The notes below the pieces were generated by a model. That model saw nothing but the letters and a program-made list of their open reading frames with translations, made no database searches and was not told where the DNA came from. DNA of 62,922 bases, the filler included, from Bigelowiella natans CCMP2755 (taxonomy: Eukaryota > Protista > Cercozoa): assembly GCA_000320545.1 (NCBI GenBank). It is 4 parts of 4 records of this genome, joined end to end, with 100 filler letters (N's around TTAATTAATTAA, not from the genome) between each part and the next. Parts side by side here need not be neighbours in the genome. Positions count along the whole stretch, not along the records: positions 13,919 to 44,099 come from ADNK01003191.1; 3 more parts are not named here. One strand, 5' to 3'. The position numbers and the translations under genes were made by a program. Shown here in pieces: positions 1 through 62,922 of the stretch; within the stretch, counting starts at the first letter, position 1; every line of letters starts with the position of its first letter.

Positions 1-111
1 CCCCCCCCCCCCCCCCCCGGTACGACCCTGGCATATCCAGCTTATTCTGGCACCGTGTACCCATCTTTAGCCTCAAACGCTGGCGCAGCGGCTCATGGCC
101 TCAGGAGCAGC

Positions 112-605
112 ATGCAGCCCCCCCCCCCACCTCCCCGCACGTTTGCAAGCCCCCATATAAGGGTTGTAGCGCGCGTAAGGCCATTCTCTGAAGAAGAGAG
201 AAGAGCAGAGGAAGGGTGGGAACAACAGCGGTCATCGACGGGTGATACGCTGGCCCCGCCCCCGGGATCGATGAGTGCGGTCGTGTGCGTGCCCGAGAGG
301 AGGGAGGTGGGGCAGTTGCTGCTTGAGCCTTTACTCTTGATAGTGTATAGAAGAGTCTAGACTTGATTAGTCTTTGAGTCTCCTTGTTGGTATTGGAACG
401 GGTATCGATGTCGGATTGTTGCGAATTGTTGCCCGGCGAGTTGCATGCTTTGGCTCTTACGCACCGCTATTTTCGTAGGTGCTGCTTACGGGAGCAGGAG
501 GGGGGGGAGGTGTTGATGCAGCGTCGCCCCATACGGTGTTACTTCCAAGATTGTGATAATAATCGTTTTTCCTACGCATGCTTAACACACACACACACAC
601 GCGTT

Positions 606-640
<35 letters not shown>

Positions 641-3600
641 GATAGCCAATCTTTCCGCCATTGCATTGTTCTTAGTGATTGTATGGCCTTTTATGCGTGT
701 TGTCGCAGGACACCTCGACACCCATCATGCGAGCACAAGAAGCAGCGAGTGGAGGGAATGGATACGTCCTCGATGACACATTCACGGAGAACGCCTCACA
801 AGACGAGGCAACCAAAAACGATTTTTTTAAATACTAGAAGTAGCTATTTGAAAGCCTAATTAAAAGAAACACTGCCCCCCGCGGTGATAGTCATCAACGG
901 ATATGAGAGCCTTGTCGTAGCATAGAAATATAGGAAAATATCGCACGATATATCACGTCTCTGGTTATCAAATCGTTGCAATAACTACCCCGAAAATCAT
1001 GCGCTCAAGCAAACTCATTGGTCTGCTGACCCTTGGCTCTCTCCCCTCTGCTTCTTTTCACCCTCTTAGGTGTACCGGCGTGTGATCGAGCCGTATGTCA
1101 ACGATGCTTTGAACGGCTACGAGTGCACGATAGTAGCGTATGGGCAGAAGGGGTCAGGAAAGACGTACACGTTGGAAGGACATGGAGGGCCTGAAACTGG
1201 TGAGATTGATACAGATGTTTATAAGTATGATATTAGCACAAGAGCTGTATTATTTCGATGAAAATCACTTTCATTTGCGCGCCAATTGGCTTGCAAAGCA
1301 TCGTCTGAGGCATCCCCATCACCATGGGATGATTACATTTTTTCATAGGAACCGACACAGAAGATGGGGGGGGGAGAGGAAACGCCCTTGGCGCTGCGCC
1401 ACGAGCGCTGATGAAGATCTTTAATACAATCAACTCCGACGCGGAAAAAGGTGCTCTCATCCGTTTCCTCTTATCGTCATCACCATTGTTATTAGAATAA
1501 AAATATTGTACAACTTCAAACAGCTTGCAACCTAAGACCGTAAACATGTGCATCCTTTCGCGACATTTAGGCGAGGATGTTTCCGGTGCGCGCGTGATGA
1601 TACGCTTTGTGGAAATACGCCGGAATCGCGTTTTGGACCTGTTGGCCGCTGGGGCTTCAAAGCCAGATTTCGGAGAGCGAAGAGGAATGGGCGACGACGA
1701 AGAAAGGTTCGGTAGATGATGATCCTGAGAGAAAGAGAGCGATGCAATTGGTAAGGACAATGCGAGCAGAGCGAGAGAGGCAATTCATTTGAATGCAGAA
1801 TAGAGAAAGGAATGTTGTGCTTGCAACGTAAAAACGATTCGCAGAGCGTGAGATTTCTTGATGTTAGCGACCGCCTATTGCCACGCAGCAAGATCGGATT
1901 TTATACTGAATACATGCCACGTACACCACCCGACTTGCAGGGAGGCAGCGCTTCTACGGCACTTGGAATCGTTCCGTTTGCACGTGACGTTCAGCGGCGA
2001 TTCTGGCAGAAATCCTGAGGACCTTCCCCGGAGCGACCGGAAAGCAGCAATCGGTAGCACGCACTTCGATTCGATACGATAAGCGAACCTCTCCAACCCG
2101 CATAGGAAGAGAGAGAGAACGTGATGTGCAACACTTAAAGTTTAGTTTTGAAAGGGTGTATGAGATTGTTTACGCGACTGCGATCGTACGGTTTATGTTG
2201 TCTTGAAATTCTTTCTCTGTTTACCCTAATATTCTCTCCGCCCCCTGGAGACCCTTGGTCAGATAGTAGCCTGTAACCTTGTTTGCACAACTGTGCTGCG
2301 TACGCAGGAGCGGAAAGGGAGGACGACGCGGAGGAAGGCTACATTGCAGTCAACTCGTTTGCTGAGGCGGGGGAGGCCATTCACTACGGTTCCCAGCTAC
2401 CACGCGACGCCGATGCCCACCGAGTGCTATCTGTCCTCGTCAAGTCAAAAGCGCCGGCGACCCTTCCTTCCTCCCTCGACGAGCCTGAGGGCTCTTCCGA
2501 GACTCTGGCGACTAGAGTGACGGTGAAAGGAAAGATCAACTTCGTTGATTTAGTGGCTTCAGATGCTCCCCGGCCAAATCCCGGGATCGACGCGCTGGAG
2601 ATCATCGCGGGGCATCTCGCGGCTACTGCAACCTCCTCTGCGGCGGGGCTCCGGTGCGTTTGAATGCGCGTGGTGTTTTGGCGGAGTCGGTTGAATGCGT
2701 GCGCGCTGCACTCGGATCTTGAACAGAACTGCGATGATGGCGTTGTTGCCGCTCGTTTCACCGAAAAACATAAGGTTTCGTGTCGGTGACTGGGTTTTTG
2801 CGTCTTGCGTGTGTGCGTCTGCTGTCCTACACACATAGGGTGCTCGAGAGGGAAGGCCCAGACGCTGCTTTGGCTGTTTCAGGGGCCACGCACATCTCAA
2901 GGAGACGAAGTGAATCGCTCCTTAACGACAACTCGTATCTGTACGACCAAAGCAGCCTCAGTATTCTCCTCAAATCCGCTCTCGGGGGGGCTGGCAAGTG
3001 CGCGGTGATTTGCACTCTCTCCCCGGCGCGAGAGGGGATTGACGAGTCTCGACGCGCCCTGGAGTTCTGCCGCTCACTTAGGAAGATCCGCAATGAGCCG
3101 AGAAGGATGGTGAGCCGAGGAAATGGGGGGGGAAGAATAGAATAGGAGGATAAAAGCATTGGGAAGAAAAATGAGAATCGAAAAAGAAAATAAACCTCTC
3201 GTTTGAAACGTCATATCGATAATGAAGACATTATTCGGTCCACGATGAATTGCTCCGCTTCCTTTCTTTGTTCTCGTAGATGAGCTGGACAAAGCATGCG
3301 ATCCAGCAAAGTCTTATGCTTCAAATCAAGGACCTAAAGCTGCAGCTGCGGCGCCAACGGGATCGTGATGGCGTGTAAGTTCGTCGGAGATTAGCCATTG
3401 TTATTAGTATTAGATATGAGGGGTCGGCCGATTTTAAGTCGTGACACGGCGAAGAATCCATCGCTTTGTCTTTGCTTTCCTTCGTGGTTCCATGTCTCTG
3501 CTGTGCTAGCGATGTGTATGGTTGCAATGATCTCGTGAAAGCAGCCGCGTTGTAGTCGGGCAAAGCGTGTTGATTTCGGGCACATGATGTTATATTCGCG

Positions 3601-3816
3601 CGGGTGCGAGTGGGGGAGTGCATATGATCCTTGGTAATTTTGCCAGATACCTGGGCTCCGAGCTCTATGAAAGCATCCATCGAAAGCTTTCCACCCAGTC
3701 TGTACAAATCGCTGACCTCACCTCTCAGTTGGAGCTGTCGCGACAACGGAACGACGAGATTTCGGGTAGAGGCAATGGTGAAGGGGATTTTCATGCGCAT
3801 GTGCTGTGATGCTCTC

Positions 3817-3863
<47 letters not shown>

Positions 3864-5007
3864 GTCTTAGCTTTTCTCCTCCTCCTTTTTCCCTCTCCTG
3901 TTTTTCTATCACACGCCAAGCGTACTACGATGCCACCTCCGCCCGGGCTGCATTCTTGCACTCGAATCTGACGAAGGTTGGATCTGATCTGGCCATTTCG
4001 GAGGAAAAATTGAAGGAAGAGGTGATTATTATTGGGGTTCAAGTCAAAACATCGACTCGTTGCCATAAAATACGCTCATACCCACGCGCACGCACCCAAA
4101 AACGCATTTATTGACGAGAGACAAACCCTTCAAATACACCACACTGCAAGGTTGATGCAAGTAAGGAAAGGGAGAAAATGCTGGAAATATACCAAGAAAT
4201 GCAGCCAAAGCTCTATGCGCGCGCCCAGGATCTCCAGAATATGCTTCGGAGAGTCGCATCGTACGACGAACTTCCTGATAAGAACGGATTCGCAACAATT
4301 TATAATAGAGAAGTTTAATAACACTTTGCTTCAAGACTCAATATAGTTTCCCCTTCGATTGCAGCACAATATGGACGCTGTACATAATATCATATATATA
4401 TATATATATATATATATACTTTTAAAAGACTACTACTTCCAATAGGTATGCAGAAACTCTGGAGGCGAAGATCCGTCATTTGCGGCTTGAGAAAAGGGCC
4501 AAAGCGCGTCGCAACAGCCGCATCCTTGGCCAACTCAGACGGCAAGCAGACCTCCTGGGGAATCGAACCGAGTCGCATAAAGCCGCCCAAATCGCCCGCA
4601 TTTCGGAGCTGCGGAAGATGCTGAACGAGCGCGAAGACAGAGTCGCGTCAAATATTGAAAAGGTCGTCTACAAGAGTGTTGATGCCGATAGGAAACGGCA
4701 TGTATTTATGCAATTTATCGTTACTGTGCTCTTACTGCTGAAAACTAGATTGCGGTACTTCATTCAGCGTCGCGCATTGATGCTTTTCCTCTAACCCGTT
4801 GCGAGCAGACAAGGGAAGTTGTGGGCGAAATGACGGCTAATATGGTCCACGCGGTGACGCACATCCATCAAGTTATGGCGTCGTATCTCGGAAACTCTGT
4901 CACTTCATGGGAATCGGTGAGGGGGTGGGGTGGGGGAGGGGAGGGTAGTAGTGAGAGGAGGAGGAGGAGGAGTGCGTAAGATAAACTATAGCATATAATA
5001 TAGAAAT

Positions 5008-5045
<38 letters not shown>

Positions 5046-7751
5046 CAGTATTTTACCTATATCTTGGCCACAGCTTAACAAATCACAAACGTATCATCAC
5101 ATCCAATACTCTTTAGAAAGGTAGCGGTACACCCTGATCCTTGAATGCATGCTACAGGTGGCAGCGTCGTCGGAGAGGGGAGGAAATGCGCTGCAGACTT
5201 CTCTCATACAGCTCATGGCCAAACTTAACTCTTCGCTAGCAAATATCCACAAACAAGTGGAGCAAGGGTACTGTTGTCAATGTAGTTTAATTGTATTTTA
5301 TTTTGGGGGGGCGCACTGGCACACGCATCTACAGAGAGATTATGCGAAATATATAGTCAGTAGTAGACTTTTGTGAGGCGTATTGAGTTAATAACGATCT
5401 CTTTAGGCTACTGATAGATTACGACTGGACGAAACATATGAAAAGGGTGAATGAATGATGCTGCTTTCTGATATACATAGAGCTTTAGTCCCTCCTGACG
5501 TGTATTGTGTAGCTGAGATGCATATTATGCATTTACGCCGTGCAGGGGTTGGAGCGGCAACAACAGTTGTCAGACGTCATGATGCAAGAGCACGCGACTC
5601 AGATATCACAGGTATTCATTGCGTTCTTAGATCTGAGCAATACAATGCCTTTCTCTCCGTACCAAAGCGCACCAACAGAGCAGCGAGTTCGCTCATAATG
5701 TCATTCGAACAAAAGCTTTGGGGAAATCGTTTGCACGTTTTTGGATCGTGTTTTCTGTTAAAAGGCACCGAGAGAGAAGGGATTTATAAGGGTTTATTAC
5801 TGAGCGAAGCGACGTTGTTTTTCTTTGTTTTTCTTTATCAAAAGATTGGAGATGTGCTTACCTCAGCGCGGAGTCTCTCTGAAATTGCGAGTGTAAGCAT
5901 ATTGACTGCTCTCTAAATGCGAAGTGTATATTAACTACTCTAGAGATGGAAAATGTGGTTTGAGGATATTATATCGTTCGTAAGAGATGTGATTGTGAAA
6001 CTACTCGACGCGTTTCGATCCCTTTTGATTACAGACTGAAAGAGCTACCAGGATAGGCGATTACGTCCGAAATGAGAAGAAGCAGGCAATAAATATATTT
6101 CTTAATATAATATTATATAATCTCAATATATACATATATTCTCAATATACGCAACGTCCTAGCAGCACATTGACTGTGCATATAACTAGCAGCTTCTCTG
6201 ATAATGCATTTCTGGACTACATAGATCGATACTGTATTGGGGGATTTAGTGCAATCAGTCAGCGCAACAGTGAGAGCGGCTCTTGAGGAACAGTAATACA
6301 CCTTAAAAACGCATCTTAAGATCGTTGTATTCTTTGCTTTACACCAAGCTCTAATGACTACTTGACATATCACCGATGCATACTGTCCGTTAATCTGCTG
6401 CGCTATATATTCGAATCGTCTCTGTCTGATGCATTTGTACATGCGAATGGTGTGTAGGTATGAAAGGGCGTTGGGTCTAATTCAGCATGGTAATGCCGCA
6501 CACATGCACGCGCGGAAGAAGGGTGTGGGATATTATAACAAGAATTGTCCTCGCGCCGAACAGAGATCGCTCTTGTCGTAGAGTGGCGTTCGTATCTACT
6601 TTTCTGCAAAAACCAACACATGAATTGAGCCGCTCAGTATACATTCAACCACAATGGAACAATCAATCACTCGGCATATGGGCATTAAAAGGAGAGAAAC
6701 TAGACGGACACGTAGAAGCAACAGTTGTGTAATTCTCAGATAAGCAAGGAAACAATAATTCAGAGGCGATGCTCTTTAACACCGTCGAGGTCGTTTGCAG
6801 AAACAACATATATGCTAATACGCGTAAGATGCAAGATCCTTACACGCGTAAGCACTCACGAGCACACGTACACATGACGATCGTAATGTAATAGTTCTGA
6901 CTTTATTTGTGCTTACACATACATATCTTGCAATATCAATGATTTGATATCGAAATATATTTTTCTTCACGCTTCAATATGCATTTCAGGATGTGTCCTC
7001 GCGCTTGACTTCATTAAGAAATAGCAGCGAGTCATGGGGAAGATTCCTCACATCAGAAAACATCCAGCAAAAGGACCGTCTATTCCAGCACGTTTCCAAG
7101 AAGGTTAGAAGCCTCGATATATCTGTAAATTTATATTCCAAATTAGCGTTAATGGCATTGACCATTTTGACAGATTGTAATTTGAAAGCATTCCAACAAA
7201 ATTTTAAGACGTTGATCTATAGTTATGTAGCCATACAGATTAATGGTTTGTTTGCGGATGCGATGTATTTGGCAGAGACGACATGCGTCGATGGTTTCGA
7301 ATGGCGCACGGAACGTGTTGCGTGGTGTGGAGGAATGGGCTTTGGTGAGAACAGCATTTGATTGATATTGACGCACAATATATGACGTAATATATGCAAA
7401 TATTAACTCACGCAATACGGCAAACGAGAGGGTTATTTTTAGTGCATCAGATAAATCGATCGTGTATGTGGTTATTTTTAATGCGAATGCGAAATGATTG
7501 CATACTCTAACAATGCTTTATGAGGGCAAGCATATACTCACAGCTTTTACGTCTAACATCTATTTTTCTCTAATCAAAAGAACGTGAATCGTGATGCTGC
7601 CACTGTTAACGAACAGCTGAGCAATCTGGTCAGTCGCATACAAGTGCTATGAGAATAGACCGCATATAAAAAGAAACTCGAATCGTAAAAAATAGTTATC
7701 AATTTGCCTGTGCTATGTGCGCGTGCTATGTGCGTGTGCTGTGTGCATGTG

Positions 7752-7791
<40 letters not shown>

Positions 7792-7949
7792 TCAACTACC
7801 ATAATTTATCTCAGTATGCAAACGAAAATGGATTTTGTTCTTATTGCACAACATATTTATCAGGTGCATGTCGGCCGAAGCAGTGCTGGATCAGTGTCAC
7901 TTCAGCAAGATAAGAACGCCGCTTCTCTGAGGAACTTTCTACAGCAGAA

Positions 7950-7991
<42 letters not shown>

Positions 7992-8457
7992 GGGGAAGGG
8001 AGAGAATGCCAAATATGATCATCTGTGGAAAATCTCACTCATGCGAACATCATGAAATACACTGCAATGCTATCGTGATAATACAACAAAAGGCCAGCGA
8101 CACGGAAACGCTTATATCGGCACAGCAGCAGGACAATAGCAACGATACGCATCTGCTTCTCCAGGTATGTTTATATATCCTCATGGTAGAAGAGCCGGTG
8201 CATTGCAACGTCAGTAGGAGACCTAATAGTTGATGATATTATCACAGAATGTTGGGAAATTAAGTGCGGAGGAGACTGTCTTTGAAAGACAGCACGCGGC
8301 TTCCCTGCTCGCATTTAGGAACACCTCCAGTCACATAACTCGGCCGTTAGTCCTCCCGTCAACGCTGCCCCTTCCAGATGTGCTGTCTTCAGCTGGTCAT
8401 ATCTCTGGCGATGGCGCTGCTAACGAGACGTTGAGGGATGGGGTTGCAATGAGATGA
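112..8457 (+). CDS. Kinesin-5 (BimC)-like protein with degenerate motor motifs and a long coiled-coil tail; multi-exon
   Basis: Exons encode HIRVVARVRPF, VYRRVIEPYVNDALNGYECTIVAYGQKGSGKTYTLEG (P-loop), GKINFVDLVASD, LLKSALGGAGKCAVICTLSPA...LEFCRSLRKIRNEP and LKLQLRRQRDRDGV (kinesin-5-like neck). Coiled-coil exons follow to the stop at 8457. Tail exon boundaries and the start codon are approximate. Confidence 0.8.
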
Positions 8458-9399
8458 GGACGACGAAAGAATGATTGTCTGATTTTTTGATAATTTAAAT
8501 GCCAAAACGACAAAGTAAAACCATGATGGGATTGACAAATGTGAAGAAATCATGCGCATACTGTAGCTGTGCATCGTGGCATCTACCTGGTTCATGTTAT
8601 GCAACTTTTCACTCGAAGTCTGTGAGAATCGCATTTGTTGATTTCTCGTTAATCGGCTAGCATGACAGGCGCCAATGAAACAGACACACATGCATGCGCT
8701 GCTGCAGTTAGGACACACACCATCTGTGCCTAGCTAGCTAGACGCGTGCATCATTTTCTGATTTTCTAAAATCGATTCATTGTTTGTAGGCTCTCACTAG
8801 ACAGTCTAGCTTTTCCAAGGCACGCTTTGAATGTGTTTATTCTGCGCGTCTCGCTCTCAGTTGCACGCACATGGTGGACTAGTGGTGGCGAAGAACACAC
8901 ACGTACAAGTGTGAGTTTGTGGCTAGGCGCTGTGGTGCGTCGTGTGTGATGATCTAAATTGATGCCTTGGCATGAAAGCCATTTACCAATGTGATGTGTG
9001 CGTCACATTGCATGTCCATCATTAATTTATCTTCATGAGCACGCATGTAGCTACGACATTGCTAGAATGATCACATTTAGAGATCTAGAAATGCTAGATG
9101 CGCAGACATGCCTGAATGCCAGCATGTGCAGACATAATCTAGACAATGTCCCCAGCAATTTGATGATGGTTTGCCAACATGACTACCGTGCTCTTCCATG
9201 CGGATGACCCACTCAATTGTTAGCTGTGCAAGTAGCTTTGCCCACGTGAGCGCACATGCTGGTATACCAGCATGGATGACATTCATGAATTCACCTGATT
9301 TGTGTTTCGATCAAAGTCTGAAATGTCCGCAATGTTCATCGATGGTGGGTGTTTCAAGAAATCCTCTTTTTTTATTTGAATGAATTAAGAAGTAGCTTT

Positions 9400-10552
9400 C
9401 AAAGGAAGATTGATGCTGTGCAACAGCGTATTCATCTCACACAGACCGACTGAATTTCTTTCACAACTGAAAAAAACAGTCCCAAATAGTTCATTATTAT
9501 GTTATTTGCAGTCCACCTCTTCGATAAGTCGCTAATACTCGATTCTCTAATGATACCATACATGCATTTATACAAATAAAAAATACATGTGCACATCAAC
9601 ATTTAATGAATGCGCATGTGCTGCGTGCTTCTTTTATTAGTAGGAAACTAGTTGTGTACCTGGGAACGAACTCTTCGAAAGCTCCGACAGACCGAGGTTT
9701 TGCAACATTTTTGGGTTCTGTTTGTCCCGATTGTTTCGCGACCTTTTCCAGATCATCATCCCTACGTGCCATCCAACGCACAATTCGTATCATTATCTCA
9801 ATCAAAACCACATAGTAGTCACCCAAAACGGATTATCATAGTAAAACTCGTTGATCCATATGTCGATTCTTGGAGCATTTCTCCGAGAACTAAGTCCTGA
9901 AAAGAGAGCGAGGAAAGCAGAAATAAATCACACGTGAGCAGAGACCACGTACTCACACGTGTCCAAAAAAATTGCACACAAGGGAAGTGCATTGTTACAA
10001 GCTCTTCCGCTGCTCAAATCTTTTGTTGCAATGGAGACTGCAGGACCAAATTTGTTCTTTCATTACTTCCAACTTCTTCACAATGCATGCAAGCTCTTGA
10101 ACACGCTCAAAGCTTCATTCATTCCATTGAGCTGTTGGAACTCCAAAATTTTAAATTTTTTGAATCAATCGAGATCTATGAAGAATAGGATTGATTTACA
10201 ACGTGCGACATGCAGGGCGTTTCTGTCGCAACAAAAACAAGAAAGGCATGTTACGCTCGTAGCATCCTAGGTCTACACACTACCTTTGTCGTCAAATTCT
10301 ATTTCATTGCATTTACGGAAGAAATGACACAAAAAGGTCATTTGTCCTAATTAGGCCCTATTTTATGGAAAATAATCGAAGATAATCATGTCGCACCTGC
10401 CTTCCTGTGCTCCACAGGTTGACAACCCTAATATCTAACCCGAGACGAGCACGTGGTATGTGCATCACGATCTCTGCCCCTCCCCTTGATCTTGAAGCCC
10501 TACCGTTCTTTTGCAATTTATCAGGAACTAAATAATGCGAAAATATCAGCAA
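9400..10552 (-). other. Possible hypothetical or degenerate minus-strand gene
   Basis: Splice-like sites and a coding-like stretch (ORF 9596-9826) lie head-to-head with HIBADH, but I could not build a stop-free spliced model. Confidence 0.25.
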
Positions 10553-12906
10553 GTTGTTACGTCGATATGTTCCAAGGCGACGAGGAGTAAGTTATCAGTA
10601 GATACTATCACCACAACAGCTACGCATACCCAACGTGATGTTTGCATAGAAATCTTATGCTATCATAGATTTAATGACCTTCTGTTAATAGGATACCTAA
10701 GTAGCACGCGCGCCGTGAATGCAGCGAATAAAATCGGTTTCATAGGTCTGGGTCAGATGGGCTCAAGGTTAGCATATAGTACAGCTTTTGGTGAATTCAA
10801 TGTGCTGTTTGTAGCGTTGTAGGGATGCTTGAGTATGTATACTGTTGATCAGGATGGCTGTGAATCTTGTATCACGACATGCGGATGAAACTGAGGTTGT
10901 GTTACTCTTAGTTCATCTTTCCCTTCTACTTCGTGGTCTATTCTTCCCCTCCACCTTTTTCGTCGATACACACGTGCGTGCGCGTCGTGTTCCAAGTTTG
11001 CTTCCTTCCAAATATTAATTTACACCTGCAGACTTATCAACACACGCATCTGCAAAACAGAAATGCTTATTCTATTTCATAAGGCCGTTGCTCAAAATCT
11101 TTCCTAACTCGCCCGCTCCTTAATCTCAGGGTAGATCGGTGCATGTTCTCGATATGAATGATCAAGCCGTAGAGGCTTGCGTTGGACAAGGCGCGGTGCG
11201 TGCGGAGTCCGTTCAAGCAATTGCTAAGGAATGCGACGTTGTCGTCACTATGCTCCCATCTTCCAAGCAGGTAGTCACATCGTTATGACTTTCCCCCAAA
11301 GAGAATGGTTACCAACATGCGAAGGGGACGCGTCCGTGGAGCAAGCATGATTGAGTAGAGTGTCCTCTCTTTTAGTAATTGGCACAGGTTGAATCGAAAC
11401 TTTTTGCAGTACGACAATCTGAGCCATCTGCTTTTGTCGGTTTTGCTGCGCCTACTAGGTGATGAGCGTGTACACGGATGAAGATGGTTTGGTGCCAAAT
11501 GCCAAGGAAGATGCCCTTTTTATAGGTACTTCTGCCCAAAGAAAACAGACTCAGCACACACTCAATCGAACAAAAACGATAGTAGTATATGCGTTGTTGC
11601 ATCGTGGCCTTTCGAGCATTTCACTGATTGTGAGCTTCGATGTCTGAGTGCGTAGTGAGCGCGAAGAATGTCGTCATTATGTATTTAATGAGTTCTAAAC
11701 TTGCAATATCAATGAAAAGATTGCACTACTTTGGAACCTGACGTCGCGAAGAGGTAGACGTTCTTCCCCTTAAGTGTAGCTTCGACGTAATAACAACGCG
11801 GATAGCAAGATGATAAAGTTTTCCTTCATGGGGTGAATGAAGAGCCTCGATGATGTTATTCTAACGAGGCAGCTGATGAATGCGAGGATTCATCGTTGCT
11901 TTCATCATCAATGGTGTATGTTACAACCGACATGTTTATTCCAAACATCTACAGCACTGATTGTGTCAGTTTTTTGTCTATTTGTGTTTGCTGATTGGTT
12001 GCGTCCCTGCGCGTGTTTTTTGGTGGAATCTGCTCCTACCAAGCGTTTGGTCTCAGGCAAGCGATCGCAGTGTCCAAATGGTGGATGCGCCCGTGTCAGG
12101 GGGGGTACGATTCGTCAATCTAGAAGATGCGCTCCATTATAAAGCGCAGCACCTCATTTGGGGGGGTTGAGTTAAAGGGGGGGGAGTTCGGTGTGTCTTG
12201 CTAAGATATATGAGCAGAGAAAACATGATCTACTTTTCCGTTTAATCGGCGCACACCGAATCCATTTATACGTCAGGTTGGAGGTGCAGAAGCTGCTACC
12301 CTCTCCTTCATGGTAAGAAAGGCTACTCAGCACGCCGCAGCGATAATAGATGCATGCCAAGGACGATCTAGTAGCTCTGCCAACATTGATGGATTTAGTG
12401 TTAATTGCACTGCGCTACTGTAGTTCTTTAGAAACGCCTGAACCATCGAGGTTTCATCACTTTCCTCCCATGACCACATTACTCATGATCTCTAACGCTG
12501 TGTTGCTGTATTGCGTTGGGCAAACTTCCTATATCCTCTCGCCATATGGCAATTGTCTTGCACACAGGTCGGTGGTACGGATGATGCGTTCGAAAGGGCA
12601 AACCCCATTCTGTCCTTCATGGGCAAGAACATCGTTCATTGCGGGGTAAATCGTATGTGATTCGTATGGGCAATGTCCGGCGTCGATTGCATACGCTCAA
12701 ACGCACACGCATTTCCCAGGAGTCGGGTTCAGGCCAAGTGGCCAAGATCTGTAATAATCTTGTCCTGGCGATTTCGATGATTGGTAAGTAAAGGATATTA
12801 TAAATATATTTTTATATATATATATATATATATTATAATATATGTGCATATTAAGATATATGTATATATAATTCCCCAACATTACTCAGCATATTTACTC
12901 AACCAA

Positions 12907-12943
<37 letters not shown>

Positions 12944-13445
12944 TCTCACACACACACACACACACGCAAACACACACACACACACACATTCACACACAAA
13001 ACCATACGCAAGACAATATTTGCGTTGTTCTTTAGAAATGTATGTATTCGTTTGTGAATGTGTATGTGTGTGTGTTCGTGAACTCATCAGAAATTATTCG
13101 TTACATTGATATTTTACCATGCAAAAACAGGTCTAAATGAAGGCTACAATCTAGCTCTTAGCCACGGTAGAAGCAGCAGCAAAGGGAGATAATCGATTGT
13201 TGTATGAATGGCACATGTATGCCGCATAGTTTTTCATATAGTTACCGCATTGTTTAACATTGTGATTACCTATGATTTGTATCCTTACCATCATAAATGA
13301 ATTCAGGGATGGATGCGAAAATCATTGCGGACATTTTCAATTCCTCCTCTGCGCAATCTTGGAGCAGTAATGCTGAGGATGATTTTGCCTCCACCCTTCC
13401 TACCTATTTGATATGCTAATATTGTGTGTGTGTGAGTGTGTGTAT

Positions 13446-13486
<41 letters not shown>

Positions 13487-13626
13487 TGTGTGTGTGTGCG
13501 TGTGTAAGGTCATCCTATTGCGTTTTGCGTTGGTATTATTGGCAAATGATTGAGGTCGTTATATTGAAACTGTTAGGTAACTATGTTGGCCCTCCAGGAA
13601 CGAAGGATTATTCCACAGGGTTTAAG
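10535..13626 (+). CDS. HIBADH: 3-hydroxyisobutyrate dehydrogenase with a mitochondrial presequence; 3' end lost in the gap
   Basis: Exons encode KIGFIGLGQMGSRMA, CDVVVTMLPSS, MVDAPVSGG|VGGAEAATLSFM|VGG, GVGSGQVAKICNNLVLAISM, DIFNSSSAQSWS and KDYSTGFK. Confidence 0.92.
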
Positions 13627-13818
13627 GTTGGTTGAATTGATAAGTAAGAGAGAAAGAGAAAGTAGTGGTTAGCTAGAGAAGGGGCGGGGGGGGGGATGGA
13701 TACAGAGTTGAAACTAAAAAACACTCGCAACGGTAACTATCATGATATATAACGACGAAATGAATCCCTTTTCGCGCTGGTCCCCTCCACCCCGGCGCTC
13801 CTAAGAGAGGGGTTACGC

Positions 13819-13918
13819 NNNNNNNNNNNNNNNNNNNNNNNNNNNNNNNNNNNNNNNNNNNNTTAATTAATTAANNNNNNNNNNNNNNNNNNNNNNNNNN
13901 NNNNNNNNNNNNNNNNNN
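13819..13918. other. Artificial contig linker (N44-TTAATTAATTAA-N44)
   Basis: An identical 100-bp spacer with six-frame stop codons occurs three times in the window. Confidence 0.97.
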
Positions 13919-15306
13919 CGACGTGTCACATACTGACCGGGTACCGAGCAATATCAACACTAACAAAAACCACAGGTATGCGCTGTGATTGCCTCGGGCT
14001 ATATCCAAACATCTTAAAGGTACTAAACTCAATGAGAATGAAATGGGAATAGGCGAGGAGTGAAGGAGGCGGGGGGGGGGGGGGGATATACACGATATCC
14101 AGGGCATCGCTTACATCTAAATAGCTAATTGAGCAAATGACTACTCCCGTATTCCAGCTTAAAGCTCCGAAACGGATGATACGAACTGCCTACGGAGCTG
14201 TTCCAGCAGGTGTGCGTAGCAGAAGTCTTACCAATACCACACGAATTGGCGCTAGCGTTTTTAAATTTAGCGGTATCTTGCCGATCGTTAAGAGGCAGGA
14301 CATGTTGTGTTTTCCCGTCCTCCAATACGTAACGGACGCAGTATCTTTTGGGGCCTCTATATATGAGTATGCATTGGTGCGTGTGTGCGCGTGCTGTGTT
14401 TTCGGCCCACACAACCCATCTCCTACTCCTTTTGTAGAGAACACAGCAAAGGAGCTCAAGTTCTACACCAAGTCCCACGGCAGGTTTGCCTCGCACAATG
14501 CAACACGGCGCAGCACGATGCAGCACGACGCAGAGGCCGCCGCGATCATAGCGCATACCTGACTCTTTGTTAAACAGGGCCTTCCTCCACCCAAGGAGCG
14601 TGAATTTCTCGGAAAAGGCGTTTGAAACGACGTGGCTCGCATACAGCCAGATGGTGCAAACGTCCAAGATGTATGTTCATGACTCCACACAGGTGCCCCC
14701 CCCCCCTCCCCCTCCCCCTCCCCCTCGGAAGAATTTCGTGATATCTAGGTGAAAAGAGTACTGGATGGATTTGATGGTCTGCTATACTCCTCTCAGGTTG
14801 CTCCTTACCCGCTGCTGCTGTTTGGGGATGTGCCGCAAATCGATGTTCAGAATAAGGCGATTGCAGTCGATTCCTGGATCCGCTTCTCGGCGCCAGGTAG
14901 TTGTCGTTTAAGGGGTGGTAGCTCGGCATATCGAAGGGGGTCATCATCCACTGACACCATAGAACTCAAACACTTCACTGTTGGTTATGTTTATGTAAAC
15001 AAATATATATACACATATATATATATATATATATATATATGATATATGTTTCTATGTGCGTGCGAGTGTGTGTCACGTACTGAATCTTCTGCGCTCTCAG
15101 GAAGAATAGCCGTGTTGGTCCGCGCTTTGCGGGAGGAACTGGCACATCTTCTGGCCACTAAGGTTTTTGTTCTTCCGTATTTTTTATAAAAGGTGTCTCT
15201 TAACTGTAAGTCTAACCCTATTTAGCTCGAGCACCCTGCCACGGACGTCACCGACGCACCAGTGACCAAAGCGATCCTCAAGTTACTGATATCGAATGGT
15301 TATTAG
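13919..15306 (+). CDS. DEAH-box RNA helicase (DHX57/DHX36-like), C-terminal OB-fold region only; 5' end truncated
   Basis: Exons encode FLHPRSVNFSEKAFETTWLAYSQMVQTSKMYVHDST|QVAPYPLLLFG...VDSWIRFSAP|GRIAVLVRALREEL...LLISNGY*. Confidence 0.8.
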
Positions 15307-16107
15307 CTGCAGAGATCCATATGATTGTCGCATGATCTGGGAGATTGACAACGATGTATGTTCAAAGTTTGCCGTGATGACAAGTTCAGCAACTATGAGC
15401 GGTTATTCCCAGCAGCTGCTCGTACCTTGCAATGCTAGAATGCTGTTGGATGCGAATGGCTGTAGCATTTTTGTATGACTCTGGACCGCATGTCTCATTA
15501 TAGATGAAAGATAGATTCACGCAGTAACTAGACAGCGTGCACGTGTTTGATTGCATCGATTTGTCATTGCGATGCAATGCTAGAATGTAGCAAATCTAAC
15601 GTGAATCGAGTGGGCAGTCTAGCGGTGCGGTCATCCAGCAGTGCGGTCATGTAGCAATGCATTCTGCAGTTCATGTCGCATGCATGCTCGATCTAGCACG
15701 CTAGCGATGCTGAGTTTTCATTGTTTAGCTAGCTAGATTTTTGATTCGCACGCATTTAGACCTGCTAGCATGTGCCATTTATTTTGGCATCGCTTGCTTA
15801 TGCACAAACAAACAGCACTACAAGCTAGCAAGACTCAAAGCAAATTTCAACAACATGGAAATTTAAAGATACTAGTCCATTCAGTAAATGATCGTACATC
15901 ACTTATACACGATAGTAAGAGCTGCAACGTCCATTTTACAATAGAGTACGTATGATGCTGTTTTTGCTACTGTCTAGCAATGCTAGAGTGTCTTAGTAGT
16001 CCGTCGGCCGAAGTCATAATTACGATTCTTGTGCGTAATCGTTTGCTTCAAAGGGAATACGTTTTGTAACAACACAGGTTCACATCACCTCGCATGTTAA
16101 CTGACCT

Positions 16108-18193
16108 TTATTTGTTTTGAAGCAAACCCATCTCCGTTTCATTTAGGTTAAAATCAAAAATAGCGAGATCCTGTTTCAGGTATTGCTACGCAATTAAGAA
16201 AAGACAACAATGTGGAAAGGCATGAGCAATGGATCACGTAAACACGGATATTCAGAAATACCTGGTTCATTCCAGCTGTCACAAAGATGGCGTCGTTTTG
16301 TACAATCCAACGCAATACGACTTGAGCCGCGCTCACTTTGTATTTTGCAGCGATGGCCACAATATCCGGATCGTGAAATATGTCGACAGAACCGTGGAAA
16401 GGAGAATACGCTTGGTATGTGATATTCATTTTCTGCACAACATAAGAAAACAGTTTGAATGTAAGGTAACATTGACTGCATGGTGAGAAAACGCTATGAT
16501 ATCTCACTTCGTTATAATTACCTTGCAGAATTGGAGTGTAACGTCATCGTGATTTCCAACAGACATCTATATTCCGTCACCAATTCATTCACGCATAACA
16601 ATTAACTGTTGTGAACTTTTTAGAGATTTACCGAACATTGGTTTACAGCTGGAGGCACTTGGACGCCAGGAAGGAGGTCTTTTAAATGACTCGCTTGGAA
16701 GTTAGAAACCTAAATATTCGCAACCTCATCTTTGCCAAAATTCAACGCACCAAAAAGTCGTTTTTGTAAGTCTTTGACCCCAATCGCCCTTGCTTTTCCG
16801 TCGGAAACAAACTTTTCCATGGTTCGGTAAACATCCATCGTTTGCTCCGGAGTCTTACACGGAGAATGCATCAACATTAGGTCGACGTAATCCAGACCTA
16901 AGGGAATAATGACTTCAGCGCGCAAAGCGCAATTAGGAATCGTCAATCTACCCAAAAGAGCCATATCTCTCTCTAGATCTGCCGTCGAATTTCGCGGTCC
17001 TCCTCCACACATCCAGCCTTGATATGACGGGCAACACGGAATCTTCGTAGTCACAAATATTTCTTCTCGCGGGGCCTTTGCTTGGCGCACAGCAAGTCCT
17101 ACTCTTCGCTGCGTTGGATCTCCATACATCAGAGCTGAACGTTAATTTCGAAGGAACAGTTAGCATTTTTGCCAGCCATTTTGGTAACACGGAAACGTAC
17201 CCGTATCTAGTCCTCGACCTCCTATCTCCAAGAACATTGTGTAGTTGCCAGGCCTGCCGAAGGCTGACGACAGTATTATGTATGGAAATGGAGAAATCAG
17301 AGGCTAGAATAAGTTTTTTAATCCTTGTTTTTTTTTCCGATAGGTCTAAAAAGGAAGTAATACAGCTAAGTCTATTCCTCCATACCTCCGCCAAGATTGA
17401 CAATCGGCATTGACACCCCTTCTGCAATTTCAACGGTTGGAGTTCTCATGCTACTGTTCCATCTTATCGCTACAGGAATGCCCGCTAAAGGTGGGGGATC
17501 GACCGATGCGTCTTGTGCAGAATGGTTATTGTGGCTCAACATGGCCAATATCCCAAGTACGAAACTTATCACCAGGAGGGTCAGAGTTCCCAATATAATA
17601 ATCTTATGAGATTTCATAAACGCCTTCCAGCCGGTAGTCTATGAAAAAGAAAGTCAGAATTATGCTTTATCGTGTGGCCATACATAATATTCGGGTAACC
17701 CTGCGGTTCTCCTGCTCGCTGGCATTCCCTACAAATAACAGTTCATCATAAAACTAATGCCCATGATTTCTATACATTTTGACTTATTTCCACGTATGAG
17801 TCAGTTGAGTATCAGCAGACCTGAAGCTATTGGAGGAATTACCTAATAATTCAACATGATTAAGCACACTTTGCACCCGCCATCCGCATGTTTAGTAAGA
17901 TACTCACATCGTCTTCGCCTATTCCAACAATTTCCTCAAGATACTTGTTCGCAACTTGTAGAGTAAAATTTGAATCTTTCAGTACATGGCACGGGATTCA
18001 TGAAGTACTATCACCATTAAACTTTTCATCCTCGTCCTCCACAGACTCATTTAAAGAAACCTAGATTTATGCATTCAGTCCATGCCCGTTACTCAATACT
18101 CACATACGTTCAGGGCCTTATAAAGTTAAGCGAAAGTACCTTCTCGTAGGGTCTGTTGTGAGGTAGTGATACATCGCCGAGTTGCTCGGACAT
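16108..18193 (-). CDS. Aldo-keto reductase with an acidic N-terminal extension and one transmembrane helix
   Basis: The catalytic tetrad appears in GLDT|ALMYG (D, Y), IFVTTKIP (K) and LGLDYVDLMLMHSP (H). ARAIGV|VSNF, QAYSPF, SAAQVVLRWIVQ and IFDFNL are also present. Upstream exons MSEQLGDVSLPHNRPYEK|VSLNESVEDEDEKFN precede the TM segment IIILGTLTLLVISFVLGILAML. Confidence 0.88.
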
Positions 18194-18294
18194 TAGTCGA
18201 GTACGCTGAGCGATGGGGGTCGGGTCGGAAAGAAGGCACGAACACTGGAGCCGCAATATTATTTTGGGTTTTTCTTTCAGATCTAAAAGCGAGC
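18194..18294. promoter_or_regulatory. Very short bidirectional promoter region
   Basis: Only 101 bp separate the predicted divergent ATGs of the AKR and the membrane protein. Confidence 0.5.
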
Positions 18295-20046
18295 ATGAAT
18301 CGCGGAGATTTTCCCCTACAAAGTGTCTTTCGAAGGTATATTACTTTGGAAAAACTCCACATTCCTATGTCGTTGCGAATAAGTATAAGGCGTATGGTTA
18401 TACTTGCAAACAGCTCATAATAATGAATGATGCAAGCGACCGGGAACAAGCTGAATTCCGACGTGGAGTGTGAGTTTTGCCAGCACCAAGTGTTACATTT
18501 TGTAAATGTAGTTCTTTATCATTGTTCATTGTTCATTGTCCAAGTGTGCCGCGATTCAACGAACGCAATGGCAGCACAGTTTTGAGACAGTGCGCACTAT
18601 TCAAGAAATGTTACCGCGATTGAAAATTACCTGCGTAGTTTTCGCACTCAGGCGAGCATGTCCTCCAATGGATACTCGAATTCATCGCCGTCGCGAGTTG
18701 CACGGGCGACTTATGAGACGTGCCACGCTTTTGTGGTGTTGGTGAGCTTGGTTGTTGTCATTTGGAGGATCGCCAAGCGAGGTTCCAACAATTTTAGCCC
18801 CTCGCAGAGAATCCTCTGGTAAACCTTAAATGAAAAACATTTCACCCTGATCTTGTCCGTGAATGCAAAAGTTCTTGAAAGTGAACGATCAATTTTGACA
18901 CCTAACACGACTAACACGTGTAGATATACATGTACTTCCACACGTACGTGTGTGCATGCATGATGTTCATTTTAGATTTTAACAACCCGTGTTCATAGAT
19001 ACAAGTTACATGTCCACACATGTGAGCGAAGAAAATGTGCGTTTCGTAGGGGATCTGTAGGAATGCTGTTGAGCATCGTAGCACTTTCTCTTCTAATAAC
19101 TTTTGGAGGTCCTTGGCAACTATTTGAAGTGTTTGCCAGTATATTATTGGTATTTTATCTCATGTTATTATCTCTGGGATCTTTCCTTAATCTCATCGCA
19201 CACTTCAGGCGCTGATAAACACAATACTGGTCTACATTACTAAAAACATCACAAAGGCTTCATACACTGCATCAAGGATGATAAAAAATGTCCCGCGACA
19301 AATTGACCTAATTTTTGATGCGGTTCTAGTGCTCACATTACTCACAGCCATAGCTTCTATGGCAGGTATATTTCTGTTTTGCGTCCATGTAAGATCTGCT
19401 TGCCGAGTAGTCCAGGTTAATGCTTAATATTTCTATTTCAGGTGTTTTGTTGACTAACCAGCTTCGATTCGTTTCTATTCGCCTCATTGGGGTGGGGCTA
19501 TTAGGCTCATTCCTCGTACCATACCAAACATTTATGTCATGCCAACTTTCTCGAATTGTGACCATTCATATTACTAGCCTAAATTCGTACGCTGATTCCA
19601 GCGAAGTAAAATCGGCACCAGTACCTCAGAACCCAGTGATTTCAAATGCAGCAGTGGAGAAGGACGGATTTTTTCCTAATTATGAAGAAGAGAGATTACC
19701 ATCCACATCGCCCATCGGAAATACTAGAGAAAACATGGCAAAGGAGAGGCAAAATCAATGGGTGCAAAAGTTGTTGGGGGTGCGTAGACGACTTCTACTT
19801 TTTACGTCTGTGTTTGACACAGTTGGTGTTGTGGGTATCATCGCAATACTTATGGCTGGGTTTCAGAATTTACAATCCGATAAAAGATTTTCTGAGGATG
19901 TTGACGACTTGTTTCGGGACGAGGAGTCATTTCCACAATTCGTCCCCATAGTAGCACAGACAGCGTCTTTACTGTTATCTATTGCGTTCATTGTGCACGG
20001 AGGCAGCCCATGGTGTGCCAATGAGCAACATGGAGACATGAAGTAA
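18295..20046 (+). CDS. Multi-pass (possibly 7TM-like) membrane protein of unknown function; multi-exon
   Basis: There are several hydrophobic exons (MLLSIVALSLLITFGG, LVLLTLLTAIASMA) and a 208-aa terminal ORF with about 3 TM segments separated by a long polar loop. Confidence 0.6.
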
Positions 20047-20507
20047 TGGCCAATTGTACAAGTTGAAGAGCAAAATTCAATGAAATGCATCACAGGCATT
20101 CGAATCATGGAACAAAATGAACAAATAGCAAAAGATTGGACATCTGTTAATTTGCGTTGTGCAGATTTGATGCACGCACTCTGTGAATGAGCAATTTGTG
20201 ATTGTTGCGTTGCGCGGCAAGTTGCATCTGAGCTCACTGTGTACACGCACACGTTGATTGCCTAGATTGTTATGGCAACAGGGTGTACTAGTGTAGTTCA
20301 AAAACTTCAGATTTTTTATTTCTACCCGATAAAATGATGTACGTGCAATCAAGTGTGGCCTGATGACACAGATCTAGAGATTAGTTTGAAATCACAGGCT
20401 TCAATTGAGTTCATCTAGTTCATGCATGTTTATTTGTCATGAGTCATGAGTGTCTTTGCGAGCGAACGCAGCGAACTGGCCCGCATTTGCTTTGGAGTGT
20501 GTAGAAA

Positions 20508-21819
20508 TCAAAGGTGATGTTGCCAGCGAAAACAGTCTTCAATTTTTGCGGCTTCTTTCACTAGCTGCTCTTCTTCTTGTGGATTCAATTTTTCGACTGA
20601 GAAGTCAAAATTCTTCTCTCTACGCATGTTCATGTCGCTGGATGCTCTTTCCCTTTCGGAAAAGTACTGCTCTTCTGCTGTACAACACAAACACTCATGG
20701 CAAATTTGCATTAGAAAGCAGATATCTCATTCACAAAAAACATTACTCTTCCACTTCTTGTATTGAGGAGAATCCACATAATATTGTGCTTTTGCAAATT
20801 GAGCACCGCGCCTTAGATCATCTTCAGGACATTCATAAAAAGTAAGGTCCGGAAGTTGGCATCCTTCTACCGATTCATCACAAACCGACTCACCCTGATT
20901 TTCCCCATGTTGTCGCATCGATGTTTTCAATGGGCTGTATCTCCGTTGATGCCGATTACGGTTGAGGCGAGAAGTTTTCAAATCTCTCTCATTGGATTTA
21001 CGCTAAGATTAAGTTTTTGATTAATAAATATTTAAATTAAGGCGTTGCTTATTGTTTATTGTGTCAAAATACCATATCAAGTTCTGCCCAGTTTCCAACT
21101 GAGGTTGCATGATTTCTCATCCATTTTATACAATCTTTATGATTAGGGAAGGAAGAGTGGGGAGAAGCTTATTGCAATGAGTGTTTATTTCTTTTTGGAA
21201 CAGTATATGCATACCAATAAGCCTTTTACACTCTTCATCTTTTCCCTGTAAATTTCTGCGAAAAAAAATTGGGACATGAGTTTGAAGTTCCTCAATTGAA
21301 ATTTGTCCAAGTTAATGTAAATGATGTACCGGAGACTGCATTGTAATTTTGAAATAATTTTTTTGAATCTTCCACATTTTCGCTCTGAACAAATGCTCCT
21401 AGTCTTAGCTTGAATTCATGTGATTTAAATCCATATGATACTTACAACTTAACAATTACATCAAGTACTTTTACCAATTTCTCTTTCATATTCTCCACAT
21501 GCCTGTATTCCTATTGATCTTAATCGTGTAGCTGCATACACATCCGATGCATTTGCATTCACTTCTTTGAATTTCTCATCATCGGACTTAAAGGCACTAA
21601 ATTTTTCCTGCTCCCTGCGCTCATTCTTCAAGAACATCTGATGATATTCGTAACAACTTAATAATTATCATTCCCATTCTACGTTTGTCGACATACATTA
21701 ACATCAAGGTCCTCGTCATCAGAGACACAAAAACCTGTAAACAAATAATGTTTCTAAGCTTGATATGGCGTCAATGGGTATTGGGAACGCATACCCAAAT
21801 CTTCATTCAATTTCGTCAT
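20508..21819 (-). CDS. Hypothetical charged helical protein; multi-exon
   Basis: A chain of GT-AG bounded exons reads MTKLNEDL|GFCVSDDEDLDVN|MFLKNERREQEKF...|CIKWMRNHATSVGNWAELDM|RKSNERDLKT...|EEQYFSERE...WQHHL*. I recognise no family, and some junctions are uncertain. Confidence 0.6.
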
Positions 21820-22299
21820 CGTGTGGTTTACGTTTCCAATTGAGTTCTAATTCAAGCTGAAGATCGTAAGTGAAATGAAACTAACTCTCTTTCCAAGTCG
21901 CGATTCCCTTTTCCCCGAGCGTTTTCCTCGGATAGTTTAGTATTTTGTTGTTTTTCATTTTAAAACGGCTTTATTTTGCATAATTCTCTTCAAAGAAGAC
22001 ATAAACTATCTGAATCCACGAATGATTAGCAAGCCCTAACAATTTCAATTTTGCTCACTAAAGTTTTGCAAAAAGCTCCGAATCTATGTGACGACAACGC
22101 CGAATGAAGGTCTTTGCATGTCAAAAGTCATGAACGAAGCCTGACTCTAGCATCAATATGGTCTCAAATTAGTCTCATCAACCTGGAATGCTCAGTCGTT
22201 GAGACATGACACTTGAAGGCTATGAGATTAAAGTGTGCAGTTCATCATTCAGTACTCACCTCGATGGAATATGAATGCAATGCACTTCGCACAATTGTG

Positions 22300-23241
22300 C
22301 AGATACGATACCTTCGATCAACATCTGGGCATGCCATCAGCGGCTGCTTTTCGTTAGCTTGGAGTAAGGAAGTTTCCTCTAATCCTCCACTATTATCACT
22401 TTCACGTGTTCCTCTGTGTCTTGAGCATGTTCTTTGTGGTGCGAAAAAAGCGCTTTCATCTTGTGTGATTCTGAAGCATTAAATCTTTGCAGGTAGAGGA
22501 GCCGAGGTTGAAATCTAGTGTTCTATTTTTCATGTCAAAGACGAATTTGGCTTTGATCCTCCTTTAACAAAATTTTCAAATTGTCGTCTCTATCACAAAG
22601 TGTTCCTTCACGATACTCCCGTTCTTGCTGGGTAATTTGCTAGGTGGTATTAGGCTCCGAATTCAGGATGTAGCGACGAGCATTATCGTTGTGGTCACTA
22701 CTTATGTCGTTGCTCGGAAGCCTGTCGTAGCATTAGTCCCAACAACAACCCTGAGAAAATTCATAGCATCGATTACTTCATTCATTTGCAAGAGCTGGCG
22801 CTTCGGCAGCTCCGGGCTTGCGATTGTGAACCTTTATTTCTAGATACTCCATGCGTTGCTTCATCCCTCATGTTCATAATCTTATCCGTTGCAGTTCTTG
22901 CTTGGTCCTAGTATCTCTAGGATATCTCTGAGCACTGATATGGCACGAATATCAAACCTTCGAAGAGGTAACGTGCACCAATGGTGAAAGTGAAAAATTT
23001 TCAGTGCACATATTTTAATTTATGGCGCTGTGTTTCGAATGCTATGAACCGATTACTTCTCCAAGTCCACATTCTCTATGTCCACTTCCTTCATATGCTG
23101 CCGAGCTAGCTTCAATTGTCTTTTTTGCATGCTATGGTTCGATTGGTGTTGTCGGAGTATGGGATGAAGATCTCCGTCTCCCCGATCTTCTTTTGCTTGA
23201 AATTGCTTCTTTCTCGCCTTTTTTGGTTGTGTGTACATCAT
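22300..23241 (-). other. Possible hypothetical gene or pseudogene divergent from the histone-doublet gene
   Basis: It has a 62-aa basic first ORF (MMYTQPKKARKKQF...) and downstream coding-like fragments in several frames. I found no clean spliced model. Confidence 0.3.
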
Positions 23242-23877
23242 CAGATATATATTGACGGTGTGGCGTTGTGTGGTGTTGTGTGGCGATGCGTGCGAACCGA
23301 GCGTCTAATTTGTGCCAAACAAAATACTCTATGGTATAAAAACGTGAAAGTTATGATGCCCCCCGCCTCAACAAGTAATACAATACCGTCAGCATGAATA
23401 GTGTGAACAAAGTACCACTGCCATCTTCGGTATCCACGACACCTTCTGAAGCAGAGAGCAGCCCGTTACTCAGAAATCACCTGTTGCTGTCGCCGCCAGC
23501 CACAATAGTCGTTTGTAATAACCAATCATATTGATCTTACGGAAGTTGTCTAGCAAACTTACCCCCCTCCTCCCACGCGCCCACGCAGTTCCCTCTTCAC
23601 ATCAATAAGTCGCTGAGCTGCGAAGACGGGAGGAGCCTCTCCCCGTTCAAACTCGGTATACATGTAGATCTACTCGTAGATCTACGTGCACCTTCTAGGA
23701 GAGAGAATGGGCTTCTTCCGTTGCTCCGCTGCGTTTCCTGCCGTTTCGATCCTAAGTAAACTTACAATGATGGCGTGTTCATGTTGTCGCAGCGGAGAAA
23801 TCCTTGGGATAATGTTAGACAATTTTCCAAGCCAAAAACATCTGAGATATATTTCACACACAGCCCACATCGATTCG

Positions 23878-25122
23878 ATGGCGTCAGCCGGGCCCCCCTC
23901 CACGTTCACGGAGAAGAACGTAAAGCCCGTCACGATTATGGGGTCAATCGGGACCGCTATGCTATGGTAAACTTATTTTATTCATTCGTACTGGTATTAT
24001 CCCTCATGAGGACAAAGCCTGCACCTCTGTTTGCTCATTCATCTAACATATTGCTCGATGAAGAAGATTTGTATGAGAGGATTTGTCTGTGCTCGTCGTA
24101 GGGCTGGGTGGAATGAGAACGACCTTTGGATGACGGTCGCGGGTGGTGCTATCCTTTTACTCACAACGATTTTCGCGGTATGGGTTTTCTCCTCAAACCA
24201 ATCCCTCGAGCGTTCCGAGCTACCCTCCAACGAAGCCACAGAGTCGGACTCCGAAGACGAAGCAGCGCCCGGAGCACCAGCAGTGAAGTCAGGAGAGAAG
24301 TGGCTACGATTTCCACACGAACCTATCAGGTCTCTTCTTACGGTGAAGAGTGGTGATACGAACAAAGCTCCTTCTGATGATGCCGTTGCGTACCTCATCG
24401 GGGTTCAGGTAGTACCTCCCTGGGTCAACTTCATTTGCCAGTCACAAAAACCATTGAAGCTCACAGTTCGCATGTGCCTCAGGAATATTTAGCAGTTGAG
24501 CTGCTTGAGATTGCGGGGAATATAGCAAAGCAGCAGGTTCACGCCACCCACGCTTTGAGGAGCATTTGTAATTTTTTTTTTTTTGGAAAACGCAAAAGGC
24601 AAAATCTGGGGACGATAGCAACTTACCGGCAATTTCCTCATCGCAAGTTTCGCAAGCGTTGAGAGAAGATAAAGAGCTGGCTGACGTTCTCGATGGCAAC
24701 ACCGATTTGCTGTTGTCGTGCTGCAGTTTCGAACCAGATGAGAAATCTCTAAATCTGATTCTAGAAGGAGTACGTGGGATTTTGAAGATAGCACACCCCC
24801 ACGCTAAGTTTGAAGAGGCTGCAGGAAGAGTAGTCTACGAGAAAACACTTTTGGCTTGCTATCACGTAGCAACCTGTGCCAAGAAGATTAATAATAAGAC
24901 TGAAGGAAAGGAATCGAATATTGGTGTCCACAGCAAAGAGGTAGAAGCGGGTGTAAGCGAGATTTACAAAGGCGCCATATTGGACCACGCGATTTCTGAA
25001 GGCTTCAAGGTCGGTTTTCCTATGCAAAGAGATAAGTAGAACTGTGTACCTTTGAGAAGGCTTTCCGTAACAATGTATGTGTAATTCAGGCTCGCCTTAG
25101 GTACATGCAGGACTTCGACTAA
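23878..25122 (+). CDS. Membrane-anchored single-chain histone H2A-H2B doublet (2 TM + acidic linker + H2A fold + H2B fold), about 297 aa
   Basis: Exons 23878-23966, 24102-24408, 24483-24536, 24599-25009 and 25090-25122 join through four in-phase GT-AG introns (894 nt). The H2A-like part is LRFPHEPIRSLL...AVAYLIGVQEYLAVELLEIAGNIAK...ISSSQVSQALREDKELADVL. The H2B-like part is GVRGILKIAHPHAKFEEAA...VHSKEVEAGVSEIYKGAILDHAISEGFKARLRY. The hydrophobic segments are VTIMGSIGTAMLWAGW and LWMTVAGGAILLLTTIFAVWVF. Confidence 0.85.
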
Positions 25123-25453
25123 GAATGATTAATCATCACTCATGTGGGTGCGATTCCAGTCGCACTTAATTTAAATGAAATAAGTTTTTAATGAATATGG
25201 TTGATAATGATTTACTCGCTGAATAAATTGGTAGTGGACAGTGTAAATGTCATCAACAGGCTGAGCATTCAGCGCTATGCGCGCTGCTTGCGTAGCATGG
25301 ATAACATAAAATGCACCTTGTGCGCTTCATTTATCTCCAATTGTGCTGCTTCACCATTTGTGTGCAAGTAGCAAGATGAATAATAATTATGTACACATAT
25401 GCATAGCAATACACACACTAGACACACAAGTATATATGTGTGCGCAGGTCTAG

Positions 25454-25490
<37 letters not shown>

Positions 25491-25501
25491 TGTGTGTGAG
25501 T

Positions 25502-25542
<41 letters not shown>

Positions 25543-25568
25543 TGTGTGTGTGTGTGTATGTGTGTGTG
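25454..25568. repeat. (GT)n microsatellite, representative of dozens of SSRs: (TA)n, (CA)n, (GA)n, (TAG)n, (CAT)n, (CAA)n, (GAA)n
   Basis: Directly visible. Most SSRs in the window lie in introns. Confidence 0.95.
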
Positions 25569-26305
25569 CTAGGAGCTACATATGCGCATAATCGCAGAAA
25601 CAAACAAAACTCAATGCTAGCACTGTAGCCGCTCTATTGCACATCTGTACGTGCACGCATTACTAAATTAGTTGATCATTGAAAAAACATAGTAACGTAA
25701 TTGTTTTATATTGCATACATCTCACAAGTTCTCATGCGCATATGTCATAGTACGTCTGTACTTTGCGCATAATGTTTATTTTGTGGCGGCTCCTGGCTGT
25801 CTAGTGACTAGGTGACACTAAATGTGTGCGGCGACGAGAGCGTGCATGCCTGCTGTAGTGCGATGACGTCTGCAATTACGTTCTAGCGTTCCCACATAAA
25901 CGACACAACTGACAATGACAGCGCAAAGAACAAACGAGTGTACGCTAAGTGTCGAAAAGTGTTTCATGTGAGACTTAAGATATAGCTCAATTGGTCTACA
26001 TTTAGCTAGACAGCATCTACTAGTCTAGAATGGATATGCACTAGCATTTTAGTAATTAGTATCCAGCGGTTAGAGCGCCTTACTTAAGAAAACAACATGC
26101 TGGTTTTGTGATTTATTAGTCATTCCCAGGCGCGATGTGCATCCCGTCATATACACGACCATTACTCACTGGCACGCACATGTACCATGCTACATACAGA
26201 AATGATATAACTAGCTAGGGCACTCGCGATAACGCATCATATGATCAGTTCAGTCATGCTCGTGGTACTTCTAGTGTTTAATTTTTTAGCAATGTGGTCT
26301 TGCGG

Positions 26306-27518
26306 TCATTCGGTCAACACAGAATTTCCTGCCGCCTTGCGCATCCTATTCGCTAGGGCGGCCCCAATACCGCTGCTACCGAGGAGGGGAGCATATATTA
26401 TTTCCACCTCCGTTTGGTCGAAAGCTCGCAAAGCACCGTACAGCTTACGCGAAGCCGTTTCAAGGTCTTTGTCGTCCCGAGCCAAAGTCTCTACATGGTC
26501 AGCGCCGTCTATCTTCAAATCCTCCGTGATCAGCACGCCTACTTTCTTCTTTTCGGCTCTGGCATCCTTGACGGTTTTCTCAAAAAAATCCTTGGAACCC
26601 TGAATGAGGACGAAGGGCGCGTTTGGCGCATAATGGGTGTACAGCATGCCGGGGGATTTCGGTTTCAGTGCTTTCTCCTCCCCCTTCAACCCCGGGTCAA
26701 CGGAGACGTTTTTCTCCCCTACGGCATCCTTCAGCATCTCGATGGTTACGCCCCCTGGACGCAAGATCACAACTCTCTGGCTCTCGTCAATTTTTCCCTG
26801 CTCTTCAGCTGCTGCAGCTTCCGAACAGTCTACTACTGTAGACTCAAGCCCTATCCCTGTGCCCCCACCGTCTACAACGCCTGATATCTTGGTGCTCAAG
26901 TCTTCCACTACGTGTGCCGCAGCTGTCGGGCTGGGCTTCCCTGATTTGTTTGCGCTAGGAGCTGCAATGGGCAACTGAGCGCCAGCAATGATGGCTCTTG
27001 CAATTGGGTGCGATGGCATTCGCACACCTACAGTCTGCATGCCGCAGGTTACGTACTTGGAAATCTTATTGCCCTCTTTCTTTATGGGGAGGACAATTGT
27101 CAGAGGCCCTGGCCAAAACTTTTGCATCAGCTTCTTCGCTACCTCCGGAACGCGCTTCTCAACTAGTGAAAGCACCTGTTCGTGGTCGGAGACGTGGACG
27201 ATTAGGGGGTTGTTCGATGGCCGTCCCTTCGCCCCGAAAATCTTCTGGATTGCCTCGTCCGAAAAGGCGCTCCCGCCTAGCCCATACACTGTCTCGGTTG
27301 GAAACCCGACCACCTCCCCTCCTACTCACCATACAAACGTAAAGGAATCATAAAGCGCTGAGAATAATACGAGAGGCATTTGACATGATGGCTTAACCTT
27401 TGAGGAGCTGAATGGCCTCCTTTAGTGTAGTGCGCATCTCTTCTGGCGCAGCAGCCTTGTCCACCTTCCACACTGGGCAGGGCTTTGCGTTCTTGCCCTC
27501 AGCGGTCCCTTTCTCCAT
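26306..27518 (-). CDS. SUA5: Threonylcarbamoyl-AMP synthase, two-domain Sua5 type; one intron
   Basis: Motifs VGFPTETVYGLG, AKGRPSNNPLIVH, FWPGPLT, AAPSANKSGKPSPT, GLESTVVD, ILRPG and PKSPGMLYTHYAP are present, plus the C-terminal SUA5 domain ending ALANRMRKAAG. Confidence 0.96.
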
Positions 27519-28378
27519 TCTGAACTACCCCCCCGGATCGTGAAACAGCTTATCGTACTGTGTTATGTTCCCACGGGGAGCCCTGACCGAGGGGCGCAAA
27601 TGTGAGCGAAAATTCTCGAAAATTCCGGGGAATAGCCGCATCATCTAGAGATGTCGCAGGTTGCAATCGGCATTGATTTTGGACATGTTCTCGTTCTCAA
27701 CCATCATTAGAAATCGGAGTCCGAATTTTGGGTAATTTGTGGTTCGTGTGGACACACTCGCACACTCGCATTGAAATCGCCCTCATCTCTTTCCTGTTAG
27801 ATCTAAGCAAATTTCTCTTCTTGAAAGAGATTCGCTCGGTCGATTTGCTCGGATTTGTTTGCCAAAAGCGAGATGACCGACACATCCCCCTTCGGACGTC
27901 ACGCCAGTCAAACGGTTCACGACGACATCGTCGGGGTTCGGATTCGAGACCGCGCTTTTCGGTGCGTCGTCGAAAAAGTGTGTTGTCTTCTCGGGAAATA
28001 GCTCGGCATTCATCCGCGCAGATTGGATCGAACAGCACGAAATGAATCTGAAATTTTTCGTTCGAACCTCGGTATTCGCAGCAATTCAGCTGACAAATAA
28101 TAAGCGAAAGTTAAGTCTCGCAAAATCTGGATGTCCAAACGATCTGTTTTCCTTCGAAATAGCTCAGAATAGCGTGTCTTCAGGTAAAAACCCCGAGTAT
28201 TCTTCTAGATATCGGGAAGACATCTATTGTCATTGTGTCCCAAGAAACTTGAATTCATCCATCCAGAGCAAAAGGTGCTTAAAGATTTGGTCCTCCCCCC
28301 AACTCGCAGTCGTCTGGTGATTTTGCGGCGCAACATCCGGCACACTTTCCAAAAGCACCACGTGTCCTTCACTTTCAC

Positions 28379-29859
28379 ATGACAATGGTGTCCAAACTGT
28401 GCATACCCCTCGCGTTTTTGTCGATCCTTGTGTCTGCATCTTGGTCTGTTGAGCAAACGGAGGAGTCCGGAATGCCTTCGCTCCTCTCAACAAACGGCCA
28501 GCTGCCGGTAAGAAACACGCCATCTTGCTCGTTTGTTTCCCATCGTTCACTGATAGATTAAAATGCAGGAGAAACCAATATCAGTCCATAACATCTTCGC
28601 CGCACCTCACAGCTCTAACTCCCCGGGCTATTCCTTGTAAGTACACATAAAGAGAGTTTGTGACAATCCAGTCACGATTCCCAAATGATATTGAAGTGAT
28701 CTTGTCTACTACGATATAATAACGTTGATTTTTACAGGGTCCATGCTACGCACAAATCTCTTGGCATCTACGTTGTCACGCTTCCTCGTCGTGCACGCCA
28801 CGTACACGACTTTCTCCTTGAGGCTGGGTTGAGTGCGGTTAGCACCATTTCCCCTGCCGTCCTTGCCCGAAGCTTCCGCATGGTCGACCTTCTGGCTGAG
28901 GGAAAGGTGCGTGGGGTATTCAAAATAATGATTGTGAAATCATGCTGCGTAGTCGGCACTACTCTTCACAAGAATTAGAATGGCTTTTACAATTTAAGCA
29001 TTTTGGTGCAGATTCACCCGGGGGCCTCGGTGCATAGAGAAGAGGTGGCATGCACTTTGTCCCATCGTGAATGCATGGCAAAGTTTCTGGCAAATAGTGA
29101 GCTTACCCATGCGGCGATCTTCGAGGACGATGTCATATTCAACCCCAGGATCCTTCATAACATTACGACGCTGAAGAGCAAATTCCTGCGCGATGCTGCT
29201 TCTAAAGGTGAGAGAAAGAGATAACTTAACAAGCGGCCGATCATGTGCGAGCAAGCATCTTTTTCAAGCTAGTTCACTTTCCAGCAGGTCTTTCATTTAA
29301 TATAGAATAACTCCTCACCGATTAATTTGCAGGAGCCGTGACGCCTTCATCACTGCCTTCATTGCTCTCATCTCCACCATTGACTTCTACTTCTGATTCC
29401 CCATCCTTCATCCTGGAGGTGCTGCGAAGGCTGGCAGATACCTCTGAGAGTGCAGGCTGGGATGGACTCAACATGGGCCGGTGCCTCGACAGTTGTGGAC
29501 ATTCAGAGCTCGCAGCATCCAAAGTCGCGTTCGGCCTCGTCGACATCGAGAAGAGTTGCTTCTCCCTATGCACGCACTCCTACATTCTAACCAGGAAAGG
29601 CGCATCCATTCTGCACAACTACACACTTCCTGTGCGCGACGCTGAGGACAGAATCCGGGTGGTTCTCAACTACAAGGGGCTATTCAACTACTACTCAACC
29701 GCACCCGCGATCTTCTCTCAGATGGCCCCTGATGAGCAGGCAATCCATGCTGCAGGCCACCTCGAGGAAGGTCTCCCTGAGTGTGCGAACTACAGTGCGG
29801 CGACGGTTTGCCCCGAAAATGTTCGGAGGTGGGCAGCTGCGGCCACATCCCTTACGTAA
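28379..29859 (+). CDS. Glycosyltransferase family 25-like protein with a signal peptide or anchor; multi-exon
   Basis: It has a hydrophobic N-terminus and the motifs IYVVTLPRR, EEVACTLSH, IFEDD, WDGLNMGRC and CTHSYILTRKGA. Confidence 0.8.
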
Positions 29860-30519
29860 AGCTAGGGCAGAAGGCCGGGCAAGTACCATGAGGGTCATCA
29901 AATGTGTGCTTTTGGAAGCAAGCTCGTCTGTTAGAGCAGCATCCTTTGCATGCCGTGCGTGTTCTACTGCGCCGTCTCTCGTTGTTGCTCATCGGAGCAA
30001 CCCCATGCGAATGCGTATTGTTAGCTCTAATCCTATGCAATAACAAGTGCCTTTGCTTTGTTCGAATTTTTTTTGTCTATTCTCTAGTCGCCTTTTTTTG
30101 GTTTGATTTTTGTTTGTGTATTCTTTAGTCAGCTAGCTTGAGTGAAATCAATAAATGTATTACGATACCAAATATGCACAAGGCCGTACCCCAGTCAAAC
30201 AAGTGAAGTCTATGATGCCATCCATCGCATGATGTTGCATGTCGTACGCTGATCCGCACTACAAGATACGCTTGTTTACGCTAGCATGCAAATGGCCGCA
30301 TACAATGACAATGGAATCATAAATAACACTGCATGTTTATCATAATCGCATTAGCGCAGTCTGCTGCTGCATTGTACATGTAACATGAGTTAACGCAGTG
30401 CATGCGCCCACTGCTTAAGCACCAGGCGCAACATACATCGCAAATGATAGCATTGCACGGCGAGACGAACACAATGCGTCGTTGTCCGTTTTGCAATGAT
30501 CGATGAAAACGCAGTGAAG

Positions 30520-31245
30520 TTATCTCATTTGGCGCGTCGGTTGTGGTAGTAACTGCATCTCAAGAATGAGGAAAAACTGTGCCATTGCCGCAATACTGCA
30601 GAAGCAACACCACAGAGAAAACGCCGAGCAAAACCTATGAGTTGGCGCCTTGCAATGTTTTGGATAACCGCCTTGAGTAACAGACATTTTGTGCAGAAAG
30701 ACAAAACACAAACACACACACACGCACGCACGCACGCAAACACATACACACAAGAGGCATGTGCCGTTAGTAATTTATCAATTATTTCTCCACATCAAAA
30801 AGCCAATCACCTCTCCAGAGACTCGCACATCGCGACGTAGTCTGCCTTGGGAAATTGAGGCCGTGGCCTGCACACAGTGAAACACACCAGACGTAAATAA
30901 ATACAAGCGTATTACCGTGCGCGCTACTAGCCATGCCGGCAACCCTCTCTCCACAGCTGGCAGCAAACCTCTCCGCCCCACCACGCAGTTCCCACCTCTG
31001 GTGCCGAATCTGCATCTCCTTCTTAATCCCCTCCTATTCAAGATTGGTGAGTAAGGGTTATTAGGAGGGGCCACAACGTCTAATTTGCCGTATGATGCGG
31101 ATGCGGACCTGTATTTCCGGCCTCGGCGGCATTACCAGCCTCCTTTTCACCGTCGGCGAAGAATATGGTAAGAACAGAGAATAACCGGAGGAGCGCGCAA
31201 AGGAGGGCGGGGGGAAGCAAGATTGATACATAGCGGAAAAGAGAG

Positions 31246-31288
<43 letters not shown>

Positions 31289-31688
31289 TTATGGAGAGAG
31301 ATGAGGGGGGGGGGGGGGTTGGGGGAGGAAGAGTGTGTGCATGCTCGAGTCTGTTTCCGTGCCAATAAGTAAGCAAAATCCACCCGGAAAAGATGGCCAT
31401 GGCCCAGCGCGCTTGGAGCTCAATAGCGCCCCAGAAAGGACCGCGGTACATCTGGCAAACATGTGTCAGAATACCAAACGCTCAATCTGGACGCCTTTGC
31501 ATCAGGGGGGGGTGCTCTCTCGTCTCCTCGCGAAGGTTCATCGCCCCTCTGCACTTCTCACGCGTGCTTCTTTCGTGCTGGTATTTGCAGGCTACTCACC
31601 CCAATAAACGCCATTGTCCTTGTGTCTCTTGGGAATATGGACTCGAATAAAAGCACAGGCTGACGTGTACAGTCGGGTGATGTGAATA

Positions 31689-31726
<38 letters not shown>

Positions 31727-32095
31727 GAATATGTATATAATATTTATGTATATATACTACACGTAGTAAAAACGCGATCTAACATATGGTTTTATTTTTC
31801 GCTTAGACTGAATCTTGTATCTTCTTCCTACTCAAAGAGCCCACGATATTATAATATACATATGTTAATGATATGCATGAACTTCGGCGTGGGTAAATAG
31901 CCGTTTCTCTAAATAAACCTGTAGCAGATCTTGAGGGTCGTACTGAATCTCGTTCTTTATCTCCTCCGAGAGAAAATCAAGGGCCACATGATATCCTTGC
32001 AATGATGAACGGAAGATGTGTTTGTGTCTACATTCGCACTATCGGCTGCATTGCGAATGTGCACTTGGGGCGGTGTAATACATCGATATATGTTA

Positions 32096-32134
<39 letters not shown>

Positions 32135-32584
32135 TACACACGGAGAGAGAGGGAGGGAGAGAGAGAGGGAGAGAGAGAGAGAGGTTTACACACACAGCTG
32201 GCATTTAACTGTGCACTTTGAAAGGAGAATCTGCGTTATATGGATGCAACACCTGTCGCACAGATGATCCTATCAAAGCGTATCTCCTCCTCCCCCCCCC
32301 TGCTTTCCTCTCGGCGCTGCTCGCCAGATTTCGAGTCTCTCCCATCGTAAGAGAAGACTGCGGTTTTATCGGTCGTGACCCTTTGAAGGCCTTTTCTCAC
32401 CTCCACTAAGCTAAGGGCAGGGTGGATGTGGGGGGGGGGCGGGGGTTCGTGAGGAGGAAGGGGGGGTGTACCGAATGCAAGGAAGGACTTATGGCGCAGC
32501 GTAAGCAATTTGCGCAGAATGTGTGTGCGTCTGAGTCTGTGTCTCTAGCTCTCTCTCTGTGTGTGTGTTAGAAAGACACACACA

Positions 32585-32636
<52 letters not shown>

Positions 32637-34653
32637 GCGTGGGTGCGTTAGATATCATCGCCTTACCCACGTGCCACGCAGTCAAGATAGTTCTGAGAGG
32701 AGACAGAGCAGGAAACAAGTGAAAATATCTCCTTCGATGTGTCTTTCAGGGCACCATCCATCAGCACGAGGTGCGCTATACTACTACTGGTAGCGGTGTA
32801 TTATTAACCGCACCGAGATACCTCTGATATGCACACAAAAGCAATGTCTCTTTCCGCGTCTATACGCAGCGCCTCATGTACATCGCCTGATGGTGATTGT
32901 GAAGAAGAGGAAGAAGAAGAAGAAGATAATGGTAAATCATTCAAACGACGATGATATTCGTGAATGACGATGGGAGCTCCGTAAAAGAGCAGCGGCAGGA
33001 TATAAAGGCAATCGAATGAAAGCCTCTTCGGCGCCATCACGAGCGCGCAGAAGCGACCCTTACAAGCATCTGTTCCGCATGCGCGTGGTATACTTTCGTT
33101 CAATACGCTTTGCGTTTTTGGCAGCATCGTAGCCAACAAAAACAGCAAGAACAAGAGCAGCAGCAATGCCTTCATCCTAACAAACCTTCTACATCTTCTG
33201 ACAACAGCACCTGGATTTCCACCGGAAAGCTTCTCAAGAATCGTGTGTTTCTTCCTCCGTCGCATCTTCTCCTCCTCCTTTTCCTCCCCAGCCCCCTCTT
33301 CTGAACTACGATTATGATTAGTACCTTGATTCACCCCTTCTCTCGATCTGTCCGGCGCTGCGTCCGCCTTCTTCTTCTTGGTGCGGTCGTAGAATAGCTT
33401 GTCCAGCGGTATTGTGGAGGGGGGGGGCGAGGGACACGGCACCATCCTGCGTTTTTTTGGTATTCTTTGTGGATATGAAATTGCTATATTTATAAAATCA
33501 CGGCGTGATCTTGTGATGGATCACATCGCCGCAGTTACTTTCCTGTGCTCTCCCCCTCCCTTGCCACCCTCCCGGCCTTCTCTTCATATTTCTACTCATC
33601 ACGACGACAGCGGCGAGAAATGCAACTACACTACCAACCTCTTGAGGAAGTATTGGGGTCTCCGGACAGCATTAACAACTCGATGGCCATGCCTTTAGCC
33701 GGCCCCAAAAGGGCATCCCCAAGAGGAGTGCATAGAAGGGAGGCCCTTGGGGGGGGGGGGAGAGTGGACAGCATATATGTGATGGAATTGTGAGGATATC
33801 AGCGAGAGATAACGGTGAGTCTCTCCGCTGTTTTCTCCAAATAGCCCTTGGAGCTGTCGCATGATACGTACATATTCATCTTCTCTCTTTCTCTCGTTCT
33901 CTCTCGTTCTCTCTTTCCCTTCTCCTCTTATTCTCACAGAAATTCGTTTTGTTACATGGCCAGCTCCGCGCTGATATCCGCCCCACTGAAGCCATTCCCT
34001 ATGACAAGAATATGCTGCCTCTTCTGTTTGTCAGTAGCAACGGCCCCAAATATGCCATCCTCCTCCTCCACCACCTCTTCCTCCTCCTTCTTCTTCATCT
34101 TCTCTTCGGATGCTTCGTATCTCTGCTTCCCCCCCACGTCTCCGCCGGCGAAATTCGTCGGGTTGCGATATCTACGGGGGTATATGGAATGAAGGGGGGG
34201 GGGGGGGGGGGAGAAAGGAATGAAGGGATCCTAACTCAAAACGGAAAATCGCACGCATATATGAAGTAGACGTACGTCGCAGCGTGGGTGATAGTCCGCG
34301 GATTGGCCTCCATACACCTTTTGAGGCCGGGTAGGGAGTCTAAGGGAAACTTCGGCCTGGAGAAGATCCCGCTTGTCGTTGCGACAAAATCAAAGAGATA
34401 TGAGCGGGCGCGGCTCGCAGACTCTCGTGATAAGGCGGAGGACGAGAATGGAGAGCAGCTCTTCTTCGCACGTGTCAGGACGCGTACGACCCTAGGAGGC
34501 AAAAGGGCGTTGCAGTAGTAAGGCTTCAACATGGCACCTACCGTTCTGACGATGTCAGCATGCACGCTAGCGAGAGAAGAAAGGATGTAGCCACGCAACA
34601 GACAGGTGATCTAACTTCCGTGTTTGGTAGATATATTTTGGGTATGAAAATTC

Positions 34654-34692
<39 letters not shown>

Positions 34693-35550
34693 TTGAAGGT
34701 CCTCGACCATTTCCCCTGGATTTGTTGTTCTGCCCCAGTCTCCGATCGCTGCTCTGCACTCCCCTCCTCTCCTTGCTCCCCAGTCTTTTGCGGCAGCGGG
34801 CGTTCCACCCTCACCACCTCTATTTTGTCATATTCGACAAAGATTAAGGAGGTATCACAGAGAACGAGTGTGTGGAAGGGCAGCTGGGATGATGGAGAAG
34901 ACGCGACCTGTGTTGAGATGCAAACGGTCCTTAATGTACGAGTGCTTCGCCATGTACCGATGAAGATACTCATGAACCTGTCAGTGTAGGAAAATGTTGT
35001 TGACGGAAAGGGAGAGAAAGTAGTAGGACATTACAGAGAAATGCGAAGGAGAACGAATACGACGACGGCGGACAAGCGATTTAATGATCACGACCTTTTT
35101 CGCGGAGGGGAACAGATCGCTACACCCCTCCCCCGCATCGTCTTCAACGTCACCCCAAGCAAAATCGGAGAATCGACAGGTGTGCCGCGAAATGTTAGTC
35201 ATCAAACTATCCCAAACCTTGATTGGTAGTAACATCAAGTAAACCGAAGGAGGGCGGGGAGAAAGGGGTGTTGGTACTGGTTGGAAGTAGCATTCGTGCG
35301 TGCTCGCGTATGTGTGTGAGTGTGGTTGCTTATTTGTCACGTACAAGTCCAGTATTTGGGCGCCACAGCCCCCCAATATCTTCCGCCTTCTCGAACACGG
35401 TCGGGAGTAATCCAGCCTCCCACGCCTCCTTCGCCTTGAGAAGAATACGACGTTCAGATTTATCAAACCATATTCATCCGAAAGGACTATGCACACGATA
35501 CAATTGTAAAGCGGGAAGATGGCTAGCTATGGCGGCCTGTATGTGTGTGG

Positions 35551-35595
<45 letters not shown>

Positions 35596-35915
35596 TGTGT
35601 GTGTGTGTGTGTGTGAGTGTGTCGCGTGTGTGTGGAGCACACTACTACCGCTACTAGGCCGCTTGGCCCAGCTCCTATGATAGCAATCTAGTATGACACG
35701 AAGATTAAAAATGAGATCAATTGCTCACATCAAAAATTTGCGGTCATTTAGCAAACATCTGAATGATTCAATGTTGAGATAACCGTCTTTCTGCCCACTC
35801 CCCTCCTATTTCTGGCCTCTTCAGTGGCCCGATTGCGGACGACAAGAAGGCGGTAGAGGGCAAAAAGCGACGTGAGCACACTTCCAGCCCAAACAGCTCC
35901 ATCAGCGAGGCTCAT
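30520..35915 (-). CDS. Flavin-containing monooxygenase (class B) with an N-terminal membrane anchor; many microsatellite-rich introns
   Basis: Exons encode IAIIGAGPSGLVA, VFEKAEDIGGLW, VWDSLMTNISRHTCRFSDF, TSGIFSRPKFP...HAATY, ILVIGNGFSGADISAEL, FDRIICATG and GAIELQARWAMAIFSG. The 3' end is approximate. Confidence 0.88.
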
Positions 35916-36255
35916 TATTCCAGGGCAGTGTTCACGCCACGTTGTTTCCCCCCCCCTGCTGTACGCTTCAGCTCGGAAGCCGAAGGCTGATCTCCGGATT
36001 CTTGGTAAACCCGAATTCGCGATGGGAGTGAAAACGCCCCGAGTTTTTCCTTGCGACATCCAGAGAATGGAGATTTTACTAGTTTACCGATTTGTCGCGA
36101 TAGTCTGGCGTGGTGAATGTCGCACGATAAAGAAACGGGGCCGATTTGCATGTAAACACGCGCTGAGCCCTTCGTACTCGCACATTGATCCCAGGAGATT
36201 TTTCTTCCTCTTCACGAAAAGGCTGATCGAGTTGGCTGATCACCAGGAACCACAT

Positions 36256-36304
36256 AAATCCACGGAAATCTACGGAAATCCTGAAATCCTCCGAAATCCT
36301 CGGG
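36256..36304. repeat. Five AAATC(C) units at 8-10 bp spacing in a divergent promoter
   Basis: AAATC occurs at 36256, 36266, 36276, 36284 and 36294. Confidence 0.75.
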
Positions 36305-36709
36305 GCTTTCACGTAACCTGCGTGAAGAGAAACACGAGCGAAAGAACAGAGAACGAAGGTCGACTTGGGTTTTGTGTGCTACGTAGCAGCGCTCTTCGAC
36401 GTCCTCCCCAAAAGGACTGCTTTTCAGGGGTTAAATATGACTGGAGAAGACCTAGTGAAAGGCGACTATGCCTTGATCATGTCGCAGGCAATAATTGCAT
36501 CCCAATTCGAGTATGTGCGGGTGTCGCTCGCACGCTGGGCGATGCTTCAATTTTTCAGGAAGAGACATGCTGCGCCTTGCGTTGGGATTTTCGTCAGAAA
36601 ACCTGCAACTGATTCCGGTTCGCGCCACCGACACCAAAATTAGTTCGCCTAGTCACCTCACCCCACCTATTCACGCTCTAAAGCAATCTGAAGAGGCAAT
36701 TTTGCGATC

Positions 36710-37615
36710 ATGAGTAGGGATGAATCAGGGCTAAAGTGGATCTCGAACGTGGTCTCGGCAGCCTCGAGTAGCAGCAACGATGCAGCCAATTGGACGGGCT
36801 CAACTTTAAGGGCAAGCACACAAATTAATGTCCACGGAAATGTTTTCCTCGAAAGTAGGAAACAATTCTTTGGGTTTATCAATCAACCAATATCGAAGAC
36901 TGTCAAGGAAGAGATGATGATGGCAGGCTATGGATTGGGGTTGTCGCTTTTTTCCCCCGTAGCGAACTTGTACCAGCTCGCAGCACTCTATCCAAACGTA
37001 AAATCTATGCTCTGTTCTTCTCGTGGTCTGACCTTCCGCATATGCTCATCCATCTATCCGCAGCAAGTTGCTCTCCGAATTGCTCAAGTTAATCTTGGAA
37101 CCCCAGTGAAAGACCATCTTTCCCCGTGGGTTGCTTTTGGAGTCCTAGGCGTTCTTCAGGGAGCTGTGTATGGCCATGCTAATATCAATTTTGCACGTAA
37201 GTTGAAAATTGATAAGACATTGAAGCTAAGCATGATTTTCCGAGGATCGGGATTCGCAGCATTACGGGATACAATTTCCCAAGGAATACCCTTTATGCTC
37301 TCAGACGCAATTCGAACGAAATGTCTTGATCCAATATTACCCTCTAAAGACCCATTCAACAATCATGCTAAACGATGGAGCTCATTGATTTATTGTTCGA
37401 TAGTATCCACCTATCTTTCCCAAGGTTTCCATAACTGCCAAACCGCAATGCAGACTCATCCTGAATTGTCGTACGTTGGTTCTCTTAACTCTATGATGAA
37501 AACACATGGAGTCCGTTTTTTATGGAAAGGGGCAGAAGCAAGAGTTGGACTATTAGTTGTTACAAATATATTCAATGAAGTCTTTTTGAAGCCTATCTGG
37601 CATGGGAATCTCTAA
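36710..37615 (+). CDS. Divergent mitochondrial carrier (SLC25)-like protein; intronless
   Basis: The ORF is 301 aa and hydrophobic. It contains IFRGSGFAALRD, SQGFHNCQTAMQ and GVRFLWKGAEARV, which resemble carrier repeat elements, although the canonical signature is degenerate. Confidence 0.6.
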   Translation: MSRDESGLKWISNVVSAASSSSNDAANWTGSTLRASTQINVHGNVFLESRKQFFGFINQPISKTVKEEMMMAGYGLGLSLFSPVANLYQLAALYPNVKSMLCSSRGLTFRICSSIYPQQVALRIAQVNLGTPVKDHLSPWVAFGVLGVLQGAVYGHANINFARKLKIDKTLKLSMIFRGSGFAALRDTISQGIPFMLSDAIRTKCLDPILPSKDPFNNHAKRWSSLIYCSIVSTYLSQGFHNCQTAMQTHPELSYVGSLNSMMKTHGVRFLWKGAEARVGLLVVTNIFNEVFLKPIWHGNL

Positions 37616-38762
37616 TCAGAAGATACTGCAATTCCACAACTTAACGATCAATGTCTACACATGTTCTAATATATCTAGAAAGTGTAAAGAGATTTGCCCT
37701 TCAGGACATCTGTGGAAAATGGATCAGGAGATGAGACCATAGCTGGAAGCAAATCATTAATGCGTTTACAGACTGCAGACCCTTCTCTCGGTTCGGAGTG
37801 CACAAGCAACAACGGCCTCGAAAAGAGGGAAGACGAGTTGGACGTGGATTTCATTGTGACCAGTCTATCAGTATTCACTGATTGTCGTCATTTCTGTTAA
37901 AAAACATTGCTCAATGCAACAGAACTTGCACATGAACATTGCTGCTTTTCAAAAACAGCAGCTTGGACTGACGTTTGATGCATGGTCCTCAAATCTGCAT
38001 GAACGCGCCACATGCTGAACTTGATGAGTACACGTGTCGGTTTTTGGAGCTGCAGGAATCATCATCACTGCGACTGTTGCAAGATGACACAACGCACTCA
38101 GTCGATGCGGGTTTGAGCCACGCTCGTGAGACCGTGAATGAGGTCACGCACAAGCTAGCAAGGCCGACACACGTGCGATGTCTCTGCAAATGAAACACCG
38201 CAAAAAGCATGCATCCATGTACCAAGCTGAGCGGTGTGGTGTGCACGCAGCAGCAGCATTGCACAGATTCGGATGTTCCTCCATTGGGGGGTCGTCGCAC
38301 ATGAAAAAATGTCAAAAAAGTATGATGTCGCTCGTGCAGAAAGTTTACTGTTCTTTTCATGTTTTTTTCTCCTTTTTGACGTCTCAATCATCAAAGGAAC
38401 CAGATGTAGCATGTCGCACGAGAGAAATGACCATCGTTTTCACACTTGTGCCAGAACTACGAGTACCAATGGCATAAAGAAGAAGCCGAAAACTAAGATT
38501 AGAGAGCACTTCCATTTGTGGGAAAGCTTTGCATTTTTTTTCTAAGATGTGAGTGACAGCCGGCATTGAATTAGAAAACAAGGAGATTTTTCTATTTCTA
38601 TTTTTATAGGCGATTGTGGATTTCTGACAAAGTTCTTCGAGGCGCAAAGTACGCTTTCATTCCGTCCCTTGCGTTGAACGCTCGCCCGGGGGCTCATCAC
38701 GTTTGAGCACGGTTGGGTTAAGCGGCGGAAACTAGATTTCATTTTCAGCGGATTTTCGAATC

Positions 38763-40275
38763 ATGGTGAGATGAGTAAGAATGCCACCTCGATGAAGACA
38801 GTTAACATATATGCATGCACACCCAACAATTCGGAAGGGTAAAGATACTCGATTCACCACCAAAAAGGCATTCTGTGTCGGATGGGATGGGAATCCTTGC
38901 CTTGTGCGTTTGAAAATAGTTTCCCTGATATGTAGGGCGGTTTCTGTTCAAGCAATGATGATAATCCACCTCCCATCGTCGAACCCGAGCTGAAATTCAA
39001 ATTGTTGTTGCTGGGCCCTGGAGAGTCGGGAAAATCAACAGTCCTTAAACAACTCAAAAGCATTTATAATGTGGCTCCTAATGAACATGATCTTGATGAA
39101 TGCAAAAAGGCCTTGCATCAGAATACCCTGGAGTGCATGAAGGTGTTGTGTGATGCTGCCGAGAGATTCAAGTATGGGCTAGGGGACGAGGACAGAAAAA
39201 CAGCAAAATGGCTTCAGGATGAAGATGTCCAATACGGTGACACTGCCATTACAGCTGCGCAGGCCAAAGCAATACAAAAGCTTTTCAAGAGCGAGGCGAT
39301 TCAAAACGCGTACGCGAGAAGGGATGAATTCTGGATACTCGACGCTTGCGACTACTACGTGGAACACGTACCAAGGTTCGCAGCACAGGACTACGCTCCT
39401 GATGAACGGGACATGGTGATGTGCCGGATTCGCACAACGGGGAGGGTCTTGGATGCAAAACTGAAAGTAAAGTCTCAAGAGAGGGGGGAAGGTGATCCCG
39501 AGTTCATCACATATGAGATCATTGATGTGGGGGGACAACGCAACGAGCGGAAAAAATGGGTCCAGATGCTTAGCAACGTCAAGGCCATAATATTCCTAGT
39601 CAATCTTGCGGGATATAACCAGGTCCTGTATGAAAACAAGGAGATAAATCGGATGTTTGAAGCCCTGGAGGTCTTTGGGAAAATCACAGGATGGCGCGAC
39701 GAGTCGAAGACGAGCACAGGGGCAAAGAACGCCTTGAGGGGGGGAGACTTGTTCAAACACCTACCCATTTACCTTCTGCTAAACAAAAAGGACATATTTG
39801 AGAAAATGATTTACAAAGTAGGGCTCGACAAAACGTTTCCTGAATATCGAGGTGAGGGGGGTTTTCTTTCCATGAAGACGATTATTGTTTACAAGCCTAT
39901 CAGGGATAGGTTCGAAAGGCATAATTTTTTCTAAGAATAACCCTCTGCTAGGTGGTAGCAAGAGCGACGAGGCCATAGATTTCATCAAGGAACAATTCCA
40001 AAAGAGATGCCCTCCTGGGAAAAATATTATGATGCTCGATATCACAGGGGTCTCCAGGTTGTGATGAGAACTTATGATGTGCTGCCGTAACCAGTAGCAG
40101 CGCATAATTGTACATTTTTGTGCATGCCTACACTGCTCTAAGATTTTCCCTTTCTCTGAGAGTTGTTTGTTGCAGCGTAACACATCGTTTTCAACTAACC
40201 TTCAGGCACGATGTCAGAACTGCGTTTCGCGAAATCGAGAAGGACTTGCTGAAGAATCACAGATCTACCTCGTAG
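38763..40275 (+). CDS. Heterotrimeric G protein alpha subunit
   Basis: An ATG-only first coding exon (38763-38765) splices to 38936, giving MGGFCSS. G1 is GPGESGKST, G2 RIRTTG, G3 DVGGQRNERKKW and G4 LLNKKD. Two further 3' exons end at KDLLKNHRSTS*. Confidence 0.93.
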
Positions 40276-40961
40276 CATAAAATTTATAAGATGTGCAGTT
40301 CCAGTAAATATTGCTATTCATTTAAAGGTTATATAAGTTGTTATGGCTATCAGCATGCACATCAATACGTGGCGGAACATGAATGGCTCATTGTGCGTTA
40401 TAGTATGGAAAAAGAAATAAAAATGTCAAATAACACGGTCTTGTGTAGCCTGCTGCGCAAGCAGCATGCGCGCTATGTGCTATAAGCACATATCGCTTGC
40501 GTTTATCTCACATTATTTGTCGCCGCCAAAGCCACAAATATGATAGCGAAACTTAGTTCCATGATGAATTTTGAATGTACGACGGCCTTGTGCATTGACA
40601 CGGCCGCCATATTAGCATAATGCGAACAAGCGGAAGTACAACTATTTGCACAGTAACAAAGCATGATGAGCCAATGCCAGTATGTGCACCTAGAGTAGTC
40701 AATCTGTCATCATCCAACGAAGCAGATCGACTCTGGCGTCTGCTGGCCGTGGGCGTTGCATGAATTGATCAAGGATTTCATCATCACACCGGTGTGATGC
40801 TGTTGCACATTGTCATAGCCGTTGCAATGTGGTGTGGACGCCATGTTCATCTGCTAGGCTCTCCTAGTCCCCAGCAACGGAAAGCTAGAGAAATTTATAC
40901 GCGAACGAACGCATTCACGCTACATGACACATTTTCTAACCCCCTTACTGACTGCATGCCA

Positions 40962-41758
40962 CTAGCTGCAATCCGTAGAGTTCATCGATCGCTCAAGCAG
41001 GAGATTGTGGAGCTGCCACATGGCACAAATATTGTACCCCGTGCTACCGAGGGAATGCGCCTTTGGAGAACAAGAGGCCCCCAGCTGTCGGAGCGAATGC
41101 GCAATTGCACGCCGAAGCGATTCAGGTCCCATCCTTTTACGCACAAGCGATGATGTGTCACCTTCCCTCTGCGGCACAGCGTATATGTTGTTCCACTCCC
41201 ATCGACTGGTGTCAGCGGAGAGGGCAGACGACGGTTGTGACGCCGCTGATGGTCTTCGCGCATGCATTCGGGTCTTGTTGAACGCCAGCATGCGCAGCTT
41301 GTGATTACCGTTGTCAGCTACATACAGCGTATCTGTGCTATCGAAGGCGAGCCCGCTGGTAAAATAAGGAGAGAAAGTGAGAGAAGAATTTCTTCCACTA
41401 TGTTCCACTAATGTAAACCCGGACCCCCCCCCTTTGTGTCCCATGCGTTTTCTCTCCTGTTTGTGTGTGTGTGTGTGTGTGTCCTCTTTCTTTTTTTCGT
41501 GCCGACGTTGGTTTTCTAAAGCGCGCTGAATCCAGCCGGCCGTCTCGCACGCCCGGTTTGGAGCCGCACAGCGTCGTCACTTCTCCGTCGTCCGTTGTGA
41601 TGCGGCGAATGCGGTGGTTTCGACTGTCGCAAACGTACAGGCTCCCCGAGGAGTCAACAGCGATCCTGAGGGGAAACGCACAAAAGAGCCTCCGGATGAA
41701 GAAAGAGTTGAGTCCGCCCCCCCCCCCCCCCTCCTGAAAAAAAAACAAACCGCTGCAG

Positions 41759-41793
<35 letters not shown>

Positions 41794-42740
41794 CGGGTCT
41801 AATAGCATTCTGAAAGAGGAAAAATAAGATTTTCCGCGTTCGATACCCCTTGGGCTCGTGCAGGTGCGCATTGGTCCCCCTCCCGTCTTGCCGCCCCCAT
41901 CTCTCTGCGCTGCCTGCGAGGGTGCTCACCGACAGCCCCCTCCCTAAGCAATGGCGGGGAACAAACGGGCACACAGGGCAGAGGTAAGGTAAGGTGGGGA
42001 GGAAGGCGCGCAGCGGCGATGATGCTATTGACGTTTCGAGAGAGCACCCAATTACCGCTTTGGTCCAACGTTATCCGCCGAACCGTATGCCCATAAGGGT
42101 ACTGGTTTTGGGAGGGGAGAGGCGTATCGGTGACGTAGATGTCGCCGTGCCGCCCGACGCAAACCTGCGGGAATACATGCAGGTACGGTGAGTTACTCTG
42201 CCAGTCGATTGCGCGTGCGTGCCGGCCTCGCGGTGGCAGAGAGGAAGGGGGGAGGGGAACGAGGCACCTGTTGCGGGCTGAGGAATTTAGCTCTCGCTGC
42301 ACGTCCATCTCGGTATCCGCGGCAATTACGGTGCGGGTAGTGCCCTATCAATCGGGTGTTTCCACCACGTCGGTCGGTGTTAACGCGCCCCCAAGAGAGA
42401 GAGGGGGGGGGGAGGGGGGGGCTATCTACGCATTTTATATGCCGTTGCATGTGCAGCTGCTGTTTGGTTTCTCAAAAAACGAGACAGCGAAAGAGGGAAG
42501 GGGAACGGGGTTGAGGTGCGCGACCAAATGGGCGAGTTCGCGAAGACGTCCTTCGTTTATGACACTCGGTGCCGGTAATGGTCCAGACTCCAGATTGAGG
42601 AGAAGAAGGGGGAGGAGGCGATGATGATGACGACGACGACAATGATGATGATGATGATGATGCCTGCTGAGTGTCATCTTTGAGCGAGACTCCACGAATC
42701 CTCCAGCCTCCCTGCGTGCGTGAGTGTTTGGAGAGCGAGT

Positions 42741-42791
<51 letters not shown>

Positions 42792-42975
42792 GAGAGAGCG
42801 AGTTATTCGTATGTGTTCCAGATTTTACTGCCTATGGTGAGAGCGTAACATTGCTATTTCTCCATGTTTTCATTATCGACGACGCAGGTGCTTCATCGGC
42901 GTCTCCTCGAGAGCGCCGCATACAACTACTCAAACCACATTACACATACTCCTCCCCCTGCTGCTACTACTACTC

Positions 42976-43013
<38 letters not shown>

Positions 43014-43940
43014 GCTCCTGAGTCAAGCTACTACCGTGTCAGCTACTACGAGAAAGCCGTCCGGGTGATACGCAAGGCCTCGTGGATAGCAGAAGCTGCT
43101 AGTTGAACGACGCCCATCGGCCTCGCCCATGCGTCCTGTCCCCGCAAAACTTGTGACCTCAAAACCTGCAAAAAATATAATACCGCTATAACTACTACTA
43201 CTACTACTACTACTACTGCCACCACCACCACCACCTCAGCATTCATATGATCAATCACGCGAGGGGCGTCTACTGGTTAGAGGAGCGACCTTCAAGTGAT
43301 ATTTTACGGATTCGGTGGTTGCAGGTGTCAGCAATGTATATGCTGCCGTCGGGACCCACCGCCACTCCGTTCGGGCCATTGAACCTCGCACGCCTCCCCA
43401 CCCCATCCGTGCAGTCAAACCACCCGGACGATGTGCGTCTGCGTACGTCGAGCCCTCCGGCTATGGTGTGCACGTAGCCTGATGGCGACAAACGCCTCAC
43501 CAGGTTCCGACTCTGATGCGCGGGGGGGGGGGGGGGGGGGGGGGGGTAGCGAAGGTGGTGGTGATAATGTGTTGTAAGATCATGATGATCACGACGACGA
43601 TGGTGTTGTTGATGATGATGATGATGGTGATATGTAAGTGATGATAATACGCAAGTGATGACGACAATGATGACAATAAGGACGATGACGATGACGACTC
43701 CTCGTGTTTGTTACTGGTATGAAGTGGTATTATTCGGTACATCGGAAGTCAAATTTCAAGGTTACACGTTACGAATTCCAGCATGTTCTGCAAGTGCTCC
43801 TCACCGCATCCGTGAAGAACAGGCTCCCAGTACTTGGTCGGTTGGGAGAAGTATCAATTGCGAGATACCGAATATCGAGAAGAAGCGCGCGGGAGCTAAA
43901 CCCATCTGCCGCCCCGTTGTTGCCAGGTGCAGCGATAGAT
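40962..43940 (-). CDS. NHL-repeat beta-propeller protein; 5' end at or near the gap
   Basis: Repeats include ARFNGPNGVAVGPDGSIYIADTCNHRIRKI, IAVDSSGSLYVCDSRNHRIRRI, GLAFDSTDTLYVADNGNHKLRML and VSTLAGSAERWGRQDG. Confidence 0.9.
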
Positions 43941-44099
43941 GATGGTAGCAGTGAGGGGAGGGGGGGGACGGGGGGAGGAGAGGGAGGAAAAAAGAAGTTT
44001 TGGCTTCGAGATGATTATTTTTCAATATCTATACTACCCATACAGCACCAAAACGCTCTTTTCCCTTGCAAATTGCAAATATTATCTCGCCCCCCCCCC

Positions 44100-44199
44100 N
44101 NNNNNNNNNNNNNNNNNNNNNNNNNNNNNNNNNNNNNNNNNNNTTAATTAATTAANNNNNNNNNNNNNNNNNNNNNNNNNNNNNNNNNNNNNNNNNNNN
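44100..44199. other. Artificial contig linker
   Basis: N44-TTAATTAATTAA-N44 spacer. Confidence 0.97.
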
Positions 44200-44616
44200 T
44201 TTCCATTTACCTGTTTGGCTAGGAGTGGGAAAGGTAGGTGATAGATCATCACTGAGAAGGAGGAGAAGGGGGGGATCTTCATTTTCCTCTCATGTTTATT
44301 CTTATTCTTCAATAATAACAATTCATATGATAATTAAGGCACTGGGATGTATTTTGGAGAATTCTAAGGTATAATACTACATACACTAGCAGCTAGATGA
44401 TCATCAGCTAAAGTACGTTAACCATCATTATGGCCAACAACGTGTTTATGTCTGTATGCATCTTACACACATGTATTGCCATCATCATCACAGTTGTTCT
44501 TATCATCAGGATGAGAAACTTAAGGAAGCTCTTCTCGAAATGTATCAAACTTGGCCGTTCTTCCGGTATAATAATTGCTTCAGAATCTCTCTCTCTCTCT
44601 CTCTTTCTCTCTCTCC

Positions 44617-44685
<69 letters not shown>

Positions 44686-44752
44686 GTTTTGCATACGGGT
44701 GTACCTTATTTTTCTACCCCCCTCCTCCACACATTAATCAATTACTTCCAGT

Positions 44753-44788
<36 letters not shown>

Positions 44789-45296
44789 ATATATGTTTCT
44801 TCATTTTTCCTACACCTACAATTTCTTATTACGGTATGATTGTATTGAGTGAATGAGTCAAATAAGGGGGGGGGGGGGGGGGCCTAACATGGGAGCTCTC
44901 ATCCATGAAGAATCCTCAATTTTTGTCCAAAATGGGACTAAATCAACTATTTCGCTGATCGAGATGGTTCTTGCCAAAGCTGACTCAACAGTTTCTATGT
45001 GGTAATAAGAATAACAACAACAACTACTACAATTTTACGAATCAATGCTATATTATGTTATCATTGAAAAAAGAAGAAGAAGAAGAAGAAGAAGAAGAAG
45101 AAGAGAAATCAAGTTATTGGTGGTGCAACAAACAGCAGCATAAGTAAAAATCACGGAGCAATTCTTCATTTTCTTAACGGGATTATTATTGCTATTTTTA
45201 TTGCTGCTGCTGACGAACAAACAAGAACGATTTGCATCATCACTGCGCTACTTTTACCACTGCTGCTGCTGCCTGGTGATTTGGCAATTATCTATA

Positions 45297-45331
<35 letters not shown>

Positions 45332-45453
45332 GATAGGTACGTGGAGAACCTTGTTCCAGTTCACTACGCAGCTCTTGCCTCAAAACTTCACAACGAGCTT
45401 GACAGAACGACGAATTGCGTCAAGACAGTAATAACGAATCAATACATTGCAAC

Positions 45454-45490
<37 letters not shown>

Positions 45491-46146
45491 ATGCTGCTGC
45501 TGTAGCTGCTGCTGCATCATTCGAAATATCCAGAAGAATATTCCCATTCTTCGCACTTCTTGCGAAAGTAGACAGCATCTAATATTAAATAGAGAAGGTG
45601 AAAAGGAAAAACTAAGCAACAAACAATCCAACATCAAAATCCTTCGCTTTTTCGATTTCTTGGCACGCAAATGCAGTACCATAGCTTTGAATTTTCATTT
45701 TTCCCTCCTCTTTTTCATCCTCCTCCTCCTATTTTTCAGGTTACCAAACATAAATGGCTCCTTGAAGCTGATAAGGATGTTATGGCAACAATCGCTCACA
45801 GAATGCCCTATACTGATCCCCTTAACCTTATGCAGGTGATGATGATCAATGTGGTGTGTTGTTGCTTTGCACTTTTATATTGTTGTCAAAGTGGTAGTCT
45901 TTTATATTGTTGTCAAAGTGGTAGTATTCGCTACTTATTAAGTATTCTTAGATTAAAACGATAAGTACATATGTATATGTATTGATATATTAGTTATACA
46001 CACCATACCTAAGCATATATCTAATATGTGATTTGTAAAACGACGATGCCATATGTCATCCATAAGCCTTTTCTTTTGGGACAAGGAAACGTGAATAGGA
46101 TTATTTGTTCAGTAACAATATAAACGTGACTTTTCATTCGTAGTCC

Positions 46147-46182
<36 letters not shown>

Positions 46183-46488
46183 CTTGCTGCTATCTCTATC
46201 TAGGTGGAAGTATTGAAGAAATTACGTGGTGGTTTTAGGGATGCGAAGGTAATTAAAGCAGAAGCAGAAGCAACAGAAGTTACTTGTCCACCGCTTGTAA
46301 AATCGTTCATTTTTTTTAATCGTATTGTAATATTTTTAATGGACGGCGTCAAATGTGGCGCACAACAGTTTAAGTGATGTTCATGATTTTCTACTCCTCC
46401 TCCTCCCCCTCCTCCCTCTTTTTAGTTACAGGGTACACTATACAGTACTATTCAAGGAATTGCCGCTGGAATGCAGAACACTGGATAA
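44200..46488 (+). CDS. PPC: Phosphoenolpyruvate carboxylase, C-terminal exons only; 5' end truncated
   Basis: Small exons encode FHLPVWLGVGK, LLEMYQTWPFFR|STISLIEMVLAKAD, RMPYTDPLNLMQ|VEVLKKLR and TIQGIAAGMQNTG*. Confidence 0.93.
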
Positions 46489-47784
46489 TAGATGGATTTT
46501 ATAAGAGATTCAAGAGATCATGGAAGGAGCAGCGCGAGATAATGACTCTATTTTTGCACACGTAAATCGACTGCATTACGACATATCTAGATATACACTA
46601 AGTATGCGGTACTGCTCCGAGATCGTCTATCTGTCGTAATGCAACGTACATGTGCACAGAAAGACCTATTCGAGTAGCAAGCTCAATTTTTGTCGGTGGC
46701 GAAAGAGCGAAAGCCATTTGGAACATCTAGTCATACACCACGTCTAGATCTACATTATGTTCTAGATTGTATGCATGTGTGCATGCACACATCATGCACA
46801 ATGCACATGTGAGACGGATGCAATGATCAATTCAAATTTCATCAATGATCATCCTAATTTAGCAAAGCAGCGGCCACAGCGCTTCAATTGCGCACATTCG
46901 TTTCTGTTGTTGTGATGTCTTTCATGCCCAGCTAGCCAGATGCATGAAAAAGCAGATCGAGCACTGGTGTGCGCCATGCGCGTCGCCGCACTGCTGCGAG
47001 TTTAGTTTCTGTTCCCATGACCGTCGCTTGGTTTCTGTGACATTTCGTCGTCCATGCACAAATGTCTAGGGATTGCTCTGGCGTTGCAGCCTTGGCGCCA
47101 ACCCCCTACATCGCCCCCCCTTTCTAGCTTTCCACGTGCCCACCCGTTCTCGATCCATTGCCCGTTCTCGATCCGTCTCCTCCCACACACCCGATCCAAG
47201 GGATTGCATTCCTTCAACGGGTTGTCCCCTGACTCCCCCTCTACTGGCCGCTTTGACAGTGAACTCTCGTCGACCATGCCCGGACAACTCATCACCTCCA
47301 ACCCGCAAGAGACCAGAGTTGGGTCAACACGAACGCGAGTCAGCAAACCCCTGGCAAGTCAACAAGTGGTCAGTCACTGCCGGAAAAATCCGTCCAGTCA
47401 ACATCCATTGCACATGGTCAACAACTAGCTAGGGAGAGCTCACATGAGCTACGTGTTTGTGCAGCTAACGCATGCTGCGTCACCCATGCTGCTATGTGAC
47501 ACATGTACAGCGTAGTAAATTAGCACGCAGGATAAAATAATAATAATACAGTGACAGCTGTGCGAAATAAATATGTGTACAAAACGTACATGACTTTTAA
47601 AAAAACGCAGAGTGATCGTTCGGATGTTTTGTCAAGCCGACATGCACATCTGATGCACATGCTAGCGTAGAATCGCAGGCAATGAATGGTATTTCCAGTA
47701 TTTCCATGCAATTTCCCATGTAGCAAAACAATCGGTCAGCCTTATATTTACAGTCTCTAAATAAAATGTACTTACTTGCTGCTG

Positions 47785-48620
47785 CTATTTTCGCCGTCTA
47801 AGAATGCTATTTGGATCAAGCCCGTGCACTAGACATAACAACCTTTCTGGCTGTAATTTTTCTCCCCGCTCCTCTCTAAAGCTTTGAACCTTTTCCGTCG
47901 CTACGTCGTAGGTGGCTCTTTCTATTGCGAGCTTATTAAACAGAGATACGGAGGATAAACAATGTAAATTTATCCCTCTTCAAATGCATCGTATTAAATC
48001 GAGTTAAGGAGTGAAAAAAATCCTACACAAATTACCTTATCTTCCAATCTTGATCCTTTTGATTCCTTTTGAAGATGCTCTTCTAACGCCTTCTCCAAGT
48101 TAGCCATTTCTTTTATTAATGTAGTTGTACTCGCATCCATATCATTTTCAACTACGATAATATTGATGACTTGTCAGAACATATAATATTTTTTTAAAGT
48201 TAAAATTTTACATCTCGCTTCCTGCTCTTTAGTTGGAAGTTGTGTGTCAAAAGATTGAAAGGCGCTGAGCCTCTCGAAAGCGTCATCGAAGGACGTGAAT
48301 GGTTTCATTGGGTCTGAACGCAAATAAAAGAGAACAGTTTAGACACTACTTCAATAAAAAAGGGATTTTGACTGACCGGGGTTACAGGACTTCTGCCTGT
48401 CAAGAATGTCGAAAACCATTAATCTGCGTCGCACTTCTATTGATTTCCCAAGCATATAGTGTCTCCTGATTCACATCTGGTATATCATACCAATAAAAAC
48501 TATAGGTTCAGTGAAAATGCATTACCCTCGGTCTCCAAAATTTGATATTGGCTGTTTTGATGTGGAAGCCGTCGTGCGGCTTGGCACATTGTTCATTCGA
48601 TGTAAGGAATTATTCTCCAT
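47785..48620 (-). CDS. Small protein with a GLTSCR1/BICRA-like conserved domain
   Basis: The spliced segment DRQKSCNP|DPMKPFTSFDDAFERLSAFQSF resembles the PDxxxPFxSxxDAxxRLLPYH motif and is followed by helical exons. The 5' exon joins are uncertain. Confidence 0.45.
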
Positions 48621-49174
48621 TGTTTGTAATCGTTTGTAAATGGTGAGAGTAGTTAGTTAATAAAATGATTGAGTATGCAGTTCTGGCATGAACAGCATTC
48701 GTACGACAAGAAATGGGCTATCTCTTTCTTGTCGCATGTCAAGATACAGCTTGGTTACTTTTGGTCGCAACAAACGCATCCACCGTGGTGTTTGGCTCCG
48801 ACACCGCCGATTAATTTATTCCCACAAAATCCAAAGCTCCTCGGAGCTGATTTTCGATTTAGGCTGCAAATGAAAAAAGGATTCCTATTTTTATATTTGC
48901 TCACTTGTTTTAATCGAATATCAGAAAAGTACACGGCATTAATCCTTCTCCATTCGCACAAAATTGCACTCCCATCCATTGAGCTCTTATTCCCCACAAA
49001 ATCACTTATTATGACCAAAAATGATTGTCTTTTATATTAATTATACTTGGTTTTTACATTATCTCTGTCAAAAGAACTAGATCCAACATCTGAAACCTGG
49101 AACTTACTCGAGCTGCGGCCCTGCGAGCTCAGAATAGGACCGCACACAAAGAAGACGAAGGGATAAACCAATCG

Positions 49175-51561
<2,387 letters not shown>

Positions 51562-52333
51562 GAGGCCGAGTAAATACATCAATCCTGAATTCAAAAGAAA
51601 TCTTGAGAGACGAGTATCTATGCATGATTAGACATTCGCTGGTCATTGCTTTAACGGTTTATCAGTATTTTGTTGTTGAATTCCTGAACTTTCCTAAGAT
51701 ATTGTATCAAGGTCTAATCAACATTTCATTTACATCAATCTTCCTATACGCTGAAAATGAACAAATGGAAGCCAAATTTTGTGAAAATACTGCATAGAGC
51801 ATATGGTGCGATCGTATTCGCAGACCCGGTGTACTCTACGTGACGAGCGGCATGCATGCTTTGTCTGAGGTTAGTCTATTAGTTCTGCGCTACATGCGCG
51901 GCAGTAAGTAGCTACTTGAACATGCTAGCACAGTCGGGGAGTCGTTTGTCGTTTTGGCGAGCTGTTGCGTATGCCCAATAATAATCTTAATGACCTATTT
52001 CAGACCACACCTAGACACAAATGCACTGCACTCTAGAACTAGTGCACTATGCTATAGTACGTATGAGACGGATGTGATACACGTTAATTTTCCCCTTCCC
52101 AATCATGTACGTCTAGGTGTAGCTGTAGCTAGATTGAAGCTGATCAGTGCATGCATGCTGCACATTGTGACGCTAAGATCTAGAGATGGGGCATCGTGTC
52201 ACGCCTCTTCGTGTCACGGCACGTGGCACCCACTTGCTTCGAAACTGTTCTAAACTCAAGCGATGATCAACCAAAGATTTTATTCCATCGACTTTATAAC
52301 TTCGCACAACCATCATCATCTAGTCATCACTAA

Positions 52334-53125
52334 TCACAACGACGGCACCTTGATAGCAGGTGAAATGTCGACCTCTGCTGGTGGCAACATTTTCTCGCCA
52401 AGAATCAAATCCGATGCTCTTTCAGCAACCATGATGGTCGGAGCATTCAAGTTCCCGTTGGTGATGGAAGGAAAAATTGACGAATCAACAACACGCAAGC
52501 CATCTACGCCCACAACCCGCGTTTCTGGATCTACTACTGTTTTAGGATCATGGGAGTCTCCCATCTTACAAGTGCCACAAGGATGGTACGCACTTTCAAC
52601 TCTTTCGCGAATGAAGGCATCAATCTCATCGTCCCTTTGGACGTGCTCTCCCGGTGCTATTTCTTTCCCTCTAAATTGGTCAAAGGCGGGTTGCGCAAAT
52701 ATTCGACGTGTGAGCCGAATGCACTCTCGAAACTCCTCCCAATCCTATGTGTGTTTGCCATTCATAGAAACGGTGAAAGTAATATCGAAGAAAAGTAGGA
52801 AAAAAGAATTCTGGTGTAGGGGGGGGAGGGAGGTGAAATGAGAAAACATAAGAGAAAGAGAGGAAAGAAATTATGAGTCAAAAATTTCCCTCACTGGTAT
52901 ATGGATATTGATGGCTGTTCATAACCTCTTTCACACTCATGTAATTAAACTTGATCTCGGGATGATCCGTGATGTCGCGTGAGACAGCTTTGATGTAGCC
53001 CCTGCTTTTAGAACGCATTGGACCAACATGTGCCTGAAACCTTGAAGAGGAAGCACAACACATAGTCAGCCAGGATGGTCGCATAGTTTTTCCCATTTTC
53101 AGCATATCGGTATTTCCACTCTCTT

Positions 53126-53166
<41 letters not shown>

Positions 53167-54623
53167 CAAATCAAACATTATCTCGATTACAAGGCAGTGC
53201 ACCAAGCGTTACAAAGGTCGCAACCGCGAATAGGAAAGGATCCCTTCGTAGAAACGGCATCCGGAATGGTGTTGATGGAATAGTATTTGGTAATATCAAC
53301 TTTAATTATGCATTTTTTCACGTACCCATGACCCTCAATAGGACTATTCCCATCGTAAGATATCGCCACAGGGCAGAAGTGGTATTGAATATCCGGATAT
53401 TTTTGCTTTTCATTAGAGCGAACAAAGGCGCAACTTTCAAAGTGGTTCGTTCCGCCCAGGCCGGGAGAAATCATTCCTCCTGTTAGGAGCGACATGATCC
53501 ATTGTACCCCTATTTTCAACTTACTTAGAGGGCCTAATTCACCATAGAGGGTAATAGGCTGTTTGCATTCTTGTTGCACAAGGATTTCTAAGTGATCTTG
53601 AAGGTTTTTACCAACGCCTTTCAGCTCCTTAACAAGTGGCACGCCAATTGATTCGAGGTGCTCTGAGTCGCCTATTCCAGAGACTTGCAATAAGTGTGGG
53701 GATCCAATTGCACCAGCAGCTAGTATTATCTCTTTGGAAGCCTTTATTTCAATGAGTTTTCCATTCGAATTTTCTAACACAATTCCGGTCGCCCTTGGCC
53801 TTTGAGTTTCGGTTTCGTCAAAAACGACCCGTTTCACGGTTCCGTGAGTGAGAACTTTTAGCCTTGGGTTGTCCTTACTGAGCTGCAGATATGAGTTACT
53901 AGTACTGTTACGGACACCGTTTGTAACTGACATAGCCATTGGCCCAAAGCCTTCTTGTTGATACCCGTTGTAGTCTTGAGTGTAGGAGTATCCTGCCTGT
54001 TGACCAGCCTCGATGAAGGCACTATAGAGAGGGTTCTTCCTCCTTCCAAAACTTGTTCCTACGGGTCCATTCCCCCCTCTATAATCATCTTCTCCCTCCT
54101 GCCATGATTCCGATCTCTTAAAGTATGGTAAACAATTTAGGTAATTCCATCCAGATGCGCCAAGGTCTTCCCATTTGTCAAAGTCAAGTGGATGGCCCCT
54201 CACAAATGCCATCCCATTGATGGACGATGATCCACCCAATACTTTGCCTCTAGGGCAGTGCAGAGAACGACCATTAAGATTGGGCTCTGATCGAGCTTCG
54301 TAGCCCCAGTTGTATCGTCGCATATTCATAGGAATGGATAGAGCAGAAGGCATGTGTAAAAAGATAGATGACCAGTGCCACCGGTCATCGCCTCCACCTT
54401 CAACAAGGATAACTTTGTTGCTATTAGAGTTGCTTAAGCGATGAGCGAGCACGCATCCTGCAGACCCAGCACCCACAATTATGTAGTCGTATTCTGAACC
54501 GTCATCCGACTGTGATGCGGCAGTGGCTAAATTGCGGCCCTGCAACCTAGGACCACTGCTGCCACTTGAATTATTCACGAATACTCCAATTCTTCGCAAG
54601 CAGCGATTGGCAACCAGCGCCAT
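52334..54623 (-). CDS. betA: Choline dehydrogenase (GMC oxidoreductase, BetA type) with a mitochondrial presequence
   Basis: Exons are 54623-53326, 53040-52926 and 52744-52334. Motifs include [82 protein letters not shown] and [14 protein letters not shown]. Confidence 0.93.

Positions 54624-62922: not shown

What the first reader, a model, noticed from the sequence alone, without database searches (positions are those of the whole stretch)
23878..25122. Membrane-anchored single-chain histone H2A-H2B doublet
Seen: five exons joined by four in-phase GT-AG introns give about 297 aa. The order is a short N-terminus, two hydrophobic segments (VTIMGSIGTAMLWAGW and LWMTVAGGAILLLTTIFAVWVF), an acidic linker (SELPSNEATESDSEDE), an H2A fold (24304-24691), a 25-aa linker and an H2B fold (24767-25122). 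QEYLAVELLEIAGNIAK and ALREDKELADVL align with H2A LEYLTAEILELAGNAAR and AIRNDEELNKLL. VRGILKIAHP and SKEVEAGV...GAILDHAISEGFKARLRY align with H2B VYKVLKQVHP and SREIQTAV...GELAKHAVSEGTKAVTKY. The last intron restores the H2B SEGxKA..Y ending, which independently supports the model. Known: core histones are soluble separate chains, and fused doublets occur in Marseilleviridae (H2B-H2A order) and as the SOS histone domain. I know of no integral-membrane H2A-H2B doublet, but I cannot search for one. Inference: a TM hairpin would display the pseudo-dimer on the cytosolic or nucleoplasmic face, for example as an inner-nuclear-membrane chromatin tether or a membrane platform for histone-binding factors.
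Basis: partly seen in the sequence, partly recalled or inferred. Interest (0 to 1): 0.95.

Follow-up and report, generated by a model that had tools for sequence, protein, structure and literature searches.

The report
Membrane-anchored H2A-H2B histone-fold doublet
A nuclear gene of the alga Bigelowiella natans encodes one chain with a membrane-spanning segment, an acidic spacer, and a tail-less histone H2A fold fused to a histone H2B fold; I found no report of this layout in a cellular organism, but its full splicing, location and function are unproven.

Summary
The window is Bigelowiella natans nuclear DNA, and the locus is JGI gene model Bigna1 145602 (296 aa). One 1,690-nt transcript contig from another strain (~99% identical) carries the hydrophobic exons and the histone exons together. 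It confirms a 5'UTR intron, intron 1 and the last intron. Introns 2 and 3 are retained in it, so they rest on the JGI model and on homology.

Pfam sees nothing, yet the spliced protein matches H2A and H2B specifically:
- PDB phmmer: the 60 best matches shown are all H2A or H2B-H2A chimeras, best E 4e-7.
- My own domain profiles: H2A 33.6 bits and H2B 30.5 bits, cross-scores near 0, shuffles at most 11.5 bits.

The order is H2A then H2B, the reverse of all 11 giant-virus doublets or triplets I fetched. Only one hydrophobic segment (residues 38-60) is a clear membrane helix; the first is marginal. There are no basic tails, several H2A DNA-contact arginines are replaced, and five of six H2A acidic-patch residues remain.

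My reading is a membrane-tethered H2A-H2B mimic that binds proteins, not a nucleosome component. Topology is undecided, and import towards the nucleomorph compartment is a live rival. No orthologue was found outside B. natans. It is a new variant of a known kind.

The parts
23124..23655 (+). 5'UTR exon. The transcript contig starts here, so the true start of transcription may lie further upstream. It carries several upstream ORFs.
   Evidence: L001 1-532 aligns at 99.8% identity. There is no in-frame ATG upstream of 23878 after the last in-frame stop.
23656..23863 (+). 5'UTR intron (GT-AG), spliced in the transcript.
   Evidence: Junction in L001 at 532/533.
23878..23966 (+). Coding exon 1: residues 1-29 plus two bases of codon 30. 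It holds most of the weakly hydrophobic segment 1 (residues 18-33).
   Evidence: Sequence. KD19 maximum 0.94 and Hessa-scale sum +7.3. Helix 16-31 in a low-confidence AF2 model.
23967..24101 (+). Intron 1 (135 nt, GT-AG), confirmed spliced.
   Evidence: L001 junction. Same junction in JGI model P0124.
24102..24408 (+). Coding exon 2: end of segment 1, TM helix (residues 38-60, 24124-24192), acidic linker (residues 61-96, 24193-24300), then H2A alpha1, L1 and the first half of alpha2 (from 24301).
   Evidence: KD19 2.12 and Hessa sum -0.77 for residues 38-60; linker net charge -7. H2A alignment from residue ~92.
24409..24482 (+). Intron 2 (74 nt, GT-AG). It is retained in the only transcript contig, where it shifts the frame and ends the ORF after 159 aa.
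   Evidence: L001 is continuous here. Removing the intron joins ...YLIGVQ to EYLAVELLEIAGN, which gives a continuous H2A alpha2.
24483..24536 (+). Coding exon 3: second half of H2A alpha2 (EYLAVELLEIAGNIAKQQ).
   Evidence: Matches EYLAAEILELAGNAARDN of PDB H2A chains.
24537..24598 (+). Intron 3 (62 nt, GT-AG) with a poly-T run of 13 T here and 11 T in the transcript strain. It is retained in the transcript contig, where its 60 nt stay in frame.
   Evidence: alignment: this is the only indel between the strains inside the 24102-25009 block. JGI model P0124 splices it. If retained in the window's strain it would shift the frame into a stop.
24599..25009 (+). Coding exon 4: H2A L2 (7 residues longer than usual), alpha3 and alphaC (to ~24703), linker (~24704-24760), then H2B alpha1 to the start of alphaC (from ~24761).
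   Evidence: PDB phmmer and own profiles.
25010..25089 (+). Intron 4 (80 nt, GT-AG). It is spliced in the transcript but not in the JGI model.
   Evidence: L001 junction. The H2B profile score rises from 22.9 to 30.5 bits with the spliced end.
25090..25238 (+). Exon 5: last 10 codons (ARLRYMQDFD), stop at 25120-25122, then 3'UTR to at least 25238.
   Evidence: L001 1536-1690. P0001 C-terminus.

Best explanation
This is a real, transcribed nuclear gene of Bigelowiella natans (JGI Bigna1 145602) with no detectable relative elsewhere.

**Product when fully spliced (297 aa)**
- A short N-terminus.
- A weakly hydrophobic helix (18-33).
- A bona fide transmembrane helix (38-60).
- A ~35-residue acidic, probably disordered spacer.
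- A tail-less H2A fold (~97-185).
- A ~20-residue linker, probably a remnant of the H2A C-terminal docking region.
- A tail-less H2B fold (~205-297).

**Inferred mechanism**
The two folds pair within the chain as an H2A-H2B 'handshake' pseudo-dimer held at a membrane by the flexible spacer. The chain lacks both basic tails and has replaced several DNA-contacting H2A arginines, but it keeps most of the H2A acidic patch. I therefore propose that it is not a nucleosome subunit. It would be a membrane-tethered H2A-H2B mimic that captures or positions proteins which recognise the H2A-H2B surface, such as arginine-anchor chromatin factors, H2A-H2B chaperones or importins.

**Shown**: gene structure, one transcript, H2A and H2B homology and their order, one strong hydrophobic segment, and charge and residue changes.

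**Inferred**: full splicing in vivo, membrane insertion and topology, intramolecular pairing, and binding partners.
For: **Organism and gene model**
- P0124 is named jgi/Bigna1/145602.
- The neighbouring Sua5 gene groups with chlorarachniophytes.

**Expression and linkage**
- Transcript L001 covers 23124-25238 and has three spliced introns.

**H2A identity**
- PDB phmmer on P0124 gives H2A chains at E about 2e-5 over residues 85-185, and H2B-H2A chimeras at 4.4e-7 with two separate domain hits.
- My H2A profile scores 33.6 bits on residues 84-200; the H2B profile scores 0.7 bits there.

**H2B identity**
- PDB phmmer on P0001 returns H2B or H2B-H2A chimeras for every match shown, aligned over the whole fold.
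- My H2B profile scores 30.5 bits; the H2A profile scores -1.3 bits there. Shuffles reach at most 11.5 bits.

**Membrane segment**
- Residues 38-60 give KD19 2.12 and a Hessa sum of -0.77.
- AF2 places helices at 16-31 and 38-64 and a low-confidence stretch without predicted secondary structure at 65-101.
- There is no Met between residue 40 and the C-terminal end, so any AUG-started product that contains the folds also contains this segment.

**Loss of basic character**
- The linker has net charge -7 and the doublet about -6.
- The H2A core is -6, against -1 to +3 in viral H2A cores.
- Using human H2A numbering from my own knowledge: R29 to P, R32 to S, R42 to A, R77 to A, R81 to S (alignments).

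**Acidic patch**
- E56, E61, E64, D90 and E92 are kept as E133, E138, E141, D174 and E176. E91 becomes K.

**Precedent**
- Prokaryotic histone-fold proteins exist that lost DNA-binding residues and gained TM domains (PMC11390915).
Against: - The only transcript contig retains introns 2 and 3. As assembled it would give a 159-aa truncated product. No read-level evidence for the fully spliced mRNA was available.
- The 546-nt 5'UTR has several upstream ORFs, and the first AUG has a weak context.
- No orthologue was found in 1.84 billion representatives or in the 5.8-billion-cluster set. Conservation therefore cannot support function.
- Pfam histone models do not hit.
- Both AF2 models are low confidence (pLDDT 51.5 and 49.5) and Foldseek on the first gave only generic helical repeats. 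There is no structural confirmation of the pseudo-dimer.
- The H2B core charge (+4) lies within the viral range, so some DNA contact is not excluded.
- Topology is ambiguous. The flank C-terminal to the TM helix is very acidic, which by the positive-inside rule would favour moving the histone part into the lumen.
Confidence: 0.5

Rival explanations
1. The N-terminal ~95 residues are a targeting leader, not a permanent anchor. The hydrophobic part would act as a signal peptide or signal anchor for ER entry. The acidic stretch would act as a transit-like or retention element. The doublet would then be delivered through the secretory route to the periplastidial compartment or nucleomorph, which encodes only H3 and H4 and must import H2A and H2B.
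For: - The organism is a chlorarachniophyte.
- Nucleomorph H2A and H2B are nucleus-encoded and imported (PMC4822330, PMC8887012), and such proteins need a signal peptide (PMC6411479).
- Nucleomorph H3 and H4 are extremely divergent (PMC8887012), so a divergent partner would not be odd.
- The acidic flank after the TM helix favours its translocation.
- Starting at Met40 would put the hydrophobic segment at the very N-terminus, like a signal peptide.
- An in-frame ATG at 24058 inside intron 1 would add a basic n-region.
- From memory, not verified here: acidic residues in transit-like sequences were linked to periplastidial retention (Hirakawa et al. 2010).
Against: - The strong hydrophobic stretch starts at residue 38 and is 22-23 residues long, which is more like a TM anchor than a cleavable signal.
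- I saw no convincing (-3,-1) cleavage site by inspection.
- The spacer has net charge -7, whereas plastid transit-like sequences are net positive (from my own knowledge).
- The reviews cited describe separate nucleomorph-targeted H2A and H2B in B. natans, not a fusion.
- No orthologue was detected in other chlorarachniophytes, although all of them need nucleomorph H2A and H2B.
- DNA-contact arginines are lost.
Confidence: 0.2
2. It is a young or decaying lineage-specific gene with little or no function. The prevalent mRNA would retain introns and yield, at most, a 159-aa membrane protein with half an H2A fold. The H2B part would rarely be translated.
For: - The single transcript contig retains introns 2 and 3, and intron 2 shifts the frame.
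- The 5'UTR is long and rich in upstream ORFs.
- The gene is an orphan in very large databases.
- Only two near-identical sequences exist. They differ by 2 synonymous and 2 non-synonymous changes, which says nothing about selection.
Against: - The reading frame is intact across five exons, although the folds have diverged to about 19-35% identity with other H2A and H2B sequences. That is hard to keep without selection.
- All splice sites are canonical.
- The only indel between the strains inside the 24102-25009 block lies in an intron.
- Alternative splicing is reported for B. natans (PMC12730881; caveats in PMC6142364).
Confidence: 0.15
3. It is a chromatin tether in the strict sense. The anchored doublet would dock onto H3-H4 and DNA, or replace H2A-H2B in nucleosomes at the inner nuclear membrane.
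For: - The H2A and H2B folds are complete.
- The H2B core keeps a net positive charge of +4.
- Part of the H2A C-terminal region is present as the linker.
Against: - There are no basic tails.
- The H2A core has net charge -6.
- R29, R42 and R77 equivalents are replaced, and the L2 loop is 7 residues longer and acidic.
- The H2A docking tail that contacts H3-H4 is replaced by the linker into H2B.
Confidence: 0.1
4. It is a histone doublet captured from a giant virus and integrated into the algal genome.
For: - Fused H2A/H2B genes are otherwise typical of giant viruses (bioRxiv 10.1101/2021.11.30.470311).
- From memory: the B. natans genome carries virus-derived insertions.
Against: - All 11 viral doublets or triplets fetched are H2B then H2A, the opposite order.
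- The gene has five spliceosomal introns.
- Neighbouring genes are ordinary cellular ones: aldo-keto reductase, Sua5, mitochondrial carrier and G-alpha.
- Identity to viral folds is only 19-35%.
Confidence: 0.05

Closest known systems
Giant-virus histone doublets (Marseilleviridae-type H2B-H2A fusions; also the H2B-H2A-H3-like triplets seen in IMG/VR contigs)
   Same: One polypeptide carries an H2A-type and an H2B-type fold joined by a short linker. It is presumed to form an intramolecular handshake dimer.
   Different: - The order is reversed: viral chains run H2B then H2A in all 11 fetched cases, and this one runs H2A then H2B.
- The viral proteins are basic, have lysine-rich tails and package DNA.
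- This one has a TM segment, acidic linkers, no tails and spliceosomal introns, and it sits in a cellular genome.
Engineered single-chain H2B-H2A proteins in the PDB (e.g. 7ybf_A, 6k00_D, 2jss_A)
   Same: These are the best sequence matches. Both domains of the query align to them, and they show that covalently linked H2A and H2B still fold as a dimer.
   Different: They are artificial, soluble, in H2B-H2A order, and have canonical sequences.
Prokaryotic 'transmembrane' histone-fold proteins (Schwab et al. 2024, PMC11390915)
   Same: A histone fold that has lost recognisable DNA-binding residues and is joined to a transmembrane domain. A role outside genome packaging is suggested for them.
   Different: - They are prokaryotic and are not derived from eukaryotic H2A or H2B.
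- They are not described there as H2A-H2B-type doublets.
Nucleus-encoded, nucleomorph-targeted H2A and H2B of Bigelowiella natans (Hirakawa et al. 2011, cited in PMC4822330 and PMC8887012)
   Same: Same organism, and H2A/H2B-type folds preceded by an N-terminal extension that contains a hydrophobic element.
   Different: - Those are reported as separate H2A and H2B proteins with a signal peptide plus a transit-like sequence.
- Here the two folds are fused and the extension looks like an anchor plus an acidic spacer.
SOS (Son of sevenless) N-terminal histone domain
   Same: A tandem pair of histone folds in one chain that forms a pseudo-dimer. It works at a membrane in signalling, not in chromatin (from my own knowledge).
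   Different: SOS has no TM helix, is peripheral and basic, and belongs to a large multidomain protein. No sequence match to it was seen here.

Membership tests
Histone H2A (core histone fold) | Significant, specific sequence similarity over alpha1-L1-alpha2-L2-alpha3-alphaC | tested here: met
   PDB H2A chains at E about 2e-5 over residues 85-185. H2A profile 33.6 bits against 0.7 bits for the H2B profile, with shuffles at most 11.5 bits.
Histone H2A (core histone fold) | Passes the curated Pfam histone models (PF00125 / PF16211) | tested here: not met
   No Pfam family at E<=10 for P0124:84-296 or for any exon piece.
Histone H2A (core histone fold) | Basic N- and C-terminal tails and DNA-contact arginines (R29, R42, R77; human numbering, from my own knowledge) | tested here: not met
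   The tails are replaced by acidic linkers. R29 to P, R42 to A, R77 to A. Core net charge -6.
Histone H2A (core histone fold) | Acidic-patch residues E56, E61, E64, D90, E91, E92 | tested here: met
   Five of six are kept (E133, E138, E141, D174, E176). E91 becomes K (alignments).
Histone H2B (core histone fold) | Significant, specific similarity over alpha1 to alphaC, including the HAVSEGTKAVTKY-type C-helix | tested here: met
   H2B profile 30.5 bits against -1.3 bits for the H2A profile. PDB H2B aligned over query 101-184 of P0001. The motif reads HAISEGFKARLRY after the last splice.
Histone H2B (core histone fold) | Lysine-rich N-terminal tail; passes Pfam PF00125 | tested here: not met
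   The fold starts directly after an acidic linker. No Pfam hit.
Nucleosomal core histones in general | Incorporation into nucleosomes with H3-H4 and DNA | not testable with these tools
   This needs reconstitution or ChIP. The sequence features argue against it.
Giant-virus H2B-H2A doublets | Domain order H2B then H2A; encoded in a viral genome | tested here: not met
   The order here is H2A then H2B. All 11 viral doublets or triplets are H2B first. The neighbours are cellular and the gene has introns.
Integral membrane protein (TM-anchored) | At least one segment hydrophobic and long enough to span a bilayer | tested here: met
   Residues 38-60: KD19 2.12 and Hessa-scale sum -0.77. Helix 38-64 in AF2. 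No dedicated TM or signal-peptide predictor was available.
   Segment 18-33 has KD19 0.94 and Hessa sum +7.3. However, it is helical in AF2, is followed by a 6-residue polar loop, is flanked by Trp residues and is rich in small residues.
Chlorarachniophyte periplastid/nucleomorph-targeted proteins | [quoted passage not shown] | tested here: inconclusive
   A hydrophobic element is present, but it starts late (residue 18 or 38). The following region has net charge -7.
Prokaryotic transmembrane histones (PMC11390915) | Histone fold without DNA-binding residues plus a TM domain, in a prokaryote | tested here: not met
   The architecture is analogous, but the gene is eukaryotic and derived from H2A and H2B. 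It works alike and is not a member.

The most novel reading that the evidence does not exclude
The protein is a genuine integral membrane protein that displays an intact-acidic-patch H2A-H2B pseudo-dimer. The membrane could be the nuclear envelope or ER, or one of the membranes around the nucleomorph compartment. There it would anchor or gate chromatin-binding or histone-handling factors. That would be the first cellular membrane-bound H2A-H2B module, and an independent invention of a histone doublet in the opposite order to the viral ones.
Probability: 0.3. Interest if true: 0.85.

Novelty: new variant of a known kind. Interest (0 to 1): 0.62.

Why it matters
- Fused H2A/H2B genes are regarded as a hallmark of giant viruses, and their order (H2B-H2A) has been used in arguments about histone origins. 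A cellular doublet in the reverse order, with introns, shows that such fusions arise independently.
- A histone dimer surface tethered to a membrane would be a new way to use the H2A-H2B acidic patch outside the nucleosome. Transmembrane histones of prokaryotes are a parallel case.
- The host has two nuclei of different ancestry in one cell and must sort two sets of H2A and H2B. The protein may therefore bear on how histone traffic, or nucleomorph chromatin, is controlled.
- It also shows that Pfam-based annotation misses divergent histone-fold genes. The public model carries no precomputed Pfam domain, and Pfam found no histone family in it here.

Tried and rejected
**Searches that found nothing useful**
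- Pfam on each exon piece, on P0001 and on P0124 whole and in parts gave no histone family. The only hits were sub-threshold ones to membrane proteins (Anthrone_oxy, Rv2743c, a holin) on the N-terminus.
- PDB phmmer with single exon pieces (exon 2; residues 94-132; residues 151-206) found nothing. The pieces are too short.
- HMMER of exon 4 against 1.84 billion representatives returned only the same-species transcript product, plus two spurious repeat-protein hits: WD40 and a coiled coil.
- The search for homologous proteins found only P0001 and P0124.
- The search for related loci in metagenome contigs found nothing.
- The look-up of encoding contigs for P0124 found no record. For the 159-aa ORF it returned only L001 again.
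- Rfam found no family in the piece.

**Structure prediction**
- AF2 in single-sequence mode on residues 84-296 and on the full model gave pLDDT 51.5 and 49.5. Foldseek with the first gave only designed helical repeats and 14-3-3, which is meaningless.
- I tried to build an alignment for AF2 from viral H2A and H2B pieces. MAFFT stacked the H2B rows on the H2A half, so I dropped it. A histone-only alignment would also have made the prediction circular.

**Literature**
- The primary papers on nucleomorph histones and on periplastid signals (Hirakawa 2009, 2010, 2011) are not held.
- No supplement or paper mentions protein 145602.

The spliced sequences used were the public model P0124 and the transcript product P0001. 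The complete 297-aa product (P0124 with the spliced C-terminus of P0001) was never assembled or submitted.
Full report
**What is at the coordinates**

Reading 23500-25500 shows an ATG at 23878 and an open frame. That frame can be carried to a TAA at 25120-25122 only by removing four GT-AG introns.

A protein search with the largest exon returned one hit, P0001 (188 aa, 98% identical). It is encoded on a 1,690-nt JGI transcriptome-type contig, L001. Aligning L001 to the window gives four blocks at about 99% identity:
- 23124-23655
- 23864-23966
- 24102-25009
- 25090-25238

From this the transcript shows three things:
- The hydrophobic exons and the histone exons lie on one RNA.
- Intron 1 (23967-24101), the last intron (25010-25089) and a further 5'UTR intron (23656-23863) are spliced.

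Retained intron 2 (74 nt) shifts the frame, which is why the gene caller split the contig into a 159-aa and a 188-aa ORF. The only in-phase solution is 24537-24598.

**Organism and public model**

The neighbouring Sua5 gene has its nearest eukaryotic relatives in chlorarachniophytes (Amorphochlora 62%, Gymnochlora 60%). A search with P0001 returned P0124, named jgi/Bigna1/145602/aug1.101_g20310. The window is therefore Bigelowiella natans nuclear DNA.

P0124 (296 aa) uses exactly introns 1, 2 and 3 as derived above but reads through the last intron. The best-supported product is therefore P0124 with the spliced C-terminus seen in P0001, 297 aa in all. Every search used P0124, P0001 or single exons by reference.

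**Are the folds really H2A and H2B?**

Pfam says nothing, and single exon pieces are too short for phmmer. The longer sequences give clear results.

| Test | Query | Result |
|---|---|---|
| PDB phmmer | P0001 | Every match shown is H2B or an H2B-H2A chimera; H2B aligns over its whole fold |
| PDB phmmer | P0124 | 205 matches at E<=1; the 60 shown are all H2A or H2B-H2A chimeras |
| PDB phmmer | P0124 | H2A alone at about 2e-5 over residues 85-185 |
| PDB phmmer | P0124 | Chimeras at 4.4e-7, with separate H2A (92-177) and H2B (210-287) domain hits |

For an independent, domain-specific test I fetched giant-virus histone genes with two degenerate DNA motifs. I cut their H2A and H2B parts by reference and built two profiles.

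| Profile | On residues 84-200 | On the C-terminal domain |
|---|---|---|
| H2A | 33.6 bits | -1.3 bits |
| H2B | 0.7 bits | 30.5 bits |

- 2,000 shuffles of each query segment reached at most 11.5 and 9.3 bits.
- The H2B score falls to 22.9 bits if the last intron is left in.
- The H2A alignment runs without a break across the exon 2/3 and 3/4 junctions, apart from a 7-residue longer L2 loop. This is the main evidence that introns 2 and 3 are real.
- The only indel between the two strains inside the 24102-25009 block is a 2-nt change in the poly-T run of intron 3. It would break the frame in the window's strain if that stretch were coding.

**The hydrophobic N-terminus**

- With a 19-residue window, residues 38-60 reach Kyte-Doolittle 2.12 and a summed Hessa-scale value of -0.77. 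That is a membrane helix by either rule of thumb.
- Residues 15-33 reach only 0.94 and +7.3.
- Three features keep a hairpin possible: it is helical in a low-confidence AF2 model (16-31, then a 6-residue NEND loop, then helix 38-64), it is bordered by tryptophans, and it is rich in small residues.
- Residues 61-95 carry a net charge of -7. In the AF2 model, residues 65-101 have no predicted secondary structure and pLDDT is below 50 across 60-117.
- P0124 has Met only at 1, 21, 28, 40 and in the unspliced tail. No AUG-initiated protein can contain the histone folds without the 38-60 segment.
- I had no TM-topology or signal-peptide predictor, so the orientation is open. A hairpin would put the doublet on the cytosolic or nucleoplasmic side. 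A single span with its very acidic C-terminal flank would more likely put it in the lumen.

**What kind of histone module is it?**

- Both basic tails are missing, and the doublet (84-296) has a net charge of about -6.
- On profile match columns the H2A core is -6, against -1 to +3 in 11 viral H2A cores. The H2B core is +4, within the viral range of 0 to +9.
- In the tool alignments, using human H2A numbering from my own knowledge, the DNA-contact positions R29, R32, R42, R77 and R81 are P, S, A, A and S.
- The acidic-patch positions E56, E61, E64, D90 and E92 are conserved; E91 is K. In H2B, E113 is kept and E105 is A.
- This pattern argues against a DNA-wrapping role. It fits a protein-binding surface.

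**Context and literature**

- The neighbours are ordinary cellular genes: aldo-keto reductase, Sua5, a mitochondrial-carrier-like ORF (sub-threshold Pfam hit) and G-alpha. Nothing looks viral.
- All 11 viral doublets or triplets are H2B then H2A, the reverse of this gene.
- B. natans has about 7.8 introns per gene, and alternative splicing is reported for it (PMC12730881; caveats in PMC6142364). An intron-retaining contig is therefore not alarming.
- In chlorarachniophytes the nucleomorph encodes only H3 and H4. H2A and H2B are nucleus-encoded and imported (PMC4822330, PMC8887012), and nucleomorph-targeted proteins are expected to carry a signal peptide (PMC6411479). This makes import into the periplastidial compartment a serious rival for the role of the N-terminus. 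Against it: the hydrophobic element starts late and is long, the following stretch is strongly acidic, the known nucleomorph H2A and H2B are described as separate proteins, and I could not obtain their sequences or the primary paper.
- Prokaryotic histone-fold proteins that lost DNA-binding residues and gained TM domains have been described (PMC11390915). 'Membrane histone' as a concept therefore has a precedent. I found no report of a eukaryotic one.

**Limits**

- No relative outside B. natans was found in 1.84 billion representatives or in the 5.8-billion-cluster set. A very divergent orthologue could have been missed.
- There is only one transcript contig, and it is not fully spliced.
- The AF2 models are poor and Foldseek was uninformative.
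- Selection cannot be measured from two sequences that differ at four coding sites.

**Verdict**

The architecture is a new variant of known kinds (histone doublets, transmembrane histones).

My preferred mechanism is a membrane-tethered, non-nucleosomal H2A-H2B mimic that presents its acidic patch. The leading rival is a leader for import towards the nucleomorph compartment. Interest is moderate to high (0.62). The layout is surprising and sits in an organism where histone sorting is an open problem, but it is so far a single-species orphan with no functional data.

Noticed in passing
window 24031-24101 (3' part of intron 1), ATG at 24058: The frame of exon 2 stays open back into intron 1. 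An in-frame ATG there would give an alternative N-terminus, MKKICMRGFVCARRR..., directly before the TM helix. That is a basic n-region plus a hydrophobic core, the classical signal or signal-anchor layout. It would need intron 1 retention or an internal start of transcription. The one transcript splices intron 1.
   Followed up: partly
window 26306-27313 (- strand): The Sua5/TsaC gene (Pfam Sua5_yciO_yrdC plus Sua5_C) is 50-55% identical to Bacillaceae enzymes. In the list of the best 120 hits, the only named eukaryotic ones are chlorarachniophytes. This suggests an old bacterial gene transfer into this algal lineage, or an organelle-type enzyme.
   Followed up: no
window 23124-23877 (L001 1-546): The 5'UTR is unusually long at 546 nt, is spliced, and carries several upstream ORFs, for example 46 aa starting MNSVNK and 88 aa starting MVRLVL. 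The main AUG has T at -3, whereas Met21 has A at -3 and G at +4. This suggests leaky scanning or translational control.
   Followed up: partly
window 24570-24584: The poly-T run in intron 3 is 13 T in the genome and 11 T in the transcript strain. Retention is therefore in frame in one strain (adding 20 residues to the H2A L2 loop in P0001) and frame-breaking in the other.
   Followed up: yes
window 25455-25568: A (TG)57 microsatellite lies about 330 nt downstream of the stop codon, between this gene and the convergent Sua5 gene.
   Followed up: no
L006 5078-6079 and L007 3225-4169 (IMG/VR giant-virus contigs): Two viral ORFs fuse three histone folds in one chain: H2B, H2A and an H3-like C-terminal domain (334 and 315 aa). 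They are triplets, not doublets.
   Followed up: no
window 16154-17129 (- strand), 36710-37615 (+), 39002-39934 (+): Ordinary cellular neighbours: aldo-keto reductase fragments split by introns, a weak sub-threshold mitochondrial-carrier repeat, and a G-protein alpha subunit. No RNA family from Rfam was found anywhere in the piece.
   Followed up: partly
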